64,000 bases of DNA from Giardia intestinalis (lineage: Eukaryota): the NCBI GenBank assembly GCA_000002435.2, contig CM018789.1; one strand, written 5' to 3'. The notes beneath the pieces are model-generated. The model saw only the letters and a program-made list of their open reading frames with translations. It made no database searches and was not told the DNA's origin. Each line of letters opens with the position of its first letter. Position 1 is the stretch's first letter. The translations under genes were made by a program, and so were the position numbers. This document shows positions 1 to 64,000 of this stretch, in pieces.

Positions 1-1528
1 CACTAGTCGCGCACTTTGAGCACCCATCCGGACACGCCGGGCAGGAACCCGAAGTGGTATCTGCTGCTTGCCCATTGGCACATGTCTGGCACTTTCCATC
101 GCTAGCCGTTGTGCACAGCGTATTACCCGGAAAGGCTCCGGCGCTGTAGCACCCACCCGATTGCAGGAAGTATGAGCCTGTACACGCAGTACATACTCCG
201 TCACCCGGCGTGCATCCAGTCGGCGCCCTTGTCGTTGTCGACACACAGACGCCGTCCACTGGGACGTATCCGGCCTTGCACCTGCTGCAGTACTTGGAGC
301 CACCTACGACGGCCTTGCACTGGTCAGCCTCGCAGTTCTCTGCGTACCTTCCCGTGCACTCTTTTATGCACGCTCCTGTGTCACCAGACGACCGATTCAG
401 CACAGACCCCGGATAGCAGGCCGTGCACGACGCTTCTGCGTCATTGCTACAGCTTGCGCACGACTCGTGGCAGGGGGTGCACACCTTGCTGTTGGCATAC
501 ATCCCGGCAGGGCAGGCTGTTAGACACGCGTCCTTCAGGGGGCTCAGGTTGTGAGTGGTGCACTCAGAGCACGTGATTAGTGGGCCTGCGCTTGCAGGAG
601 TTGCCTTGAGAGAGCACTTTGCACAATCCTCTATGCCACCATTGACAGTATCGCTGCACTTAGCACACACCTTCTTGCCCTGTGCATCGGCTGTGGGGAA
701 GAATCCATCCTTACACTCCTCTGCGCTAACACAAGAGGTTGTCCCCGATTCTGTCTTCAGATATTTGTCTTGATCACATTTTTCACAGACAACCTTAGTA
801 TCATATGTGCATTTGACACAATTTGGCACCCCTGTCGCGGCTGGAATTAAGCTTGCTTCAGGCGAACTACACGACTGGCAAGTCTTTAGCTGCTTTCCAC
901 TTGTTGCTGTGTGCCCGAAGTATCCTTCCGGGCATTCAGTCAGACATGCAGTTCCACCTTCGATTGGGGCGTGTAGAAAGTCAGTCGTACACTTAGTACA
1001 GGTCGCGGTGGTAGCTAAGTTATCTAGTGTGCATTCAGCACATCCTTCCACGCCCTTATAAATCTTGTCGCTTTTCCCGTTCGCTCCCTCACTGTCACTG
1101 CACGACACGACAGATTGATGAGAGGCGTCTGCATCTGTTGTTGGAATGATGAAGTATCCAGCTGCAGGAGTGCTACATTTTCCTTCAGGTGCACTAGTAC
1201 ACATTTCGTTCCCTGGAGAACCTCCCGAATTATAGCATCCGCTTTTGTACATGAAGTATCCATCTTTACAAGATCCGCACTTTCCTTCAACTGGATCAAT
1301 GCACTTCGTATTTGCTTGATCCGTTGCACTCACTACACACGTTCCGTCAACAAGGTGTTCGTTATCCACGGAACATTTTGAGCAATAAGGCTGTTCTCCT
1401 ATGGATACATCACAGTGACCCTTTTTACACTTAGTAGTGTCATGAGTCCCCGGATTTCCATCATCTTCCAGGCACGCTGCCCAAGCCAATTGCAATATGC
1501 AGTTTGCGAAGAGAATTTTTTCGAACAT
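1..1528 (-). CDS. Cysteine-rich surface protein (VSP / high-cysteine membrane protein family), 5' portion; C-terminus lies beyond window start
   Basis: The minus-strand frame is open from ATG at 1528 to the window start; it is absent from the ORF track because there is no in-window stop. Hand translation begins MFEKILFANCILQLAWAAC (signal peptide), followed by dense CXXC/CXC motifs (KCKKGHC, CSKCS, CGSCKDGY, CAKCSD, CTKCTTD) typical of Giardia VSP/HCMP. The plus-strand ORFs at 109-1381 are shadow ORFs. Confidence 0.75.
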   Translation of the reverse strand, partial: MFEKILFANCILQLAWAACLEDDGNPGTHDTTKCKKGHCDVSIGEQPYCSKCSVDNEHLVDGTCVVSATDQANTKCIDPVEGKCGSCKDGYFMYKSGCYNSGGSPGNEMCTSAPEGKCSTPAAGYFIIPTTDADASHQSVVSCSDSEGANGKSDKIYKGVEGCAECTLDNLATTATCTKCTTDFLHAPIEGGTACLTECPEGYFGHTATSGKQLKTCQSCSSPEASLIPAATGVPNCVKCTYDTKVVCEKCDQDKYLKTESGTTSCVSAEECKDGFFPTADAQGKKVCAKCSDTVNGGIEDCAKCSLKATPASAGPLITCSECTTHNLSPLKDACLTACPAGMYANSKVCTPCHESCASCSNDAEASCTACYPGSVLNRSSGDTGACIKECTGRYAENCEADQCKAVVGGSKYCSRCKAGYVPVDGVCVSTTTRAPTGCTPGDGVCTACTGSYFLQSGGCYSAGAFPGNTLCTTASDGKCQTCANGQAADTTSGSCPACPDGCSKCATS

Positions 1529-2002
1529 TAGCTAATAGCAGTAAGGAGTGTCCGAAAGATAGTCTCATCCTGCGCTTGCTCCTCTGCTCAGGCCCACGGT
1601 CTCCTGTCTCTGGCACTGAACCCTGAACTATGTGCTGGGCGGGCTTCAGAAGCGAAGAGCGGCGCACACTGTGAACGAAGAAAAACTGCAAGGTGAGACC
1701 ACAATTCTGCCATACAAGATCCCCTATAGCCACACGCTCATCATCAAAGTTCGATTTATTCCATCTAGATGAGCAAATGATACTTCGTACCTGTATCGAA
1801 TCTTAAACGTCTCGCCCACGCATTACTTACGTCGCTAAACCACCGTTCTGAGGGCGAGATATCTTTCAGCATTTATAACCAAAAAATTAAGCTCACCCAA
1901 AGTCAACGGAGCGCCAGCTACGTGTTATGGGCAGCGAAAGTACCAGAGCCAAAGAGTTCCTCTGATCGCCTGGCCGGAGCACATTTGTGATCTCCTATAC
2001 CT

Positions 2003-3997
2003 TCATTTAATTAGCGTCCTCTGGGAGGATGCATTCACCAGCCAGCCTGCTATAGTGCGGGGCGCAGACCACAAGTCACAGGGTGCTCCATGATATACTT
2101 CTGTAGTGGTGTCTGAGAGTTCGACTTGCAGGGCCTCGGCAACCCTAGTAAGGACCTCCACACGTTCTTCATCAGATCCAAATAGATCACACTCTATCGT
2201 TGACGGACCCCTTGTGCAATCATACGCAGAGATAATTAGAAGAGAGAAAGTAGTATTTGGCAGAGAGAGACCGTTTGAGACGAACTCATCCAATTTGATG
2301 GCTTGGGAGTTGTGCGCTGCAGCCTGAGAAATTGACGCCATATACCCCTCTGAAAAGGTGCACAGAGATGTTCGTCTACGAAACTGGCCAGCTTTAGATA
2401 TTTCAACATCGGGGACCATGTCTGAAAGATGCATCACGTAGTCGTGTATCTCTGTGTACTTTCCTGTGTCATATACGTAACTAGCCAAGCTAAAGGAGGC
2501 GATTACCGACTTTACAGGTTCTAACTTTCCTTCCTCATTCTGCAAGATAGCTGCTGAGGCATTAACACCAAATAACGCTTCTAAAACAAGATGTTGTGGG
2601 AAGTAGTCTATTCCAACTACCTCATCCACTGGTACTACAAGAGTTTGTAAGGCTCTGGCTGCCAGCTTAGCCCAAGTGAGACACACCGAGGTCCCGCTAC
2701 CATGGCCCACGCAGGTAAATCTCACCCTCTGTGAAATTAATTCTGTGGAAATATTTTGCTTGGCAAAGCAAGCCTCGATATGTCGAGCATCAGTCAACTC
2801 ATATTGTTTCGAGTCAGGATTGTATCTTGCAGGCAGCTGGCAACGCTCGCGAAGGTCAAATATCAACTCAGCTGCGAGCAGAAGAGCTATATTATTCACC
2901 ATCTTGGCCTCTGTGACAAGCTCCAGAGGATACTTCCCTACACTGGATGACCCATATCCGGGTCTATCTACGAGGACATAAAGGCACCCATATGGGTCCA
3001 GTGCCGATGCATTGCGAGCCAGAGGTAGAAGGGTGGTGCTGTCCTGCCCTTGATCATGAAGCATAATAGTTATGCAACTGTAAGTGCCTGAATCTTCTTG
3101 AGTAGACCTAGCGATGTCGAGACTCGCCGAAGATATGTATCTTCCTGTTTGCATCTCATCATCAACATAACTATACAGGATAACTGAGCGGCTTGTCAGG
3201 GATTTTGAGGAGGACGTGGCCAATAAGTAAGTCTGTGAGCAAAGAAAAATGTGGATACAAAGGGATAAAATTAATAGGATTGCTACTATTGCTAATCGTG
3301 CCGTTACTGGGATATTAGATAGTCTGGATGTCTTTGGTTGCTCGACAGTACTAAGAACGTCCTCAACCTCAGGCTGGTCGAAGAGTAGCGCGTTATCACC
3401 TTCACATTGAGCCCCATTATAACCGCCATCAGATACTTTTGAGGGGTCAAAGCAGGCCACCTCCGCCCTGGTGGATTGGCTTGGGGTTAAACTCTCGATT
3501 GGTGTTTCCGAAAGCAGAGATGCGGTAGTAGATGGAGCAGTCTGAGTGTTGCGAAGTTTGTGCGATAAATGACTTTGTGCAGAAATCCAGAGAACACTTA
3601 TGTGTAGAAGGATGGCTGTACTTAAATAGACCACTGCTGCGGAGACATACCTAAGAGCATATGTCATAAATATATCCACTCCTATCTTCAATACGGCTAT
3701 GACACTGATAAAGATTAACTCAAGAGAAGACTTACGGTTTCTGAAAAATATCACGGCAATAAGTTCAAAGAGCACAGAAAATGCATCAAGAGCATTGGCA
3801 ACAGCCATCCAGAGAATCATCCACGGGCCTATTGGTGAACTATAGTCCATGACACCCACAAGTGGAAGTGATTGCGCAATAATTCCAATAACAGATTGGA
3901 GGGTTCCTATTACTGCGATACACGTAAGGCAGAGCTCAACGATGAACAGAGAGCCCTCCCTGGTGCAGGCCCCGGGGCGCCTAAAGGCAGCCGGCAT
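2003..3997 (-). CDS. Multi-pass membrane protein with C-terminal alpha/beta-hydrolase-fold domain
   Basis: 664-aa ORF with an ATG start and a 4-5 helix hydrophobic N-terminus, followed by an abhydrolase-like 'YVLVDRPGYGSS' motif and, about 90 aa later, a nucleophile-elbow-like 'VGHGSGTS'. An AT-rich 'AAATTATTTTCAG' lies directly 5' of the ATG. Confidence 0.55.
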   Translation of the reverse strand: MPAAFRRPGACTREGSLFIVELCLTCIAVIGTLQSVIGIIAQSLPLVGVMDYSSPIGPWMILWMAVANALDAFSVLFELIAVIFFRNRKSSLELIFISVIAVLKIGVDIFMTYALRYVSAAVVYLSTAILLHISVLWISAQSHLSHKLRNTQTAPSTTASLLSETPIESLTPSQSTRAEVACFDPSKVSDGGYNGAQCEGDNALLFDQPEVEDVLSTVEQPKTSRLSNIPVTARLAIVAILLILSLCIHIFLCSQTYLLATSSSKSLTSRSVILYSYVDDEMQTGRYISSASLDIARSTQEDSGTYSCITIMLHDQGQDSTTLLPLARNASALDPYGCLYVLVDRPGYGSSSVGKYPLELVTEAKMVNNIALLLAAELIFDLRERCQLPARYNPDSKQYELTDARHIEACFAKQNISTELISQRVRFTCVGHGSGTSVCLTWAKLAARALQTLVVPVDEVVGIDYFPQHLVLEALFGVNASAAILQNEEGKLEPVKSVIASFSLASYVYDTGKYTEIHDYVMHLSDMVPDVEISKAGQFRRRTSLCTFSEGYMASISQAAAHNSQAIKLDEFVSNGLSLPNTTFSLLIISAYDCTRGPSTIECDLFGSDEERVEVLTRVAEALQVELSDTTTEVYHGAPCDLWSAPRTIAGWLVNASSQRTLIK

Positions 3998-4008
3998 CTG
4001 AAAATAAT

Positions 4009-4590
4009 TTACTTGGCTGTGGCTGCTCCGGGTTTTGAGACACTTATGTGTGCATGCCCTGGTTTATCAGGCGACGTCTCACCGTCCCGACACAGGAGAG
4101 ACTCTGCCTCTACGTACGTATCTGAAAACCTAATGCTGCACCCAGGACCTTCCTTGATCTGGTGAGCTATGACGACACGGCTCGAAGGCTCGTCCTGTCG
4201 AGACTCCCGCAGGAATTTGTTGTATGCAGCAATAACAGATTGGTCTATGTGAGAGGGTTCGCTAAAGAGTGTGGGCTGCGTGGTGTCGCAAACTAGCCCA
4301 TCCGGGGATTGATGCAGGAAATTGCAGCGTCGACCATACGGGCAGTATCCATGCGTGATGAAATCTGTGCACAATTTCATATCCTTCACATTGCTTCTGC
4401 GCCTATGCTGAAACTCCTCCATGGAGTGGGCAAATTGGCAACGGTCCCCATAATCACATCTACCAAACTCTGCAAAGCAATTACAAAATTCAGTCTTGTA
4501 TTTTGCTCCTGTGGATGAGCTCGTCTGGCCTACCGCTAGGGACTCCGCGTTCCGAAGGGAAGACTCCATATTGCGCATCACTATGCTCAT
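4009..4590 (-). CDS. Tandem CCCH zinc-finger protein, TIS11/tristetraprolin family
   Basis: Two C-x8-C-x5-C-x3-H fingers carrying the family lead-in YKTEFC: 'YKTEFCNCFAEFGRCDYGDRCQFAH' and 'KLCTDFITHGYCPYGRRCNFLH'. Confidence 0.8.
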   Translation of the reverse strand: MSIVMRNMESSLRNAESLAVGQTSSSTGAKYKTEFCNCFAEFGRCDYGDRCQFAHSMEEFQHRRRSNVKDMKLCTDFITHGYCPYGRRCNFLHQSPDGLVCDTTQPTLFSEPSHIDQSVIAAYNKFLRESRQDEPSSRVVIAHQIKEGPGCSIRFSDTYVEAESLLCRDGETSPDKPGHAHISVSKPGAATAK

Positions 4591-4629
4591 CCTTTATTTT
4601 TTGAAAAATTATTTAAATGGAAAAGAAAG

Positions 4630-5691
4630 CTATTCCGTCTTCCCTCCCAAAGGCAGCTCTACCCAGTCTGCTTGCATGATGAGCTCGTCTATATTCAAGT
4701 CTTCCCAGCGCATGCCATCTATTGGATCAGGATCCACGACCTTGGCAAGATATTGGTCCTGAATCCCCTCTTCACTAGAGTTCAATTTATGCAGAAAATC
4801 CTCAAGGTTCTGTAAGTACAACATGTTGATATGCTCGAAGATCATCTCTACATGACCACGCCTAGAATCCTCTACACCCCCTTCCCCTCGCTGGAAGCCA
4901 CAATCGCTGAGATACAACGTGGTAATCTGCGCTGTGAGATCACTATCAATGGGTACGCCGTACCTCAGCTCTTGGAACTTTGGACTGCATAGAACAGCCT
5001 GCAAGATCGCATCTCCTTCTTCCTCATCCACCCCTAAACTTTGAAGCGCCTTCATGGCACAATCAGTGAATGACACTTCCGAACTCATGTTTCTTAGTAT
5101 ACACACGGTGCCCGTGAGAGCCCGGCCATCGATGCCTTGCTGTGTAAGATGGTTGATAAAATGCGACAGAGACAGACAGCCCCGCCTGCATTTCATCTTG
5201 GAGAGCTCTCTGGCTGCCATCCGTATCAGGTTCTCTGCTGAATCTGCCTCCTGCGGCTTCAGTATCGAAAGAAGGAGCAGCACTATCTCGTCTTGGGTGA
5301 TAAAGAGCCTCTGCACTCTTCCAGACGGATAGAGTCCAAGCACAAGTAGCAGGTCAGAGAAGGCATCCTTCCACGGCTGTGGGTCGTCGACTAGGCGATC
5401 CACAGTAGCAGACCATAATGCGGTTACAAGGCGCAGCAGAATCTCGTCGTCAACGGCTTCGAGCATAGAGGCAAGATCTGAAAGCCGCAGATCCTGTCCA
5501 CTCTGCTTGTGGAGCTCTGCTGATGCGTCGCTAAACAGTTGCTGCGTGGCCTCAGCAAACTGCAAAACGTCATTGTTACCGGTTTCTGTCATTAGAAATA
5601 GCTGGATCAAGCGCTCGAAGTCCTCAGGTGTTGAGACACCAAGGTACCTTGCTTCGAGGTACACAGAAAAGACAAGGGGCCTCTGGACCAT
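4630..5691 (-). CDS. Hypothetical protein (353 aa), alpha-helical
   Basis: Long ORF with an ATG start; stop 39 bp upstream of the next gene's start; no recognisable motif. Confidence 0.6.
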   Translation of the reverse strand: MVQRPLVFSVYLEARYLGVSTPEDFERLIQLFLMTETGNNDVLQFAEATQQLFSDASAELHKQSGQDLRLSDLASMLEAVDDEILLRLVTALWSATVDRLVDDPQPWKDAFSDLLLVLGLYPSGRVQRLFITQDEIVLLLLSILKPQEADSAENLIRMAARELSKMKCRRGCLSLSHFINHLTQQGIDGRALTGTVCILRNMSSEVSFTDCAMKALQSLGVDEEEGDAILQAVLCSPKFQELRYGVPIDSDLTAQITTLYLSDCGFQRGEGGVEDSRRGHVEMIFEHINMLYLQNLEDFLHKLNSSEEGIQDQYLAKVVDPDPIDGMRWEDLNIDELIMQADWVELPLGGKTE

Positions 5692-5722
5692 TTTTTCTTT
5701 GAGACGATTTGTGACAAGGACC

Positions 5723-8700
5723 CTAAAACTCTAGGCTGTTACAAGGGTACGTAGATTTAACTTCTGCGGGTGTAGGTGTACGTGGACCAAGAAATTCCGT
5801 GGCGTGTACTGAGGGGTTCCGAACTGAGATTGTTTGAACAGTATAGCACCAGAAGCAAGACTTATTAAACTTTTTCACCGGAGAAAGTTGCAGAGAAGAA
5901 GTCGTGGGGGATGCTGGGGATTCTATAGTCTCGAGCTGGAGAGCGTCAACTCCGTTCATAAATAGTTCTCTGGTAAACTTGAGACTCAGGCGAGCATCAC
6001 TGGCGACAACTGGGATAGAACCTGTTGTGACACCATTCATTATAGAACGCGCCCATCTCTGGGCGCTGGAAAACTCCTCCACTTTTAAGATTTGTCGCGC
6101 ATACACAAACAGCCTACTATGGAGCATAAGAAGAGCGATAGTGGGAACGATATACGGTCCCATATAATCGGGGGACTTGAAGCTAAATTTCTCCGACGGT
6201 ACAACACATTGCAGTAAGCAAGTAAGAATATCAGTTGAAGAGATGATAGAGCTTATTGATTCAGGGATGAATAGATAAACCACGTTATTGTGCCCTATCC
6301 AAGGGAGTTTTAAGGGATGGATGCGACCAACCTTGGGTCCGAGTACCCTCTCTTTAGTGACACTCTTTACGAGTGAATTTGCCTCTGCTGATACGCCTGA
6401 CTTCTGCTCGTTGTAAACAAAGTGCACCATGTAAAAGTAGATCTCAGACTGAGAGAATAAGGACGGCTGTATTTCTAAGGCTGGCCTAGGCAAGTATATG
6501 AGCGTTGCACGATTGGACGACAGATAACGCCCGTAGCGCACGAAGAAGGACTCCTCTGGCTCTATGCCTCGGCACTTGCGGGATTCGATATACCGGTATC
6601 TGCCTTTGAATGTGTCAGTGACAAATGATATGTTATCAACGGCCCAGCAAGAGAGTCTTCGAGAGTTCCCCTCTAGCATATCAGGAGGTGTGGCTTGGTC
6701 GATTACATAGACATGCGTGCCATTTGGGAGCACATTAAATTCATACAGCTCACTGTTCTTGGTCTCGTCAGCATCCAAGATGTCATTAAGAAGTCCGCAC
6801 GGGGAAGAGTAAAGGCTATCGGATATATCCATCACCTTGTGATATGCTCCCTCCTTCAAGGTGTAGCGCAACAGCATCCCAACCTCAAGCCGATCTGCCA
6901 CTAACTTTGGTAAAATAAGGCGAAAGAAGCTGCAATCCACGTGAGTATTCTGGTAGTACTCTGTTATGATAAAGCCCATGACAAGTGTCATTTTAGATAG
7001 CTTTCCTGGGGTCTCAATAGTAGGAGATACTATTTTGGTTCGAAAGCTGCTGTTCATCAGGTCCAGAACGTGCTGACCTAGCTGCTCGCACTCCTTGCCC
7101 CTAAGAAGGAGCACTACACGACCTATTAACCAATGTTGCTGAATGGGTGGTCGCAAAAGAGATCCATGCAATTCGCACGTATTCCTGTGGGTCTTATTAT
7201 GTGAAGTAAGCGTTATAGTCACCAGGTGGCCCAGATAATTCGTTGGAGTGTTGGTAGAGAAATGGCGCTCGTAGCCATTACACAATCGGACAAAGCCAAA
7301 TGAGGTGTGCGTCTCCGCTCTTTTGGTACTCTCCTGCCAATACACACTTGCGTGGATAACCCGAGCAGACGTCGCTGCTCCTTCCACAGCTTGCCTTTTC
7401 CCCCTTTTCATCTTGCCCCAAAGATCCTTTGTTGCCAGAACTCCGTCACATGGATTGTAGTAGTCCAAAAAGCGGACGTCCAACGCTATATAGACTGCAC
7501 TTGTCCCATTAAATGGCACAACTGTGCAGCGGACACGTGCCCTAGCGAAAAACGGACGCTTAAATTCCGGCGTATCATCATGTACGTTTTTCCCTTGCTT
7601 GCTCTGAGCGGACGGGGTCTTTCTATAGCATATCCTACTGTTTTGCATGGAAGCCGGAACAGTCCAAATAGCGAGGGAATGAACCCAGCCGTCTACCCGG
7701 AGAGGATCCTCAAATGAAATGACGGCCAAGTTAAAGCTAGGAAAATGATAGCGGACATACCCCACAACAGAACGCAGACCCTCTAGTGAGATGTTACTCA
7801 TACCTTGAGAAAAGAACAAGTGGCGTGAACAATCAAGCGTAGCAAGTAGGTCTACAGACTCGTGGAAGCTACCAGTTGTGGAGTGGTTTTCGTCGTAGCA
7901 GGAAAGGCCGTTTGTACGGGTCGTATCACTAGCTGTCTGCGGATTCAAGTAGCTGTGCGTACGCACATCAGATGATAACTCTGACACATCAGTGATATTT
8001 GTAATGACAGGAAAGAAGGTCCTCTTTGGGGTGGAGACTGCGCTAGAGGTAATAAAGGGGTTGTTCGAAACGGGGGCCGGGGCATCAATTGCCGGAAACA
8101 ACAGCATGCTATTGCTATTACTGTTTGTCAATGGAAATAGTAACCCCGAGTCGACACGATGGTACACACCGGAAGGTCCTTGTTCCACAGAGGTCTTAAA
8201 TTGCGGGACGGAGAAGGACTGCTGCTGAGATAGGCAAATAGAAGTAGAAGGCGAAGGTGGATTCGATGCCTCCTCCAGAAACGTGGGATCGAATAGACTC
8301 TCTGGGCTCTGATCAAAGTAATACTTCGGAGTACTCAGATTGATACCGTTACTTATGAGAAACGGATTAGCAGGAGAGCCAGGGACATCTATAAGCAAAT
8401 CGGGGACAGATGAAATCGCAGGCAAAACGGGCTTCGCCGGAGTCTGTTCATCACGAAGCAAGGGCGTGAAACTGGTGTCGAAAGAAATGAAGCCAGTTCC
8501 TTTACAGCGCAGAGAGATAACTTCTATTTCAGTAAGGCATATGCTCTTGCCGTTAAAGAATAACTCAGCACAAGTGCACTGTCCTAACAAAGAATCACCT
8601 TCTTCTAGAATTGGAAAATCACTGGAGTCTGCTAAGTGCGAAGATCCTGCTCTCTCAGACAAGGAAATGTATCGTAGAATAGCACACATGAGCGTGTTGG

Positions 8701-10735
8701 TATGGACAAAAACACAGGGAGCCGAAGAATTGCTTCTATTGATCCCATGAGAAAGCATGGCCTCAAGCACCCTTTCGCGGACAGCATTAGAATTTCCTGG
8801 GCTAAGCTCTCCACCTAGAGGGGTGTTACTGGATAAGAAGACCAAGGGCGCGTTAGCATACCAAATAACTTCGAAAGGTACGGGAATAGTAAAGCGGGCT
8901 ACGTGTGCACAGACAACGGCAGTCCAAGTACTGAGACCTCCGCACAGACTGCAGGACACCTCCCCAGTGCGAAGAAGCAGTTCGTGCTCTTCCACGGATG
9001 AACAACTCTGACAAGACACACCGGGAAGACAAGATAAGTGCGAATATATTCCTGCAAAGGATTGCGAGTAAAGCAGCGGGGATTTGCTAATATTGCTAGC
9101 GGCAAGGCTATTGCTAGTGATATGCTGATTAGTGGCGGAGAATTGAGCTACACGTACATCAGACCACAGTGAGGTTATGGTCTTGACGTCCAAGTCAATG
9201 GAAACGGGTGCAGTTCTGGTAATGAAACCGATCAGGCTTTTATACTGTGCAGCTGATATGTTGAAAAGTTGATGCTCACGGCCCGTAGTTGCTATTTCTA
9301 ATAACAAGTCAGAGGTATCATTGTCAACTTTTCCATAGAATCGAATAGGCAGCTGAATATCAACTATAAGTAAGCCAGTGTGAAGCAAAGAGGATGCTCG
9401 AATGCTCCACGACGGTAGCAGAGACGGGGTCTCGCTAGAGACATATAAATCCATAACGCATAGGTTAGAGGCTGTCCACAGACAATACAAAGGTGATCCT
9501 ATTTGTACAAGAACCTCGTACAATAGCCGCGATAGCCTGCTAATGGCCAGAATAATAAAGCTATAGCCCGCAACGGTAACACGGAGGGCAACTGCAGCCC
9601 AAAATGTGTCTCTCAGAGCCTTTGACGGCTCAACTTTCTCAGCCTTGGTGGAGCTGGCGTGGGCGGTGAAAGCAGGCGACTGATTGATAGACAATGGCTG
9701 ATCCTCTAGCTTTTTAGTATGAGCAGAAGCTCCGCTGGAAGGAACACATGGCTCTATAGACAGAATCTCCACAAACTCGCTCAAGTAGGTGGGATAAAGG
9801 CGAACAGATGTAACAACACGTTGGGTACCCGAGGACGCTTGTTGTACCACCGGTTCAGTAGTAAGGAGCACACCCTGCAGCAAAACTGAAAAAGGGTCAA
9901 CAGAGGCTATGCCTGAATTACAATTATATGGAAGAAGATCCAAGGCGAGGTTAGCATAAATGCAGGAGGTTGTAGTAACTGAAAACGATGTAGAAGTTAC
10001 ACGAGTTATGAGACCAAATTCCTTGACTTGACTTGTAGAAGGAGCAGAACTAAAAGCCTGATCTGGTTGCAAATTGGCCTCAACGTAGAAGGGTGGCAAC
10101 GTCAGTTTGACCATCCTCCTTCTGGTTGACGGAGAGGCCACAAGGCGAACACGCTGCAGAGCTGAAGGAGGCATGGCCAGGTCCTCGAGGATTTCACGTC
10201 CACCTTTCACCACAAGCAAAACATTACCAGAGCCAAAGATACTGTGAGACCCAAGAGTAAGTAAATGCGTTGCACAATAGTAAGCTCTTCCAGATAGACC
10301 GAGGAGGCCTGTGCTATAGAACAGCTCCAGAAGAACGTCTAACGAGACCGCCTCGGAAAGCAAGGTGCTATGGTCAAGGGCAGCTAAGGTAATAAGGTCG
10401 ATGCTGCTCTTAAGAACAAAAGTAACGAGGCTATACCAAGCAGCTGGTGTTTTCAAACAGAGCGCACCCAAGACGTGGACCAGATCTGTACTAGTCAAAT
10501 TCACAGCCTCTCCATTTTGAAGAATAATCGGGGCTACGCCAAAAAGCTGGAACATGGCCGATTGGTTGAATTGCGCCACTTGCGCCAATGAAATGCATCG
10601 CTCTTCGCGGACATCACAATCCTTTCGGATTGTAATAAGTGCTTGATCGTCTTGCTGTGTCGCATTCGATTGCAAAGATGAGGGATCGGAAATAGGCCTC
10701 ATATCCACCCTCCTTACATTGAGTTTTTTAGTCAT
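5723..10735 (-). CDS. Large hypothetical protein (1670 aa), lineage-specific
   Basis: 5-kb uninterrupted ORF with ATG start; a chance open frame of this length is excluded. No conserved catalytic motif recognised. Confidence 0.8.
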   Translation of the reverse strand: MTKKLNVRRVDMRPISDPSSLQSNATQQDDQALITIRKDCDVREERCISLAQVAQFNQSAMFQLFGVAPIILQNGEAVNLTSTDLVHVLGALCLKTPAAWYSLVTFVLKSSIDLITLAALDHSTLLSEAVSLDVLLELFYSTGLLGLSGRAYYCATHLLTLGSHSIFGSGNVLLVVKGGREILEDLAMPPSALQRVRLVASPSTRRRMVKLTLPPFYVEANLQPDQAFSSAPSTSQVKEFGLITRVTSTSFSVTTTSCIYANLALDLLPYNCNSGIASVDPFSVLLQGVLLTTEPVVQQASSGTQRVVTSVRLYPTYLSEFVEILSIEPCVPSSGASAHTKKLEDQPLSINQSPAFTAHASSTKAEKVEPSKALRDTFWAAVALRVTVAGYSFIILAISRLSRLLYEVLVQIGSPLYCLWTASNLCVMDLYVSSETPSLLPSWSIRASSLLHTGLLIVDIQLPIRFYGKVDNDTSDLLLEIATTGREHQLFNISAAQYKSLIGFITRTAPVSIDLDVKTITSLWSDVRVAQFSATNQHITSNSLAASNISKSPLLYSQSFAGIYSHLSCLPGVSCQSCSSVEEHELLLRTGEVSCSLCGGLSTWTAVVCAHVARFTIPVPFEVIWYANAPLVFLSSNTPLGGELSPGNSNAVRERVLEAMLSHGINRSNSSAPCVFVHTNTLMCAILRYISLSERAGSSHLADSSDFPILEEGDSLLGQCTCAELFFNGKSICLTEIEVISLRCKGTGFISFDTSFTPLLRDEQTPAKPVLPAISSVPDLLIDVPGSPANPFLISNGINLSTPKYYFDQSPESLFDPTFLEEASNPPSPSTSICLSQQQSFSVPQFKTSVEQGPSGVYHRVDSGLLFPLTNSNSNSMLLFPAIDAPAPVSNNPFITSSAVSTPKRTFFPVITNITDVSELSSDVRTHSYLNPQTASDTTRTNGLSCYDENHSTTGSFHESVDLLATLDCSRHLFFSQGMSNISLEGLRSVVGYVRYHFPSFNLAVISFEDPLRVDGWVHSLAIWTVPASMQNSRICYRKTPSAQSKQGKNVHDDTPEFKRPFFARARVRCTVVPFNGTSAVYIALDVRFLDYYNPCDGVLATKDLWGKMKRGKRQAVEGAATSARVIHASVYWQESTKRAETHTSFGFVRLCNGYERHFSTNTPTNYLGHLVTITLTSHNKTHRNTCELHGSLLRPPIQQHWLIGRVVLLLRGKECEQLGQHVLDLMNSSFRTKIVSPTIETPGKLSKMTLVMGFIITEYYQNTHVDCSFFRLILPKLVADRLEVGMLLRYTLKEGAYHKVMDISDSLYSSPCGLLNDILDADETKNSELYEFNVLPNGTHVYVIDQATPPDMLEGNSRRLSCWAVDNISFVTDTFKGRYRYIESRKCRGIEPEESFFVRYGRYLSSNRATLIYLPRPALEIQPSLFSQSEIYFYMVHFVYNEQKSGVSAEANSLVKSVTKERVLGPKVGRIHPLKLPWIGHNNVVYLFIPESISSIISSTDILTCLLQCVVPSEKFSFKSPDYMGPYIVPTIALLMLHSRLFVYARQILKVEEFSSAQRWARSIMNGVTTGSIPVVASDARLSLKFTRELFMNGVDALQLETIESPASPTTSSLQLSPVKKFNKSCFWCYTVQTISVRNPSVHATEFLGPRTPTPAEVKSTYPCNSLEF

Positions 10736-10758
10736 ATTACGGTCGCAATTAAGGAATT

Positions 10759-11040
10759 TTACTCTGACTTTTCTTTTCGGCTAGTCTTTCTGAGCTCTGT
10801 GAGCCGATAGAGGAAGTCCGACGCAACAAGAAGGAAGAGGAGGAGTAAAACATTTACGACCCCTACCGCGAAGAGTCCACCTCGCACCGTCGCAGTCAGG
10901 GAGTCCATCCCATGCTGAGTCATGTAGTAAGCTCGCACTGCGTACATGACCCCCATTGGAGCAGCAATAATGACTACCATCCATGGCCATCCGTGAACAG
11001 CAAGACGTGAAAACGCCGGGCAATGATCAAATATCTTCAT
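10759..11040 (-). CDS. Small two-helix membrane protein (93 aa)
   Basis: ATG start; two hydrophobic spans (WPWMVVIIAAPMGVMYAV, GLFAVGVVNVLLLLFLLVASDFL) and a basic C-terminal tail; packed 23 bp from the neighbouring gene. Confidence 0.45.
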   Translation of the reverse strand: MKIFDHCPAFSRLAVHGWPWMVVIIAAPMGVMYAVRAYYMTQHGMDSLTATVRGGLFAVGVVNVLLLLFLLVASDFLYRLTELRKTSRKEKSE

Positions 11041-11191
11041 TTTTGTCTTCCCCTCTTATTTTTATCACCTAATCTTCTCTCATCACCAGATACAAATAAG
11101 CGAAAAGGCGGAGACATCAAATTCATATGGAAATGCGCATCACAAACGTCATAAAAAGGTCGTGTAAATCGCGCAGAGCTTGTAGCGAGCA

Positions 11192-11860
11192 TCAGTTATT
11201 AAACAACACAACGGGCTCCACAGCACTGAGCCTTGTAATTTCGTCTGCAGGGAGGGCAATGTGGTAAATCTGATGACTGCTATCGAGAATGCAGGCTCTC
11301 AGAACAGCCTGAACGTCTAGACGCTGCATAAAGGCAGAGTATTCCGAAAAGGAAACCAAGGTATCCCAATCTATGTTCTGCAAGTACTCCTGCTCAAATA
11401 CAGCAAGCATATCGGGTCCGTAGTGTGAAAGTGACAACTCGTTCCATTGCTCGAGTGTAGGTGGATTATCAATCAGGAGGCGGGAGCTAATAATAACGCT
11501 GGTCAGCATAATACGGTATACATTATTGATTGTAAGGGGATAGAAGCGATTGCGACTCATGAACCGCCGGAGTAATATTATTGCATATACGTAGCATTGC
11601 CGGGGTGCAACAGATCTGCTGAGTAGCGCGTCAATAAAGACAGCTAGCTTGCATTGCGGCTCTCCACTGTGAGGCCTTGGAAGTTGAGTTGCATTTTCAA
11701 TGTGAGCCATCAGAAGATCTGATACGAATCCCACAAATTGTCGTCCTGTTAATCCATAGACGTCCACTGATACCCGTGGGGTTCTGTACCGCTTCTTCAC
11801 TGTATCTGTGTGCATATAAGGAAAGACCGATCTCAAACGAGGGACGGAGTTTTTTTTCAT
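11192..11860 (-). CDS. Cyclin, Pho80/PCL-like
   Basis: 222-aa ORF; cyclin-box-like helices 'AVFIDALLSRS', 'CYVYAIILLRRF' and 'INNVYRIMLTSVIISSRLLID' resemble Pho85-cyclin family cores. Confidence 0.55.
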   Translation of the reverse strand: MKKNSVPRLRSVFPYMHTDTVKKRYRTPRVSVDVYGLTGRQFVGFVSDLLMAHIENATQLPRPHSGEPQCKLAVFIDALLSRSVAPRQCYVYAIILLRRFMSRNRFYPLTINNVYRIMLTSVIISSRLLIDNPPTLEQWNELSLSHYGPDMLAVFEQEYLQNIDWDTLVSFSEYSAFMQRLDVQAVLRACILDSSHQIYHIALPADEITRLSAVEPVVLFNN

Positions 11861-11903
11861 GTGTACGTGGGAAAATTAACGATCAAATCAGGCTTTTATT
11901 ACT

Positions 11904-12659
11904 CTATTTTGTCTTGAATGAGGAGGTCCCTTTTAACGATATGTGCGCTAAGCCTGTTGACAGCTCCTTAAGGGACTTGCAGACAAATTTATATTGTTGA
12001 GCTCCTACTGTAGCGGTGTAAAAACACGACTGTTCATCCAGTATGAAGCTCTCAGGATCAATAGTAAGTGCATAGTCAGTCACGCATACAGCTATGCATG
12101 CCTTGGCGTGGCTCAGAGGCAGTTCTACGGAGATGTTGACCTTCTGGGGTAAGTGCACTCCCATGAACTCCTCCAGTTGTCGAATTACATGAGCAGCTTG
12201 AGCAGAGGCAGGCTGCTGGGTTACGCGGTAGTGCAGGTCATTTTTCATGGCGAACTCTATCAAGGTTCGAGGGTATGCAGCCCCCGTGGCAGGGTTTGTT
12301 AATCTCAGGGCCACAATAGAGGCTATCTCAGTGAACTTTCTCTCCTGTTCGACAGTGCGTTCCAATTCTGAAAGATGTACACGTCCGTTGAGGATGATCT
12401 GGTTGCAAATTGACAGAGTGTTCTGGGTCCCAAAAGCCTTCTGCAAATTCTCCGCGCTTTGCAACTCCCCCTTAACTGCGTCTGAGAAGATAGCATGAGC
12501 CTGGATGACTTCGTTGATGTCCTTTTCAACCCCATTTCTGTAAGATGCCACTTTGCTGGAATAACAAGCCACCTCGAACCTCTGATCGTTGACCACATAT
12601 TGTACTATGGCTACGTTCGTAAACCACTTCTGGGTCACTGGCTGGACGATATAACTCAT
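11904..12659 (-). CDS. SBDS: Ribosome maturation factor SBDS (Shwachman-Bodian-Diamond protein)
   Basis: 251 aa; N-terminus 'TNVAIVQYVVNDQRFEVACYSSKVASYRNGVEKDINEVIQAHAIFSDAVKG' aligns closely with human SBDS '[51 protein letters not shown]'; the central and C-terminal domains are also collinear. Confidence 0.85.
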   Translation of the reverse strand: MSYIVQPVTQKWFTNVAIVQYVVNDQRFEVACYSSKVASYRNGVEKDINEVIQAHAIFSDAVKGELQSAENLQKAFGTQNTLSICNQIILNGRVHLSELERTVEQERKFTEIASIVALRLTNPATGAAYPRTLIEFAMKNDLHYRVTQQPASAQAAHVIRQLEEFMGVHLPQKVNISVELPLSHAKACIAVCVTDYALTIDPESFILDEQSCFYTATVGAQQYKFVCKSLKELSTGLAHISLKGTSSFKTK

Positions 12660-12767
12660 TTACTCACGGGAGCGGAGTATGAAGACAATTCTATGACTCT
12701 AAAATTATTAAACTTCTTACACAGTTACAAGTTGTGGGGAAACTCCTAGCCTCCTTCAGGTTACACT

Positions 12768-13247
12768 ATGAATACCCTACTGCAAGAAGTATCCATCGAA
12801 AGGTATGACGCTCCGCCCGAGGAACCGGTGCCCGAAGAAGGCGAGATCTACACCGACTTCCTCGACAGAGAAGGGGCCGCTATCGGTTCCTTTCGTCAGC
12901 TTGCATCCAAGCACTACAATAAGCTCTCCCAGTATATCTTCGAGCTTGAGCATCTGGCCGCATACGGTGAGCTGCAATTGAGTAGAGGTTTTCTCATTGA
13001 TGGCGTGCATCTTTCGCAAATTCTGTGCCATGCTCGTAACGAATCCCTGACGCATTTCAGCGGACTCATGACAAACTATTTTAAAATGATCAAGGTGAAG
13101 GAGATATTCCAGGGTAACGAGCCTCGTGAAGCCCAAGAGATTAGCGCAGCGCTGAGGCACAGAAAGTTTTCGTGGCACAGTTTTATTTATCACCCAATTG
13201 ATTGCAGCCCCACGCTCGTTGAGCTCAACAAGGAACAAGAAGAGTAA
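12768..13247 (+). CDS. Hypothetical acidic protein (159 aa)
   Basis: ATG start with strong C/G third-position bias on the + strand (acc ctg ... gac ccg ccc gag gaa ccg gtg ccc). The overlapping minus-strand ORF 12777-13328 has a GTG pseudo-start and weaker bias. Confidence 0.5.
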   Translation: MNTLLQEVSIERYDAPPEEPVPEEGEIYTDFLDREGAAIGSFRQLASKHYNKLSQYIFELEHLAAYGELQLSRGFLIDGVHLSQILCHARNESLTHFSGLMTNYFKMIKVKEIFQGNEPREAQEISAALRHRKFSWHSFIYHPIDCSPTLVELNKEQEE

Positions 13248-13387
13248 TCTTTCATGCTTGACACGGCTGTGCACAGGAGCAGGAGCAGGAGCTTTCTTTA
13301 CTATCTCTCCCTGCATGTTCTTCTTCACACAAGCTCTTACCTTATTCTAGAATTTGCAAAAATGCACCACAAAATTATAGGAAGTTT

Positions 13388-14008
13388 ATGGATGGCGACT
13401 CCTCGAAAGTTCCAGAGCAATCTATCCACGTTCCACTAAAGTGCTCCCTTCCATGTGATTCTCGAAGCCAAATACACAAATCCAGATTAGAAAACCAAGA
13501 CACACGATCATTCTTTCAGCAGGTAGATTATGCCGAACGGGACCTTGATCTTCTTCTCTGTCGTAGCAAAAGACACATAGACAAGACTATTTCTGTGGTG
13601 CATCATCAAACCGAGCGGCTGCGACAGCTGATGTTTGGGCAGATGGTGACGGCAATCAACCAAAAGGTGGAGTTGTCTCGCTTACGGGCACAGCAGGCAA
13701 AGAAGTTGGGCGGGCGGAAACGTGCTACCGACATGACCGCCGCTGACTGCCAGCAACATGCACAAACCCAGGTAGACCTCCTTAAAATGCAGACTAGTCC
13801 GGAAGAGTTCTTGCAGCGGATCACCAAGAGGAGCTCTGCTTACATGTACCAACAAGATAGCGACATAGATAGAACAACCCGAGCTCTTGCGAGTTGCCGC
13901 ACTAGGCTCGACAAGCTGGACTTTCAGTTCATGGGACCATGTCCACGGAACGGTTTATCGGATAAAGAGGTCAAAGAAGAGCTGCGCGGCCTATTTGACT
14001 CTCTATAA
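13388..14008 (+). CDS. Hypothetical coiled-coil protein (206 aa)
   Basis: ATG start; basic and glutamine-rich helical composition; ends 12 bp before the HECT gene ATG. Confidence 0.5.
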   Translation: MDGDSSKVPEQSIHVPLKCSLPCDSRSQIHKSRLENQDTRSFFQQVDYAERDLDLLLCRSKRHIDKTISVVHHQTERLRQLMFGQMVTAINQKVELSRLRAQQAKKLGGRKRATDMTAADCQQHAQTQVDLLKMQTSPEEFLQRITKRSSAYMYQQDSDIDRTTRALASCRTRLDKLDFQFMGPCPRNGLSDKEVKEELRGLFDSL

Positions 14009-14020
14009 AAAAGGCTTTGC

Positions 14021-16792
14021 ATGGGCGCCGTGCTTTCTGGTCGGCCCCATGTGTCTGCCCCGACCGATCCCTCTTCACTTCTACCACCGTCACATGTAAA
14101 CGCAATTGATGCGTCGTTCCACAATCAAGACGATTCCTTCCCTTACGTGGTACTCTTCAATGGAAGCCACTACGACCTCTTCATTGCTTCAGTAGATGGT
14201 CAGCCCATGGATGCCGTCCTTTCCCAATCACTTCTTTATCTAAATTTCTGCATTGAAGATGACCCTCCCGCTGTAGACTCTCTCTTGCTCCCTTCGCGAC
14301 GAGGTTCCTTTGAAGGCCGCCTCTTCCGGGGCCAGCTTACCGCCTTTATAACGGTCGGGCATGTCATCCGTGCCGTTCTTTATAGTGAGGATATCATCAG
14401 CAATCTAACCCTCGTATTGATTGATAAATACCCAGCAACCGGAAAAAGAGCTAGGAATGGACGGCCCTCTTGTGAGCGGCTTTCCCCTACATATATCGTG
14501 ACCCCCTTCTATTGTCCGCCCCTGCCTGGGCGCGGATCTCCCACGCTCTTTCACGATGTGCGGAGCATTTTCCGCGAGGGGCTTGTTGTGCCTCAACTGA
14601 CAATAGGCGGCTTCGGAAAAGCTATCACTTACCGCTCTGTTCGTGTCTTTACAAGCCCTCATCGGCTCAGCGTCTATGCGACACAGAGCCCTCACGGAAA
14701 GGACTCCGGCGCCCACGAAGCTTCGTGGCTGACAGGCCAGGAGTCCATCTTTCGAGACACTCTGACGGTCATGCCTCTGATCTGGCGTCGCCCCGATGCC
14801 GTTATTTCTCAGATAGCGCCTCACTACCCAGACGTTTCCAAATACGATGTCCCTGTCATCAGGTGGCAGCACGTAGTGGGAATGGATAACCCTTCGACGA
14901 CCTTACTTTGCAGTGTTGATGGGTCTCAGTTGGAAGATCTCATGGCTAGACGGGAGCGGCACGGATCCATTGAAGACCCGGCCCTCATCATTGTGTTCTT
15001 TGCTGGAACCCCGTACAGGATGTACTGGGATCTTAAGTTTCATCATATGACTACGGCCTTTGTGCGACGGATAATAGAGTATTTTGAGGCTATTATCCAT
15101 GATGCTGCTCGTAGCTTTCGGCCTGCTACGCCTCGTGAAAGTTCAAGGAATATGCAAGCACACCTTACTCCAAATAGAGCTACAGCTCGGTACCGGGTGA
15201 CAGTGCGTCGGAGTGAGATGTTTGGCGGGATACTCTCTCGGTTCCTACGAATTCCTGTGACTCTTCAGTACTTCATCCCACAAGTTAAACGGATTGCAGA
15301 CGCACCGTATACACGCGTCCCACAGGTTACATTTGATGGAGAGCAAGGAGTGGATGCAGGCGGTCTTCTAAAAGAGTTGCTTGTGGGCATCGCAGCAGAT
15401 GTACATGAATCAGGGCTTCTGGCGTGCATCAACAAGGTAGACAAACTCTGGAGTATTGCCCCAGAGTGTGGAGTAGCAGATCTTTCTATTTGTCAGGATC
15501 TTCCGTCGATGACACGCATTACCATGTATAGAGTGATAGGCCATTTGTTAGCAGTCTCCTTAATTAAGGACTTCAAGTTCCCCATTGCCTTATCACCGGC
15601 GCTATTGTTTTTACTCCTGCACTGCACAGTCTCCCCAGTGGGAGCCCACTACTATGGTGAGATACAATATAGCAGTACACTAATGGCTTTAAAGGAGACT
15701 GCCGCCCAGATTTTCCATGAAAAGATCACAGGAAGAAAGCATCTTTCACCACAGCGATACCAGTCATATCTTACGTTAAGGGGGTGCTCTCTCATTGCAG
15801 CTGCCATTACTCAAGGCAAAACGCTGGATGCATTTCCTGATGTGCAATTCGGTCCATGGGGCGTAGGAGTCGCTGCTCTTTCTTTACACCCGTATGACGC
15901 ACTTACACTTTATTGCTTGGACATGGATACTGGAAGCTCAAATATGAGTCCAGCATATCTTCTCTTCCCGGATTTGAAGGCCATTGGGATGGACGGCTGT
16001 ATCTCAACCACACTTCAATCGACGAATATACGAACCGACACCAATCTGATTGCTTTTGATAGATTGATAAAATTCTATCGAAAGAGCGGACATATGTTTA
16101 GAAACTTGAGCAGGAGAAAGGTATATACGCCTATTTCTCTCGTTAGCGCTCATATGACTGGGCCCTCCAGCGTTGGCAAAGAGAACCAGATGTCTACTGT
16201 TCTTTGCAGTGACTCCTCCGAAGAAAGCGAAGAGCATAAGACGAATGTGGAAGCGTCTGCGATAGAGACAGATGCAGATGGTACTCTTCCGAGGAACAAA
16301 GGGGCTGTCTATGCATCCCATTTGGCATATTCCCATATCCTCGGTCTAATTTACTATGAGGCATGTGCCTTAGCGGACGGATTCTGTACCTTACTACGCA
16401 TGGCGGGTGTTAATTTGACCAATGAGCAGATCCCTGTGACCTATATCCTAAAACGCTTCTATGCTACACTAGATCCTGTCCATCTCACGAGGGAACTCAT
16501 CCTTCGCCACTTTCGCTTTGACAATACATCAACAGAAGAAGCGCGTCAATTTGTGCGAGTCTGCCTAGCTCTTACCGTGGCAGAGCAGGCATCTCTTCTA
16601 CGCTTTTGCACGGGAATACCCTATCTGGAGTCTAATGTCCTGGTGACTGTGTGCTTTTCCCTTCCAAAGGGATTTCTTCCTCAAGGGCGTACGTGCGCCA
16701 ACTTGCTGGAGCTTCCAAAGAAATCAACCGACAGCGAGCTTCTGCAGCTCCTCCGAGACGCTATGGAACACATGTATTATGGGTTTCTCTAG
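14021..16792 (+). CDS. HECT-domain E3 ubiquitin-protein ligase
   Basis: 923 aa; the C-terminus 'LPQGRTCANLLELPKKSTDSELLQLLRDAMEHMYYGF' matches the HECT active-site region (LPxxHTCFNxLDLPxY...EGFG), with the catalytic Cys in 'TCAN'. Confidence 0.8.
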   Translation: MGAVLSGRPHVSAPTDPSSLLPPSHVNAIDASFHNQDDSFPYVVLFNGSHYDLFIASVDGQPMDAVLSQSLLYLNFCIEDDPPAVDSLLLPSRRGSFEGRLFRGQLTAFITVGHVIRAVLYSEDIISNLTLVLIDKYPATGKRARNGRPSCERLSPTYIVTPFYCPPLPGRGSPTLFHDVRSIFREGLVVPQLTIGGFGKAITYRSVRVFTSPHRLSVYATQSPHGKDSGAHEASWLTGQESIFRDTLTVMPLIWRRPDAVISQIAPHYPDVSKYDVPVIRWQHVVGMDNPSTTLLCSVDGSQLEDLMARRERHGSIEDPALIIVFFAGTPYRMYWDLKFHHMTTAFVRRIIEYFEAIIHDAARSFRPATPRESSRNMQAHLTPNRATARYRVTVRRSEMFGGILSRFLRIPVTLQYFIPQVKRIADAPYTRVPQVTFDGEQGVDAGGLLKELLVGIAADVHESGLLACINKVDKLWSIAPECGVADLSICQDLPSMTRITMYRVIGHLLAVSLIKDFKFPIALSPALLFLLLHCTVSPVGAHYYGEIQYSSTLMALKETAAQIFHEKITGRKHLSPQRYQSYLTLRGCSLIAAAITQGKTLDAFPDVQFGPWGVGVAALSLHPYDALTLYCLDMDTGSSNMSPAYLLFPDLKAIGMDGCISTTLQSTNIRTDTNLIAFDRLIKFYRKSGHMFRNLSRRKVYTPISLVSAHMTGPSSVGKENQMSTVLCSDSSEESEEHKTNVEASAIETDADGTLPRNKGAVYASHLAYSHILGLIYYEACALADGFCTLLRMAGVNLTNEQIPVTYILKRFYATLDPVHLTRELILRHFRFDNTSTEEARQFVRVCLALTVAEQASLLRFCTGIPYLESNVLVTVCFSLPKGFLPQGRTCANLLELPKKSTDSELLQLLRDAMEHMYYGFL

Positions 16793-16840
16793 TTTAGGCG
16801 TTCAAAGCATGTTCTAAAAACCAAAAAATAACAGATAGAC

Positions 16841-17845
16841 ATGAGCTTTGAAGACAACCAAGCAGAGCTGCGCGATTTTTACGCAGAGGGCCTAGCAGAG
16901 CAGCAGAAGCTCGAGGAGGAGAACTTCCTCTTGCAGCAGGAGGCCAAGCGCCTCATTAAGCTTCCTTCTCTTCAAGCGAAGCTCCACCCCTTCAAGGACC
17001 ATGGCCAGCGAACGGAAGCAGAGCTCATAGTGAAATATCACCAGAGCCTTTCAGACATAGACCAGTGCAGGGTTGACTTGGATACGCTGCAATCCAGTAT
17101 TGATCAGGATACAGTTGTGCTCCGAACAAACCTGGAAAAGCTCGAGAGTGAGGCGACAGAATTAACTACAGCATTTACTGCTTTGCGGCGCGCCTCCTTC
17201 GGACACCTGGAGCGGTCCCATGGGGTGATGCTCACTCAGGCGGAGGCAGAGAGTTTGGAGGACAAATTCCAGGCCCTTGTGAAAGAGCATGATGCTCTGC
17301 GCCTACAAGGTATTACTCAAAAAGAAAAGATCGCTGCTCTCACGTCCAAGATAAAGAAGACTAATGAGTTTGGAGATAGAATGAAACGTATAGACTTCGA
17401 ACAGATTAAAATAGAAAATCAGACACTTGCTGAAAAGATAGAGGAGCGCTCAGAGGAACTCTTAAAGCTCCGCCGGAGAACAGTGTCCACGCTCCAAATT
17501 CTTGCTCACATCCGAGAAAAGCGGCACTTCATCACTGCACAGGTACAGATGATGAAAAGGGATCTATTGAATTTAGACGAGCAGCTAGGCAAACTCCGGG
17601 ACCGGCTCTCTCAGCTTAAGAATGCTAGGACGCATGTCCGGAAGCAGGCCGACGACTCTAGGGACATGACAGGACTAAGCGGCAATCCTATACTACTGGC
17701 AGACTATAAGCAGAGAGAGCAGAATGTGTCACAACTTCACGAGGATGTGGCGAGGATAAAGGAGCGATACGATGAACTTACTAGTAAAGTACAAAGTTTA
17801 GAAAAAACAAAACGAAAGATTCAAAAGGCACTTCTAAACCATTAA
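16841..17845 (+). CDS. Coiled-coil protein (334 aa), possibly axoneme/cytoskeleton-associated
   Basis: Continuous heptad-rich sequence (LEEENFLLQQEAKRL..., LRDRLSQLKNARTHVRKQ). The A-rich run 'AAAAACCAAAAAATAACAGATAGAC' precedes the ATG. Confidence 0.6.
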   Translation: MSFEDNQAELRDFYAEGLAEQQKLEEENFLLQQEAKRLIKLPSLQAKLHPFKDHGQRTEAELIVKYHQSLSDIDQCRVDLDTLQSSIDQDTVVLRTNLEKLESEATELTTAFTALRRASFGHLERSHGVMLTQAEAESLEDKFQALVKEHDALRLQGITQKEKIAALTSKIKKTNEFGDRMKRIDFEQIKIENQTLAEKIEERSEELLKLRRRTVSTLQILAHIREKRHFITAQVQMMKRDLLNLDEQLGKLRDRLSQLKNARTHVRKQADDSRDMTGLSGNPILLADYKQREQNVSQLHEDVARIKERYDELTSKVQSLEKTKRKIQKALLNH

Positions 17846-17889
17846 TGAACAGATTAGAGTGTGCTCTGAGTACTGTAAATCCTCCGGCC

Positions 17890-20800
17890 TCATGCCTTTT
17901 CACGCTTATCCGCGGGGAAGTTCATCAGGACCATTCCAGCAGTGTTCATTTGGGCGGCTAAAGAGCTCTTTGGCCCCTTTCCTATAGTGATAGTGTTTAG
18001 ATCCTCCTGGATCTCCTCCATTTGGTTGGAAAAGTTGACACTCTTCTTGGGCTGAGGTTCGGCCCCCGCTGCAAATCTAGAGGTCTGCTTTACCGCAGAT
18101 TTAACATGTATTGGAGACTGAAACATCCAATTGTGCGGCTGATTAGGAGGCACTGGGCTTACTTTTGTATCGACAGGGGTGGAAGCGCGAGGTTTTTGCC
18201 AAGGAGGGGGATTTTGCAGCTGTACTGGATGTGTCCGAGCGTTATTCTGTATGGTGTTTGCTGCATTGTACGAGTTGACTGGCTGAGGCCGTTGTCTAGC
18301 CACAGACGCAACAGAGACTCCTCTCTGTGCGGATTTAAAGGGCGGTCTCTTGATCGGGATCCCAACAGCCTTATTGTATTGCTTAGCCGGAACCTGGGCC
18401 TGCGGCAGTGCTACAGGCTGCTCGGTAAATAGGTATCCCAAAGGCTCAGAACCATGGATGGGTGCGTGACCCTGGGGCTGATCAGATTGTAGCTGCATAT
18501 TGTACCCGTCCCCAAATTGTCGCGTCTGGATAGGCCCCATGCTTCTGCCAGCCCTCTTCAGCAAGAAAAGAGGCTGTGTTGCGTCCAGAGGCTGCTTCTC
18601 GATTTCTTCGTACTTTGGTATGTACAAAACGTCTGCGGCTCCCAGACCACACTCATCTTCGTCTGGGTCGTGACTTTCCAGGCGGGTGTAAGTAAGAAAT
18701 GATCTGTTCATCGGATTCTTAGTGCTGTAGAGCTCGTTTGCAGCAATAGCCTCCTCGGTTAGATTGTAAGGCAAGTGAGCCTGCGGATCCAGGCTAAACT
18801 GGCAAGCTGCAAGCAGCGTCCCCGACCTCATGCTTAGAGAGAGACCGGTCGTTCGCGAGAGGACTTCCTCGTTGTTCACGTTTATTGGGCGGAGACAAAA
18901 AGGAATCTTGGCCTCCAACTCAGTAATTCTATACACAAGCCCGTCAAGGTTCTTCTTGTTATCAGTGTCGATTACGGTCAGTGTTTGTAAGAACCGCAAC
19001 GCCTTTTTAGTATCATGGGATATAAGAAATGCCAGGAGATAGGGGTAGAACTCATCGTGATGTAGACAGAAGGCGGTTATGGCCGAGACTTCTGCTTTGG
19101 TGATGGGAGAGTAATTGATCAGCTTGCAATAAATTGGCACTGTTCCGTGAGTAGCCTTCCTTTTGTCCGTAGTTTCTTCGAGCTCATTGAGACACCGTAA
19201 TGACTGCCCAAGACTGGTATTTGCAGCTGACTCCCTATCTACTGTCAATTCCTCCAGATCAAGAGTGTTAGAGGGCATGTTATCAAACCTGCGTCGGCAG
19301 TTGGACCTCCCCACGATGCGCATTGTCTCTTGAAGCACTGATCTGGCCATATCTGGCTCCACATCACTCCCTAAGGAAGAGACAAGATGAAGCTCATCAT
19401 AAAACTCTTCAATCCGGTAATTATTTGTTGCTAACTCTGAAAATATGTAGGCAAGCCGCAGACCTAGACAGCGATCACTACAGAAGCTGGTGTCATTAGA
19501 AACAATTCCGTTAAAGTCTCTACGCAACTGATAAATCGCTCGTGACATCTGCTGGTTAATAGAGGTCTCGACAATGCGCTTGTGCTCCGCACTATGAATC
19601 CCAGGAGAGGGCTCTGTGAGGCTAATAAACACAGAGGACATGATACACGAACGCATGATTAGCTCAGTCCTGGCTACTCCTGGATGCACGGGCCAAAGCA
19701 GAGTATTGTGGAGCCCATCGGAGTACTCCATGGATGAGAAGGCCAGTGGCCGTGCAAGAGAGATCAACCCTTTGAGGAGCGACAGATGGCAGAGCCTTCC
19801 TGCCCACTGCTTAGAGCTCTTTTCCACGTCATCCCTGCTTATTGTATAGAACCCAGCATCTGTACTAATCGCTCCAGCGTAGGGCAGGTAGCTCAATGCA
19901 TGGAAGAGCAGAAGCCTGAGACTCCGCCGCGTTGTGTCGCTCAAGGCCATGCTCGAGGAGAGCAACTGGATACCTATGAAGTCCCCCTCGCCAGGCACCT
20001 GCATCAGTTGGTTAAGATAGATTGTGTCTTCAGACAAAGAAACGTCTTCGATTTCCCGGTCAATAGGGCCGCAGTATCCCATATCGACAGCAAACAAAAT
20101 GCGGGCTGATAGATAGATGCAGCGAGCATAGTATTCCACCGCCTTGGAGTGCTTTTCGTCTGTGTATCCAAGCACGCCGTCATCCCCACCGCAACTTATT
20201 TTTGCAGCCTGGAGAATAAAGGGCCTGAGATCTGTCCCCATGAAGCAAAGCGACATGCAGGCATCCATACATGCCTTTGGCGTTTCCCCATTCACAAGTA
20301 GGGCGTACACAATGAAGATCCTGCACCCGTGGATCCCAGCCTCCTTCAGCAAAGCAGTTCTAGGGTCTATTGTCTCAAAGGAGAAGCTGTTGCTGTGAGA
20401 GGTCGACGAGTTAATATCTTCTTGTAGAAGAGCCTTTAACGCGTCCACTATTGTCATGCGCGTAAAGCCGGGCCTCCGCTTTCTATAATCTACCCCTGGC
20501 CTCTCCCCAGACAAGACGAGCTGAGTATAGAACTGCACAAGAGACCAGATTGCTGTGTTGCCCACCATATTATGTGCTGCGTAAACAGACGAAAAATCCT
20601 GTATATCCCTGTACGGGTTTCCTTCTATGCTCTTCATTGTCTCATCGACAGTATAATAACCAAACTCATGTGTGTATAGCATGTTGGGGCTCTTGCTCTC
20701 GTCTGCCACGCTCTTCCTAAGGCTACGAAGCATCATGGAGTAGGCGTGGACGGTGCAATTAAAAAATACTTCATTATCGTCATCACGAGCTGCAGTTGGA

Positions 20801-22875
20801 ATTATGGCCGTACTGTCCACGCCCCCATATACAGTAGAGGCATCCGCACAGGTGGCGAGGTGCTTTGTCTTCGTATAATTCAAGATTGTTGCTATCCTGG
20901 AGAACTTCTGGGAGTGGTTTCTGGATAGGGGGAACGGCACGTTGATGAACGACCGGATGCTTGTTAGATAGTGCATCATGCCCAGCGCACTGCTTGCTGT
21001 CTCAGCGATAATTCTGATGGTAGATGCCTCCGCTCCCAGACTAACGTCTAGTTTCCGGACTCTAAGAAGCGTGTCCACAATTCGCGCAGACGCGTATGTG
21101 ATTGGCTGTAAAAACTTACTCAAGTATGCGAGTGCCTCATACTCAGTATCAGCGTTACTGTCCAACTTTTTAGCAAGACAATTCAGCAGATATAAAGAGT
21201 TTTTGATGATGATAATGCACACATGAATAAGTACACGTATGTTGTTGAATACAAATACGTAGTCTGGATCCGTGCCAAGAATAGCTCCTATTGCTCCGTG
21301 AGCCAGCTTGGCATTGGTGATGTGTTCTCTATGCTCCTTGCGCATGATGGCGCGCTCCAGAACAATGTACAGCTGGCTATAGCGCAGACAGGAAAAGACG
21401 GCAGCGATAGAGTAGAACTCACTATTCTCATATATGTTCGTCGATGGCTTGGCTTCTTCAGGAGCCTTGAGGCATTGCGCTCCTATGAGAATTGCATGAG
21501 AATTTTCCACGCTCATCGCCCCGGGATAGTTCAGAGATGCTAGCTTGCTCGCGGCATGGGCACTTTTTGTGCAAAACAATGTATTCTCTATGCTATCACA
21601 TAGTACTAACACCGCAGATATCCGAATGACCCGCTGGTCATCTTTCAGTGCAGCCATGGAGGTATTGGTGTGGGCTTGGGTCGCTGAGCCACTGGGGCCA
21701 TCTGTGCAGTTTAGCATGTCAAGGAATATGGGATCAAAGATAGCGACGGATGATGCCAATTCGCTTACTGCCTTAGGGGCCTGTGCAAGCTCTGTGAGAG
21801 AAATGTGCGCAGATAGCACAAGCTTGTCGCACTTGACATTTGGATCCATTCTGGAAGGGTCATCATAAAAGATTGGGAGGATGCCAGGTGTCTCCTGTGC
21901 CCCGTGGAGGAACACAGTGGGGACAGAGACAGCAAACGGATTTGTATTTGATCCTGTGAAAAGGATATTTAAAAATTGACCATCTCTGGTGTACGTGTAA
22001 GAAAGCAGTTGAAAATCCACTGAATACTTATTGGTCTTAAGGGGAAACGAAAACATTCCTACCACAAAATGATACGAATCTCCTTGTCGTAGCCGCTTCA
22101 CCACGTATAGTAGACACGTGTAGGCACCTGGTGTTCGAGAGTTTCCGAGAATTGACATGAGAAGGAATGCTCCGTGTTCCACTCGATCAATCAGAGTGAA
22201 CGCTGCAGCAACATCGTGCAGCTGGCCTTCTGTGTTAATTCGCTTGAGAATAGATAGTGTTCTCGTGCTCAAAATAACAGAAGAGCTGTTGTCAAGGGAC
22301 AGCATCAGAGTAGTTCCCATCACAGCCAGCCCTGTGGCCGTTACCTTCTGCTTTGAGTCTGAAGGCAAGATCTGACTGACCTCTTTTAGACCGAAGTCGT
22401 AAGTATCGTGAGCCAAAGTCGCAATGACCAAGAGTGTAGACGATATTCCGAAAAACGCAGATGTCCCACTCTGGGCACGGATGGTGATCAGCCCGCCAGC
22501 TATGTTGTAGGAGCACACATACCGACTCGGTGCACCGTCAGAGATATTAAAGATGAGGATCTGCGAATGGCTATCATTATGTGACTTGGCCACTACAGCC
22601 AGATACTTCTCGCACGAGGAGAGGCACGGCGGGAGAAAGAGAAAGTTCTTCTGTGTTCCTGAAAAAAGACCAGATAAAAAGCTCTTATTTGCAGAAATAA
22701 GCCCCTTGGTAAAATGAGGCTCCATGTCCTCAGTCCATAAAAAAGTTGGTGACTTTGATTTGAGAGAGACTGCAACAAGGGACAGCCCTGAAACAATGTA
22801 TGCTGTATCCCCAGTCTCCGATATCTTTGCAGCTGTTGCCTGGCCGCCTATTCCGAACTCACTCAGGGAAAACAT
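17890..22875 (-). CDS. Large hypothetical protein (1661 aa) with a Q/P/N-rich low-complexity C-terminus
   Basis: 5-kb ORF with ATG start. The N-terminal half is rich in beta-strands, the central part is helical, and the last ~300 aa are proline/glutamine-rich. No diagnostic motif. Confidence 0.8.
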   Translation of the reverse strand: MFSLSEFGIGGQATAAKISETGDTAYIVSGLSLVAVSLKSKSPTFLWTEDMEPHFTKGLISANKSFLSGLFSGTQKNFLFLPPCLSSCEKYLAVVAKSHNDSHSQILIFNISDGAPSRYVCSYNIAGGLITIRAQSGTSAFFGISSTLLVIATLAHDTYDFGLKEVSQILPSDSKQKVTATGLAVMGTTLMLSLDNSSSVILSTRTLSILKRINTEGQLHDVAAAFTLIDRVEHGAFLLMSILGNSRTPGAYTCLLYVVKRLRQGDSYHFVVGMFSFPLKTNKYSVDFQLLSYTYTRDGQFLNILFTGSNTNPFAVSVPTVFLHGAQETPGILPIFYDDPSRMDPNVKCDKLVLSAHISLTELAQAPKAVSELASSVAIFDPIFLDMLNCTDGPSGSATQAHTNTSMAALKDDQRVIRISAVLVLCDSIENTLFCTKSAHAASKLASLNYPGAMSVENSHAILIGAQCLKAPEEAKPSTNIYENSEFYSIAAVFSCLRYSQLYIVLERAIMRKEHREHITNAKLAHGAIGAILGTDPDYVFVFNNIRVLIHVCIIIIKNSLYLLNCLAKKLDSNADTEYEALAYLSKFLQPITYASARIVDTLLRVRKLDVSLGAEASTIRIIAETASSALGMMHYLTSIRSFINVPFPLSRNHSQKFSRIATILNYTKTKHLATCADASTVYGGVDSTAIIPTAARDDDNEVFFNCTVHAYSMMLRSLRKSVADESKSPNMLYTHEFGYYTVDETMKSIEGNPYRDIQDFSSVYAAHNMVGNTAIWSLVQFYTQLVLSGERPGVDYRKRRPGFTRMTIVDALKALLQEDINSSTSHSNSFSFETIDPRTALLKEAGIHGCRIFIVYALLVNGETPKACMDACMSLCFMGTDLRPFILQAAKISCGGDDGVLGYTDEKHSKAVEYYARCIYLSARILFAVDMGYCGPIDREIEDVSLSEDTIYLNQLMQVPGEGDFIGIQLLSSSMALSDTTRRSLRLLLFHALSYLPYAGAISTDAGFYTISRDDVEKSSKQWAGRLCHLSLLKGLISLARPLAFSSMEYSDGLHNTLLWPVHPGVARTELIMRSCIMSSVFISLTEPSPGIHSAEHKRIVETSINQQMSRAIYQLRRDFNGIVSNDTSFCSDRCLGLRLAYIFSELATNNYRIEEFYDELHLVSSLGSDVEPDMARSVLQETMRIVGRSNCRRRFDNMPSNTLDLEELTVDRESAANTSLGQSLRCLNELEETTDKRKATHGTVPIYCKLINYSPITKAEVSAITAFCLHHDEFYPYLLAFLISHDTKKALRFLQTLTVIDTDNKKNLDGLVYRITELEAKIPFCLRPINVNNEEVLSRTTGLSLSMRSGTLLAACQFSLDPQAHLPYNLTEEAIAANELYSTKNPMNRSFLTYTRLESHDPDEDECGLGAADVLYIPKYEEIEKQPLDATQPLFLLKRAGRSMGPIQTRQFGDGYNMQLQSDQPQGHAPIHGSEPLGYLFTEQPVALPQAQVPAKQYNKAVGIPIKRPPFKSAQRGVSVASVARQRPQPVNSYNAANTIQNNARTHPVQLQNPPPWQKPRASTPVDTKVSPVPPNQPHNWMFQSPIHVKSAVKQTSRFAAGAEPQPKKSVNFSNQMEEIQEDLNTITIGKGPKSSLAAQMNTAGMVLMNFPADKREKA

Positions 22876-22892
22876 GGGCCAGATTTTAATTT

Positions 22893-25800
22893 TTATTCTT
22901 TAGAAGACTGCTTTGTAGAGGCGAATGTAAAGGTATGGCTAGCATTGTTCAACACGTTTATGAACGAGAGAGACGTATCAGTGTCCTCCTGGGTCACTAA
23001 TGAAGTGTCGTCCTCTTCGGACTTCTGAGCAGAGCGGCGTTTCTTGACACAGACTATGGCAATGATAGTCATGGAAACTATCAGTGCAACTAGGCCAGCT
23101 GATACCCCGATGGCTATTGGCGTTGTGTTGAGTCTCACCTCGTTCTTGGTGCATATGTTTCCTGGAACCATCAGGGAATATCCTTTATAGCATAAGAGGC
23201 ACTGATCTGGATTATTTGTAGAACAGTATAGACAGTACGGCGTGGTACACTTTGTAGAATACATGCATGTTCCCATAACCGGTCGTTTTTGGGTGTCGAT
23301 ACAACTTGTGCACAGCACTGGGGTGCAGGTCTTGCATTCGCTAGGGCATTGTTGGCATGTTCCCTCAAAGAAGGAAAGATATGTGTTAAGTCCGCACACA
23401 GAACAACGATTTGAATTTCCTGCTTCACAGACCACGCAGTTAGAGAGTGTACAGTATGTCTGATTGGATACCACACATACTCCATCACTATTTGGGCGCA
23501 TGTTCCACTTGTTACAACTGACACAGTAGAAGGGGTCTGACGCTTGGCAGAATTGGCAGTTTGTATTGTCGATGCAGAGAGTACTATAGTCGCAATATCC
23601 AGAAAGAGGCGGGCTTCTTATATTTTTACATCGTAGGCATTGTGTTGAAGAGCTGCACTCAAAGCAATTTGATGGGCACGCGTCGCATCTGTTGAAAGCC
23701 TTGTTGAGCCAGTATCCATTCGTGCAACGGAGGCAGAGAAGCTTTTTGTTGGCACCTTCGTAGCAATGCGTACACTGTTCAATAGAACATGCTCGAAACT
23801 TAATGCAGACGCCACTGGTGGTTGTGACGTAAGAGGCATCCGAGCACACTTCACAAATGCTACTGAGCGTGGGACACGCCATACATCCTGACTTACAGGG
23901 GGTGCACACAGAGTAGGAGTTGTCCAGGGCTCCAGAACTGCACGCAATGCAACGTTTGTCAGATGCCTCAAGACAGGAGGCGCATAGACCTACACTACAT
24001 TCATTTATGAAGAACTGCAGGTCAATCATTCCTGTGTTCCTGCCAACAACCCATGTGGTGTTATAGTCCCAGCACAGGGGAGCTGAGCAAGACACCGCTA
24101 TGAGATCAATGACCTTGTCGGTAATTACAACTGCATATGGAAGTGTGGTGAGTATGGGAAGCGCTGTATTGAAAAAGTTCCACCCGCTGTTTTCATTTAA
24201 CCACCATCCACGCGCTAGGTATGTCGTGGACAGCGTCAAGAACTCCGGGACAATGCTAAATAAATCTGTTTCATCGATACCCGGGTTTGCGGCGACCAGA
24301 ATATTTTCACATTTGGTGCAATGGCTTGCATTCAGCCCTGGGCCGAAGGCTTTGATACTGTACGGTTTGTATCCCGGTTCTGTGTAGGTAAATGTGACAT
24401 TCAACAGAACTCTCGCTGCAGACAGGCCATTCATGTGTCCAAAGTAGACAAAAGATGCCAGTCCATAGTCGGCTTTAAAGCCTGAGCACGACCCTGTAAA
24501 GTTAACGGTGCCTGCGCAGTCTGAGATCAGAACATTATCGGTTATGGCGGCCGCAAAGCCTCCGTAGCGTATCGCGGCTGTGTCATTCCAGGTTGAGCAC
24601 GCAATAGACACGTTCATGAACCACCAGAGGCTCTTCAAGTAATGTACGTTACCAGTTACTGCTCCTGAAGGACCATTGACTGCACCAAGAAAGCTACCAA
24701 ACGTTAAGTTGTGGCTCGTTCTAAAGTTGTAGAGGAAGGAGCGCACAAACACGAACGAGTTGTCAATCAGTGAGTTGTTAGTCCGTGAGTACAGCTGCCC
24801 ACAAAAGCCCCCGATAGTTATGGAGCTCGTAGGCGACACTTGCATTGTAACTATCTTAAACCATGCAAAGCAGTTGGCTATTATGCTATCCACGCTAGTC
24901 CCCACAAAACCGCCAAAGAGATAAAGCGGTGTATTGAACGTGTAATAGTTAATACGCACATATGAGTCTGCTATGCTAGTATCTGAGTTAGCAATAGCAA
25001 CGAAACCGCCAGAGCCGGAGCTTTCTATATAGCTTTGAGTTAAGTTTTCCATGACGACAGCACATTGCTCCACAGTAGTGACACTGGCCGTAGAAACAAA
25101 TCCGCCCACTATGCCAGAAAACAATCCGGTTGTGATATTAACCACTGAGTGTCTCACTAAGACTCCGGCTAGATTAGCAGCAAAGCCACCGATGTACATA
25201 ATGTCTGTGCCCACAGAGAAGCTATAATAGTTTGCTACACACTTGTCGATGACAACACAATGAATGCAATCGGATTGTAAGTTTCCCAGAAATCCGCCTA
25301 TGTATGAATATGTACCAAGATTGGTTAGCTCTACAATATTGGCAGTAACGGTGGAAGACCCCACTGACGCGTAGTGTATGCCAACGAGGCCTCCATAAAC
25401 GCATGGGGACAGCCACTCGCTCCGTACGTAGACCCTGCTGAAGTTTGCACTGCAATTGAGAAGGCTTCTCCCACACTCTCCTGCGACTCCACCCAGGATA
25501 CAAATACTATTCCTGCACTCTATAGATCCATTGAATGATAGCCCACTGATGATAGACGCATCAACGTTTAGTCCTGGTTTTGCGATGTTGCCTATAACTC
25601 CTCCCAGGATAGCTTTGCGGAGCCCGCTGTACCTGATTGTCGCATTGACGGCAACGTTCGATGGCGTAATGTACGACCTGCCTGCCAGTCCCCCGACGGC
25701 AAGAGCTTCAGAGTCGCTATTCATTGGCTTGGTTAGTAGTAAACTTCCGTTGATAGTCACTTTGTACAGACTTGTCGAGTTGAGTATCCCTGCTAGGAGT

Positions 25801-26138
25801 CCTACATTTAGCAGATCCTTTGTGCCTTCGTCTAGAGTAATGTCAAAGACCACGTTCCTAAGTGTTCCATGCACCTCAGTGAAGAGACCCACATTTGTTC
25901 CCAGATTCTGGAACCCTTTAACGGATATCTTGTGTGACTGGCCTATTATGATCCCGTAGAAAGGCGGTAAAGGGGTTAATGGTCCCTGTATATCGATATC
26001 ATTCAACAGCACAAAGAACCCTCGAGGACACTCGCGAATCAGTTCAATATCTGCAGCAGTCCTTAGCTCCAAGCGAAGATTACAGTTCGTAGCTGTACAA
26101 AGGGCGCCGGCAAACAGCAACGGCAGAAAGAGCCCCAT
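22893..26138 (-). CDS. High-cysteine membrane protein (HCMP): signal peptide, GG[FLV]xG-repeat domain, CXXC/EGF-like cysteine-rich domain, TM helix, cytoplasmic tail
   Basis: The track Met at 26237 is a GTG pseudo-start. The real ATG is at 26138 (MGLFLPLLFAGALCTATNC signal peptide), directly preceded by a duplicated AT-rich 12-mer. About 11 GGLAG/GGVIG/GGFVG-type repeats sit in the N-terminal half. The C-terminal ~350 aa carry dense CXXC motifs (CTHC, CLRC, CFEC, CQFC, CVVC, CKTC). The TM span is 'AIGVSAGLVALIVSMTIIAIVCV', and the ~45-aa tail lacks the VSP 'CRGKA' end. Confidence 0.85.
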   Translation of the reverse strand: MGLFLPLLFAGALCTATNCNLRLELRTAADIELIRECPRGFFVLLNDIDIQGPLTPLPPFYGIIIGQSHKISVKGFQNLGTNVGLFTEVHGTLRNVVFDITLDEGTKDLLNVGLLAGILNSTSLYKVTINGSLLLTKPMNSDSEALAVGGLAGRSYITPSNVAVNATIRYSGLRKAILGGVIGNIAKPGLNVDASIISGLSFNGSIECRNSICILGGVAGECGRSLLNCSANFSRVYVRSEWLSPCVYGGLVGIHYASVGSSTVTANIVELTNLGTYSYIGGFLGNLQSDCIHCVVIDKCVANYYSFSVGTDIMYIGGFAANLAGVLVRHSVVNITTGLFSGIVGGFVSTASVTTVEQCAVVMENLTQSYIESSGSGGFVAIANSDTSIADSYVRINYYTFNTPLYLFGGFVGTSVDSIIANCFAWFKIVTMQVSPTSSITIGGFCGQLYSRTNNSLIDNSFVFVRSFLYNFRTSHNLTFGSFLGAVNGPSGAVTGNVHYLKSLWWFMNVSIACSTWNDTAAIRYGGFAAAITDNVLISDCAGTVNFTGSCSGFKADYGLASFVYFGHMNGLSAARVLLNVTFTYTEPGYKPYSIKAFGPGLNASHCTKCENILVAANPGIDETDLFSIVPEFLTLSTTYLARGWWLNENSGWNFFNTALPILTTLPYAVVITDKVIDLIAVSCSAPLCWDYNTTWVVGRNTGMIDLQFFINECSVGLCASCLEASDKRCIACSSGALDNSYSVCTPCKSGCMACPTLSSICEVCSDASYVTTTSGVCIKFRACSIEQCTHCYEGANKKLLCLRCTNGYWLNKAFNRCDACPSNCFECSSSTQCLRCKNIRSPPLSGYCDYSTLCIDNTNCQFCQASDPFYCVSCNKWNMRPNSDGVCVVSNQTYCTLSNCVVCEAGNSNRCSVCGLNTYLSFFEGTCQQCPSECKTCTPVLCTSCIDTQKRPVMGTCMYSTKCTTPYCLYCSTNNPDQCLLCYKGYSLMVPGNICTKNEVRLNTTPIAIGVSAGLVALIVSMTIIAIVCVKKRRSAQKSEEDDTSLVTQEDTDTSLSFINVLNNASHTFTFASTKQSSKE

Positions 26139-26140
26139 TT

Positions 26141-26166
26141 TGATTGCATAAAAGATGATTGCATAA
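26141..26166. repeat. Direct repeat of a 12-mer (TGATTGCATAAA x2, 2-bp spacer) immediately upstream of the HCMP start codon
   Basis: On the coding (minus) strand this reads 'TTTATGCAATCA TC TTTATGCAATCA AAATGGGGCTC', so the repeat sits at -3 to -28 relative to the ATG at 26138. Confidence 0.6.
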
Positions 26167-26233
26167 AGGATTAAGAAAAGATATAAATTCGGCTTAAATA
26201 GAGGGGGGATACGGTTGGTGTCGGAAACCGTGT

Positions 26234-29200
26234 TCACTTAGGAGTGGTGTAGGGCAAGGCAGAACCAGGCGTGCCACAAAAGAACCTCTCTATATGCTTT
26301 TGAATGCTCTGCGGAGAAATTCTGTTATGGGTTTTGAACGCAGAGGCAGTGATTGGAGAGAATTGGCACACGTTGTAGTACTGTTGGACAACGACTAGCA
26401 CATTGTTAAGTACGTAGTCTTGGATTTTTCTTTGAAGAGACGCGGAGGGCACAGTGGCTGTGACATGAGCATCCAAAAGAGGGAGAATCAGACCCTCAAA
26501 TTTTGGTAGGCAAGATGTTAGTGTGGCAGTGATCCTTCTGCTCTTGATGGATGCGTGAGACGCTGGCCTTTGAGTCCCTCCAAGGGTCTCCGTGTCATCT
26601 TGGACTTCAGACGCTGTCCAGGACTCTGGCACACATTCCGTCCCTTCTATGCGAGCAGAGACTTCTCGAGCCTGGTCGAGCACCACTGAGAGCTCACTCA
26701 TTACGACCTTGGTAATTACATGACTATTTCGTTCGTGCCACTTGTCATAGACATGTTGCAAATCACTTATAAGGCGGCGCAGATCAAGCGCAACAAGAGC
26801 TGGCTTCCATATCATTTCATAGTACTTGGCAACTAAATTATCTACTTGCTTGCGTATAAATCTCGAATACTCGTGTGAAACAAGGCTACGCAAGGGTCCG
26901 TTGTCGGAACTGACAGCTTCAGAAAGGTAGTTCAGGTTGTTGAGCTTAAATAGGTAGCTGTTCACCAGGCCCTTGGGTGGTTGAGTGCGGTACAAAAGAA
27001 TGCACGACAAATAGTAGAGCTTCTGTTCGAGAACGGCCGTCTTCAGACTCTCAGACCCTGAGGGGAAGAGGTAGTCCTGGAGAACAAATTCTGCCCCACT
27101 GTCCACGAATGTGGTGGCTGAAAAGCCTGTAGAAGTGCAGACCTGATTGACATTGCCATTATGCGGGGCAGTATCCTCTATGGATGCATTGGCAAGGAGT
27201 GCAGGAGAGAGCGCCTGAGCCACTTTCACGATATCTGAGCAAAGAGAGATGCTCTTCGAGTAGAGACCCTGCTGATTGAGCCAAAGAATGATATTTGGTA
27301 ATTCTGAGATTATATTAATGCTGTCTGTACGTGTTGGAATGACGAAGAGCGTTTCTTCAAAGGCAGTAAGCACCTCCTTACTCTTGAGAGCGACACAGAT
27401 CACTAACAGTAGAAAGTCATGTCTGAGGCTATCAAATGTAGAGAGATTAAGGTCTGACTTAGTGTATTGATAGTATAGGAGCTGGTCTAAGAAGTTTCGC
27501 TGATTGAGACTACAAGATACGACGCTACTAGAGAGAGGACCAAGCATGTCAATGATGGCTGTGTAGAGCTTTGGCAAAGACGTGAAGAGATCCCCATGAA
27601 CTATGTTGTTGATGGCATCGAATGGAATGTTCCACGTGAACTTACTAGCAGTAGAACTGTCGGTGTCCACAGTGCCCTGGGAAGTCATCAAGAGAGTACC
27701 ATTCATTCCCATGCCGTTTATAAATGAGCTCTCACTGTCGTAAACAGTGGTCTCCTTCCCTATAGCCTGAGCAACAAGCTTGCTCGGCGCGTCAGTCATC
27801 GGCAAGCCACCAAGAGAAAAGCTGAGTATTTCCGTGTAGTTAGTCAAGAAAACAATAGGTATCATGGCGTGTAATACTTGTAGTATATCAAGAGTCTCGA
27901 AGGTTAAGCGCTTAGTGTCAATGTTAGAAATCAGCCCAAGACACACTTGGCAGACATATTGAAGAACTGGCGTGGCAATATACGAATAGCAGACGTCCAT
28001 TAGCCTACATGCGCTTTCTACTAGAGGCTTGCTATCGGCTATTAGCCCTGAGCTAAAGGGTGTCGCGTCACCGCAGTAGTGGGAAAGCATCAAGTTAATG
28101 AACATGACAAGCTGTTCACGCTCGTCCAAAAGCATAGACAAGACGTACACAAAATAGTAGTAAAATGGATGTGATTCCTGCTTATAAAGAGCAGGCGGTG
28201 GTGATGAAGCAGGCCCGTCTTCGATGGCCTTGATGTAGTCTGACCTGTTGAAAGAGGCCACACCCTCTTTGAGCTTTGCTCGGTGTAAGTGTGCAAGTAG
28301 GCGCAACGGCACAGAGAGTTGTGTGTCCCCACGGATTGGTGAGTCATGAATAGGTGGGATGGGCTGAGTATCGTTGAATAATAGATAGTCCTTTAGATCC
28401 CTGCTGTTCTTAATTTTCAAGGTATCAGGAAGCTTCTTCAAGAAGTCAAGGATTGCTATCAGAAGGGTCTCAGTCCTCAGTTTAGAAGTATCCATGGCGG
28501 GTACACCTTTTAGTTTGGAGTAGGCTCTTGACTTGAGAACTCCGTAAGATGATACGATACTAGAGCACACACGTAGTAGAAAGTCTATGCGCTGATTCAT
28601 GAACTCTAAAAAGGCGTCCTTGAAGGTGCCAGGAGATGCCGGAGATGCTATAAGGGCATCAAACAGAGCTAGAAACGAGGAATTTAGTGCTGAAGGTCGT
28701 CCATTGTCATAAATGGTGTTTGCAACTTGAGCACTGGGAGAGGCGTCCAGGGATGCTGCAAGGGTTATATGCTTCAGGAGATAATAGAGAGGCGTGTTTG
28801 GAAGAAGCCGCTCGACAAAGTCGGCAAACATCTGCACATGGAATCGCAATAACGAGTGGAGTTCTAGGGCTACCTTACCAGCTCCTTGTGTTACAAGAGA
28901 AGTTGTCCGCGAAAGGCCTGAATTTGAAAGCAAAACACCGCTTGCTGATCCTTCGACGAACACTAGTATATCTCGGCGCTGAATATAGAACCGGTGTGTC
29001 TTTGTGGCTATTAGTCGTTTAATAGCAAATAGACTCTGGTCGATACCTTGCTGGATCTCTCCCAGCAGCTCTGTGCTGCAGTCTGCAAAAGTCTCATGAA
29101 TAAATTTCCTCCCCTTCAGCATGGCTGCAATATTCTGGCCAAGGTTGGACTGGTCCACCTCTGTGGGATTCTGACTCTGCGAAATAGTTGCAATGAAGTT

Positions 29201-29443
29201 CAGCGCTTTGCGTATCTCTGCGACGCATGCATTATATGCCTTTGCTTCTTTTTCCAACGCAAGGATGTTAAGCACTTCGTGGCCTGCAGAGTGCGCTGGG
29301 TCCTGGTCTGCTCCGGGTGGATCTAAAATGTCCAACTGACTTTCTAATTTGGAAGCAATATCCAGCATTGATGAGAACAGCCCACGCTGTTGTTCAATGG
29401 TCGCAGTTATCCAGGACAGGAGGCCTGGAAGACTAGTACTCAT
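26234..29443 (-). CDS. Large hypothetical alpha-helical protein (1069 aa)
   Basis: 3.2-kb ORF with ATG start; helical repeat-like composition. Its TGA stop (26236-26234) abuts the downstream HCMP region. Confidence 0.75.
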   Translation of the reverse strand: MSTSLPGLLSWITATIEQQRGLFSSMLDIASKLESQLDILDPPGADQDPAHSAGHEVLNILALEKEAKAYNACVAEIRKALNFIATISQSQNPTEVDQSNLGQNIAAMLKGRKFIHETFADCSTELLGEIQQGIDQSLFAIKRLIATKTHRFYIQRRDILVFVEGSASGVLLSNSGLSRTTSLVTQGAGKVALELHSLLRFHVQMFADFVERLLPNTPLYYLLKHITLAASLDASPSAQVANTIYDNGRPSALNSSFLALFDALIASPASPGTFKDAFLEFMNQRIDFLLRVCSSIVSSYGVLKSRAYSKLKGVPAMDTSKLRTETLLIAILDFLKKLPDTLKIKNSRDLKDYLLFNDTQPIPPIHDSPIRGDTQLSVPLRLLAHLHRAKLKEGVASFNRSDYIKAIEDGPASSPPPALYKQESHPFYYYFVYVLSMLLDEREQLVMFINLMLSHYCGDATPFSSGLIADSKPLVESACRLMDVCYSYIATPVLQYVCQVCLGLISNIDTKRLTFETLDILQVLHAMIPIVFLTNYTEILSFSLGGLPMTDAPSKLVAQAIGKETTVYDSESSFINGMGMNGTLLMTSQGTVDTDSSTASKFTWNIPFDAINNIVHGDLFTSLPKLYTAIIDMLGPLSSSVVSCSLNQRNFLDQLLYYQYTKSDLNLSTFDSLRHDFLLLVICVALKSKEVLTAFEETLFVIPTRTDSINIISELPNIILWLNQQGLYSKSISLCSDIVKVAQALSPALLANASIEDTAPHNGNVNQVCTSTGFSATTFVDSGAEFVLQDYLFPSGSESLKTAVLEQKLYYLSCILLYRTQPPKGLVNSYLFKLNNLNYLSEAVSSDNGPLRSLVSHEYSRFIRKQVDNLVAKYYEMIWKPALVALDLRRLISDLQHVYDKWHERNSHVITKVVMSELSVVLDQAREVSARIEGTECVPESWTASEVQDDTETLGGTQRPASHASIKSRRITATLTSCLPKFEGLILPLLDAHVTATVPSASLQRKIQDYVLNNVLVVVQQYYNVCQFSPITASAFKTHNRISPQSIQKHIERFFCGTPGSALPYTTPK

Positions 29444-29468
29444 TTTTTGGAAATGACATTCACTTGCG

Positions 29469-32354
29469 TTACGTTCTGAGCATCTTGATGGCTGCTAAAA
29501 TATTATCTATGCCTTCGCGCACTTCTTTGCCGTCCTTGACATCTCTAAGCAACTTCTCACATTCAGATAGGGCAAACCGTTCGTGTCTTGTCGCTAAAGC
29601 CTTGGCGCAATACTCCCCAATCTCATCAAACGGAACGACAACCTGCTCTGTCGTCGATAGATTCTTCACGTTAATGACTCGATTCTCTATCTCATCGCCG
29701 CCGATAATAAGGGCGAGGAGAGCATGGCCTGCCACGCCTTCATCAATGTCCTTTTTCAGTAGCTTCTGGCTGCACCCTTCTTTACAACTCATGCCCACAG
29801 AGATGCCTAGTCCCCAAAGGATTCCTGCCACTTCTAGGCGGGCCTCTATGGTGCACCCCGGTGCTCCACAAATATAAACATCATATCGCTTGGCAGACGC
29901 CAACTTGCATGAGGAACCACCGTCCTCAACGTCCCCAGTCGCTAGGCCATCAAGTGATGCTTGCCGTGCTTCCAGAATGGCAAATATGCGTTCTATCCCT
30001 ATGCTTCCCCCGACTGCGCAAAGCTCGTCTCCCCGTGCTCTAAACTTACCTAGCAGCTCATCATAACGTCCCCCTCCTGCTATCGATCCTGTGCGCTCTC
30101 CGTGGTCAGAGATCAGCTTTGCTTCGAAAACCATTCCGGTGTAGTAGTCAAGTCCTCGCGCTAACGAGAAGTCCAGCACCATATACTCTAGTGACTGCGG
30201 ACACATGAGTGAGGCATATCTAAAAAGAAGACCTAGTTGCTCAAGCCTTGGGCTGATCGCGTCGATGAATTGAGAGGAGAGCGTGCTGTCCAAAGAAATA
30301 GATGCATGCAGCTCCTTAAGAGCCGCGATCGCAGTGGACACGAAGTCAAAGGGAGAGTTGGCAAACATGTGCGGGGATGTAGGAAGCTTAAAGTCAATTA
30401 AAGCTAAAACCGTGTCGGCCACAACAGGAGTGAGCCCCTTGGACTTCACGATCTTATCCCTTACTTCCTCCTTGGAGTGCTTATCCAGCTGGTCGATACA
30501 GCTGCACACCGCCTTTTTCTGCTCATCTGAAACACCTGCCACTGCCATCGCTGAGTCGAGTATGCCGCGGTGATTTATCAATATTTCGAAGTTACGGATG
30601 CTCTTCCTTAGAGCATGCAGAATCTCAAATACAATAACTACGACCTCAGCGTCAGCAGCCATCGGTGCCTGCGTGTTGGGCTCATAGACAATATCCAGAT
30701 CGCATTGATAAAACTCACGAAAACGCCCCTTTTCCATAACAGGCTTGTCTCGTCTGTAAACGCGCCCGATGGAATAGCGCTTAATCGACTTCTCCCTGTG
30801 TGTGGCACAATAGCGCGCAAACGGGACCGTTAAATCATACCGAAGAGATAGAGGTTCCTCCCCATAATCAGAGACATTGTAAATCAGCTTCTGCTCTTCG
30901 CCATACTTGCCCATCAGCACAGACCGCGATTCCATGACTGGGGTCTCTATGCAGACGGCGCCATGTTGTTGAAATACGCTCGTTATCAGTGAAAGAGCAG
31001 CTTGCCTAAGCACCATCTGTCCAGGGAGCAAGTCACGCATACCGCACGGAGGCTGGGGGATGCGAGCGTTAGAAATAGCAAGGAAGAGGTGGTCAGTCAT
31101 GGCACGCACGATCCTCGAGATACACCAAAACTGGTGCGCACCGGATGCGGACTGACATTCTCTAAAAAGATCACCATAGGTATCCATAGCTATCAGTACC
31201 CCCTGGCCCACTTGTATCTTCCCCTTGGAAAGTCCTGCTTGAGCAATAGATAGCTTGGTAAAGGCAGACAGCAACTCTGTAGAAAGGTCCTTGAGAACAC
31301 CACATAGCTGCACAGGGAGTAGCAGCGCGTGCAAAACCGGCACTGGCTCCTTCTTTAGTGCGTCTAGCATCTCGCTTTCCGCAACCCCGTATGCATCGTC
31401 CGAGGGTGCTTTCCAAATCCCCTTTTCTACCACGACAGCATCGACCAAGTGGCGGCGTGCAATCGACAGTGAACGGATAGTCGCTATCTTCAACTGTACG
31501 CCGTGTAGGAGAGAAAGTGTTGTTACATCAGTCAAAGGCCTTGTATCGAGACTAGTGTATGCTGCCGAAGCCGTATCCGGTCGCACGGCGGTTCGCAACT
31601 CCGTGGCCAGCTCACGTATCTCCCCAGCCAATGATAGCGACTGTGAGCAGAACAAATTACTCCCTTTCTGAGTTACCTTTTTAGAGCCAGATATAAGACT
31701 CATCACGTTTGACATGGCTGCCTTCATCCCAGAGTGCTTTCGCTGAACGGTATAATTGACGAAGTCAAATAACTCTCTAACCCTTGCACACATAAGTTCG
31801 AAAGAAAAGGAAAGAGCAGCCTCATGGAGCGTGGCTACAAAGGACAGGAGAATGGACGACGCAAATGACACGGACAGGGTAAAGGCATGAGCATTTAGCT
31901 TGAAAATGTTAATATCTTCGTCCGATAGCTCGATGTAGAAAGGGTTATCTGGGCCCTCGGTGAGAATAGAGAGCAGCTGATCCAGCAAGTCTTTTTCAAG
32001 TGCAGAGTTCGGAAGGAGCACACACTCTGGTCGCTGAAGGGCGATGTCTTTTGGGCCGTTGAGGATTCTGGTTAGGCCTTGGAGGACAGTTATCGAAACA
32101 GAGGCAGGGCTACTGGCCAGGAGCGAAAGCATTGTGAATATGTACGCCCGTGACAGGACGTACGGTACTGAGCGGTACTTTCCCGAAAAAAGGGTGGCAT
32201 AATGGTAGGGTGCCCGAGGCACTGGGTTCTCGGGAGCAGGGAGGAAAGCAGCGAAAACAGATGCGTCAAGGACAATGGGAGCCCTGCAATAGCAAACGTT
32301 GTAAAAGCTTTCGAGAGTCAGTGAGGTACCGCCCAGCTCGACCACCGGTAACAT
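29469..32354 (-). CDS. hisS: Histidyl-tRNA synthetase (class IIa) carrying a ~430-aa in-frame N-terminal extension of unknown function
   Basis: The C-terminal 530 aa hold the canonical HisRS motifs: 'GMRDLLPGQ', 'LMGKYGEEQKLIYNV', 'LSLRYDLTVPFARY', 'KRYSIGRVYRRDKP', 'GRFREFYQCDLDI', 'LARGLDYYTGMVFE', 'AGGGRYDEL', and an anticodon-binding tail. They are collinear with human HARS 'KTPKGTRDY...LSLRYDLTVPFARY...GRYREFYQCDFDI...GGGRYDGL'. The upstream 431 codons are in frame, with an ATG start and no stop. Confidence 0.9.
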   Translation of the reverse strand: MLPVVELGGTSLTLESFYNVCYCRAPIVLDASVFAAFLPAPENPVPRAPYHYATLFSGKYRSVPYVLSRAYIFTMLSLLASSPASVSITVLQGLTRILNGPKDIALQRPECVLLPNSALEKDLLDQLLSILTEGPDNPFYIELSDEDINIFKLNAHAFTLSVSFASSILLSFVATLHEAALSFSFELMCARVRELFDFVNYTVQRKHSGMKAAMSNVMSLISGSKKVTQKGSNLFCSQSLSLAGEIRELATELRTAVRPDTASAAYTSLDTRPLTDVTTLSLLHGVQLKIATIRSLSIARRHLVDAVVVEKGIWKAPSDDAYGVAESEMLDALKKEPVPVLHALLLPVQLCGVLKDLSTELLSAFTKLSIAQAGLSKGKIQVGQGVLIAMDTYGDLFRECQSASGAHQFWCISRIVRAMTDHLFLAISNARIPQPPCGMRDLLPGQMVLRQAALSLITSVFQQHGAVCIETPVMESRSVLMGKYGEEQKLIYNVSDYGEEPLSLRYDLTVPFARYCATHREKSIKRYSIGRVYRRDKPVMEKGRFREFYQCDLDIVYEPNTQAPMAADAEVVVIVFEILHALRKSIRNFEILINHRGILDSAMAVAGVSDEQKKAVCSCIDQLDKHSKEEVRDKIVKSKGLTPVVADTVLALIDFKLPTSPHMFANSPFDFVSTAIAALKELHASISLDSTLSSQFIDAISPRLEQLGLLFRYASLMCPQSLEYMVLDFSLARGLDYYTGMVFEAKLISDHGERTGSIAGGGRYDELLGKFRARGDELCAVGGSIGIERIFAILEARQASLDGLATGDVEDGGSSCKLASAKRYDVYICGAPGCTIEARLEVAGILWGLGISVGMSCKEGCSQKLLKKDIDEGVAGHALLALIIGGDEIENRVINVKNLSTTEQVVVPFDEIGEYCAKALATRHERFALSECEKLLRDVKDGKEVREGIDNILAAIKMLRT

Positions 32355-32370
32355 CGCGAGATTTAAAATT

Positions 32371-34008
32371 ATGAAGTGTTTTTGCAGGACACGGCTACAC
32401 TATGACGCAGATAAGAATATGAGTTTACTTGTAAAGGAAATGGTGGAAGCGATGTACCAAGGCGTTAGCGTAATTTTTGCCAGCCTCGATACGTCCTATG
32501 ATTCTGTTCTAATTTATATGCTTCAGAATGGCTTTACCCTATTAGATTCTCGTTTCTATACTCAGTTTCAATACATAAGTCTCGCCACATTTGCGGAAGC
32601 CACACATCTGGCAGATCCCCTTATGACACTTGATACGTTCTTAGATCACGCTGTAAGGTTAGTCCCCAAGGACACCAAGGATGCACTCATGATTATAGAT
32701 CACGGGTCCTTCTTGGGGGGACCTTATAGCCTGACAACTATTACAAGTCTAGCTCAACTCATAGTGCATCACTCAGAGAATCACGGTACGCATGGGAATC
32801 CTACACATGTGAATCAGGCACACACTGATAAAAAGCATTCGGTGCGGCATAAGTGGCCCGACAGCCTTTCCTTTGTTCTTAGCTTTGATAGTCATGTAAT
32901 GTCTTCCCAGGAGCTCATTTACCTCCTTCTTAATGTACCGTCCCTCTACATTGATAATAGGGTTATACCTCACGACCATAACAATATCTTGCGGGTTCCC
33001 AGCAATGTTGGGATTGAAAGTCTGAGTAGCATTCTGAACCCTCTGTTAGTAGTTATTCTTTCCAAACTACTCAGCAAATCTGAGTCCAATCTCAAATCAG
33101 CGTCTTTGCATGCAGACCATAGTGCGTGCTACAAGGAATTGTTAGCTCTGCACTCTCGATGCGAAGCTTTCCAATCATTCATAGAAACGTCGTTGGCAGC
33201 AAACCCTAACAGCTTAGTGCTTACTAAGGAGATAGTAGAGCTGCTTGCTAGCAGACCAGCTATGCCGGCATCCTATGATCGCCTTCTTACTGAGCACGCT
33301 AAGTCAGGTGAAGAGCACGACCATAGACTTGGGCTACAAAGCATTTCTTCTCAGGTAGACACGGTCTCCCCGGCCCTCAGCGTCAATACAGATCTTAGCT
33401 GGATGCTGAGTCCAGACTACAATGCTCATGCTAACAACAAGTCTAGACACTCGCTACCCTCTGAACAGCGGCCTACACACGATGCTCACTCCAAGCTAAC
33501 TATAGCATATCTGGAGCATGACCAGAAAGCCCAGCAGCCTACAACAGAGGAACTAGAAAAGAAGGGCCCTGAAAGAAGCCCCGATCATTTGCGTCGTTCA
33601 AGCAAGGAAAAGTCTCTCCTACTAACTACATCCGTGCCCAATATGGGGCCGTATTTAGAGCAGATCCTTCACCAGAGCGAGTCTAGCACTATAGAGCAGC
33701 CGGCAGTCATCCTCCCGGCAGTTGCAAAGCGTCTAACAAGCATTTCGTCATTGGCCTGGTCACAGTCACCGAAGGAAAACAAATCGTCAAGCAACTCACC
33801 TAACAATGATACCATCGATGCGAACGTAGAGAAGGTCCCTAACTCTACATCGACTGTGACTATACCCACACATGCACCCGTAACGCCTCCTTCCTTGGTG
33901 CAGTCTCCACCGGCGAAAGCACAGGGGCTTCGTATGGTGACAAAAGGAAAAGGTGTTAAGCTTTCCGGCTCGCAGTCAAATGAGGCGCACCGGGCAGAGA
34001 AAACATAG
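32371..34008 (+). CDS. Hypothetical protein (545 aa), S/T/P-rich C-terminal half
   Basis: The ATG at 32371 is preceded by 'ATTTAAAATT' and lies 16 bp from the divergent HisRS ATG; an alternative ATG (MSLLVKEM) is at 32419. Confidence 0.6.
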   Translation: MKCFCRTRLHYDADKNMSLLVKEMVEAMYQGVSVIFASLDTSYDSVLIYMLQNGFTLLDSRFYTQFQYISLATFAEATHLADPLMTLDTFLDHAVRLVPKDTKDALMIIDHGSFLGGPYSLTTITSLAQLIVHHSENHGTHGNPTHVNQAHTDKKHSVRHKWPDSLSFVLSFDSHVMSSQELIYLLLNVPSLYIDNRVIPHDHNNILRVPSNVGIESLSSILNPLLVVILSKLLSKSESNLKSASLHADHSACYKELLALHSRCEAFQSFIETSLAANPNSLVLTKEIVELLASRPAMPASYDRLLTEHAKSGEEHDHRLGLQSISSQVDTVSPALSVNTDLSWMLSPDYNAHANNKSRHSLPSEQRPTHDAHSKLTIAYLEHDQKAQQPTTEELEKKGPERSPDHLRRSSKEKSLLLTTSVPNMGPYLEQILHQSESSTIEQPAVILPAVAKRLTSISSLAWSQSPKENKSSSNSPNNDTIDANVEKVPNSTSTVTIPTHAPVTPPSLVQSPPAKAQGLRMVTKGKGVKLSGSQSNEAHRAEKT

Positions 34009-34055
34009 CACAAGGTCCGGAGCTGTATGGTTTACTTCGCTGAATAAGCGGCGTC

Positions 34056-34532
34056 CTATTTCTTGAACATTCCCGAGAGCTTCCCGAAGACAGGAGCCAT
34101 CTTCTGCCCCACTGATTGCAGATTCTGAGATGACAAATCCACCTTTCCGTTCTTAATCATCATGGCAGCAACTTCCGAGTAAATCGGCTTCAGCTCGTCA
34201 CTGTTTAGTTCAGCGTATATCTTTTTGACCTTTTCGATCACTTGATTGAAATCTATCTTCCCCTTTTGCTGGGGATTGGGGCCTGTTTCCTCGTCCAGAA
34301 AGACGACATCGAGAGGGTTACCATCCAATTGGGCGCCTGTAAGGTCGGCCTTGAGAGCAGCACGGTTGGCTATGACGCGAGCAACTCCAACCCTAGGCTT
34401 GTTATCTCCCGGGGTCAATATCTCAACGTTGAGGATCTCCGTAACAGACGCCTGCTGCTGAAGAAACTCCTTGAGACGCTCCTCTGTAGCATCGGGTTTG
34501 AGATTTAAGAGCTGAAGGTCGACTGTGCTCAT
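34056..34532 (-). CDS. Hypothetical protein (158 aa) with a degenerate RRM-like N-terminal fold
   Basis: ATG start; 'DLQLLNLKPDATEERLKEF...PRVGVARVIANRAALKA...LDGNPLDVVFL' resembles RNP2/RNP1 spacing, but the RNP1 aromatic residues are missing. Confidence 0.4.
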   Translation of the reverse strand: MSTVDLQLLNLKPDATEERLKEFLQQQASVTEILNVEILTPGDNKPRVGVARVIANRAALKADLTGAQLDGNPLDVVFLDEETGPNPQQKGKIDFNQVIEKVKKIYAELNSDELKPIYSEVAAMMIKNGKVDLSSQNLQSVGQKMAPVFGKLSGMFKK

Positions 34533-34603
34533 TTAATTTTGGCGGACACACGGGCGAACCGGAACATACGCAAGCGCCGAACTAGCATAGTTTACACGTG
34601 GAA

Positions 34604-34954
34604 TCACAGCCTCTGCTTGATCCACTCCTTCATTGCAACGACCTCGCGGGGTCCAGAGTACTCCTCGACAAACTTGCTGTCCTTGTAGAACTTGACCGTC
34701 GGGTAGCCCTCGATGCCCTCCGACCCGCACAGCTCGTTAGCCTTGGTGCAGTCGACCTCGGCGATGACCACACCCTCGGGAGCGTCATCAGACAGATCGA
34801 CATACTTCGGGGCGAGGGCCTTGCAGTGGCCGCACCAGGGCGCGAAGAACTTGACCATCATCGGCTTGCCCTTCGCGAGCTCGGCCTTGAAGCTCGAGGT
34901 GACGTCCAGGACGGCGCCGAAGGCAGAGGCGACGAGGAGGAGGCCGGCAATCAT
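34604..34954 (-). CDS. Protein disulfide isomerase, single thioredoxin domain with CGHC active site (secreted/ER, ~13 kDa)
   Basis: 'FAPWCGHCKALAPKY' is a PDI active site. The real start is ATG at 34954 (MIAGLLLVASAFGA signal peptide, preceded by GCAAATTAAAA); the track start at 35008 is a GTG. The protein ends '...KEWIKQRL'. This resembles the small single-domain Giardia PDIs (PDI-3-like). Confidence 0.85.
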   Translation of the reverse strand: MIAGLLLVASAFGAVLDVTSSFKAELAKGKPMMVKFFAPWCGHCKALAPKYVDLSDDAPEGVVIAEVDCTKANELCGSEGIEGYPTVKFYKDSKFVEEYSGPREVVAMKEWIKQRL

Positions 34955-35109
34955 TTTTAATTTGCGGGGCGTTTTTTGAATGGCACCATATGACGTGTTG
35001 AGATGCACTAGGCAATGCTAATAAAAAATACCAGATAACGTAAACCCTGCGCTTGTACTACCCTCGCAATAGTTTGATAAAATTAGTAGGATTGACTCGG
35101 AAAATTAAT

Positions 35110-35913
35110 ATGACACCGAATTGTAGCGACCCAACTTTACGCTACACAATCAAGGATGATACTATAATTGAAGAAACCCTTAGGGAGTGCAGCGACTTTA
35201 AGACTGCCGAGTATGTTCAAACTAAGAGCATATCACTTGACAAGATTCTACCAAGAGAAAAGTGGCTGTGGACGGACGAACGTTCCCATGTCAGTGCATC
35301 AATTGCTAGGATCGGACAATTGTTGGTGATATTTGGCATGCACTGTACAGGGGGCCAGAGCTGCTGTGGACAGGAAGATACTAATGTGACCATAATATTC
35401 AACATGGTTGACAATACTAGTCGTGTAACCATATCGGCCGAGGTGCCCCCAAGAGTTGGACAGACAGTTACGCGCATAGGAGATCTCCTTGTCCTGCACG
35501 GCGGAGAACATTGTTCTTGCCATCGAGCAAAGTTCCCCGAAAACATCTGCCAATACGAGGTGCCACTTGTAGACAAATATAATGACACATATACGCTGGA
35601 TGTAGATGAGTGTAGGTGGAAGAAATTGACAACGCACAATCCTCCACCTCCTTCATCTGGCCATGAAGCACGAGAGCTGGGCACATCTCAGCTCCTTATC
35701 TGGGGAGCTGATCTGTCTACTCCATACGTCCTTGACCTTGTATCTCTGGAGTGGAGCCCCAAGCCGATGATGTCTCAAGCCTTCAAAAGCTCGATAAGAA
35801 GCATCCAGTCCACTGATTACCTACATAAAGATTCGCTGGACGAGTACAAAAACGAAGGCCTGAGATACAGAGAACAGATGCAAACTAAGAGACGCCAACG
35901 CAAGCTCATATAA
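35110..35913 (+). CDS. Kelch/galactose-oxidase-like beta-propeller repeat protein
   Basis: The track start at 35053 is a TTG; the first ATG is at 35110 (preceded by GAAAATTAAT). The repeats 'IARIGQLLVIFGMHCTGG' and 'VTRIGDLLVLHGGEHCS' resemble kelch blade cores. Its stop overlaps the convergent gene's stop by 8 bp. Confidence 0.45.
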   Translation: MTPNCSDPTLRYTIKDDTIIEETLRECSDFKTAEYVQTKSISLDKILPREKWLWTDERSHVSASIARIGQLLVIFGMHCTGGQSCCGQEDTNVTIIFNMVDNTSRVTISAEVPPRVGQTVTRIGDLLVLHGGEHCSCHRAKFPENICQYEVPLVDKYNDTYTLDVDECRWKKLTTHNPPPPSSGHEARELGTSQLLIWGADLSTPYVLDLVSLEWSPKPMMSQAFKSSIRSIQSTDYLHKDSLDEYKNEGLRYREQMQTKRRQRKLI

Positions 35914-37699
35914 ATGAAAGCTCTGCTTGATTGACTACTGCCAAGGAAGAGCCGTAAGTATCCATCATATCCGCACGACCCAACTGATCTTCCAACTCGA
36001 CCAGTGCATGAGGGAAAATGCTGTACTGCACAATGCGGCCACTAACCGTTAAGACTATTACCTTGCTGTCGTGAAGGATGGCCGACACTATGGCCTCTCC
36101 ACAATCAGCTTTGCCATGCCACCTATAGTACGGGGAGAAGATAGGCGAGGTCTCATCATCCAGAGCAAGAAGAGGTAGTCCAGTAACTAGATCCTTCGGT
36201 TTTATTATCCATCCAGCCAATTGACCACCTAAGCTGCACGCAATCACAATCTCCTCATCTAGAGCAGTCACAGAAGGTATATAGCCGTGAACCAAAGAGA
36301 TAACGGGCGCCTCGAATACCAAGCAGCGACTCGGCGCAATACTGGCTAAGTGCCTAACAATCTCAGACAGCCCCTGAACAGGGACGGTAGCAGAGCCTCC
36401 TGCAGCCAACCGAACAATTATGGTTCCTGCCATATGCCCTGTAATGCACAAGGGAGAGGCATCTGCGAACTCGCACGCAGCAGACGTGGCAGACGAAAAC
36501 ACCGTCTGCTTCTCGTTGGACACGCAAAGCTTGGCTGGCATCTCGATTATAATGGCTGGCTCCAAAAGGGCTCTCTGATTGTATATTCTTTGATCCCTTT
36601 TCGAGAGAACAAAGTCCAGTGTGATGGTCATCGTTGCAACACAGTTAGATTCGTAGAGCACGATCAGGGTCATTTGCTTCGTCCTTACAGAGGTACTTTT
36701 TGCAGTAACATCCAGTATTATGAGGCCCCGCACCGGAGAAAAATATGAGCGCGATAAAGAAGTTGTTATAAGGGCAGTATGAGATGTCGATATGTGCGAA
36801 TAAGTAATCTTGACAAGGTCAGGGTTTAATAGTGTTGAGAAGTTGCCTCCAGGTTGCATTATGTGGTGGTTGATTGTATACACAGTGACCTCACCAGTTG
36901 CAAATCCTAGCACGATAAAATCTTGATAAGTCTTTATAATTGTTGGCACGTCTGCCAAATTAAATAGACAAACGGCTTCGATAGATGGGTAGCCAGGTAC
37001 GGTTACAGTGTTCAGAAAATGGGTCTTGGAAAGCTCTCTATAGCTTTGTGCATTGGAAGAAGGAGAACACAGCACAATCATTATAACAACATTGTGCACT
37101 TGATAAAGACAGATGAAAAAGTCTAAGTTCAAAAGGGTAACGATCTTGAATGCAATAGGGAACAAGGTTATATCAACGTGTTTGTGAGCTTGAGATAGGA
37201 TGAGGTCGTGCAAATTTATGGGTCCTTGAGTTACCAAGTTGGATTCCGATGATGCGTCTGCCGTGTCGTCTAGAAGGAGATCGAGGATCGCTTCTGCCTG
37301 CATAGAATTAGTAATCATTTCTACCAACACAGAAGCCAAGCGGTGTCCATCATTGGCTAATCTGGCCAAGCGCGCCTTATCCTGCAGAAGTTCATAAACA
37401 AGCTGGCGTTCGCTATCATTAATTGGTTGCTCTTGGGTCGCAGACAGCGCAGGTGGAGAGGAGTTCGCACCAGCTGGAGCTATGTCCAGGGTACAACTTG
37501 TTTCTGACAGCTGTATGTGGCGGTGGGGCGCTCTTTCTCTTGTGCTCTCACCGACAGCATCTATTGGGCTAGCTGTGAGCTTTGCTTCGTGGATGTTTGC
37601 CAACATTGCAGTAATACGCTCTGCTATATCTACATTTGCGCGGAGAGCAGACTGCGAGTCAGCAATCAACTCGGCTACATTATCGGCATCATGTTTCAT
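35906..37699 (-). CDS. Hypothetical protein (~597 aa), acidic helical N-terminus and beta-rich C-terminal half
   Basis: The track start at 37723 is a GTG; the first ATG is at 37699 (MKHDADN, preceded by GAAATTTTA). No conserved motif. Confidence 0.6.
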   Translation of the reverse strand: MKHDADNVAELIADSQSALRANVDIAERITAMLANIHEAKLTASPIDAVGESTRERAPHRHIQLSETSCTLDIAPAGANSSPPALSATQEQPINDSERQLVYELLQDKARLARLANDGHRLASVLVEMITNSMQAEAILDLLLDDTADASSESNLVTQGPINLHDLILSQAHKHVDITLFPIAFKIVTLLNLDFFICLYQVHNVVIMIVLCSPSSNAQSYRELSKTHFLNTVTVPGYPSIEAVCLFNLADVPTIIKTYQDFIVLGFATGEVTVYTINHHIMQPGGNFSTLLNPDLVKITYSHISTSHTALITTSLSRSYFSPVRGLIILDVTAKSTSVRTKQMTLIVLYESNCVATMTITLDFVLSKRDQRIYNQRALLEPAIIIEMPAKLCVSNEKQTVFSSATSAACEFADASPLCITGHMAGTIIVRLAAGGSATVPVQGLSEIVRHLASIAPSRCLVFEAPVISLVHGYIPSVTALDEEIVIACSLGGQLAGWIIKPKDLVTGLPLLALDDETSPIFSPYYRWHGKADCGEAIVSAILHDSKVIVLTVSGRIVQYSIFPHALVELEDQLGRADMMDTYGSSLAVVNQAELSFI

Positions 37700-37800
37700 T
37701 AAAATTTCGCCGAGGGGCTCCACGTGTACGATCGGCCACGCCCCAGCCTGTGGGACTTGTTGTAGACGTATACTGCGTACGGAACTCCTGTAAGGGTTTA

Positions 37801-37806
37801 CTACAG
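37801..37806 (+). promoter_or_regulatory. CTACAG motif (Myb2-type encystation-promoter element) 40 bp upstream of the GlcN6P deaminase ATG, in a 146-bp divergent spacer
   Basis: C[T/A]ACAG is the published Giardia Myb2 binding site upstream of cwp1-3, myb2 and g6pi-b. It occurs here as 'GTTTACTACAGCAG' and is followed by the AT-rich initiator 'CCAAAATAAAAATG'. Confidence 0.4.
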
Positions 37807-37845
37807 CAGTAGCAGTATATATGTAACTGCCTCGCCAAAATAAAA

Positions 37846-38646
37846 ATGCCGTCCATCCACGTCTCCAAATGCGCTGATCCAGCCATAAAGCTTGCCCACC
37901 GTATCGCGGAAGTTGTCCGCAGCAAGCCGAATTGCGTTCTGGGCCTGGCGACCGGATCGACCCCCATCCCCGTCTACCAGGAGCTTGCCCGTCTCCACCG
38001 CGAGGAAGGCCTAGACTTCTCGCAGGTCAGGACTTTCAACCTGGACGAGTATGCAGGGCTCCCTCCCACGCACGACCAGAGCTACCGCTTCTTCATGGAG
38101 GAGCACCTCTTCAGCAAGGTCAATATAAAGCCGGAGAATGTACACTTCCTCAATGGAATGGCTTCGGACTACGAAAAGGAGTGCGAGCGCTATGAGCAGG
38201 AGCTCAAGGCGATTGGCCCCTGCGATGTCTGGCTTCTGGGGATCGGGCACAACGGTCACATCGCCTTCAACGAGCCGGGGTCCCCGAGAGACAGCAGGAC
38301 GCGCGTCGTCTGCCTGACCCAGAGCACGATCGACGCCAACGCGCGCTTCTTCGGAAACGACAAGTCGAAGGTCCCGACCAAGGCCCTCTCTGTGGGGATA
38401 GCAACCATCATGGAGAGCCGCGAGATCCTCCTTCTCGCCACCGGTGAGAGCAAGCGCGAGGCTGTTACTAAGAGTGTTAAAGGAAAGTGCGAGACCCATT
38501 GCCCGGCCTCCTTCCTCCATGAACATCCTCACTGTCGTTTCTATGTCGACATGGATGCAGGCAAGGAGGTGGATAACACTTGTTGCCAAGCTACAAACCA
38601 AGCAAGCTGCTGCGGCTCCACTTCCTGTCACGCTGCAAAAGCTTAA
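37846..38646 (+). CDS. GNP: Glucosamine-6-phosphate deaminase/isomerase (NagB family), encystation pathway enzyme
   Basis: 266 aa with 'VLGLATGSTP', 'FNLDEYAGLP' and 'GIGHNGHIAFNEPGS' signature motifs. It carries an unusual Cys-rich C-terminal tail, 'CCQATNQASCCGSTSCHAAKA'. Confidence 0.95.
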   Translation: MPSIHVSKCADPAIKLAHRIAEVVRSKPNCVLGLATGSTPIPVYQELARLHREEGLDFSQVRTFNLDEYAGLPPTHDQSYRFFMEEHLFSKVNIKPENVHFLNGMASDYEKECERYEQELKAIGPCDVWLLGIGHNGHIAFNEPGSPRDSRTRVVCLTQSTIDANARFFGNDKSKVPTKALSVGIATIMESREILLLATGESKREAVTKSVKGKCETHCPASFLHEHPHCRFYVDMDAGKEVDNTCCQATNQASCCGSTSCHAAKA

Positions 38647-38667
38647 ACACGTGAATGGATGCCAATA

Positions 38668-38674
38668 AGTGAAT
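38668..38674 (+). terminator. AGTGAAT polyadenylation signal (Giardia AGTRAAY consensus) 22 nt after the GNP stop
   Basis: The sequence 'TAAACACGTGAATGGATGCCAATAAGTGAAT' follows the stop at 38644-38646. Confidence 0.5.
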
Positions 38675-46331: not shown

Positions 46332-49300
46332 ATGGATCTATCCACATTTAAGGGCTTGAGCTTGCCAAAGAAACTCTCGCTCGTTTTTCAGCGTGATATT
46401 CTGCCAGAGAATATTAAGGAGGATGATATGAAGAACGTTCCATCCATGGTAGAAATCTCAAAGAGAAACCGCGAAAGAGTCCAGGATGATGCTAGCGATG
46501 AGTTAGCAGAGGAGGCAAGCGATGACTCGGCGCCAGGTTCAAGCCTATCAACCAAGAATGCCTTTGCAGGACCGCGTCATGAGGTAGAGGTCCTGGGCCA
46601 GCCCCACTGTCTCTCGGGAGGGCTGCTGAAGTCATATCAACTAGAGTCCCTTCAGTGGCTGGTTTCTATCAACCAGATATGCACTCACTTTCGGGCACAG
46701 TTTGTCTCCCTCCCCGACGATTTAACCTCCCTTATCCCCGTGGGGGCAACTCATAGGCGCACCACGCATTACGCTGAGATAAATGCCGCTCAAATAGGCG
46801 CTATCCTCGGAGACGAGATGGGGCTCGGAAAAACCATACAGACAATATCACTACTCGCGTTCTCTCATGAAACGCTTAAGGTTAAGATTCCACATCTGGT
46901 GATAGTCCCGAAGTCCACTCTACCGCAATGGGAGGCCGAGTTTGCGAAGTGGATACCCAGCTTTCAGGTTCTCACTGTCATCGGGGACAAGTTTCAGAGA
47001 GAAGAGATAATCAAGACCAAATTGATTAATGTGGAGACGCGTCCGCATGTGTGTCTGACAACATACGATGTTGTCCGTTTGGAGTTTAAGGAGTTGAGCA
47101 GGATACTCTGGTACTACATGATACTTGACGAGGGGCATAAGCTAAAGGATAACATGTCTCAGATATCTCATGTACTACGAGGATTTACAACGCTCCACAA
47201 GGTAATTCTTTCTGGGACGCCTCTCCAAAACAACTTACACGAGCTCTGGGCGTTGCTTAACTTTATTTCTCCCCTAATCTTTAATGTACCGGAGGATTTC
47301 GTGGGTCTCGTTCGAGGAGAGCTTCCCGACGGATCTGCTATGGAGCCCTCTCTGCGAGGTGAGCAGATTGGTGAAGAGTCTGTGACACTTGAAGTTAACG
47401 AAGAACTTTCTGAGATAACCGAGATCGCAACTGATACCACAACGGACACTACAAATACTCAGCCTGTAAGTAGCGTTTTAACCACTGACGAGTCTGTGGC
47501 TGCTAAAATGCACGATGTACTCAAGTTGTTCATTTTACGTCGCGAAAAGAAGGATGTAGAGTCTCTCCCTGCTAAGCGGGAATACCTCATTAATTGCGGG
47601 ATGACCAGTCTTCAGCGTTCGCTATACAAATCCCTTTTGGCTAAGGATCTGGGGTGCTTGGACAAAGTGTTACGTAGTAAGTCTAGCACATCTTCCATAG
47701 GCAAGACGTCTCTAATAAATATTGTGATGCAGTTGCGGAAGTGTGCGGATCACCCCTATCTCTTCAACGGGGTGGAGCCCCAGCCCTTTAAAGAGGGAGA
47801 TCACATCGTCAATGTTAGTGGAAAAATGGTCGTTCTGGACAAGCTCATTACACGGATTAAGGCAATTAACGAGAAGGTCTTGGTGTTTTGTCAGATGACA
47901 AGCATGCTTAACATAATAGAGGACTACCTACGATACCGTGAATATTTGTATTGTCGGATAGATGGCAGCACAGACTTGGAGACCCGAGCAAAGTACATGC
48001 AAATGTTTAACACCCCCACCAATCCTGCCTTTGTATTTCTTCTTAGTACACGCGCTGGATGTCTCGGCCTCAACTTGACAGCGGCAAATCACGTAATTAT
48101 TTACCAGCAAGACTTTAACCCTCAGGCTGACCTTCAAGCAGTAGCGCGCGCATACAGATTACTTCAAACAAAGGAGGTCTTTGTGTACCGCCTCCTTGCA
48201 GAGAATACAGTCGACACACGCATCTATGAGCGTGCTCAGCTGAAGCTGGGACTAGATAACCTGATAATACAGACAGGAAATTTCGCTAACAACCCACACA
48301 TTGATAAGCTACTTGGAGACGCGGATCTGAAGTCGAAAACCATGACCCGTAACCAATTGCTGGACATGATTGCAGTTAGCTCTGAGAATCTTTTCACAGA
48401 GAGCCAAAAGAACACTGAAGATGCTGAAGAAGCCCACAACTACGACATCCCCGAAATTCAGATTAATGATAGCAAGTTAGACGAGTTGCTTAACACAGCC
48501 TTGCGCAGAAAGGATGATGTATCTGGCCAGCTAAACCAGAAGATAAAGAGTGCCAATGAAATCATAAGCAAGTTGGCGTCAGATGGAAAGCTAGAGCATA
48601 TAAATACTGATGAGCTTTATCAGTTTGAAGGCATGAGCTATACGAAGAGCAATCTCAAGAAGATCACTGACTTCTTGCATCGCGAGAGAACTGAGAAGGA
48701 AGAGGCTGAGCGGCTAAAGCGGATAGCGGCAATTTCGCTCATAGCTGATGTGGCAGAGAAGGGTAGCGGGAGAGCAGCAAAGGACAAGCGACAGTACCCT
48801 ACGATGCGCAAGCTGAAACTAGCGGCAGACGTTTACAAAGCTGATATTCAATTGCTGCCGCCACGATACTACGAGTTGTTGGGGAAAATAGCTAACGAAA
48901 TATCATCCCAAATCGAACCTACCATGAATGCAAACAAGGAGTTAGAGTACGCCGACTTCGCCAGGGAACGTGGGTATGTCCGGCCAGAGCTTCCGGGACT
49001 CAACCAGGAGGAGCTGACTGAGTTCTACTCGTTTCTCGGCGATGGGTGTCCATACCTTGCAGACGGGAAAGAAATTTCACGCCGTGAATTCAACCTACTC
49101 CTTACTGCGCTTTGTGATTATGATGTAGAGCTGTATGCTGACATAACGGGTGTGCGGCGCGTTTCATATGACAAAAGTGAAAAGCTCCTCCATGGTGGGC
49201 CAAAGGGTCCCGGAGTGCCCCCTGGGACGGAGAACTCGGCACAGAAGGCTCTGCGCATGGCGGTAACGGCTGTTGCTGCACAAACACGAGGGCTAAGTGC

Positions 49301-50162
49301 CTCTCCTGGCGTGCGCATCCCGCTGGTACTGGATGGTGCCGAGGGAAAGCTGGTCCATATCAACCGAACGGAAAACTTACTCCCTGATGTTATAGAGCAA
49401 GTCGGGAGCGACGGGAAGATACGTCGCATTCGGCAAACACTGGGCCCCGGACTTTCTGAAAACGACCGTATCCGCGTCATTGCAGAAATCCCTAACGATT
49501 GCCCTGTGATTATTGATAGCGAGTATTGCATTGAAATAAGCGGCCGAGAAAATCTAGACATTGTGTTCCTAGCGTTTGCAGAGAAACTGCGAACTGGTCG
49601 TGAATCTGCGCTCCGGTTTTCTAAGGCAGAGGTTGTCAACTATTGTAACGCTCTTTTGCAAAATATAAACTGTCTTGATGAAGCAGATAGAATAAAGGCT
49701 CGTATCGATAGAACTCGGAAGAAGCGTCGAGCCTATTTTAAGCGCGTCCTTCTTCTGCGGCGGTGGATAGACAGCTATACCAATCCCTTGTATCAATTAC
49801 CGGTACCTATCGTCGTCAACCAGAAGCGCTTCTATTCAGATCTAGAGGATCGCTTCATCCTTGTCATGCTAGATCTTTTTGGGTACGGCTGTTGGCACGA
49901 GATTGTAATGCAAATCCGATTGAGCCCTCTTTTCGCATTTGATTGGTGGTTCAAGACACGTACTGAGGATGAGATCGCACACCGCGCAGAGCGCTTGGTT
50001 CGCTACTTGGAACAGGACTTTAAGCAAGTCTCTGATGATGAAGATGAGTACAGCGACCTGCCATTTGTTCAACAAAAGAGACGCGGGCCCCGCCCAAAAG
50101 ACGGGTCTGATTATGAGCCAGATGATGCAAAACCTGCGACCGCGCGCAAGCGCAAACAGTGA
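46332..50162 (+). CDS. SNF2-family chromatin-remodelling ATPase, ISWI-like, with SLIDE-like C-terminal domain
   Basis: 1276 aa with the helicase motifs 'GDEMGLGKTIQ', 'YMILDEGHKLKD', 'ILSGTPLQNNLHELWALLNF', 'VLVFCQMTSMLNIIEDYL' and 'RAGCLGLNLTAANHVIIYQQDFNPQADLQAVARAYRLLQ'. The C-terminal 'EDRFILVMLDLFGYGCWHEIVMQIRLSPLFAFDWWFKTRTEDEI' matches the ISWI SLIDE 'EEDRFLICMLHKMGF...RNAPQFRFDWFIKSRTAME'. Motif VI 'DRAHRIGQ' is altered to 'ARAYRLLQ'. Confidence 0.85.
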   Translation: MDLSTFKGLSLPKKLSLVFQRDILPENIKEDDMKNVPSMVEISKRNRERVQDDASDELAEEASDDSAPGSSLSTKNAFAGPRHEVEVLGQPHCLSGGLLKSYQLESLQWLVSINQICTHFRAQFVSLPDDLTSLIPVGATHRRTTHYAEINAAQIGAILGDEMGLGKTIQTISLLAFSHETLKVKIPHLVIVPKSTLPQWEAEFAKWIPSFQVLTVIGDKFQREEIIKTKLINVETRPHVCLTTYDVVRLEFKELSRILWYYMILDEGHKLKDNMSQISHVLRGFTTLHKVILSGTPLQNNLHELWALLNFISPLIFNVPEDFVGLVRGELPDGSAMEPSLRGEQIGEESVTLEVNEELSEITEIATDTTTDTTNTQPVSSVLTTDESVAAKMHDVLKLFILRREKKDVESLPAKREYLINCGMTSLQRSLYKSLLAKDLGCLDKVLRSKSSTSSIGKTSLINIVMQLRKCADHPYLFNGVEPQPFKEGDHIVNVSGKMVVLDKLITRIKAINEKVLVFCQMTSMLNIIEDYLRYREYLYCRIDGSTDLETRAKYMQMFNTPTNPAFVFLLSTRAGCLGLNLTAANHVIIYQQDFNPQADLQAVARAYRLLQTKEVFVYRLLAENTVDTRIYERAQLKLGLDNLIIQTGNFANNPHIDKLLGDADLKSKTMTRNQLLDMIAVSSENLFTESQKNTEDAEEAHNYDIPEIQINDSKLDELLNTALRRKDDVSGQLNQKIKSANEIISKLASDGKLEHINTDELYQFEGMSYTKSNLKKITDFLHRERTEKEEAERLKRIAAISLIADVAEKGSGRAAKDKRQYPTMRKLKLAADVYKADIQLLPPRYYELLGKIANEISSQIEPTMNANKELEYADFARERGYVRPELPGLNQEELTEFYSFLGDGCPYLADGKEISRREFNLLLTALCDYDVELYADITGVRRVSYDKSEKLLHGGPKGPGVPPGTENSAQKALRMAVTAVAAQTRGLSASPGVRIPLVLDGAEGKLVHINRTENLLPDVIEQVGSDGKIRRIRQTLGPGLSENDRIRVIAEIPNDCPVIIDSEYCIEISGRENLDIVFLAFAEKLRTGRESALRFSKAEVVNYCNALLQNINCLDEADRIKARIDRTRKKRRAYFKRVLLLRRWIDSYTNPLYQLPVPIVVNQKRFYSDLEDRFILVMLDLFGYGCWHEIVMQIRLSPLFAFDWWFKTRTEDEIAHRAERLVRYLEQDFKQVSDDEDEYSDLPFVQQKRRGPRPKDGSDYEPDDAKPATARKRKQ

Positions 50163-50299
50163 CACATAGCTAACTAAATACTGCACCACAGAAAGTAAAG
50201 TGAACCCTTATCATATCATCATCATATCAAAAACATTTACTGGCCAGATTGCGTACTCAATCCATGCAAAGACCAGAGCAAAACATACGTAACTGGAAG

Positions 50300-53200
50300 C
50301 TAAGATCTCCCAGCCACGGAATCCATCCTTTCTGCTACACGTGCAATAGAAAGAAAGACCTCCTCAAGAGTTGTCTGACGAATAGACCATTCGCGGATGA
50401 ACGCCGACCCCTCTATTTTCTGTAGGAATGTGCACATGGCCTGGCTGTCGCTGGTCTTGGGAACAGCAAGCGTGAGGTGCCCTCCTGCTTTTCCTACCAA
50501 AACAGCCTGTGGATAATATGTATTGATCAACTCGTCGCGAACACGCAAAACATCGCCCTCGTCCACATCCATGTCTAGCCGATAACCAGTGCCATATTTC
50601 TTTTTCAGATGAGACGAATTGCTTGAACAGCGCAGTACTCCCTTGGCTATTATTCCTATCCTATCTGAGAGGACATCTGTCTCCTCCATGCAATGGGATG
50701 TTAGTATAATTAGGCGATTCAACTTATACTTTTGAATCGCATCCCATACCTTACGGCGCGAAATAGGATCCAGCCCAGACGTCGGCTCGTCCATGAATAT
50801 GACACGAGGGTTTCCTACGCAGGCCAGGGCTATTGTGAGGCGGCGCTTCATACCACCAGAGAGGCTTCTCGACGGAAAATTGGCACTTTCCTGAAGGCTC
50901 ACATCAATAAGACGCTCAAATATCAACTCCTTTTCGCCAGGTTTCCATTTCTTATGATTCTTCTTCTTAGTTTCTAAAGCAACAGGCTTTCCCCGCTCCA
51001 AGGAGCTGACAAGCCCTGCTTTGGAGACAATCTCCCGTGCTCTTTGAAGTTCCTCCAGGTCCTCAGCATAATTGACCCCTCGCATATTGCAAAAGAACTT
51101 TATGTGCTCTGCAGGAGTTAGGTCCGGCCACAGAATGTCAAACTGAGGCGCATACCCAATGAGCTGGGACACCTTCTGACGCTGGTGCACAATGCTGTAC
51201 CCCTCTATGGTGACGTATCCGGAGGTTGGCTTGAGGGTTCCCGTCAGGACCGAGAGAGTCGTCGACTTGCCAGCGCCGTTCGGACCCAGGAGCCCATATA
51301 TTGTGTTGCGTGGAATGCTGAGACTCAGGTTTTTCACTGCATGCTTAGCCGGAAGCCACTTAATACCGCAGAACTTCGAATATGTGACATTGAGATCATA
51401 GATCAGAATCGAGGAGGTGCGGACCTTATTGTACTCAGCCGTTCCCGGAGGAGAAAGCACATACTTATACTGCTTGAGCACGTCCTTATCCCACCCCTCC
51501 AAGGGCTGAGGGCGGCGGTACCCCGGCTTATGCGAGTCTGGAGGGGGAGGCGTTCTGATGAAGCCCCAGAAGTTTAAAGTGAAAGGTGCCCAGAGATGCA
51601 TGCTCGCACCATGTGCAGCCGGGAGAATCAGGTCAATGTACGCTGCCAGGAAGCACTGGGCCACACAGATCGCCAGCTGCATCAGAATTGCAAACAGGAC
51701 AGTATGGCCGCAATCGTATGCCTCCGGACCGCAGTAGAAGCCTCCTGTTTCGGCAACAACCTTATCCATCTGAACCGATGCTGTGCTAGCAGAGACGCAC
51801 GCTCCTGTGAACTTTGCAACGTCTCTCAAGGTAAACTTCAGAGGTACAGATGGCATGTTATTTAGGGCAAACGGAACAGTTTTGAGCGAGATAAGAAACA
51901 TGGCTTGAAAGGCATGCGTAGGGAAGAACAGCCAGAACCCCGAGAACCCGCCGTTTTCGGGGTACATCACCCGGTGCGTGCTTGTCATAAGACCCAGCCC
52001 AGCTAATACTATCACCATCAAAAACGCAGTAAAACCCACAGCCTGGGCATGGTGCAGGAGGGACGCCATAACAAACGAAAAGCTAACGGCACCGAAATAA
52101 AGCAGCCAGATGATTACAAAGTTTATGATCCACGGACTGTTGATCCAATATGTGGCCTTGCTTAGCAAACCTGCAACGTTGACTAAGACAGACAGGAGGG
52201 CGGACAGGGCGACACCAATAACAATGTTACTTAGCCAATAGGCGGAGTCAAGCATTCCAATGGTATGGAGAGACTGGCGGAGTTTCGTCTCCTTCTCCGC
52301 AACCAACTGGTACATAAACACATAAAAGAGAACAACTGTAGAGGTCCCCAAAATCGGTGCTGCTAGGGTTGAGATTTTATTTGAGAAGTCGTCGTCTGTG
52401 TAGTATTCAAGATCCGGAAGCCACTGTATGGACATGTCGTTATCGTATCTTACCCGCCCATTCTTGATTGCAGTGGCGGCATACTTTAAATCATCGGATG
52501 TAAAGCCTTCTATTTTCGAGATAAAGATATTCTCCAAAAGATAGCGTGTAATTGCATGTTCCGTAAGACGCTGTGCACGATACGGATCAAAATACGAAGG
52601 ATCTAGGGGGTCGGCATAGACCTTCTTGAAATAGTCCGAGACACGCCACACGTAAAACAGTGAGATATTGTCTACTTTTGGATTCCGCAGCTCAAAGGTG
52701 AACGAGGCGTGATATTTGTCTGGCTCTGCGCTCACGTTTAAAGCACATGCAAGTTCGTTTTCAAATCCAATGACCTGATCGTCCAGCAAAGGAGGATCAA
52801 ATGCCTCTTTTAGATACTTTACAAAGGCAGCCATGGTAGGGTCTGCCAGAGGGTAGTAGGCCAGTCTCTTTGTCATATCGAATTGCCCTATGTCCACTGG
52901 ATCATGCCATACAGTGGGCACCTTAACCTGATAGGAGGGTCCGGTAATGATAAAGACCGAGAGGGGCGGAATCAAAAGGAGGAGCGCCAAGAGGATTGGG
53001 TGTCTGATAAGTACGAGGATATTCTTGATGAGAAGGACCTTGATCTGCCGCGAAAAGAGCGTCCGCCAATTGTCCACCCTAATTTGGTTCAGCACACCTT
53101 CGTCGCTGAGTTCTACGGCTGAGGACGCGGCATCCTTATGGGGCTTTGGCCCACGCTTACGTCTAGAGAAGGAAACTCGAGGCTTCTTTATCGGCAAAAT

Positions 53201-53497
53201 AACCGCGCCATCTGGTTGCAAGCTAGACGAGCCAGCAGGGACAGTCTTGACGTGTGACTCGACGGGCCCCATCCCCATGTCATCAACTCCGAAATAGGCG
53301 CTTGAGTCATGCAGCTCACGCACATCCTTGTGGACACTACTAGCCGCAAAGCTCCCGTTTCCGATGACTTCACTGAAAACCTTGGATGCCGAACTAAAGG
53401 ATTTGTTTTGGTCTGAGTAAAGCCCGCAAGAGCCAGAATGGCCGTCGTGCCGAAATAGGTCTTGACCCGGCAACGGGTCAAACAAAGTTGTCTTCAT
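50300..53497 (-). CDS. ABC transporter, ABCA-like half-transporter (TMD-NBD)
   Basis: 1065 aa; ABCA-type start 'WRTLFSRQIKVLLIKNILVLIRHP'; a membrane domain of ~6-7 helices; Walker A 'GLLGPNGAGKSTT', signature 'LSGGMKRRL', Walker B 'VIFMDEPTSGLD' and an H-loop 'LTSHCMEE'. Confidence 0.85.
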   Translation of the reverse strand: MKTTLFDPLPGQDLFRHDGHSGSCGLYSDQNKSFSSASKVFSEVIGNGSFAASSVHKDVRELHDSSAYFGVDDMGMGPVESHVKTVPAGSSSLQPDGAVILPIKKPRVSFSRRKRGPKPHKDAASSAVELSDEGVLNQIRVDNWRTLFSRQIKVLLIKNILVLIRHPILLALLLLIPPLSVFIITGPSYQVKVPTVWHDPVDIGQFDMTKRLAYYPLADPTMAAFVKYLKEAFDPPLLDDQVIGFENELACALNVSAEPDKYHASFTFELRNPKVDNISLFYVWRVSDYFKKVYADPLDPSYFDPYRAQRLTEHAITRYLLENIFISKIEGFTSDDLKYAATAIKNGRVRYDNDMSIQWLPDLEYYTDDDFSNKISTLAAPILGTSTVVLFYVFMYQLVAEKETKLRQSLHTIGMLDSAYWLSNIVIGVALSALLSVLVNVAGLLSKATYWINSPWIINFVIIWLLYFGAVSFSFVMASLLHHAQAVGFTAFLMVIVLAGLGLMTSTHRVMYPENGGFSGFWLFFPTHAFQAMFLISLKTVPFALNNMPSVPLKFTLRDVAKFTGACVSASTASVQMDKVVAETGGFYCGPEAYDCGHTVLFAILMQLAICVAQCFLAAYIDLILPAAHGASMHLWAPFTLNFWGFIRTPPPPDSHKPGYRRPQPLEGWDKDVLKQYKYVLSPPGTAEYNKVRTSSILIYDLNVTYSKFCGIKWLPAKHAVKNLSLSIPRNTIYGLLGPNGAGKSTTLSVLTGTLKPTSGYVTIEGYSIVHQRQKVSQLIGYAPQFDILWPDLTPAEHIKFFCNMRGVNYAEDLEELQRAREIVSKAGLVSSLERGKPVALETKKKNHKKWKPGEKELIFERLIDVSLQESANFPSRSLSGGMKRRLTIALACVGNPRVIFMDEPTSGLDPISRRKVWDAIQKYKLNRLIILTSHCMEETDVLSDRIGIIAKGVLRCSSNSSHLKKKYGTGYRLDMDVDEGDVLRVRDELINTYYPQAVLVGKAGGHLTLAVPKTSDSQAMCTFLQKIEGSAFIREWSIRQTTLEEVFLSIARVAERMDSVAGRS

Positions 53498-53579
53498 TCT
53501 ACAATTTTAAATCCCAACCGTGCAATGATGACTTGTAATTGTCAAATTTTGAAAGTAAAGGGCATCAAAATTCGTCTGC

Positions 53580-56500
53580 ATGTCAGAGTTTGAACAGCTA
53601 TACGAGAAGATACACGTCAAGCCGCCGTTCAATGAAGAAAAGGTGGTCCCGGTAGTGCACAGGGAATCCGGCCGCATATGCGCACACATGCGTATCCCAT
53701 TATCGACCCTGACAGACTCTTCTCGAAGCCTTGTAGATAAGGAGATAATGATAATGGCCAGACTCACACACCCCGCCGTTTCATCTTTCAAGCAAGTAAT
53801 CTACGCACAAGACGCCATTCACATTGTTATGGATTACCACGGCGTTGAGACCCTTCAGGATTTCATAGATCGCCACCGTGAACTCTCTAAGATAGTGGAC
53901 GAGGCTACGATATGGTCCATTGCGGCGCAACTCCTGGATTGTGTCGTCTATCTTCATAGTATGTTCAAAGCAAATGCTGATGGAGTTTCACGCGTCTATC
54001 ATCAACACATCTCTCCCGCTAACATCACTATAGATCCATTGCTAAATCTGCGGCTAATAGACTTTCAGGGGATACGGCTCGCCAGAGACTCCACATACAG
54101 ACAGACCCTAGCAAGGTATTCAGATGTGGCTCCAGAGATGCGGTCAGGGGCGCCAGGAACTGATCGATCAGATATTTGGGCCATAGGTGCAACCCTGTAT
54201 TATCTTGCTACCTTGACCCCATTCATGGACTCTGTGGCCTCCACTGGGTACGTTGTGGATACCAGCAACAGCCCTCACGCATTTCAGCTCAATAATTATT
54301 CATCAGAACTGGTGAAATTTATTACCCTGCTCTGTGCAGATTCTCCAGCAGACCGGCCGTCTGCCAGTGACCTGATCCAGTATCCTGCAGTGAGGTCCGC
54401 ACTACAAGACGTTGAAGCGCAAAGACGCCTGGCACAGACACCAGAAAAAGACCCTTACCTTCGTCAGGCGTATGTTGCTTCTAACGTTAAAACGGTCTTA
54501 ATGCAAGCGGCCGAGTTCAATGACCCTGTGCGATGTATTCATAGGATTAATTATGAGGCTCGCACAAAACTGGCAGAGACAAACGAAACCGCCCTTCAGC
54601 TAGCTCTGAATGCTGGGAACTTACAACTTGCGCACCTCTTGACGCCCCTGGAGGGGTACCAATTACCCCTGACCCACGAGATGCTAGTTCGCACCCCGAG
54701 AAAGACGGAGCTTATGCTTGCAGCAGAGAGTGGAAACATAATTAAGGCCTGGCATTTTCTTAACGCACAAGCCAACATTTTGGATGTCAATGGAAAGACA
54801 GCACTTATGTATGCAGCAGAATGGGGGTACATTTCAATTGTCAGGCTCCTCATCCTTAAGGAATCCCGTCTTTCAATGCGCGACTGTGGTTCAACGGCCT
54901 TAATGCTTGCCACACGCAACGGACATAGTCTTGTAGCTAGGATTCTCGCTGATAGAGAGTCGCGGCTTGTCAACAAGCAGGGGATGTCTGCCCTCATATT
55001 TGCGGTGTATCGTGGAGATGTTCCACTAGTGCAAACTCTGGTAGACAAGGAAAGTCGGATTACCGACCGCAACGGAGACACCGCTTTGCTGCATGCAGTG
55101 CGGCTATTGACTGTGGACGAAACTGTGTACGGTATCCCTCATGCAAGTCTTCTAGAGATCATCAAGCTCTTAGCTCCTCGCGAAGCTCGGTTCATCAGCA
55201 CTAGAGACAAACGGAGTGCTCTTATGATTGCAGCAGAGCAGAATTGTTACGAAGCTGTGTCCATTCTTGCAGAATATGAAACGCATCTAAGAACATCTAA
55301 AGGGTGGACGGCTCTCATGCTTGCTGCTAAGTCAGGCGCTGTACAAGCGGCTCAGATACTCGCAGAAAAGGAAGCGGGAAGCGTAAGCTACAACAATACG
55401 TGTGCCTTTAAGATCGCTGCTCTAAACGGCCAGACAGAGATATGTAAAATCCTGTACAATCTGGAAGGCCCGCTCGTGGAAACTACCTTTGGTTTTTCAT
55501 TCATGAGCCTTGCTGCTACAATCAACAACTATCAGTACATAGAAATGTATAAAGAACACTTTCTCCAGCAACGTGACGCAGATGGGACAACGGCCTTGAT
55601 GCTCTCTGCCATAGGAAACCATATAGAGACAACTAAAATACTGCTGAATGATGAGGCTGGGCTCACGCGCAAGGACGGAGAGACCGCCCTCAGTCTCGCT
55701 CTGAAGGCAGGAAGCTTCGACACAGCGGCTCTTCTTCTTCGAGACGAGAGCGGCACAATTGAAGTGTCGAATATGGAATCAGGCAGGAAGACGGACCTAA
55801 TGCGGGCGGCCTCTTCTAATGACATCGTAAAGGTTTTCTACCTGAAGGACTCACAGGGCAGACTTACAGATTTGGTTGGCAAGACAGCACTTATGTATGC
55901 TGCCGAAGCCGGGCACCTCCCGGCAATCAAGATTCTAGCCCCTATAGAGGCAACAATGACAGTGCAACAGAATAACAAGTTTGTGGGGATGTGTGCCCTC
56001 TCGTTTGCTATCGACAAAAAGCACTTGCATGTTGTTAGGTACCTGTTAAAATACGAGAAGGATTGCGTCGATGGCTTCAAGCAAACAGCCCTAATGCGCG
56101 CAGCTCGTATAAATAATAGAGAAGCTGTCGAGATGCTTCTCCCTTACCTGGCCAAAAGGAGGAATGACATGCAATGGACGTCCTTGATGCTCGCTGTTTC
56201 TGAGAAGTGCGTCGATGCAGTCAGAATCCTAGTTCATAGCGAGGCCACCGAGCGCGATGACAAGGGAATGACGGCCTTGATGCGAGCAGTTCAGCTCAAC
56301 CACGTTGAAATTGCTGACATTCTAATTCCATATGAGGCCATGCTCACAAAGGATGACGGCACAACAGCCCTGATGATAGCGGCATCCAAGGGATATCTTG
56401 ACCTAGTGAAGCTTCTGCACTATAGAGAGGGCGGCCGTGTAACGCGGGATGGAACCACAGCCCTAATGCTTGCATCAGAGGTAGGGTGCACGGAGGCTGT

Positions 56501-57206
56501 CTCCTTGCTACTGGATACTGAAGCAGGACGGAAGTCCAACAAAGGGTGGACCGCGCTCATCATGGCGGCGCAAAATGGGCATGCAGACTGTGTGCGCGTG
56601 CTGAAAGCAAAAGAGGCTCGAGAGCGCGACTCAATGGGTTGGTCGGCCCTTATTTGGGCCTCTGCTAAAGGGCATCTCAAAGTCGTTATGGAGCTGCGGG
56701 ATTTAGAAGCAGGAGGAAAGCGTGCAACAGGTGGGACGGCTATGATGGCTGCTGCCGAGCGAGGCCACGTAGCAGTCGTCAAGGCCCTGATGGACTACGA
56801 AGCAGGGATGCAAGACAGCGACGGGAAAACGGCGACCATCTATGCTGCGATTAACGGGCACGCATCCATTGTTCGCCTTCTTGTAGAAAAGGAGGCTAAC
56901 CTTTGCGATACACTAAAGCAGACGGCGCTTATGTTTGCTGTTCAAAACAAGCATGCTGATTGCATTCGCTTGCTTATAGACTTTGAGCAGAACAGTCGTG
57001 ACATATATGGGAAGGCTGCTGCAGACATGACCGACGATCCGGCAATAAAGAAGCTGTTTGAGTCCTCCCTCAGTGCATCAACAGCACTGTCTAGGTCGAC
57101 TACCTGTCAGCTAGGCTCCTCCCGAACGATCACCAGCGGTGCGTCCATTCTGGCAGTGGAGGCTGTTGAGGCTGCCAGCCACGAGAATAGGACGGTCCAA
57201 AGCTAA
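53580..57206 (+). CDS. NEK-like pseudokinase fused to a long ankyrin-repeat array
   Basis: The N-terminal ~270 aa have a kinase fold with NEK subdomain IX 'SDIWAIGATLYYL' and 'APEM'. The catalytic motifs are degenerate: there is no GxGxxG, HRD is 'HQHISPANITID', and DFG is 'DFQG'. About 25 ankyrin repeats follow (GKTALMYAAEWGY..., GWTALMLAAKSGA..., GTTALMIAASKGY...). Confidence 0.75.
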   Translation: MSEFEQLYEKIHVKPPFNEEKVVPVVHRESGRICAHMRIPLSTLTDSSRSLVDKEIMIMARLTHPAVSSFKQVIYAQDAIHIVMDYHGVETLQDFIDRHRELSKIVDEATIWSIAAQLLDCVVYLHSMFKANADGVSRVYHQHISPANITIDPLLNLRLIDFQGIRLARDSTYRQTLARYSDVAPEMRSGAPGTDRSDIWAIGATLYYLATLTPFMDSVASTGYVVDTSNSPHAFQLNNYSSELVKFITLLCADSPADRPSASDLIQYPAVRSALQDVEAQRRLAQTPEKDPYLRQAYVASNVKTVLMQAAEFNDPVRCIHRINYEARTKLAETNETALQLALNAGNLQLAHLLTPLEGYQLPLTHEMLVRTPRKTELMLAAESGNIIKAWHFLNAQANILDVNGKTALMYAAEWGYISIVRLLILKESRLSMRDCGSTALMLATRNGHSLVARILADRESRLVNKQGMSALIFAVYRGDVPLVQTLVDKESRITDRNGDTALLHAVRLLTVDETVYGIPHASLLEIIKLLAPREARFISTRDKRSALMIAAEQNCYEAVSILAEYETHLRTSKGWTALMLAAKSGAVQAAQILAEKEAGSVSYNNTCAFKIAALNGQTEICKILYNLEGPLVETTFGFSFMSLAATINNYQYIEMYKEHFLQQRDADGTTALMLSAIGNHIETTKILLNDEAGLTRKDGETALSLALKAGSFDTAALLLRDESGTIEVSNMESGRKTDLMRAASSNDIVKVFYLKDSQGRLTDLVGKTALMYAAEAGHLPAIKILAPIEATMTVQQNNKFVGMCALSFAIDKKHLHVVRYLLKYEKDCVDGFKQTALMRAARINNREAVEMLLPYLAKRRNDMQWTSLMLAVSEKCVDAVRILVHSEATERDDKGMTALMRAVQLNHVEIADILIPYEAMLTKDDGTTALMIAASKGYLDLVKLLHYREGGRVTRDGTTALMLASEVGCTEAVSLLLDTEAGRKSNKGWTALIMAAQNGHADCVRVLKAKEARERDSMGWSALIWASAKGHLKVVMELRDLEAGGKRATGGTAMMAAAERGHVAVVKALMDYEAGMQDSDGKTATIYAAINGHASIVRLLVEKEANLCDTLKQTALMFAVQNKHADCIRLLIDFEQNSRDIYGKAAADMTDDPAIKKLFESSLSASTALSRSTTCQLGSSRTITSGASILAVEAVEAASHENRTVQS

Positions 57207-57253
57207 ACCTTGCACAGGAGTTTACCCAAATAGCAATCTTATCACAGGGCGAC

Positions 57254-64000: not shown

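Follow-up and report, generated by a model that had tools for sequence, protein, structure and literature searches.

We consider it likely that GL50803_7748 of Giardia intestinalis WB encodes a type I surface glycoprotein that is conserved rather than variable and carries a GLUG-type beta-helix on a cysteine-rich stalk, and that the DNA on its 5' side combines the gene's own core promoter with a duplication specific to assemblage A. AF2 models the N-terminal domain as a right-handed parallel beta-helix that winds through roughly 15 coils over ~580 residues. The predicted order is a signal peptide, the beta-helix, a disulfide-rich CXXC stalk of ~290 residues, a single TM helix and a disordered tail of 50 residues, and the stalk would hold the beta-helix away from the trophozoite membrane. 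A literature search on this gene found no experimental work.

The gene lies on the minus strand at 22893-26138 of the window (the 64-kb stretch of DNA analysed here) and is currently annotated in WB as "High cysteine membrane protein". Translation from the ATG at 26138 yields 1081 aa followed by a stop, identical to RefSeq XP_001709051.2 / KAE8301864.1; the gene ID and the 1081-aa length are also given in the supplements of PMC7461913. The longer open reading frame (22893-26237, minus strand) opens with a GTG that shares bases with the TGA (26234-26236) terminating the upstream gene, and this GTG at 26237 serves as a start only in ORF-finder-style models (1114 aa; "partial" in DH). The methionine at 26138 is also the start in four more divergent orthologs, and the preference of the preliminary description for this ATG over the GTG agrees both with the RefSeq product and with the orthologs of other assemblages. 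On the basis of the GTG/TGA overlap and the ortholog starts, positions 26139-26237 (minus strand) are read as a noncoding 5' intergenic region that is open in frame by chance. A signal peptide is predicted from the hydrophobic N-terminus at ~aa 1-17 (MGLFLPLLFAGALCTAT; 26088-26138, minus strand), with a putative cleavage site; it appears as a low-confidence helix in the model and is the least conserved segment among orthologs.

The predicted GLUG-type beta-helix

All 11 GG dipeptides of the protein (aa 149, 179, 216, 249, 281, 317, 345, 377, 409, 443 and 526) fall in GG[LVF]x[GAS] motifs, which read in order GGLAG, GGVIG, GGVAG, GGLVG, GGFLG, GGFAA, GGFVS, GGFVA, GGFVG, GGFCG and GGFAA, exactly as first listed from the sequence. 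The intervals between them measure 28-37 aa, with one exception of 83 aa, and GG[LVFI]x[GAS] occurs 11 times, whereas 2000 shuffles of aa 1-705 contain it 0.61 times on average and never more than 5 times. The preliminary description had likened this cysteine-poor region, with its GG-centred units, to a parallel beta-helix, and the AF2 structure prediction agrees: the helix domain is all-beta, with regular three- or four-strand coils (pLDDT 83.6, pTM 0.86). The modelled N-cap (aa ~22-110) and ~15 coils (aa ~86-585) occupy 24339-26081 on the minus strand, and 11 coils carry the canonical GG[LVF]x[GAS] turn. In the model, the GG[LVF]xG motif of each coil makes the tight turn that follows the first strand. 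The C-terminal cap and linker follow at aa 601-712 (24003-24338, minus strand; dN/dS ~0.1) and contain a conserved W..(5-8)..P.L..LPY motif and a CxxxxCWDY junction. Their AF2 confidence is lower (pLDDT 45-79); the cap motif can be aligned with the end of the bacterial module ('..W.......P.L') and with all Giardia paralogs.

Sequence homology places the N-terminal helix in the bacterial GLUG-motif / Peptidase_M26_N type (PF07581 / PF05342 region). A phmmer search with the single Giardia domain against 1.84e9 proteins recovered bacterial matches at E 7e-19 to 1e-4, and these and other matches carry Glug, Peptidase_M26_N or Flg_new domains. A Giardia-only HMM matched bacterial proteins at E 1e-108 to 1e-13 (Z set to 1.8e9), while a mixed profile matched an IgA1 protease in the PDB at E 3e-9 and 111 proteins overall, mostly positive for PF07581 or PF05342. 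The family marker, a G-G-[LIVF]-x-G turn with a period of ~30 residues, is present together with both bacterial caps, the N-terminal one as I.T..DL..I...P.G.F.L..DI.....FTPI..F.G...G..H.I.......N.GLF....G...N and the C-terminal one as W.......P.L. In a column-by-column alignment of the N-cap to 10 bacterial domains, F60, G62 and G149 are invariant, and the modelled fold of the helix is closest to that of the solved GLUG / Peptidase_M26_N members. Pfam Glug was not reported in a scan of the full-length protein; on the isolated N-terminal domain it reached E 0.0011 over three stretches (19.7 bits against a gathering score of 20.5 bits), a score that must be read with the model's length of only 28 positions in mind, because this makes single-protein scores inherently marginal. 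The same model matches 14 of 22 aligned domains.

The likeness to chlamydial Pmp 'GGA[ILV]' repeats put forward in the preliminary description did not hold. For the N-terminal domain to be a Pmp-like or autotransporter-passenger-like beta-helix adhesin is highly improbable, given that Chlam_PMP (PF02415) is not among the Pfam families listed at E<=10, that GGA[ILV] occurs in 0 of the 11 GG motifs, and that the protein ends in a TM helix and a disordered tail where a Pmp has a C-terminal beta-barrel translocator. Within the GLUG / Peptidase_M26_N assignment there are differences from the bacterial members. Proteins with the GLUG motif (PF07581), such as Bacteroides ovatus BACOVA_03286 (PDB 3n6z), are bacterial, whereas the host of GL50803_7748 is a eukaryote; its helix is longer, at ~15 coils, and is joined to a Giardia-type CXXC stalk, a TM helix and a cytoplasmic tail instead of the Flg_new, BACON, SLH and Big partners of the bacterial proteins.

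Some right-handed beta-helices are enzymes, and mucus or the glycans of bacteria or the host could in principle be substrates of the domain, were it a glycoside hydrolase, polysaccharide lyase or depolymerase or a component of an IgA-cleaving protease; we regard this as quite unlikely. The GLUG family, to which the sequence homology points, has to our knowledge no described catalytic activity. Beyond the helix lies a cysteine-rich stalk and no catalytic domain, and a search for HExxH in GL50803_7748 and seven other family members found none. A near relative, the NTD2 beta-helix domain of the M26 IgA1 metalloproteases (S. pneumoniae 6xja/6xjb/7jgj; G. haemolysans 7uvk), is itself a non-catalytic gating domain, with catalysis residing in a separate HExxH domain (PMC9637739). 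The protease helix gates an active site, whereas GL50803_7748 has no such site, lacks the HExxH catalytic domain and the G5 and LPXTG parts, and offers no evidence of IgA binding. Identity as an M26 IgA1-specific metalloprotease was likewise rejected, since HExxH is missing and a cysteine-rich stalk and TM helix follow the helix. The beta-helix probably serves for binding and not for catalysis, in the manner of an adhesin or receptor, a reading in which function, localisation, topology and ligand are all inferred. The solved structures most closely related to the helix belong to bacterial proteases, where they make contact with IgA1.

The helix module is probably bacterial in origin and would have been fused to the Giardia cysteine-rich/TM cassette before the split of G. 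muris and G. intestinalis; after this fusion it would have been duplicated into a small paralog family. The GLUG link itself is already present in the automated database names of the DH and GS orthologs, so the assignment represents no change of paradigm, and a literature search combining GLUG and Giardia found no paper. A more specific scenario, in which a gut-bacterial GLUG module was captured, grafted onto a cysteine-rich stalk and kept as a small, strongly conserved paralog family whose members bind, as invariant adhesins or receptors, a mucosal ligand such as mucin glycans, secretory IgA or the surfaces of bacteria, is speculative and rather unlikely as a whole. If true, the VSP coat would have a non-variant counterpart that is exposed at the surface and therefore of potential relevance to vaccines.

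Stalk, membrane anchor and place among Giardia surface proteins

Cysteine makes up 6.5% of the protein overall, with 2.9% (n=21) in aa 1-712 and 16.7% (n=48) in aa 713-1000, and 16 of the 19 N-glycosylation sequons lie within aa 20-712; the early impression of a cysteine-poor N-terminal part with many sequons is borne out. The cysteine-rich stalk, delimited by these counts, by paralog alignment and by the AF2 model, covers aa 713-1000 (23139-24002, minus strand) with 48 Cys in CXXC-type repeats. It is modelled as beta-hairpin modules (pLDDT ~65-88), and 48 of its columns, nearly all Cys, are invariant among the Giardia paralogs, including those of G. muris. Its fold matches to laminin-EGF, furin-like and EGF modules are all non-significant, and the label "EGF-like" given earlier to the CXXC block finds no significant support from HMMs or fold comparison.

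A hydrophobic segment modelled as a long helix forms the predicted TM helix at ~aa 1006-1031 (IAIGVSAGLVALIVSMTIIAIVCV; 23046-23123, minus strand), and the remaining 50 aa constitute a putative cytoplasmic tail (22896-23045, minus strand) that is predicted to be disordered. Across assemblages the tail is 67-82% identical (dN/dS 0.12-0.26) and keeps the motif TQEDTD(T/A)S(L/M)S...NNAS(H/R)T(F/V)T(F/L)AST(K/R)Q, ending in ...ASTKQSSKE. The preliminary description spoke of an acidic tail of ~45 aa in place of CRGKA: CRGKA is absent and an acidic cluster is present, but the tail is 50 aa long and, with 8 acidic and 7 basic residues, has no net acidity.

Orthologs are single-copy in every assemblage sampled, and synteny is kept in all orthologous contigs examined. 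Among these orthologs dN/dS is ~0.1 in helix, cap, stalk and tail, and 68 of 70 Cys, 14 of 19 sequons and 10 of 11 GG dipeptides are conserved. With syntenic orthologs at such a ratio, GL50803_7748 is therefore not a variable VSP. Membership in the variable VSP repertoire, with a part in antigenic variation, could draw on the CXXC-rich ectodomain segment, the C-terminal TM helix and older annotations of the gene or its orthologs as "VSP, putative" or "Variant-specific surface protein", but it is most improbable: the 719-aa "VSP, putative" model is a truncated gene call, the CRGKA tail is missing, and Pfam VSP (PF03302) gave no match at E<=10 with either the full protein or the cysteine-rich block. 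The initial view that this is no classical VSP is consistent with these results.

The comparison with HCMPs is closer. GL50803_7748 shares with them type I topology, a CXXC-rich ectodomain segment and a non-CRGKA tail that is longer than the VSP tail. The original definition (Davids et al. 2006, PMC1762436) calls for a type I protein of at least 400 aa with at least 20 CxxC/CxC, no CRGKA and at least 10% cysteine. With 1081 aa, 21 CXXC, no CRGKA, a hydrophobic leader and one C-terminal TM helix, GL50803_7748 conforms to this definition except in its overall cysteine content, which stays below 10%; databases now apply the HCMP name under a later and less strict definition. Unlike HCMPs and VSPs, two thirds of its ectodomain is a cysteine-poor beta-helix, and it contains neither CXC nor GGCY motifs. 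Many HCMPs are up-regulated on host-cell contact, whereas this gene, expressed at logCPM ~6.0 in trophozoites, is mildly down-regulated on Caco-2 contact (log2FC -0.86 to -1.0; PMC7461913 supplements).

A search for the repeat architecture in Giardia was suggested at the outset, and a paralog family indeed shows the same whole architecture: XP_001705350.1 (1111 aa), XP_001708828.1 (1071 aa), a "CXC-rich/GLUG motif protein" of assemblage B (1806 aa) and three G. muris proteins (TNJ27234.1, TNJ26536.1 and TNJ30651.1). These proteins and GL50803_7748 have in common the signal peptide, GLUG helix, cap, CWDY junction, invariant Cys scaffold and TM helix; they differ in that identity to GL50803_7748 is 22-30% and the tails are unlike, and the 1806-aa paralog has two GLUG helices. 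Proteins with a signal peptide, GLUG helix, EGF-like part and TM helix are also encoded by another organism, and the architecture is therefore not unique to Giardia.

Studies of the Giardia surface are dominated by the hypervariable VSPs, and conserved surface-exposed proteins, which are natural candidates for attachment factors, receptors and invariant antigens, are far less studied. Under the "HCMP/VSP" label it goes unnoticed that two thirds of the ectodomain are not cysteine-rich. The confidently modelled GLUG beta-helix of GL50803_7748 and its paralogs offers a concrete structural hypothesis for an uncharacterised "HCMP" subgroup, with aa 20-712 as a defined domain that could be expressed and tested, and is a candidate example of a gut parasite having captured a domain from bacteria.

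Conserved and duplicated DNA upstream of the start codon

The 12-mer TTTATGCAATCA occurs at 26141-26152 and again at 26156-26167, and TRF reports a repeat with a period of 15 nt, 2.1 copies and 93% matches at 26141-26171. The proximal copy lies within a conserved start-proximal element, ATCTTTTATGCAATCAAA (26139-26156, minus strand), which from ortholog identity may represent a core promoter or A-rich initiator. The 20 bases ending at the ATG are identical at all 20 positions in the assemblage E ortholog and at 19, 16 and 17 of 20 in L001, L003 and L005, respectively. The remaining intergenic region has diverged among orthologs, where dS is saturated, and the element is missing upstream of paralogs. 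The ~18 nt directly 5' of the ATG are best read as a gene-specific, A/T-rich core promoter or initiator.

The distal copy belongs to a 26-nt insertion specific to assemblage A (26157-26182, minus strand), which appears as a gap in all non-A orthologs and whose exact placement is ambiguous owing to the repeat. The inserted DNA is a tandem duplicate, 15 nt long, of ATCTTTTATGCAATC, with 11 nt interrupting it. The distal 12-mer is present in the window and in the 99%-identical assemblage A contig L007; it is missing from assemblage E and three more divergent orthologs, and is therefore dispensable for gene function. Of the proposal that the duplicated 12-mer is a candidate cis element, the two perfect copies and the conservation of the proximal one stand, whereas the pair as such is not conserved. 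The preliminary description had also held that uniqueness to this locus, with no effect on expression, would speak against such an element; the 12-mer is absent upstream of two paralogs, and the 64-kb window has no third copy with one mismatch allowed, so that by this standard it is unique to the locus.

It is unlikely that the duplication acts as a dosage-type cis element, with two transcription-factor sites altering expression in assemblage A. Two perfect copies 15 nt apart directly 5' of the ATG, a duplication kept in both the A1 window and contig L007, and a proximal copy constrained in all assemblages would be compatible with such a role, but a young slippage duplication yields two perfect copies without any selection. 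The alignments instead identify the second 12-mer as a recent 15-nt tandem duplication or slippage event in assemblage A, and not as part of a conserved regulatory pair.

Gene model and annotation of GL50803_7748

The window derives from Giardia intestinalis WB clone C6, and the minus-strand open reading frame that begins with the ATG at 26138 (22893-26138) is an exact match to XP_001709051.2 / KAE8301864.1, a "High cysteine membrane protein" of 1081 aa encoded by GL50803_7748; supplementary tables list the gene with the same length on chr1 (PMC7461913). The flanking minus-strand ORFs, GL50803_007747 (17890-22875) and GL50803_007751 (26234-29443), are also exact matches, and in every contig recovered the gene lies between the orthologs of 7751 and 7747. 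The mechanical ORF opens at a GTG at 26237 that shares bases with the TGA stop codon of the preceding gene, a start found only in ORF-finder-style calls and in the DH (A2) entry ESU38999.1, "Putative GLUG motif protein, partial." The preliminary description placed the start at the ATG at 26138, which is correct because the first Met of all four more divergent orthologs (83, 73, 70, and 69% identity) corresponds to it; the current RefSeq model agrees.

The older RefSeq model had 719 aa, was named "VSP, putative," and lacked most of the N-terminal domain. XP_001709051.1, XP_001709051.2, and ESU38999.1 give inconsistent names to this one locus (22893-26237); the ESU38999.1 model has 1114 aa from the GTG start and the "High cysteine membrane protein" model 1081 aa, and the VSP label persists on orthologs and paralogs in other assemblies. 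Downstream, only 17 nt (22876-22892) separate the stop codon (22893-22895) from the ATG of GL50803_7747 (22875); therefore, the 3'-end/polyadenylation signals of GL50803_7748 must overlap the GL50803_7747 core promoter.

Homology and predicted fold of the N-terminal domain

Scanning the full-length protein against Pfam and NCBIfam returned nothing useful, and a word-indexed protein search with the same query found orthologs only; paralogs and bacterial relatives were reached only by exhaustive phmmer and profile searches. The isolated N-terminal domain gave a borderline match to Pfam Glug in three stretches (19.7 bits, E 0.0011; cut-off 20.5). Exhaustive phmmer with aa 20-700 against 1.84 billion representatives identified 33 proteins, part of them Giardia paralogs and G. 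muris "HCMPs" of similar length, and the remainder bacterial surface proteins, Cys-free or Cys-poor, with E-values as low as 7e-19. Those bacterial relatives that have Pfam domains carry Glug (PF07581), Peptidase_M26_N (PF05342), Flg_new, BACON, Big_3_5, and similar. An HMM built from 12 Giardia-family domains alone recovered bacterial proteins at E 1e-108 to 1e-13 (full library size). A mixed profile yielded 111 proteins, the majority PF07581-positive, and matched the S. pneumoniae IgA1 protease chains 6xjb, 6xja, and 7jgj (E 3e-9) across the N-cap and first coils. In the alignment, the Giardia domain retains both ends of the bacterial module, the N-terminal cap (consensus I.T..DL..I...P.G.F.L..DI....FTPI..F.G...G..H.I......N.GLF....G...N) and the C-terminal cap (W.......P.L). 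These results show that the N-terminal domain is homologous to GLUG-family domains, and a bacterial origin of the helix through lateral transfer appears probable.

Among bacterial proteins, the Giardia domain is matched most strongly by P0054, a giant Cys-free protein of 4043 aa on a 195 kb Logan/ENA contig, with at least nine tandem N-cap + GLUG modules (E 7e-19 in the single-sequence search, E 6e-108 with the Giardia-only HMM).

The repeat units are exactly as initially listed: every one of the protein's 11 GG dipeptides sits in a GG[LVF]x[GAS] motif between aa 149 and 530, with spacings of 28-37 aa and a single 83-aa gap that contains a degenerate FGSFLG. Across 2000 shuffles of aa 1-705, the motif occurred 0.61 times on average and at most 5 times, versus 11 in the target. 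Based on a 22-sequence alignment, AlphaFold2 (mean pLDDT 83.6, pTM 0.86) predicts regular short strands over approximately aa 60-585, arranged in roughly 15 coils, with every GG motif at the end of its coil's first strand. The model thus confirms the suggestion that the region is beta-helix-like; the predicted fold and its nearest solved relatives are taken as established.

The proposed analogy to chlamydial Pmp "GGA[ILV]" repeats was rejected, as PF02415 is absent among the Pfam families listed and the protein has no GGA[ILV] motif. An IgA protease identity was likewise discarded because HExxH is absent from the target and from the seven other family members checked; the helix probably serves in binding and not in catalysis. 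The N-terminal region also holds 16 of the 19 N-glycosylation sequons.

GLUG similarity already appears in the automated product names of the DH and GS orthologs. Our literature search found no paper that treats GLUG together with Giardia, no paper in the searchable literature mentions GL50803_7748 in its text, and both are absent from the main text of the two HCMP-classification papers. The protein therefore represents a structurally clarified addition to a known domain family, within a known Giardia protein class, and not a new kind of system.

Cysteine-rich stalk, related proteins, and conservation

Cys makes up 2.9% of aa 1-712 (21 residues) and 16.7% of aa 713-1000 (48 residues). The protein has 21 CXXC motifs, and motif counts over its whole length found no CXC, GGCY, or CRGKA. 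When the Giardia paralogs are aligned, those of G. muris included, 48 columns of the CXXC block are invariant and almost all of these are Cys. The helix-stalk fusion therefore predates the split of the two species. For the C-terminal half, AlphaFold2 predicts with moderate confidence (pLDDT 66.7) beta-hairpin modules in series, followed by a long TM helix and a tail that is disordered. None of the Foldseek matches to the CXXC block was significant, although all were to modules of laminin-EGF, furin-like, EGF, or TNFR type; Pfam gave no VSP, EGF, or furin match, and a PDB sequence search with the block gave none. The earlier label "EGF-like" is thus a resemblance only. The tail after the TM segment, described as acidic, comprises 50 aa and does include an acidic cluster, but its 8 acidic residues stand against 7 basic ones, so that it is not acidic overall. 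The signal peptide is probably cleaved, and the protein is presumably exposed at the surface.

The same architecture recurs elsewhere in Giardia, in a paralog family that includes G. muris proteins. P0055 / P0101, a larger relative of 1806 aa from G. intestinalis assemblage B ("CXC-rich / GLUG motif protein"), has two GLUG helices (approximately aa 17-425 and 1012-1667) followed by a short CXXC block and TM, which implies module duplication within the family. The best non-orthologous full-length relatives, P0083 and P0088 (1126 and 1132 aa; ENA and Logan contigs of approximately 18 kb), share the target's architecture at 27% identity in the helix and 35% in the stalk, and could come from another Giardia species or a close diplomonad. 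Two divergently oriented genes for mutual paralogs of 1196 and 1197 aa, with 35% identity to each other, lie on Logan SRR31929897 contig 36450 (L010:642-4232, minus strand, and L010:6001-9594, plus strand; contig GC 50.6%). Both have a signal peptide, GLUG beta-helix, EGF_Teneurin-like Cys-rich region, TM, and short tail; the helix-on-Cys-stalk design is therefore not confined to Giardia.

Pairwise dN/dS values against WB were 0.10-0.14 for the helix, 0.08-0.17 for the cap and linker, approximately 0.08 for the stalk, and 0.12-0.26 for the tail. Six sequences keep 68 of 70 Cys, 14 of 19 sequons, and 10 of 11 GG pairs. These values show purifying selection, the opposite of VSP behaviour. A VSP identity was rejected on the low dN/dS and the lack of both a Pfam VSP match and CRGKA. 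The original HCMP criterion requires at least 10% Cys (PMC1762436); at 6.5%, the target does not qualify, and its HCMP name rests on a later, looser definition. According to RNA-seq supplements, trophozoites express the gene moderately (logCPM ~6), and its transcript level drops about two-fold on Caco-2 contact (PMC7461913).

The 12-mer upstream of the start codon

The window contains exactly two copies of the 12-mer TTTATGCAATCA, at 26141-26152 and 26156-26167 (TRF: period 15 nt, 2.1 copies). The perfect pair noted in the preliminary description is therefore present, but it is not a conserved cis-element pair. In the intergenic alignment, the distal copy falls within a 26-nt insertion found only in the window and in a 99%-identical assemblage A relative; only one copy is present in the ortholog from assemblage E and in three that are more divergent. 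Counted over the 20 bases ending at the ATG, identity to the window is 20/20 in assemblage E and 19/20, 16/20, and 17/20 in the divergent orthologs; the remaining intergenic sequence diverges among orthologs, and synonymous sites are saturated. The 12-mer is missing upstream of two paralogs, whose start-proximal sequences are unrelated to the target's, and across all fetched loci it occurs only at the orthologous position. Positions -30 to -1 are 73% A/T (53-73% in other start-proximal regions of the window), in keeping with the A-rich initiator reported in Giardia.

Since the proximal copy is conserved, the distal copy is restricted to assemblage A, the start-proximal sequences of the two paralogs are unrelated, and the start region is A/T-rich, the proximal element is best read as the target's own core promoter, with a probable promoter function, and the second, lineage-specific copy as a recent product of slippage.

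The ATGs of both 12-mers share a frame, giving a 33-codon ORF (26063-26164, minus strand; MQSSFMQSKWGSFCRCCLPAPFVQLRTVIFAWS*) that is out of frame with GL50803_7748 and overlaps its start. The divergent ortholog L005 has GTG in place of the single corresponding ATG, so the 12-mer ATG itself is not conserved. This ORF would hinder translation unless transcription begins downstream of its ATGs; Giardia 5' UTRs are very short, consistent with such a start.
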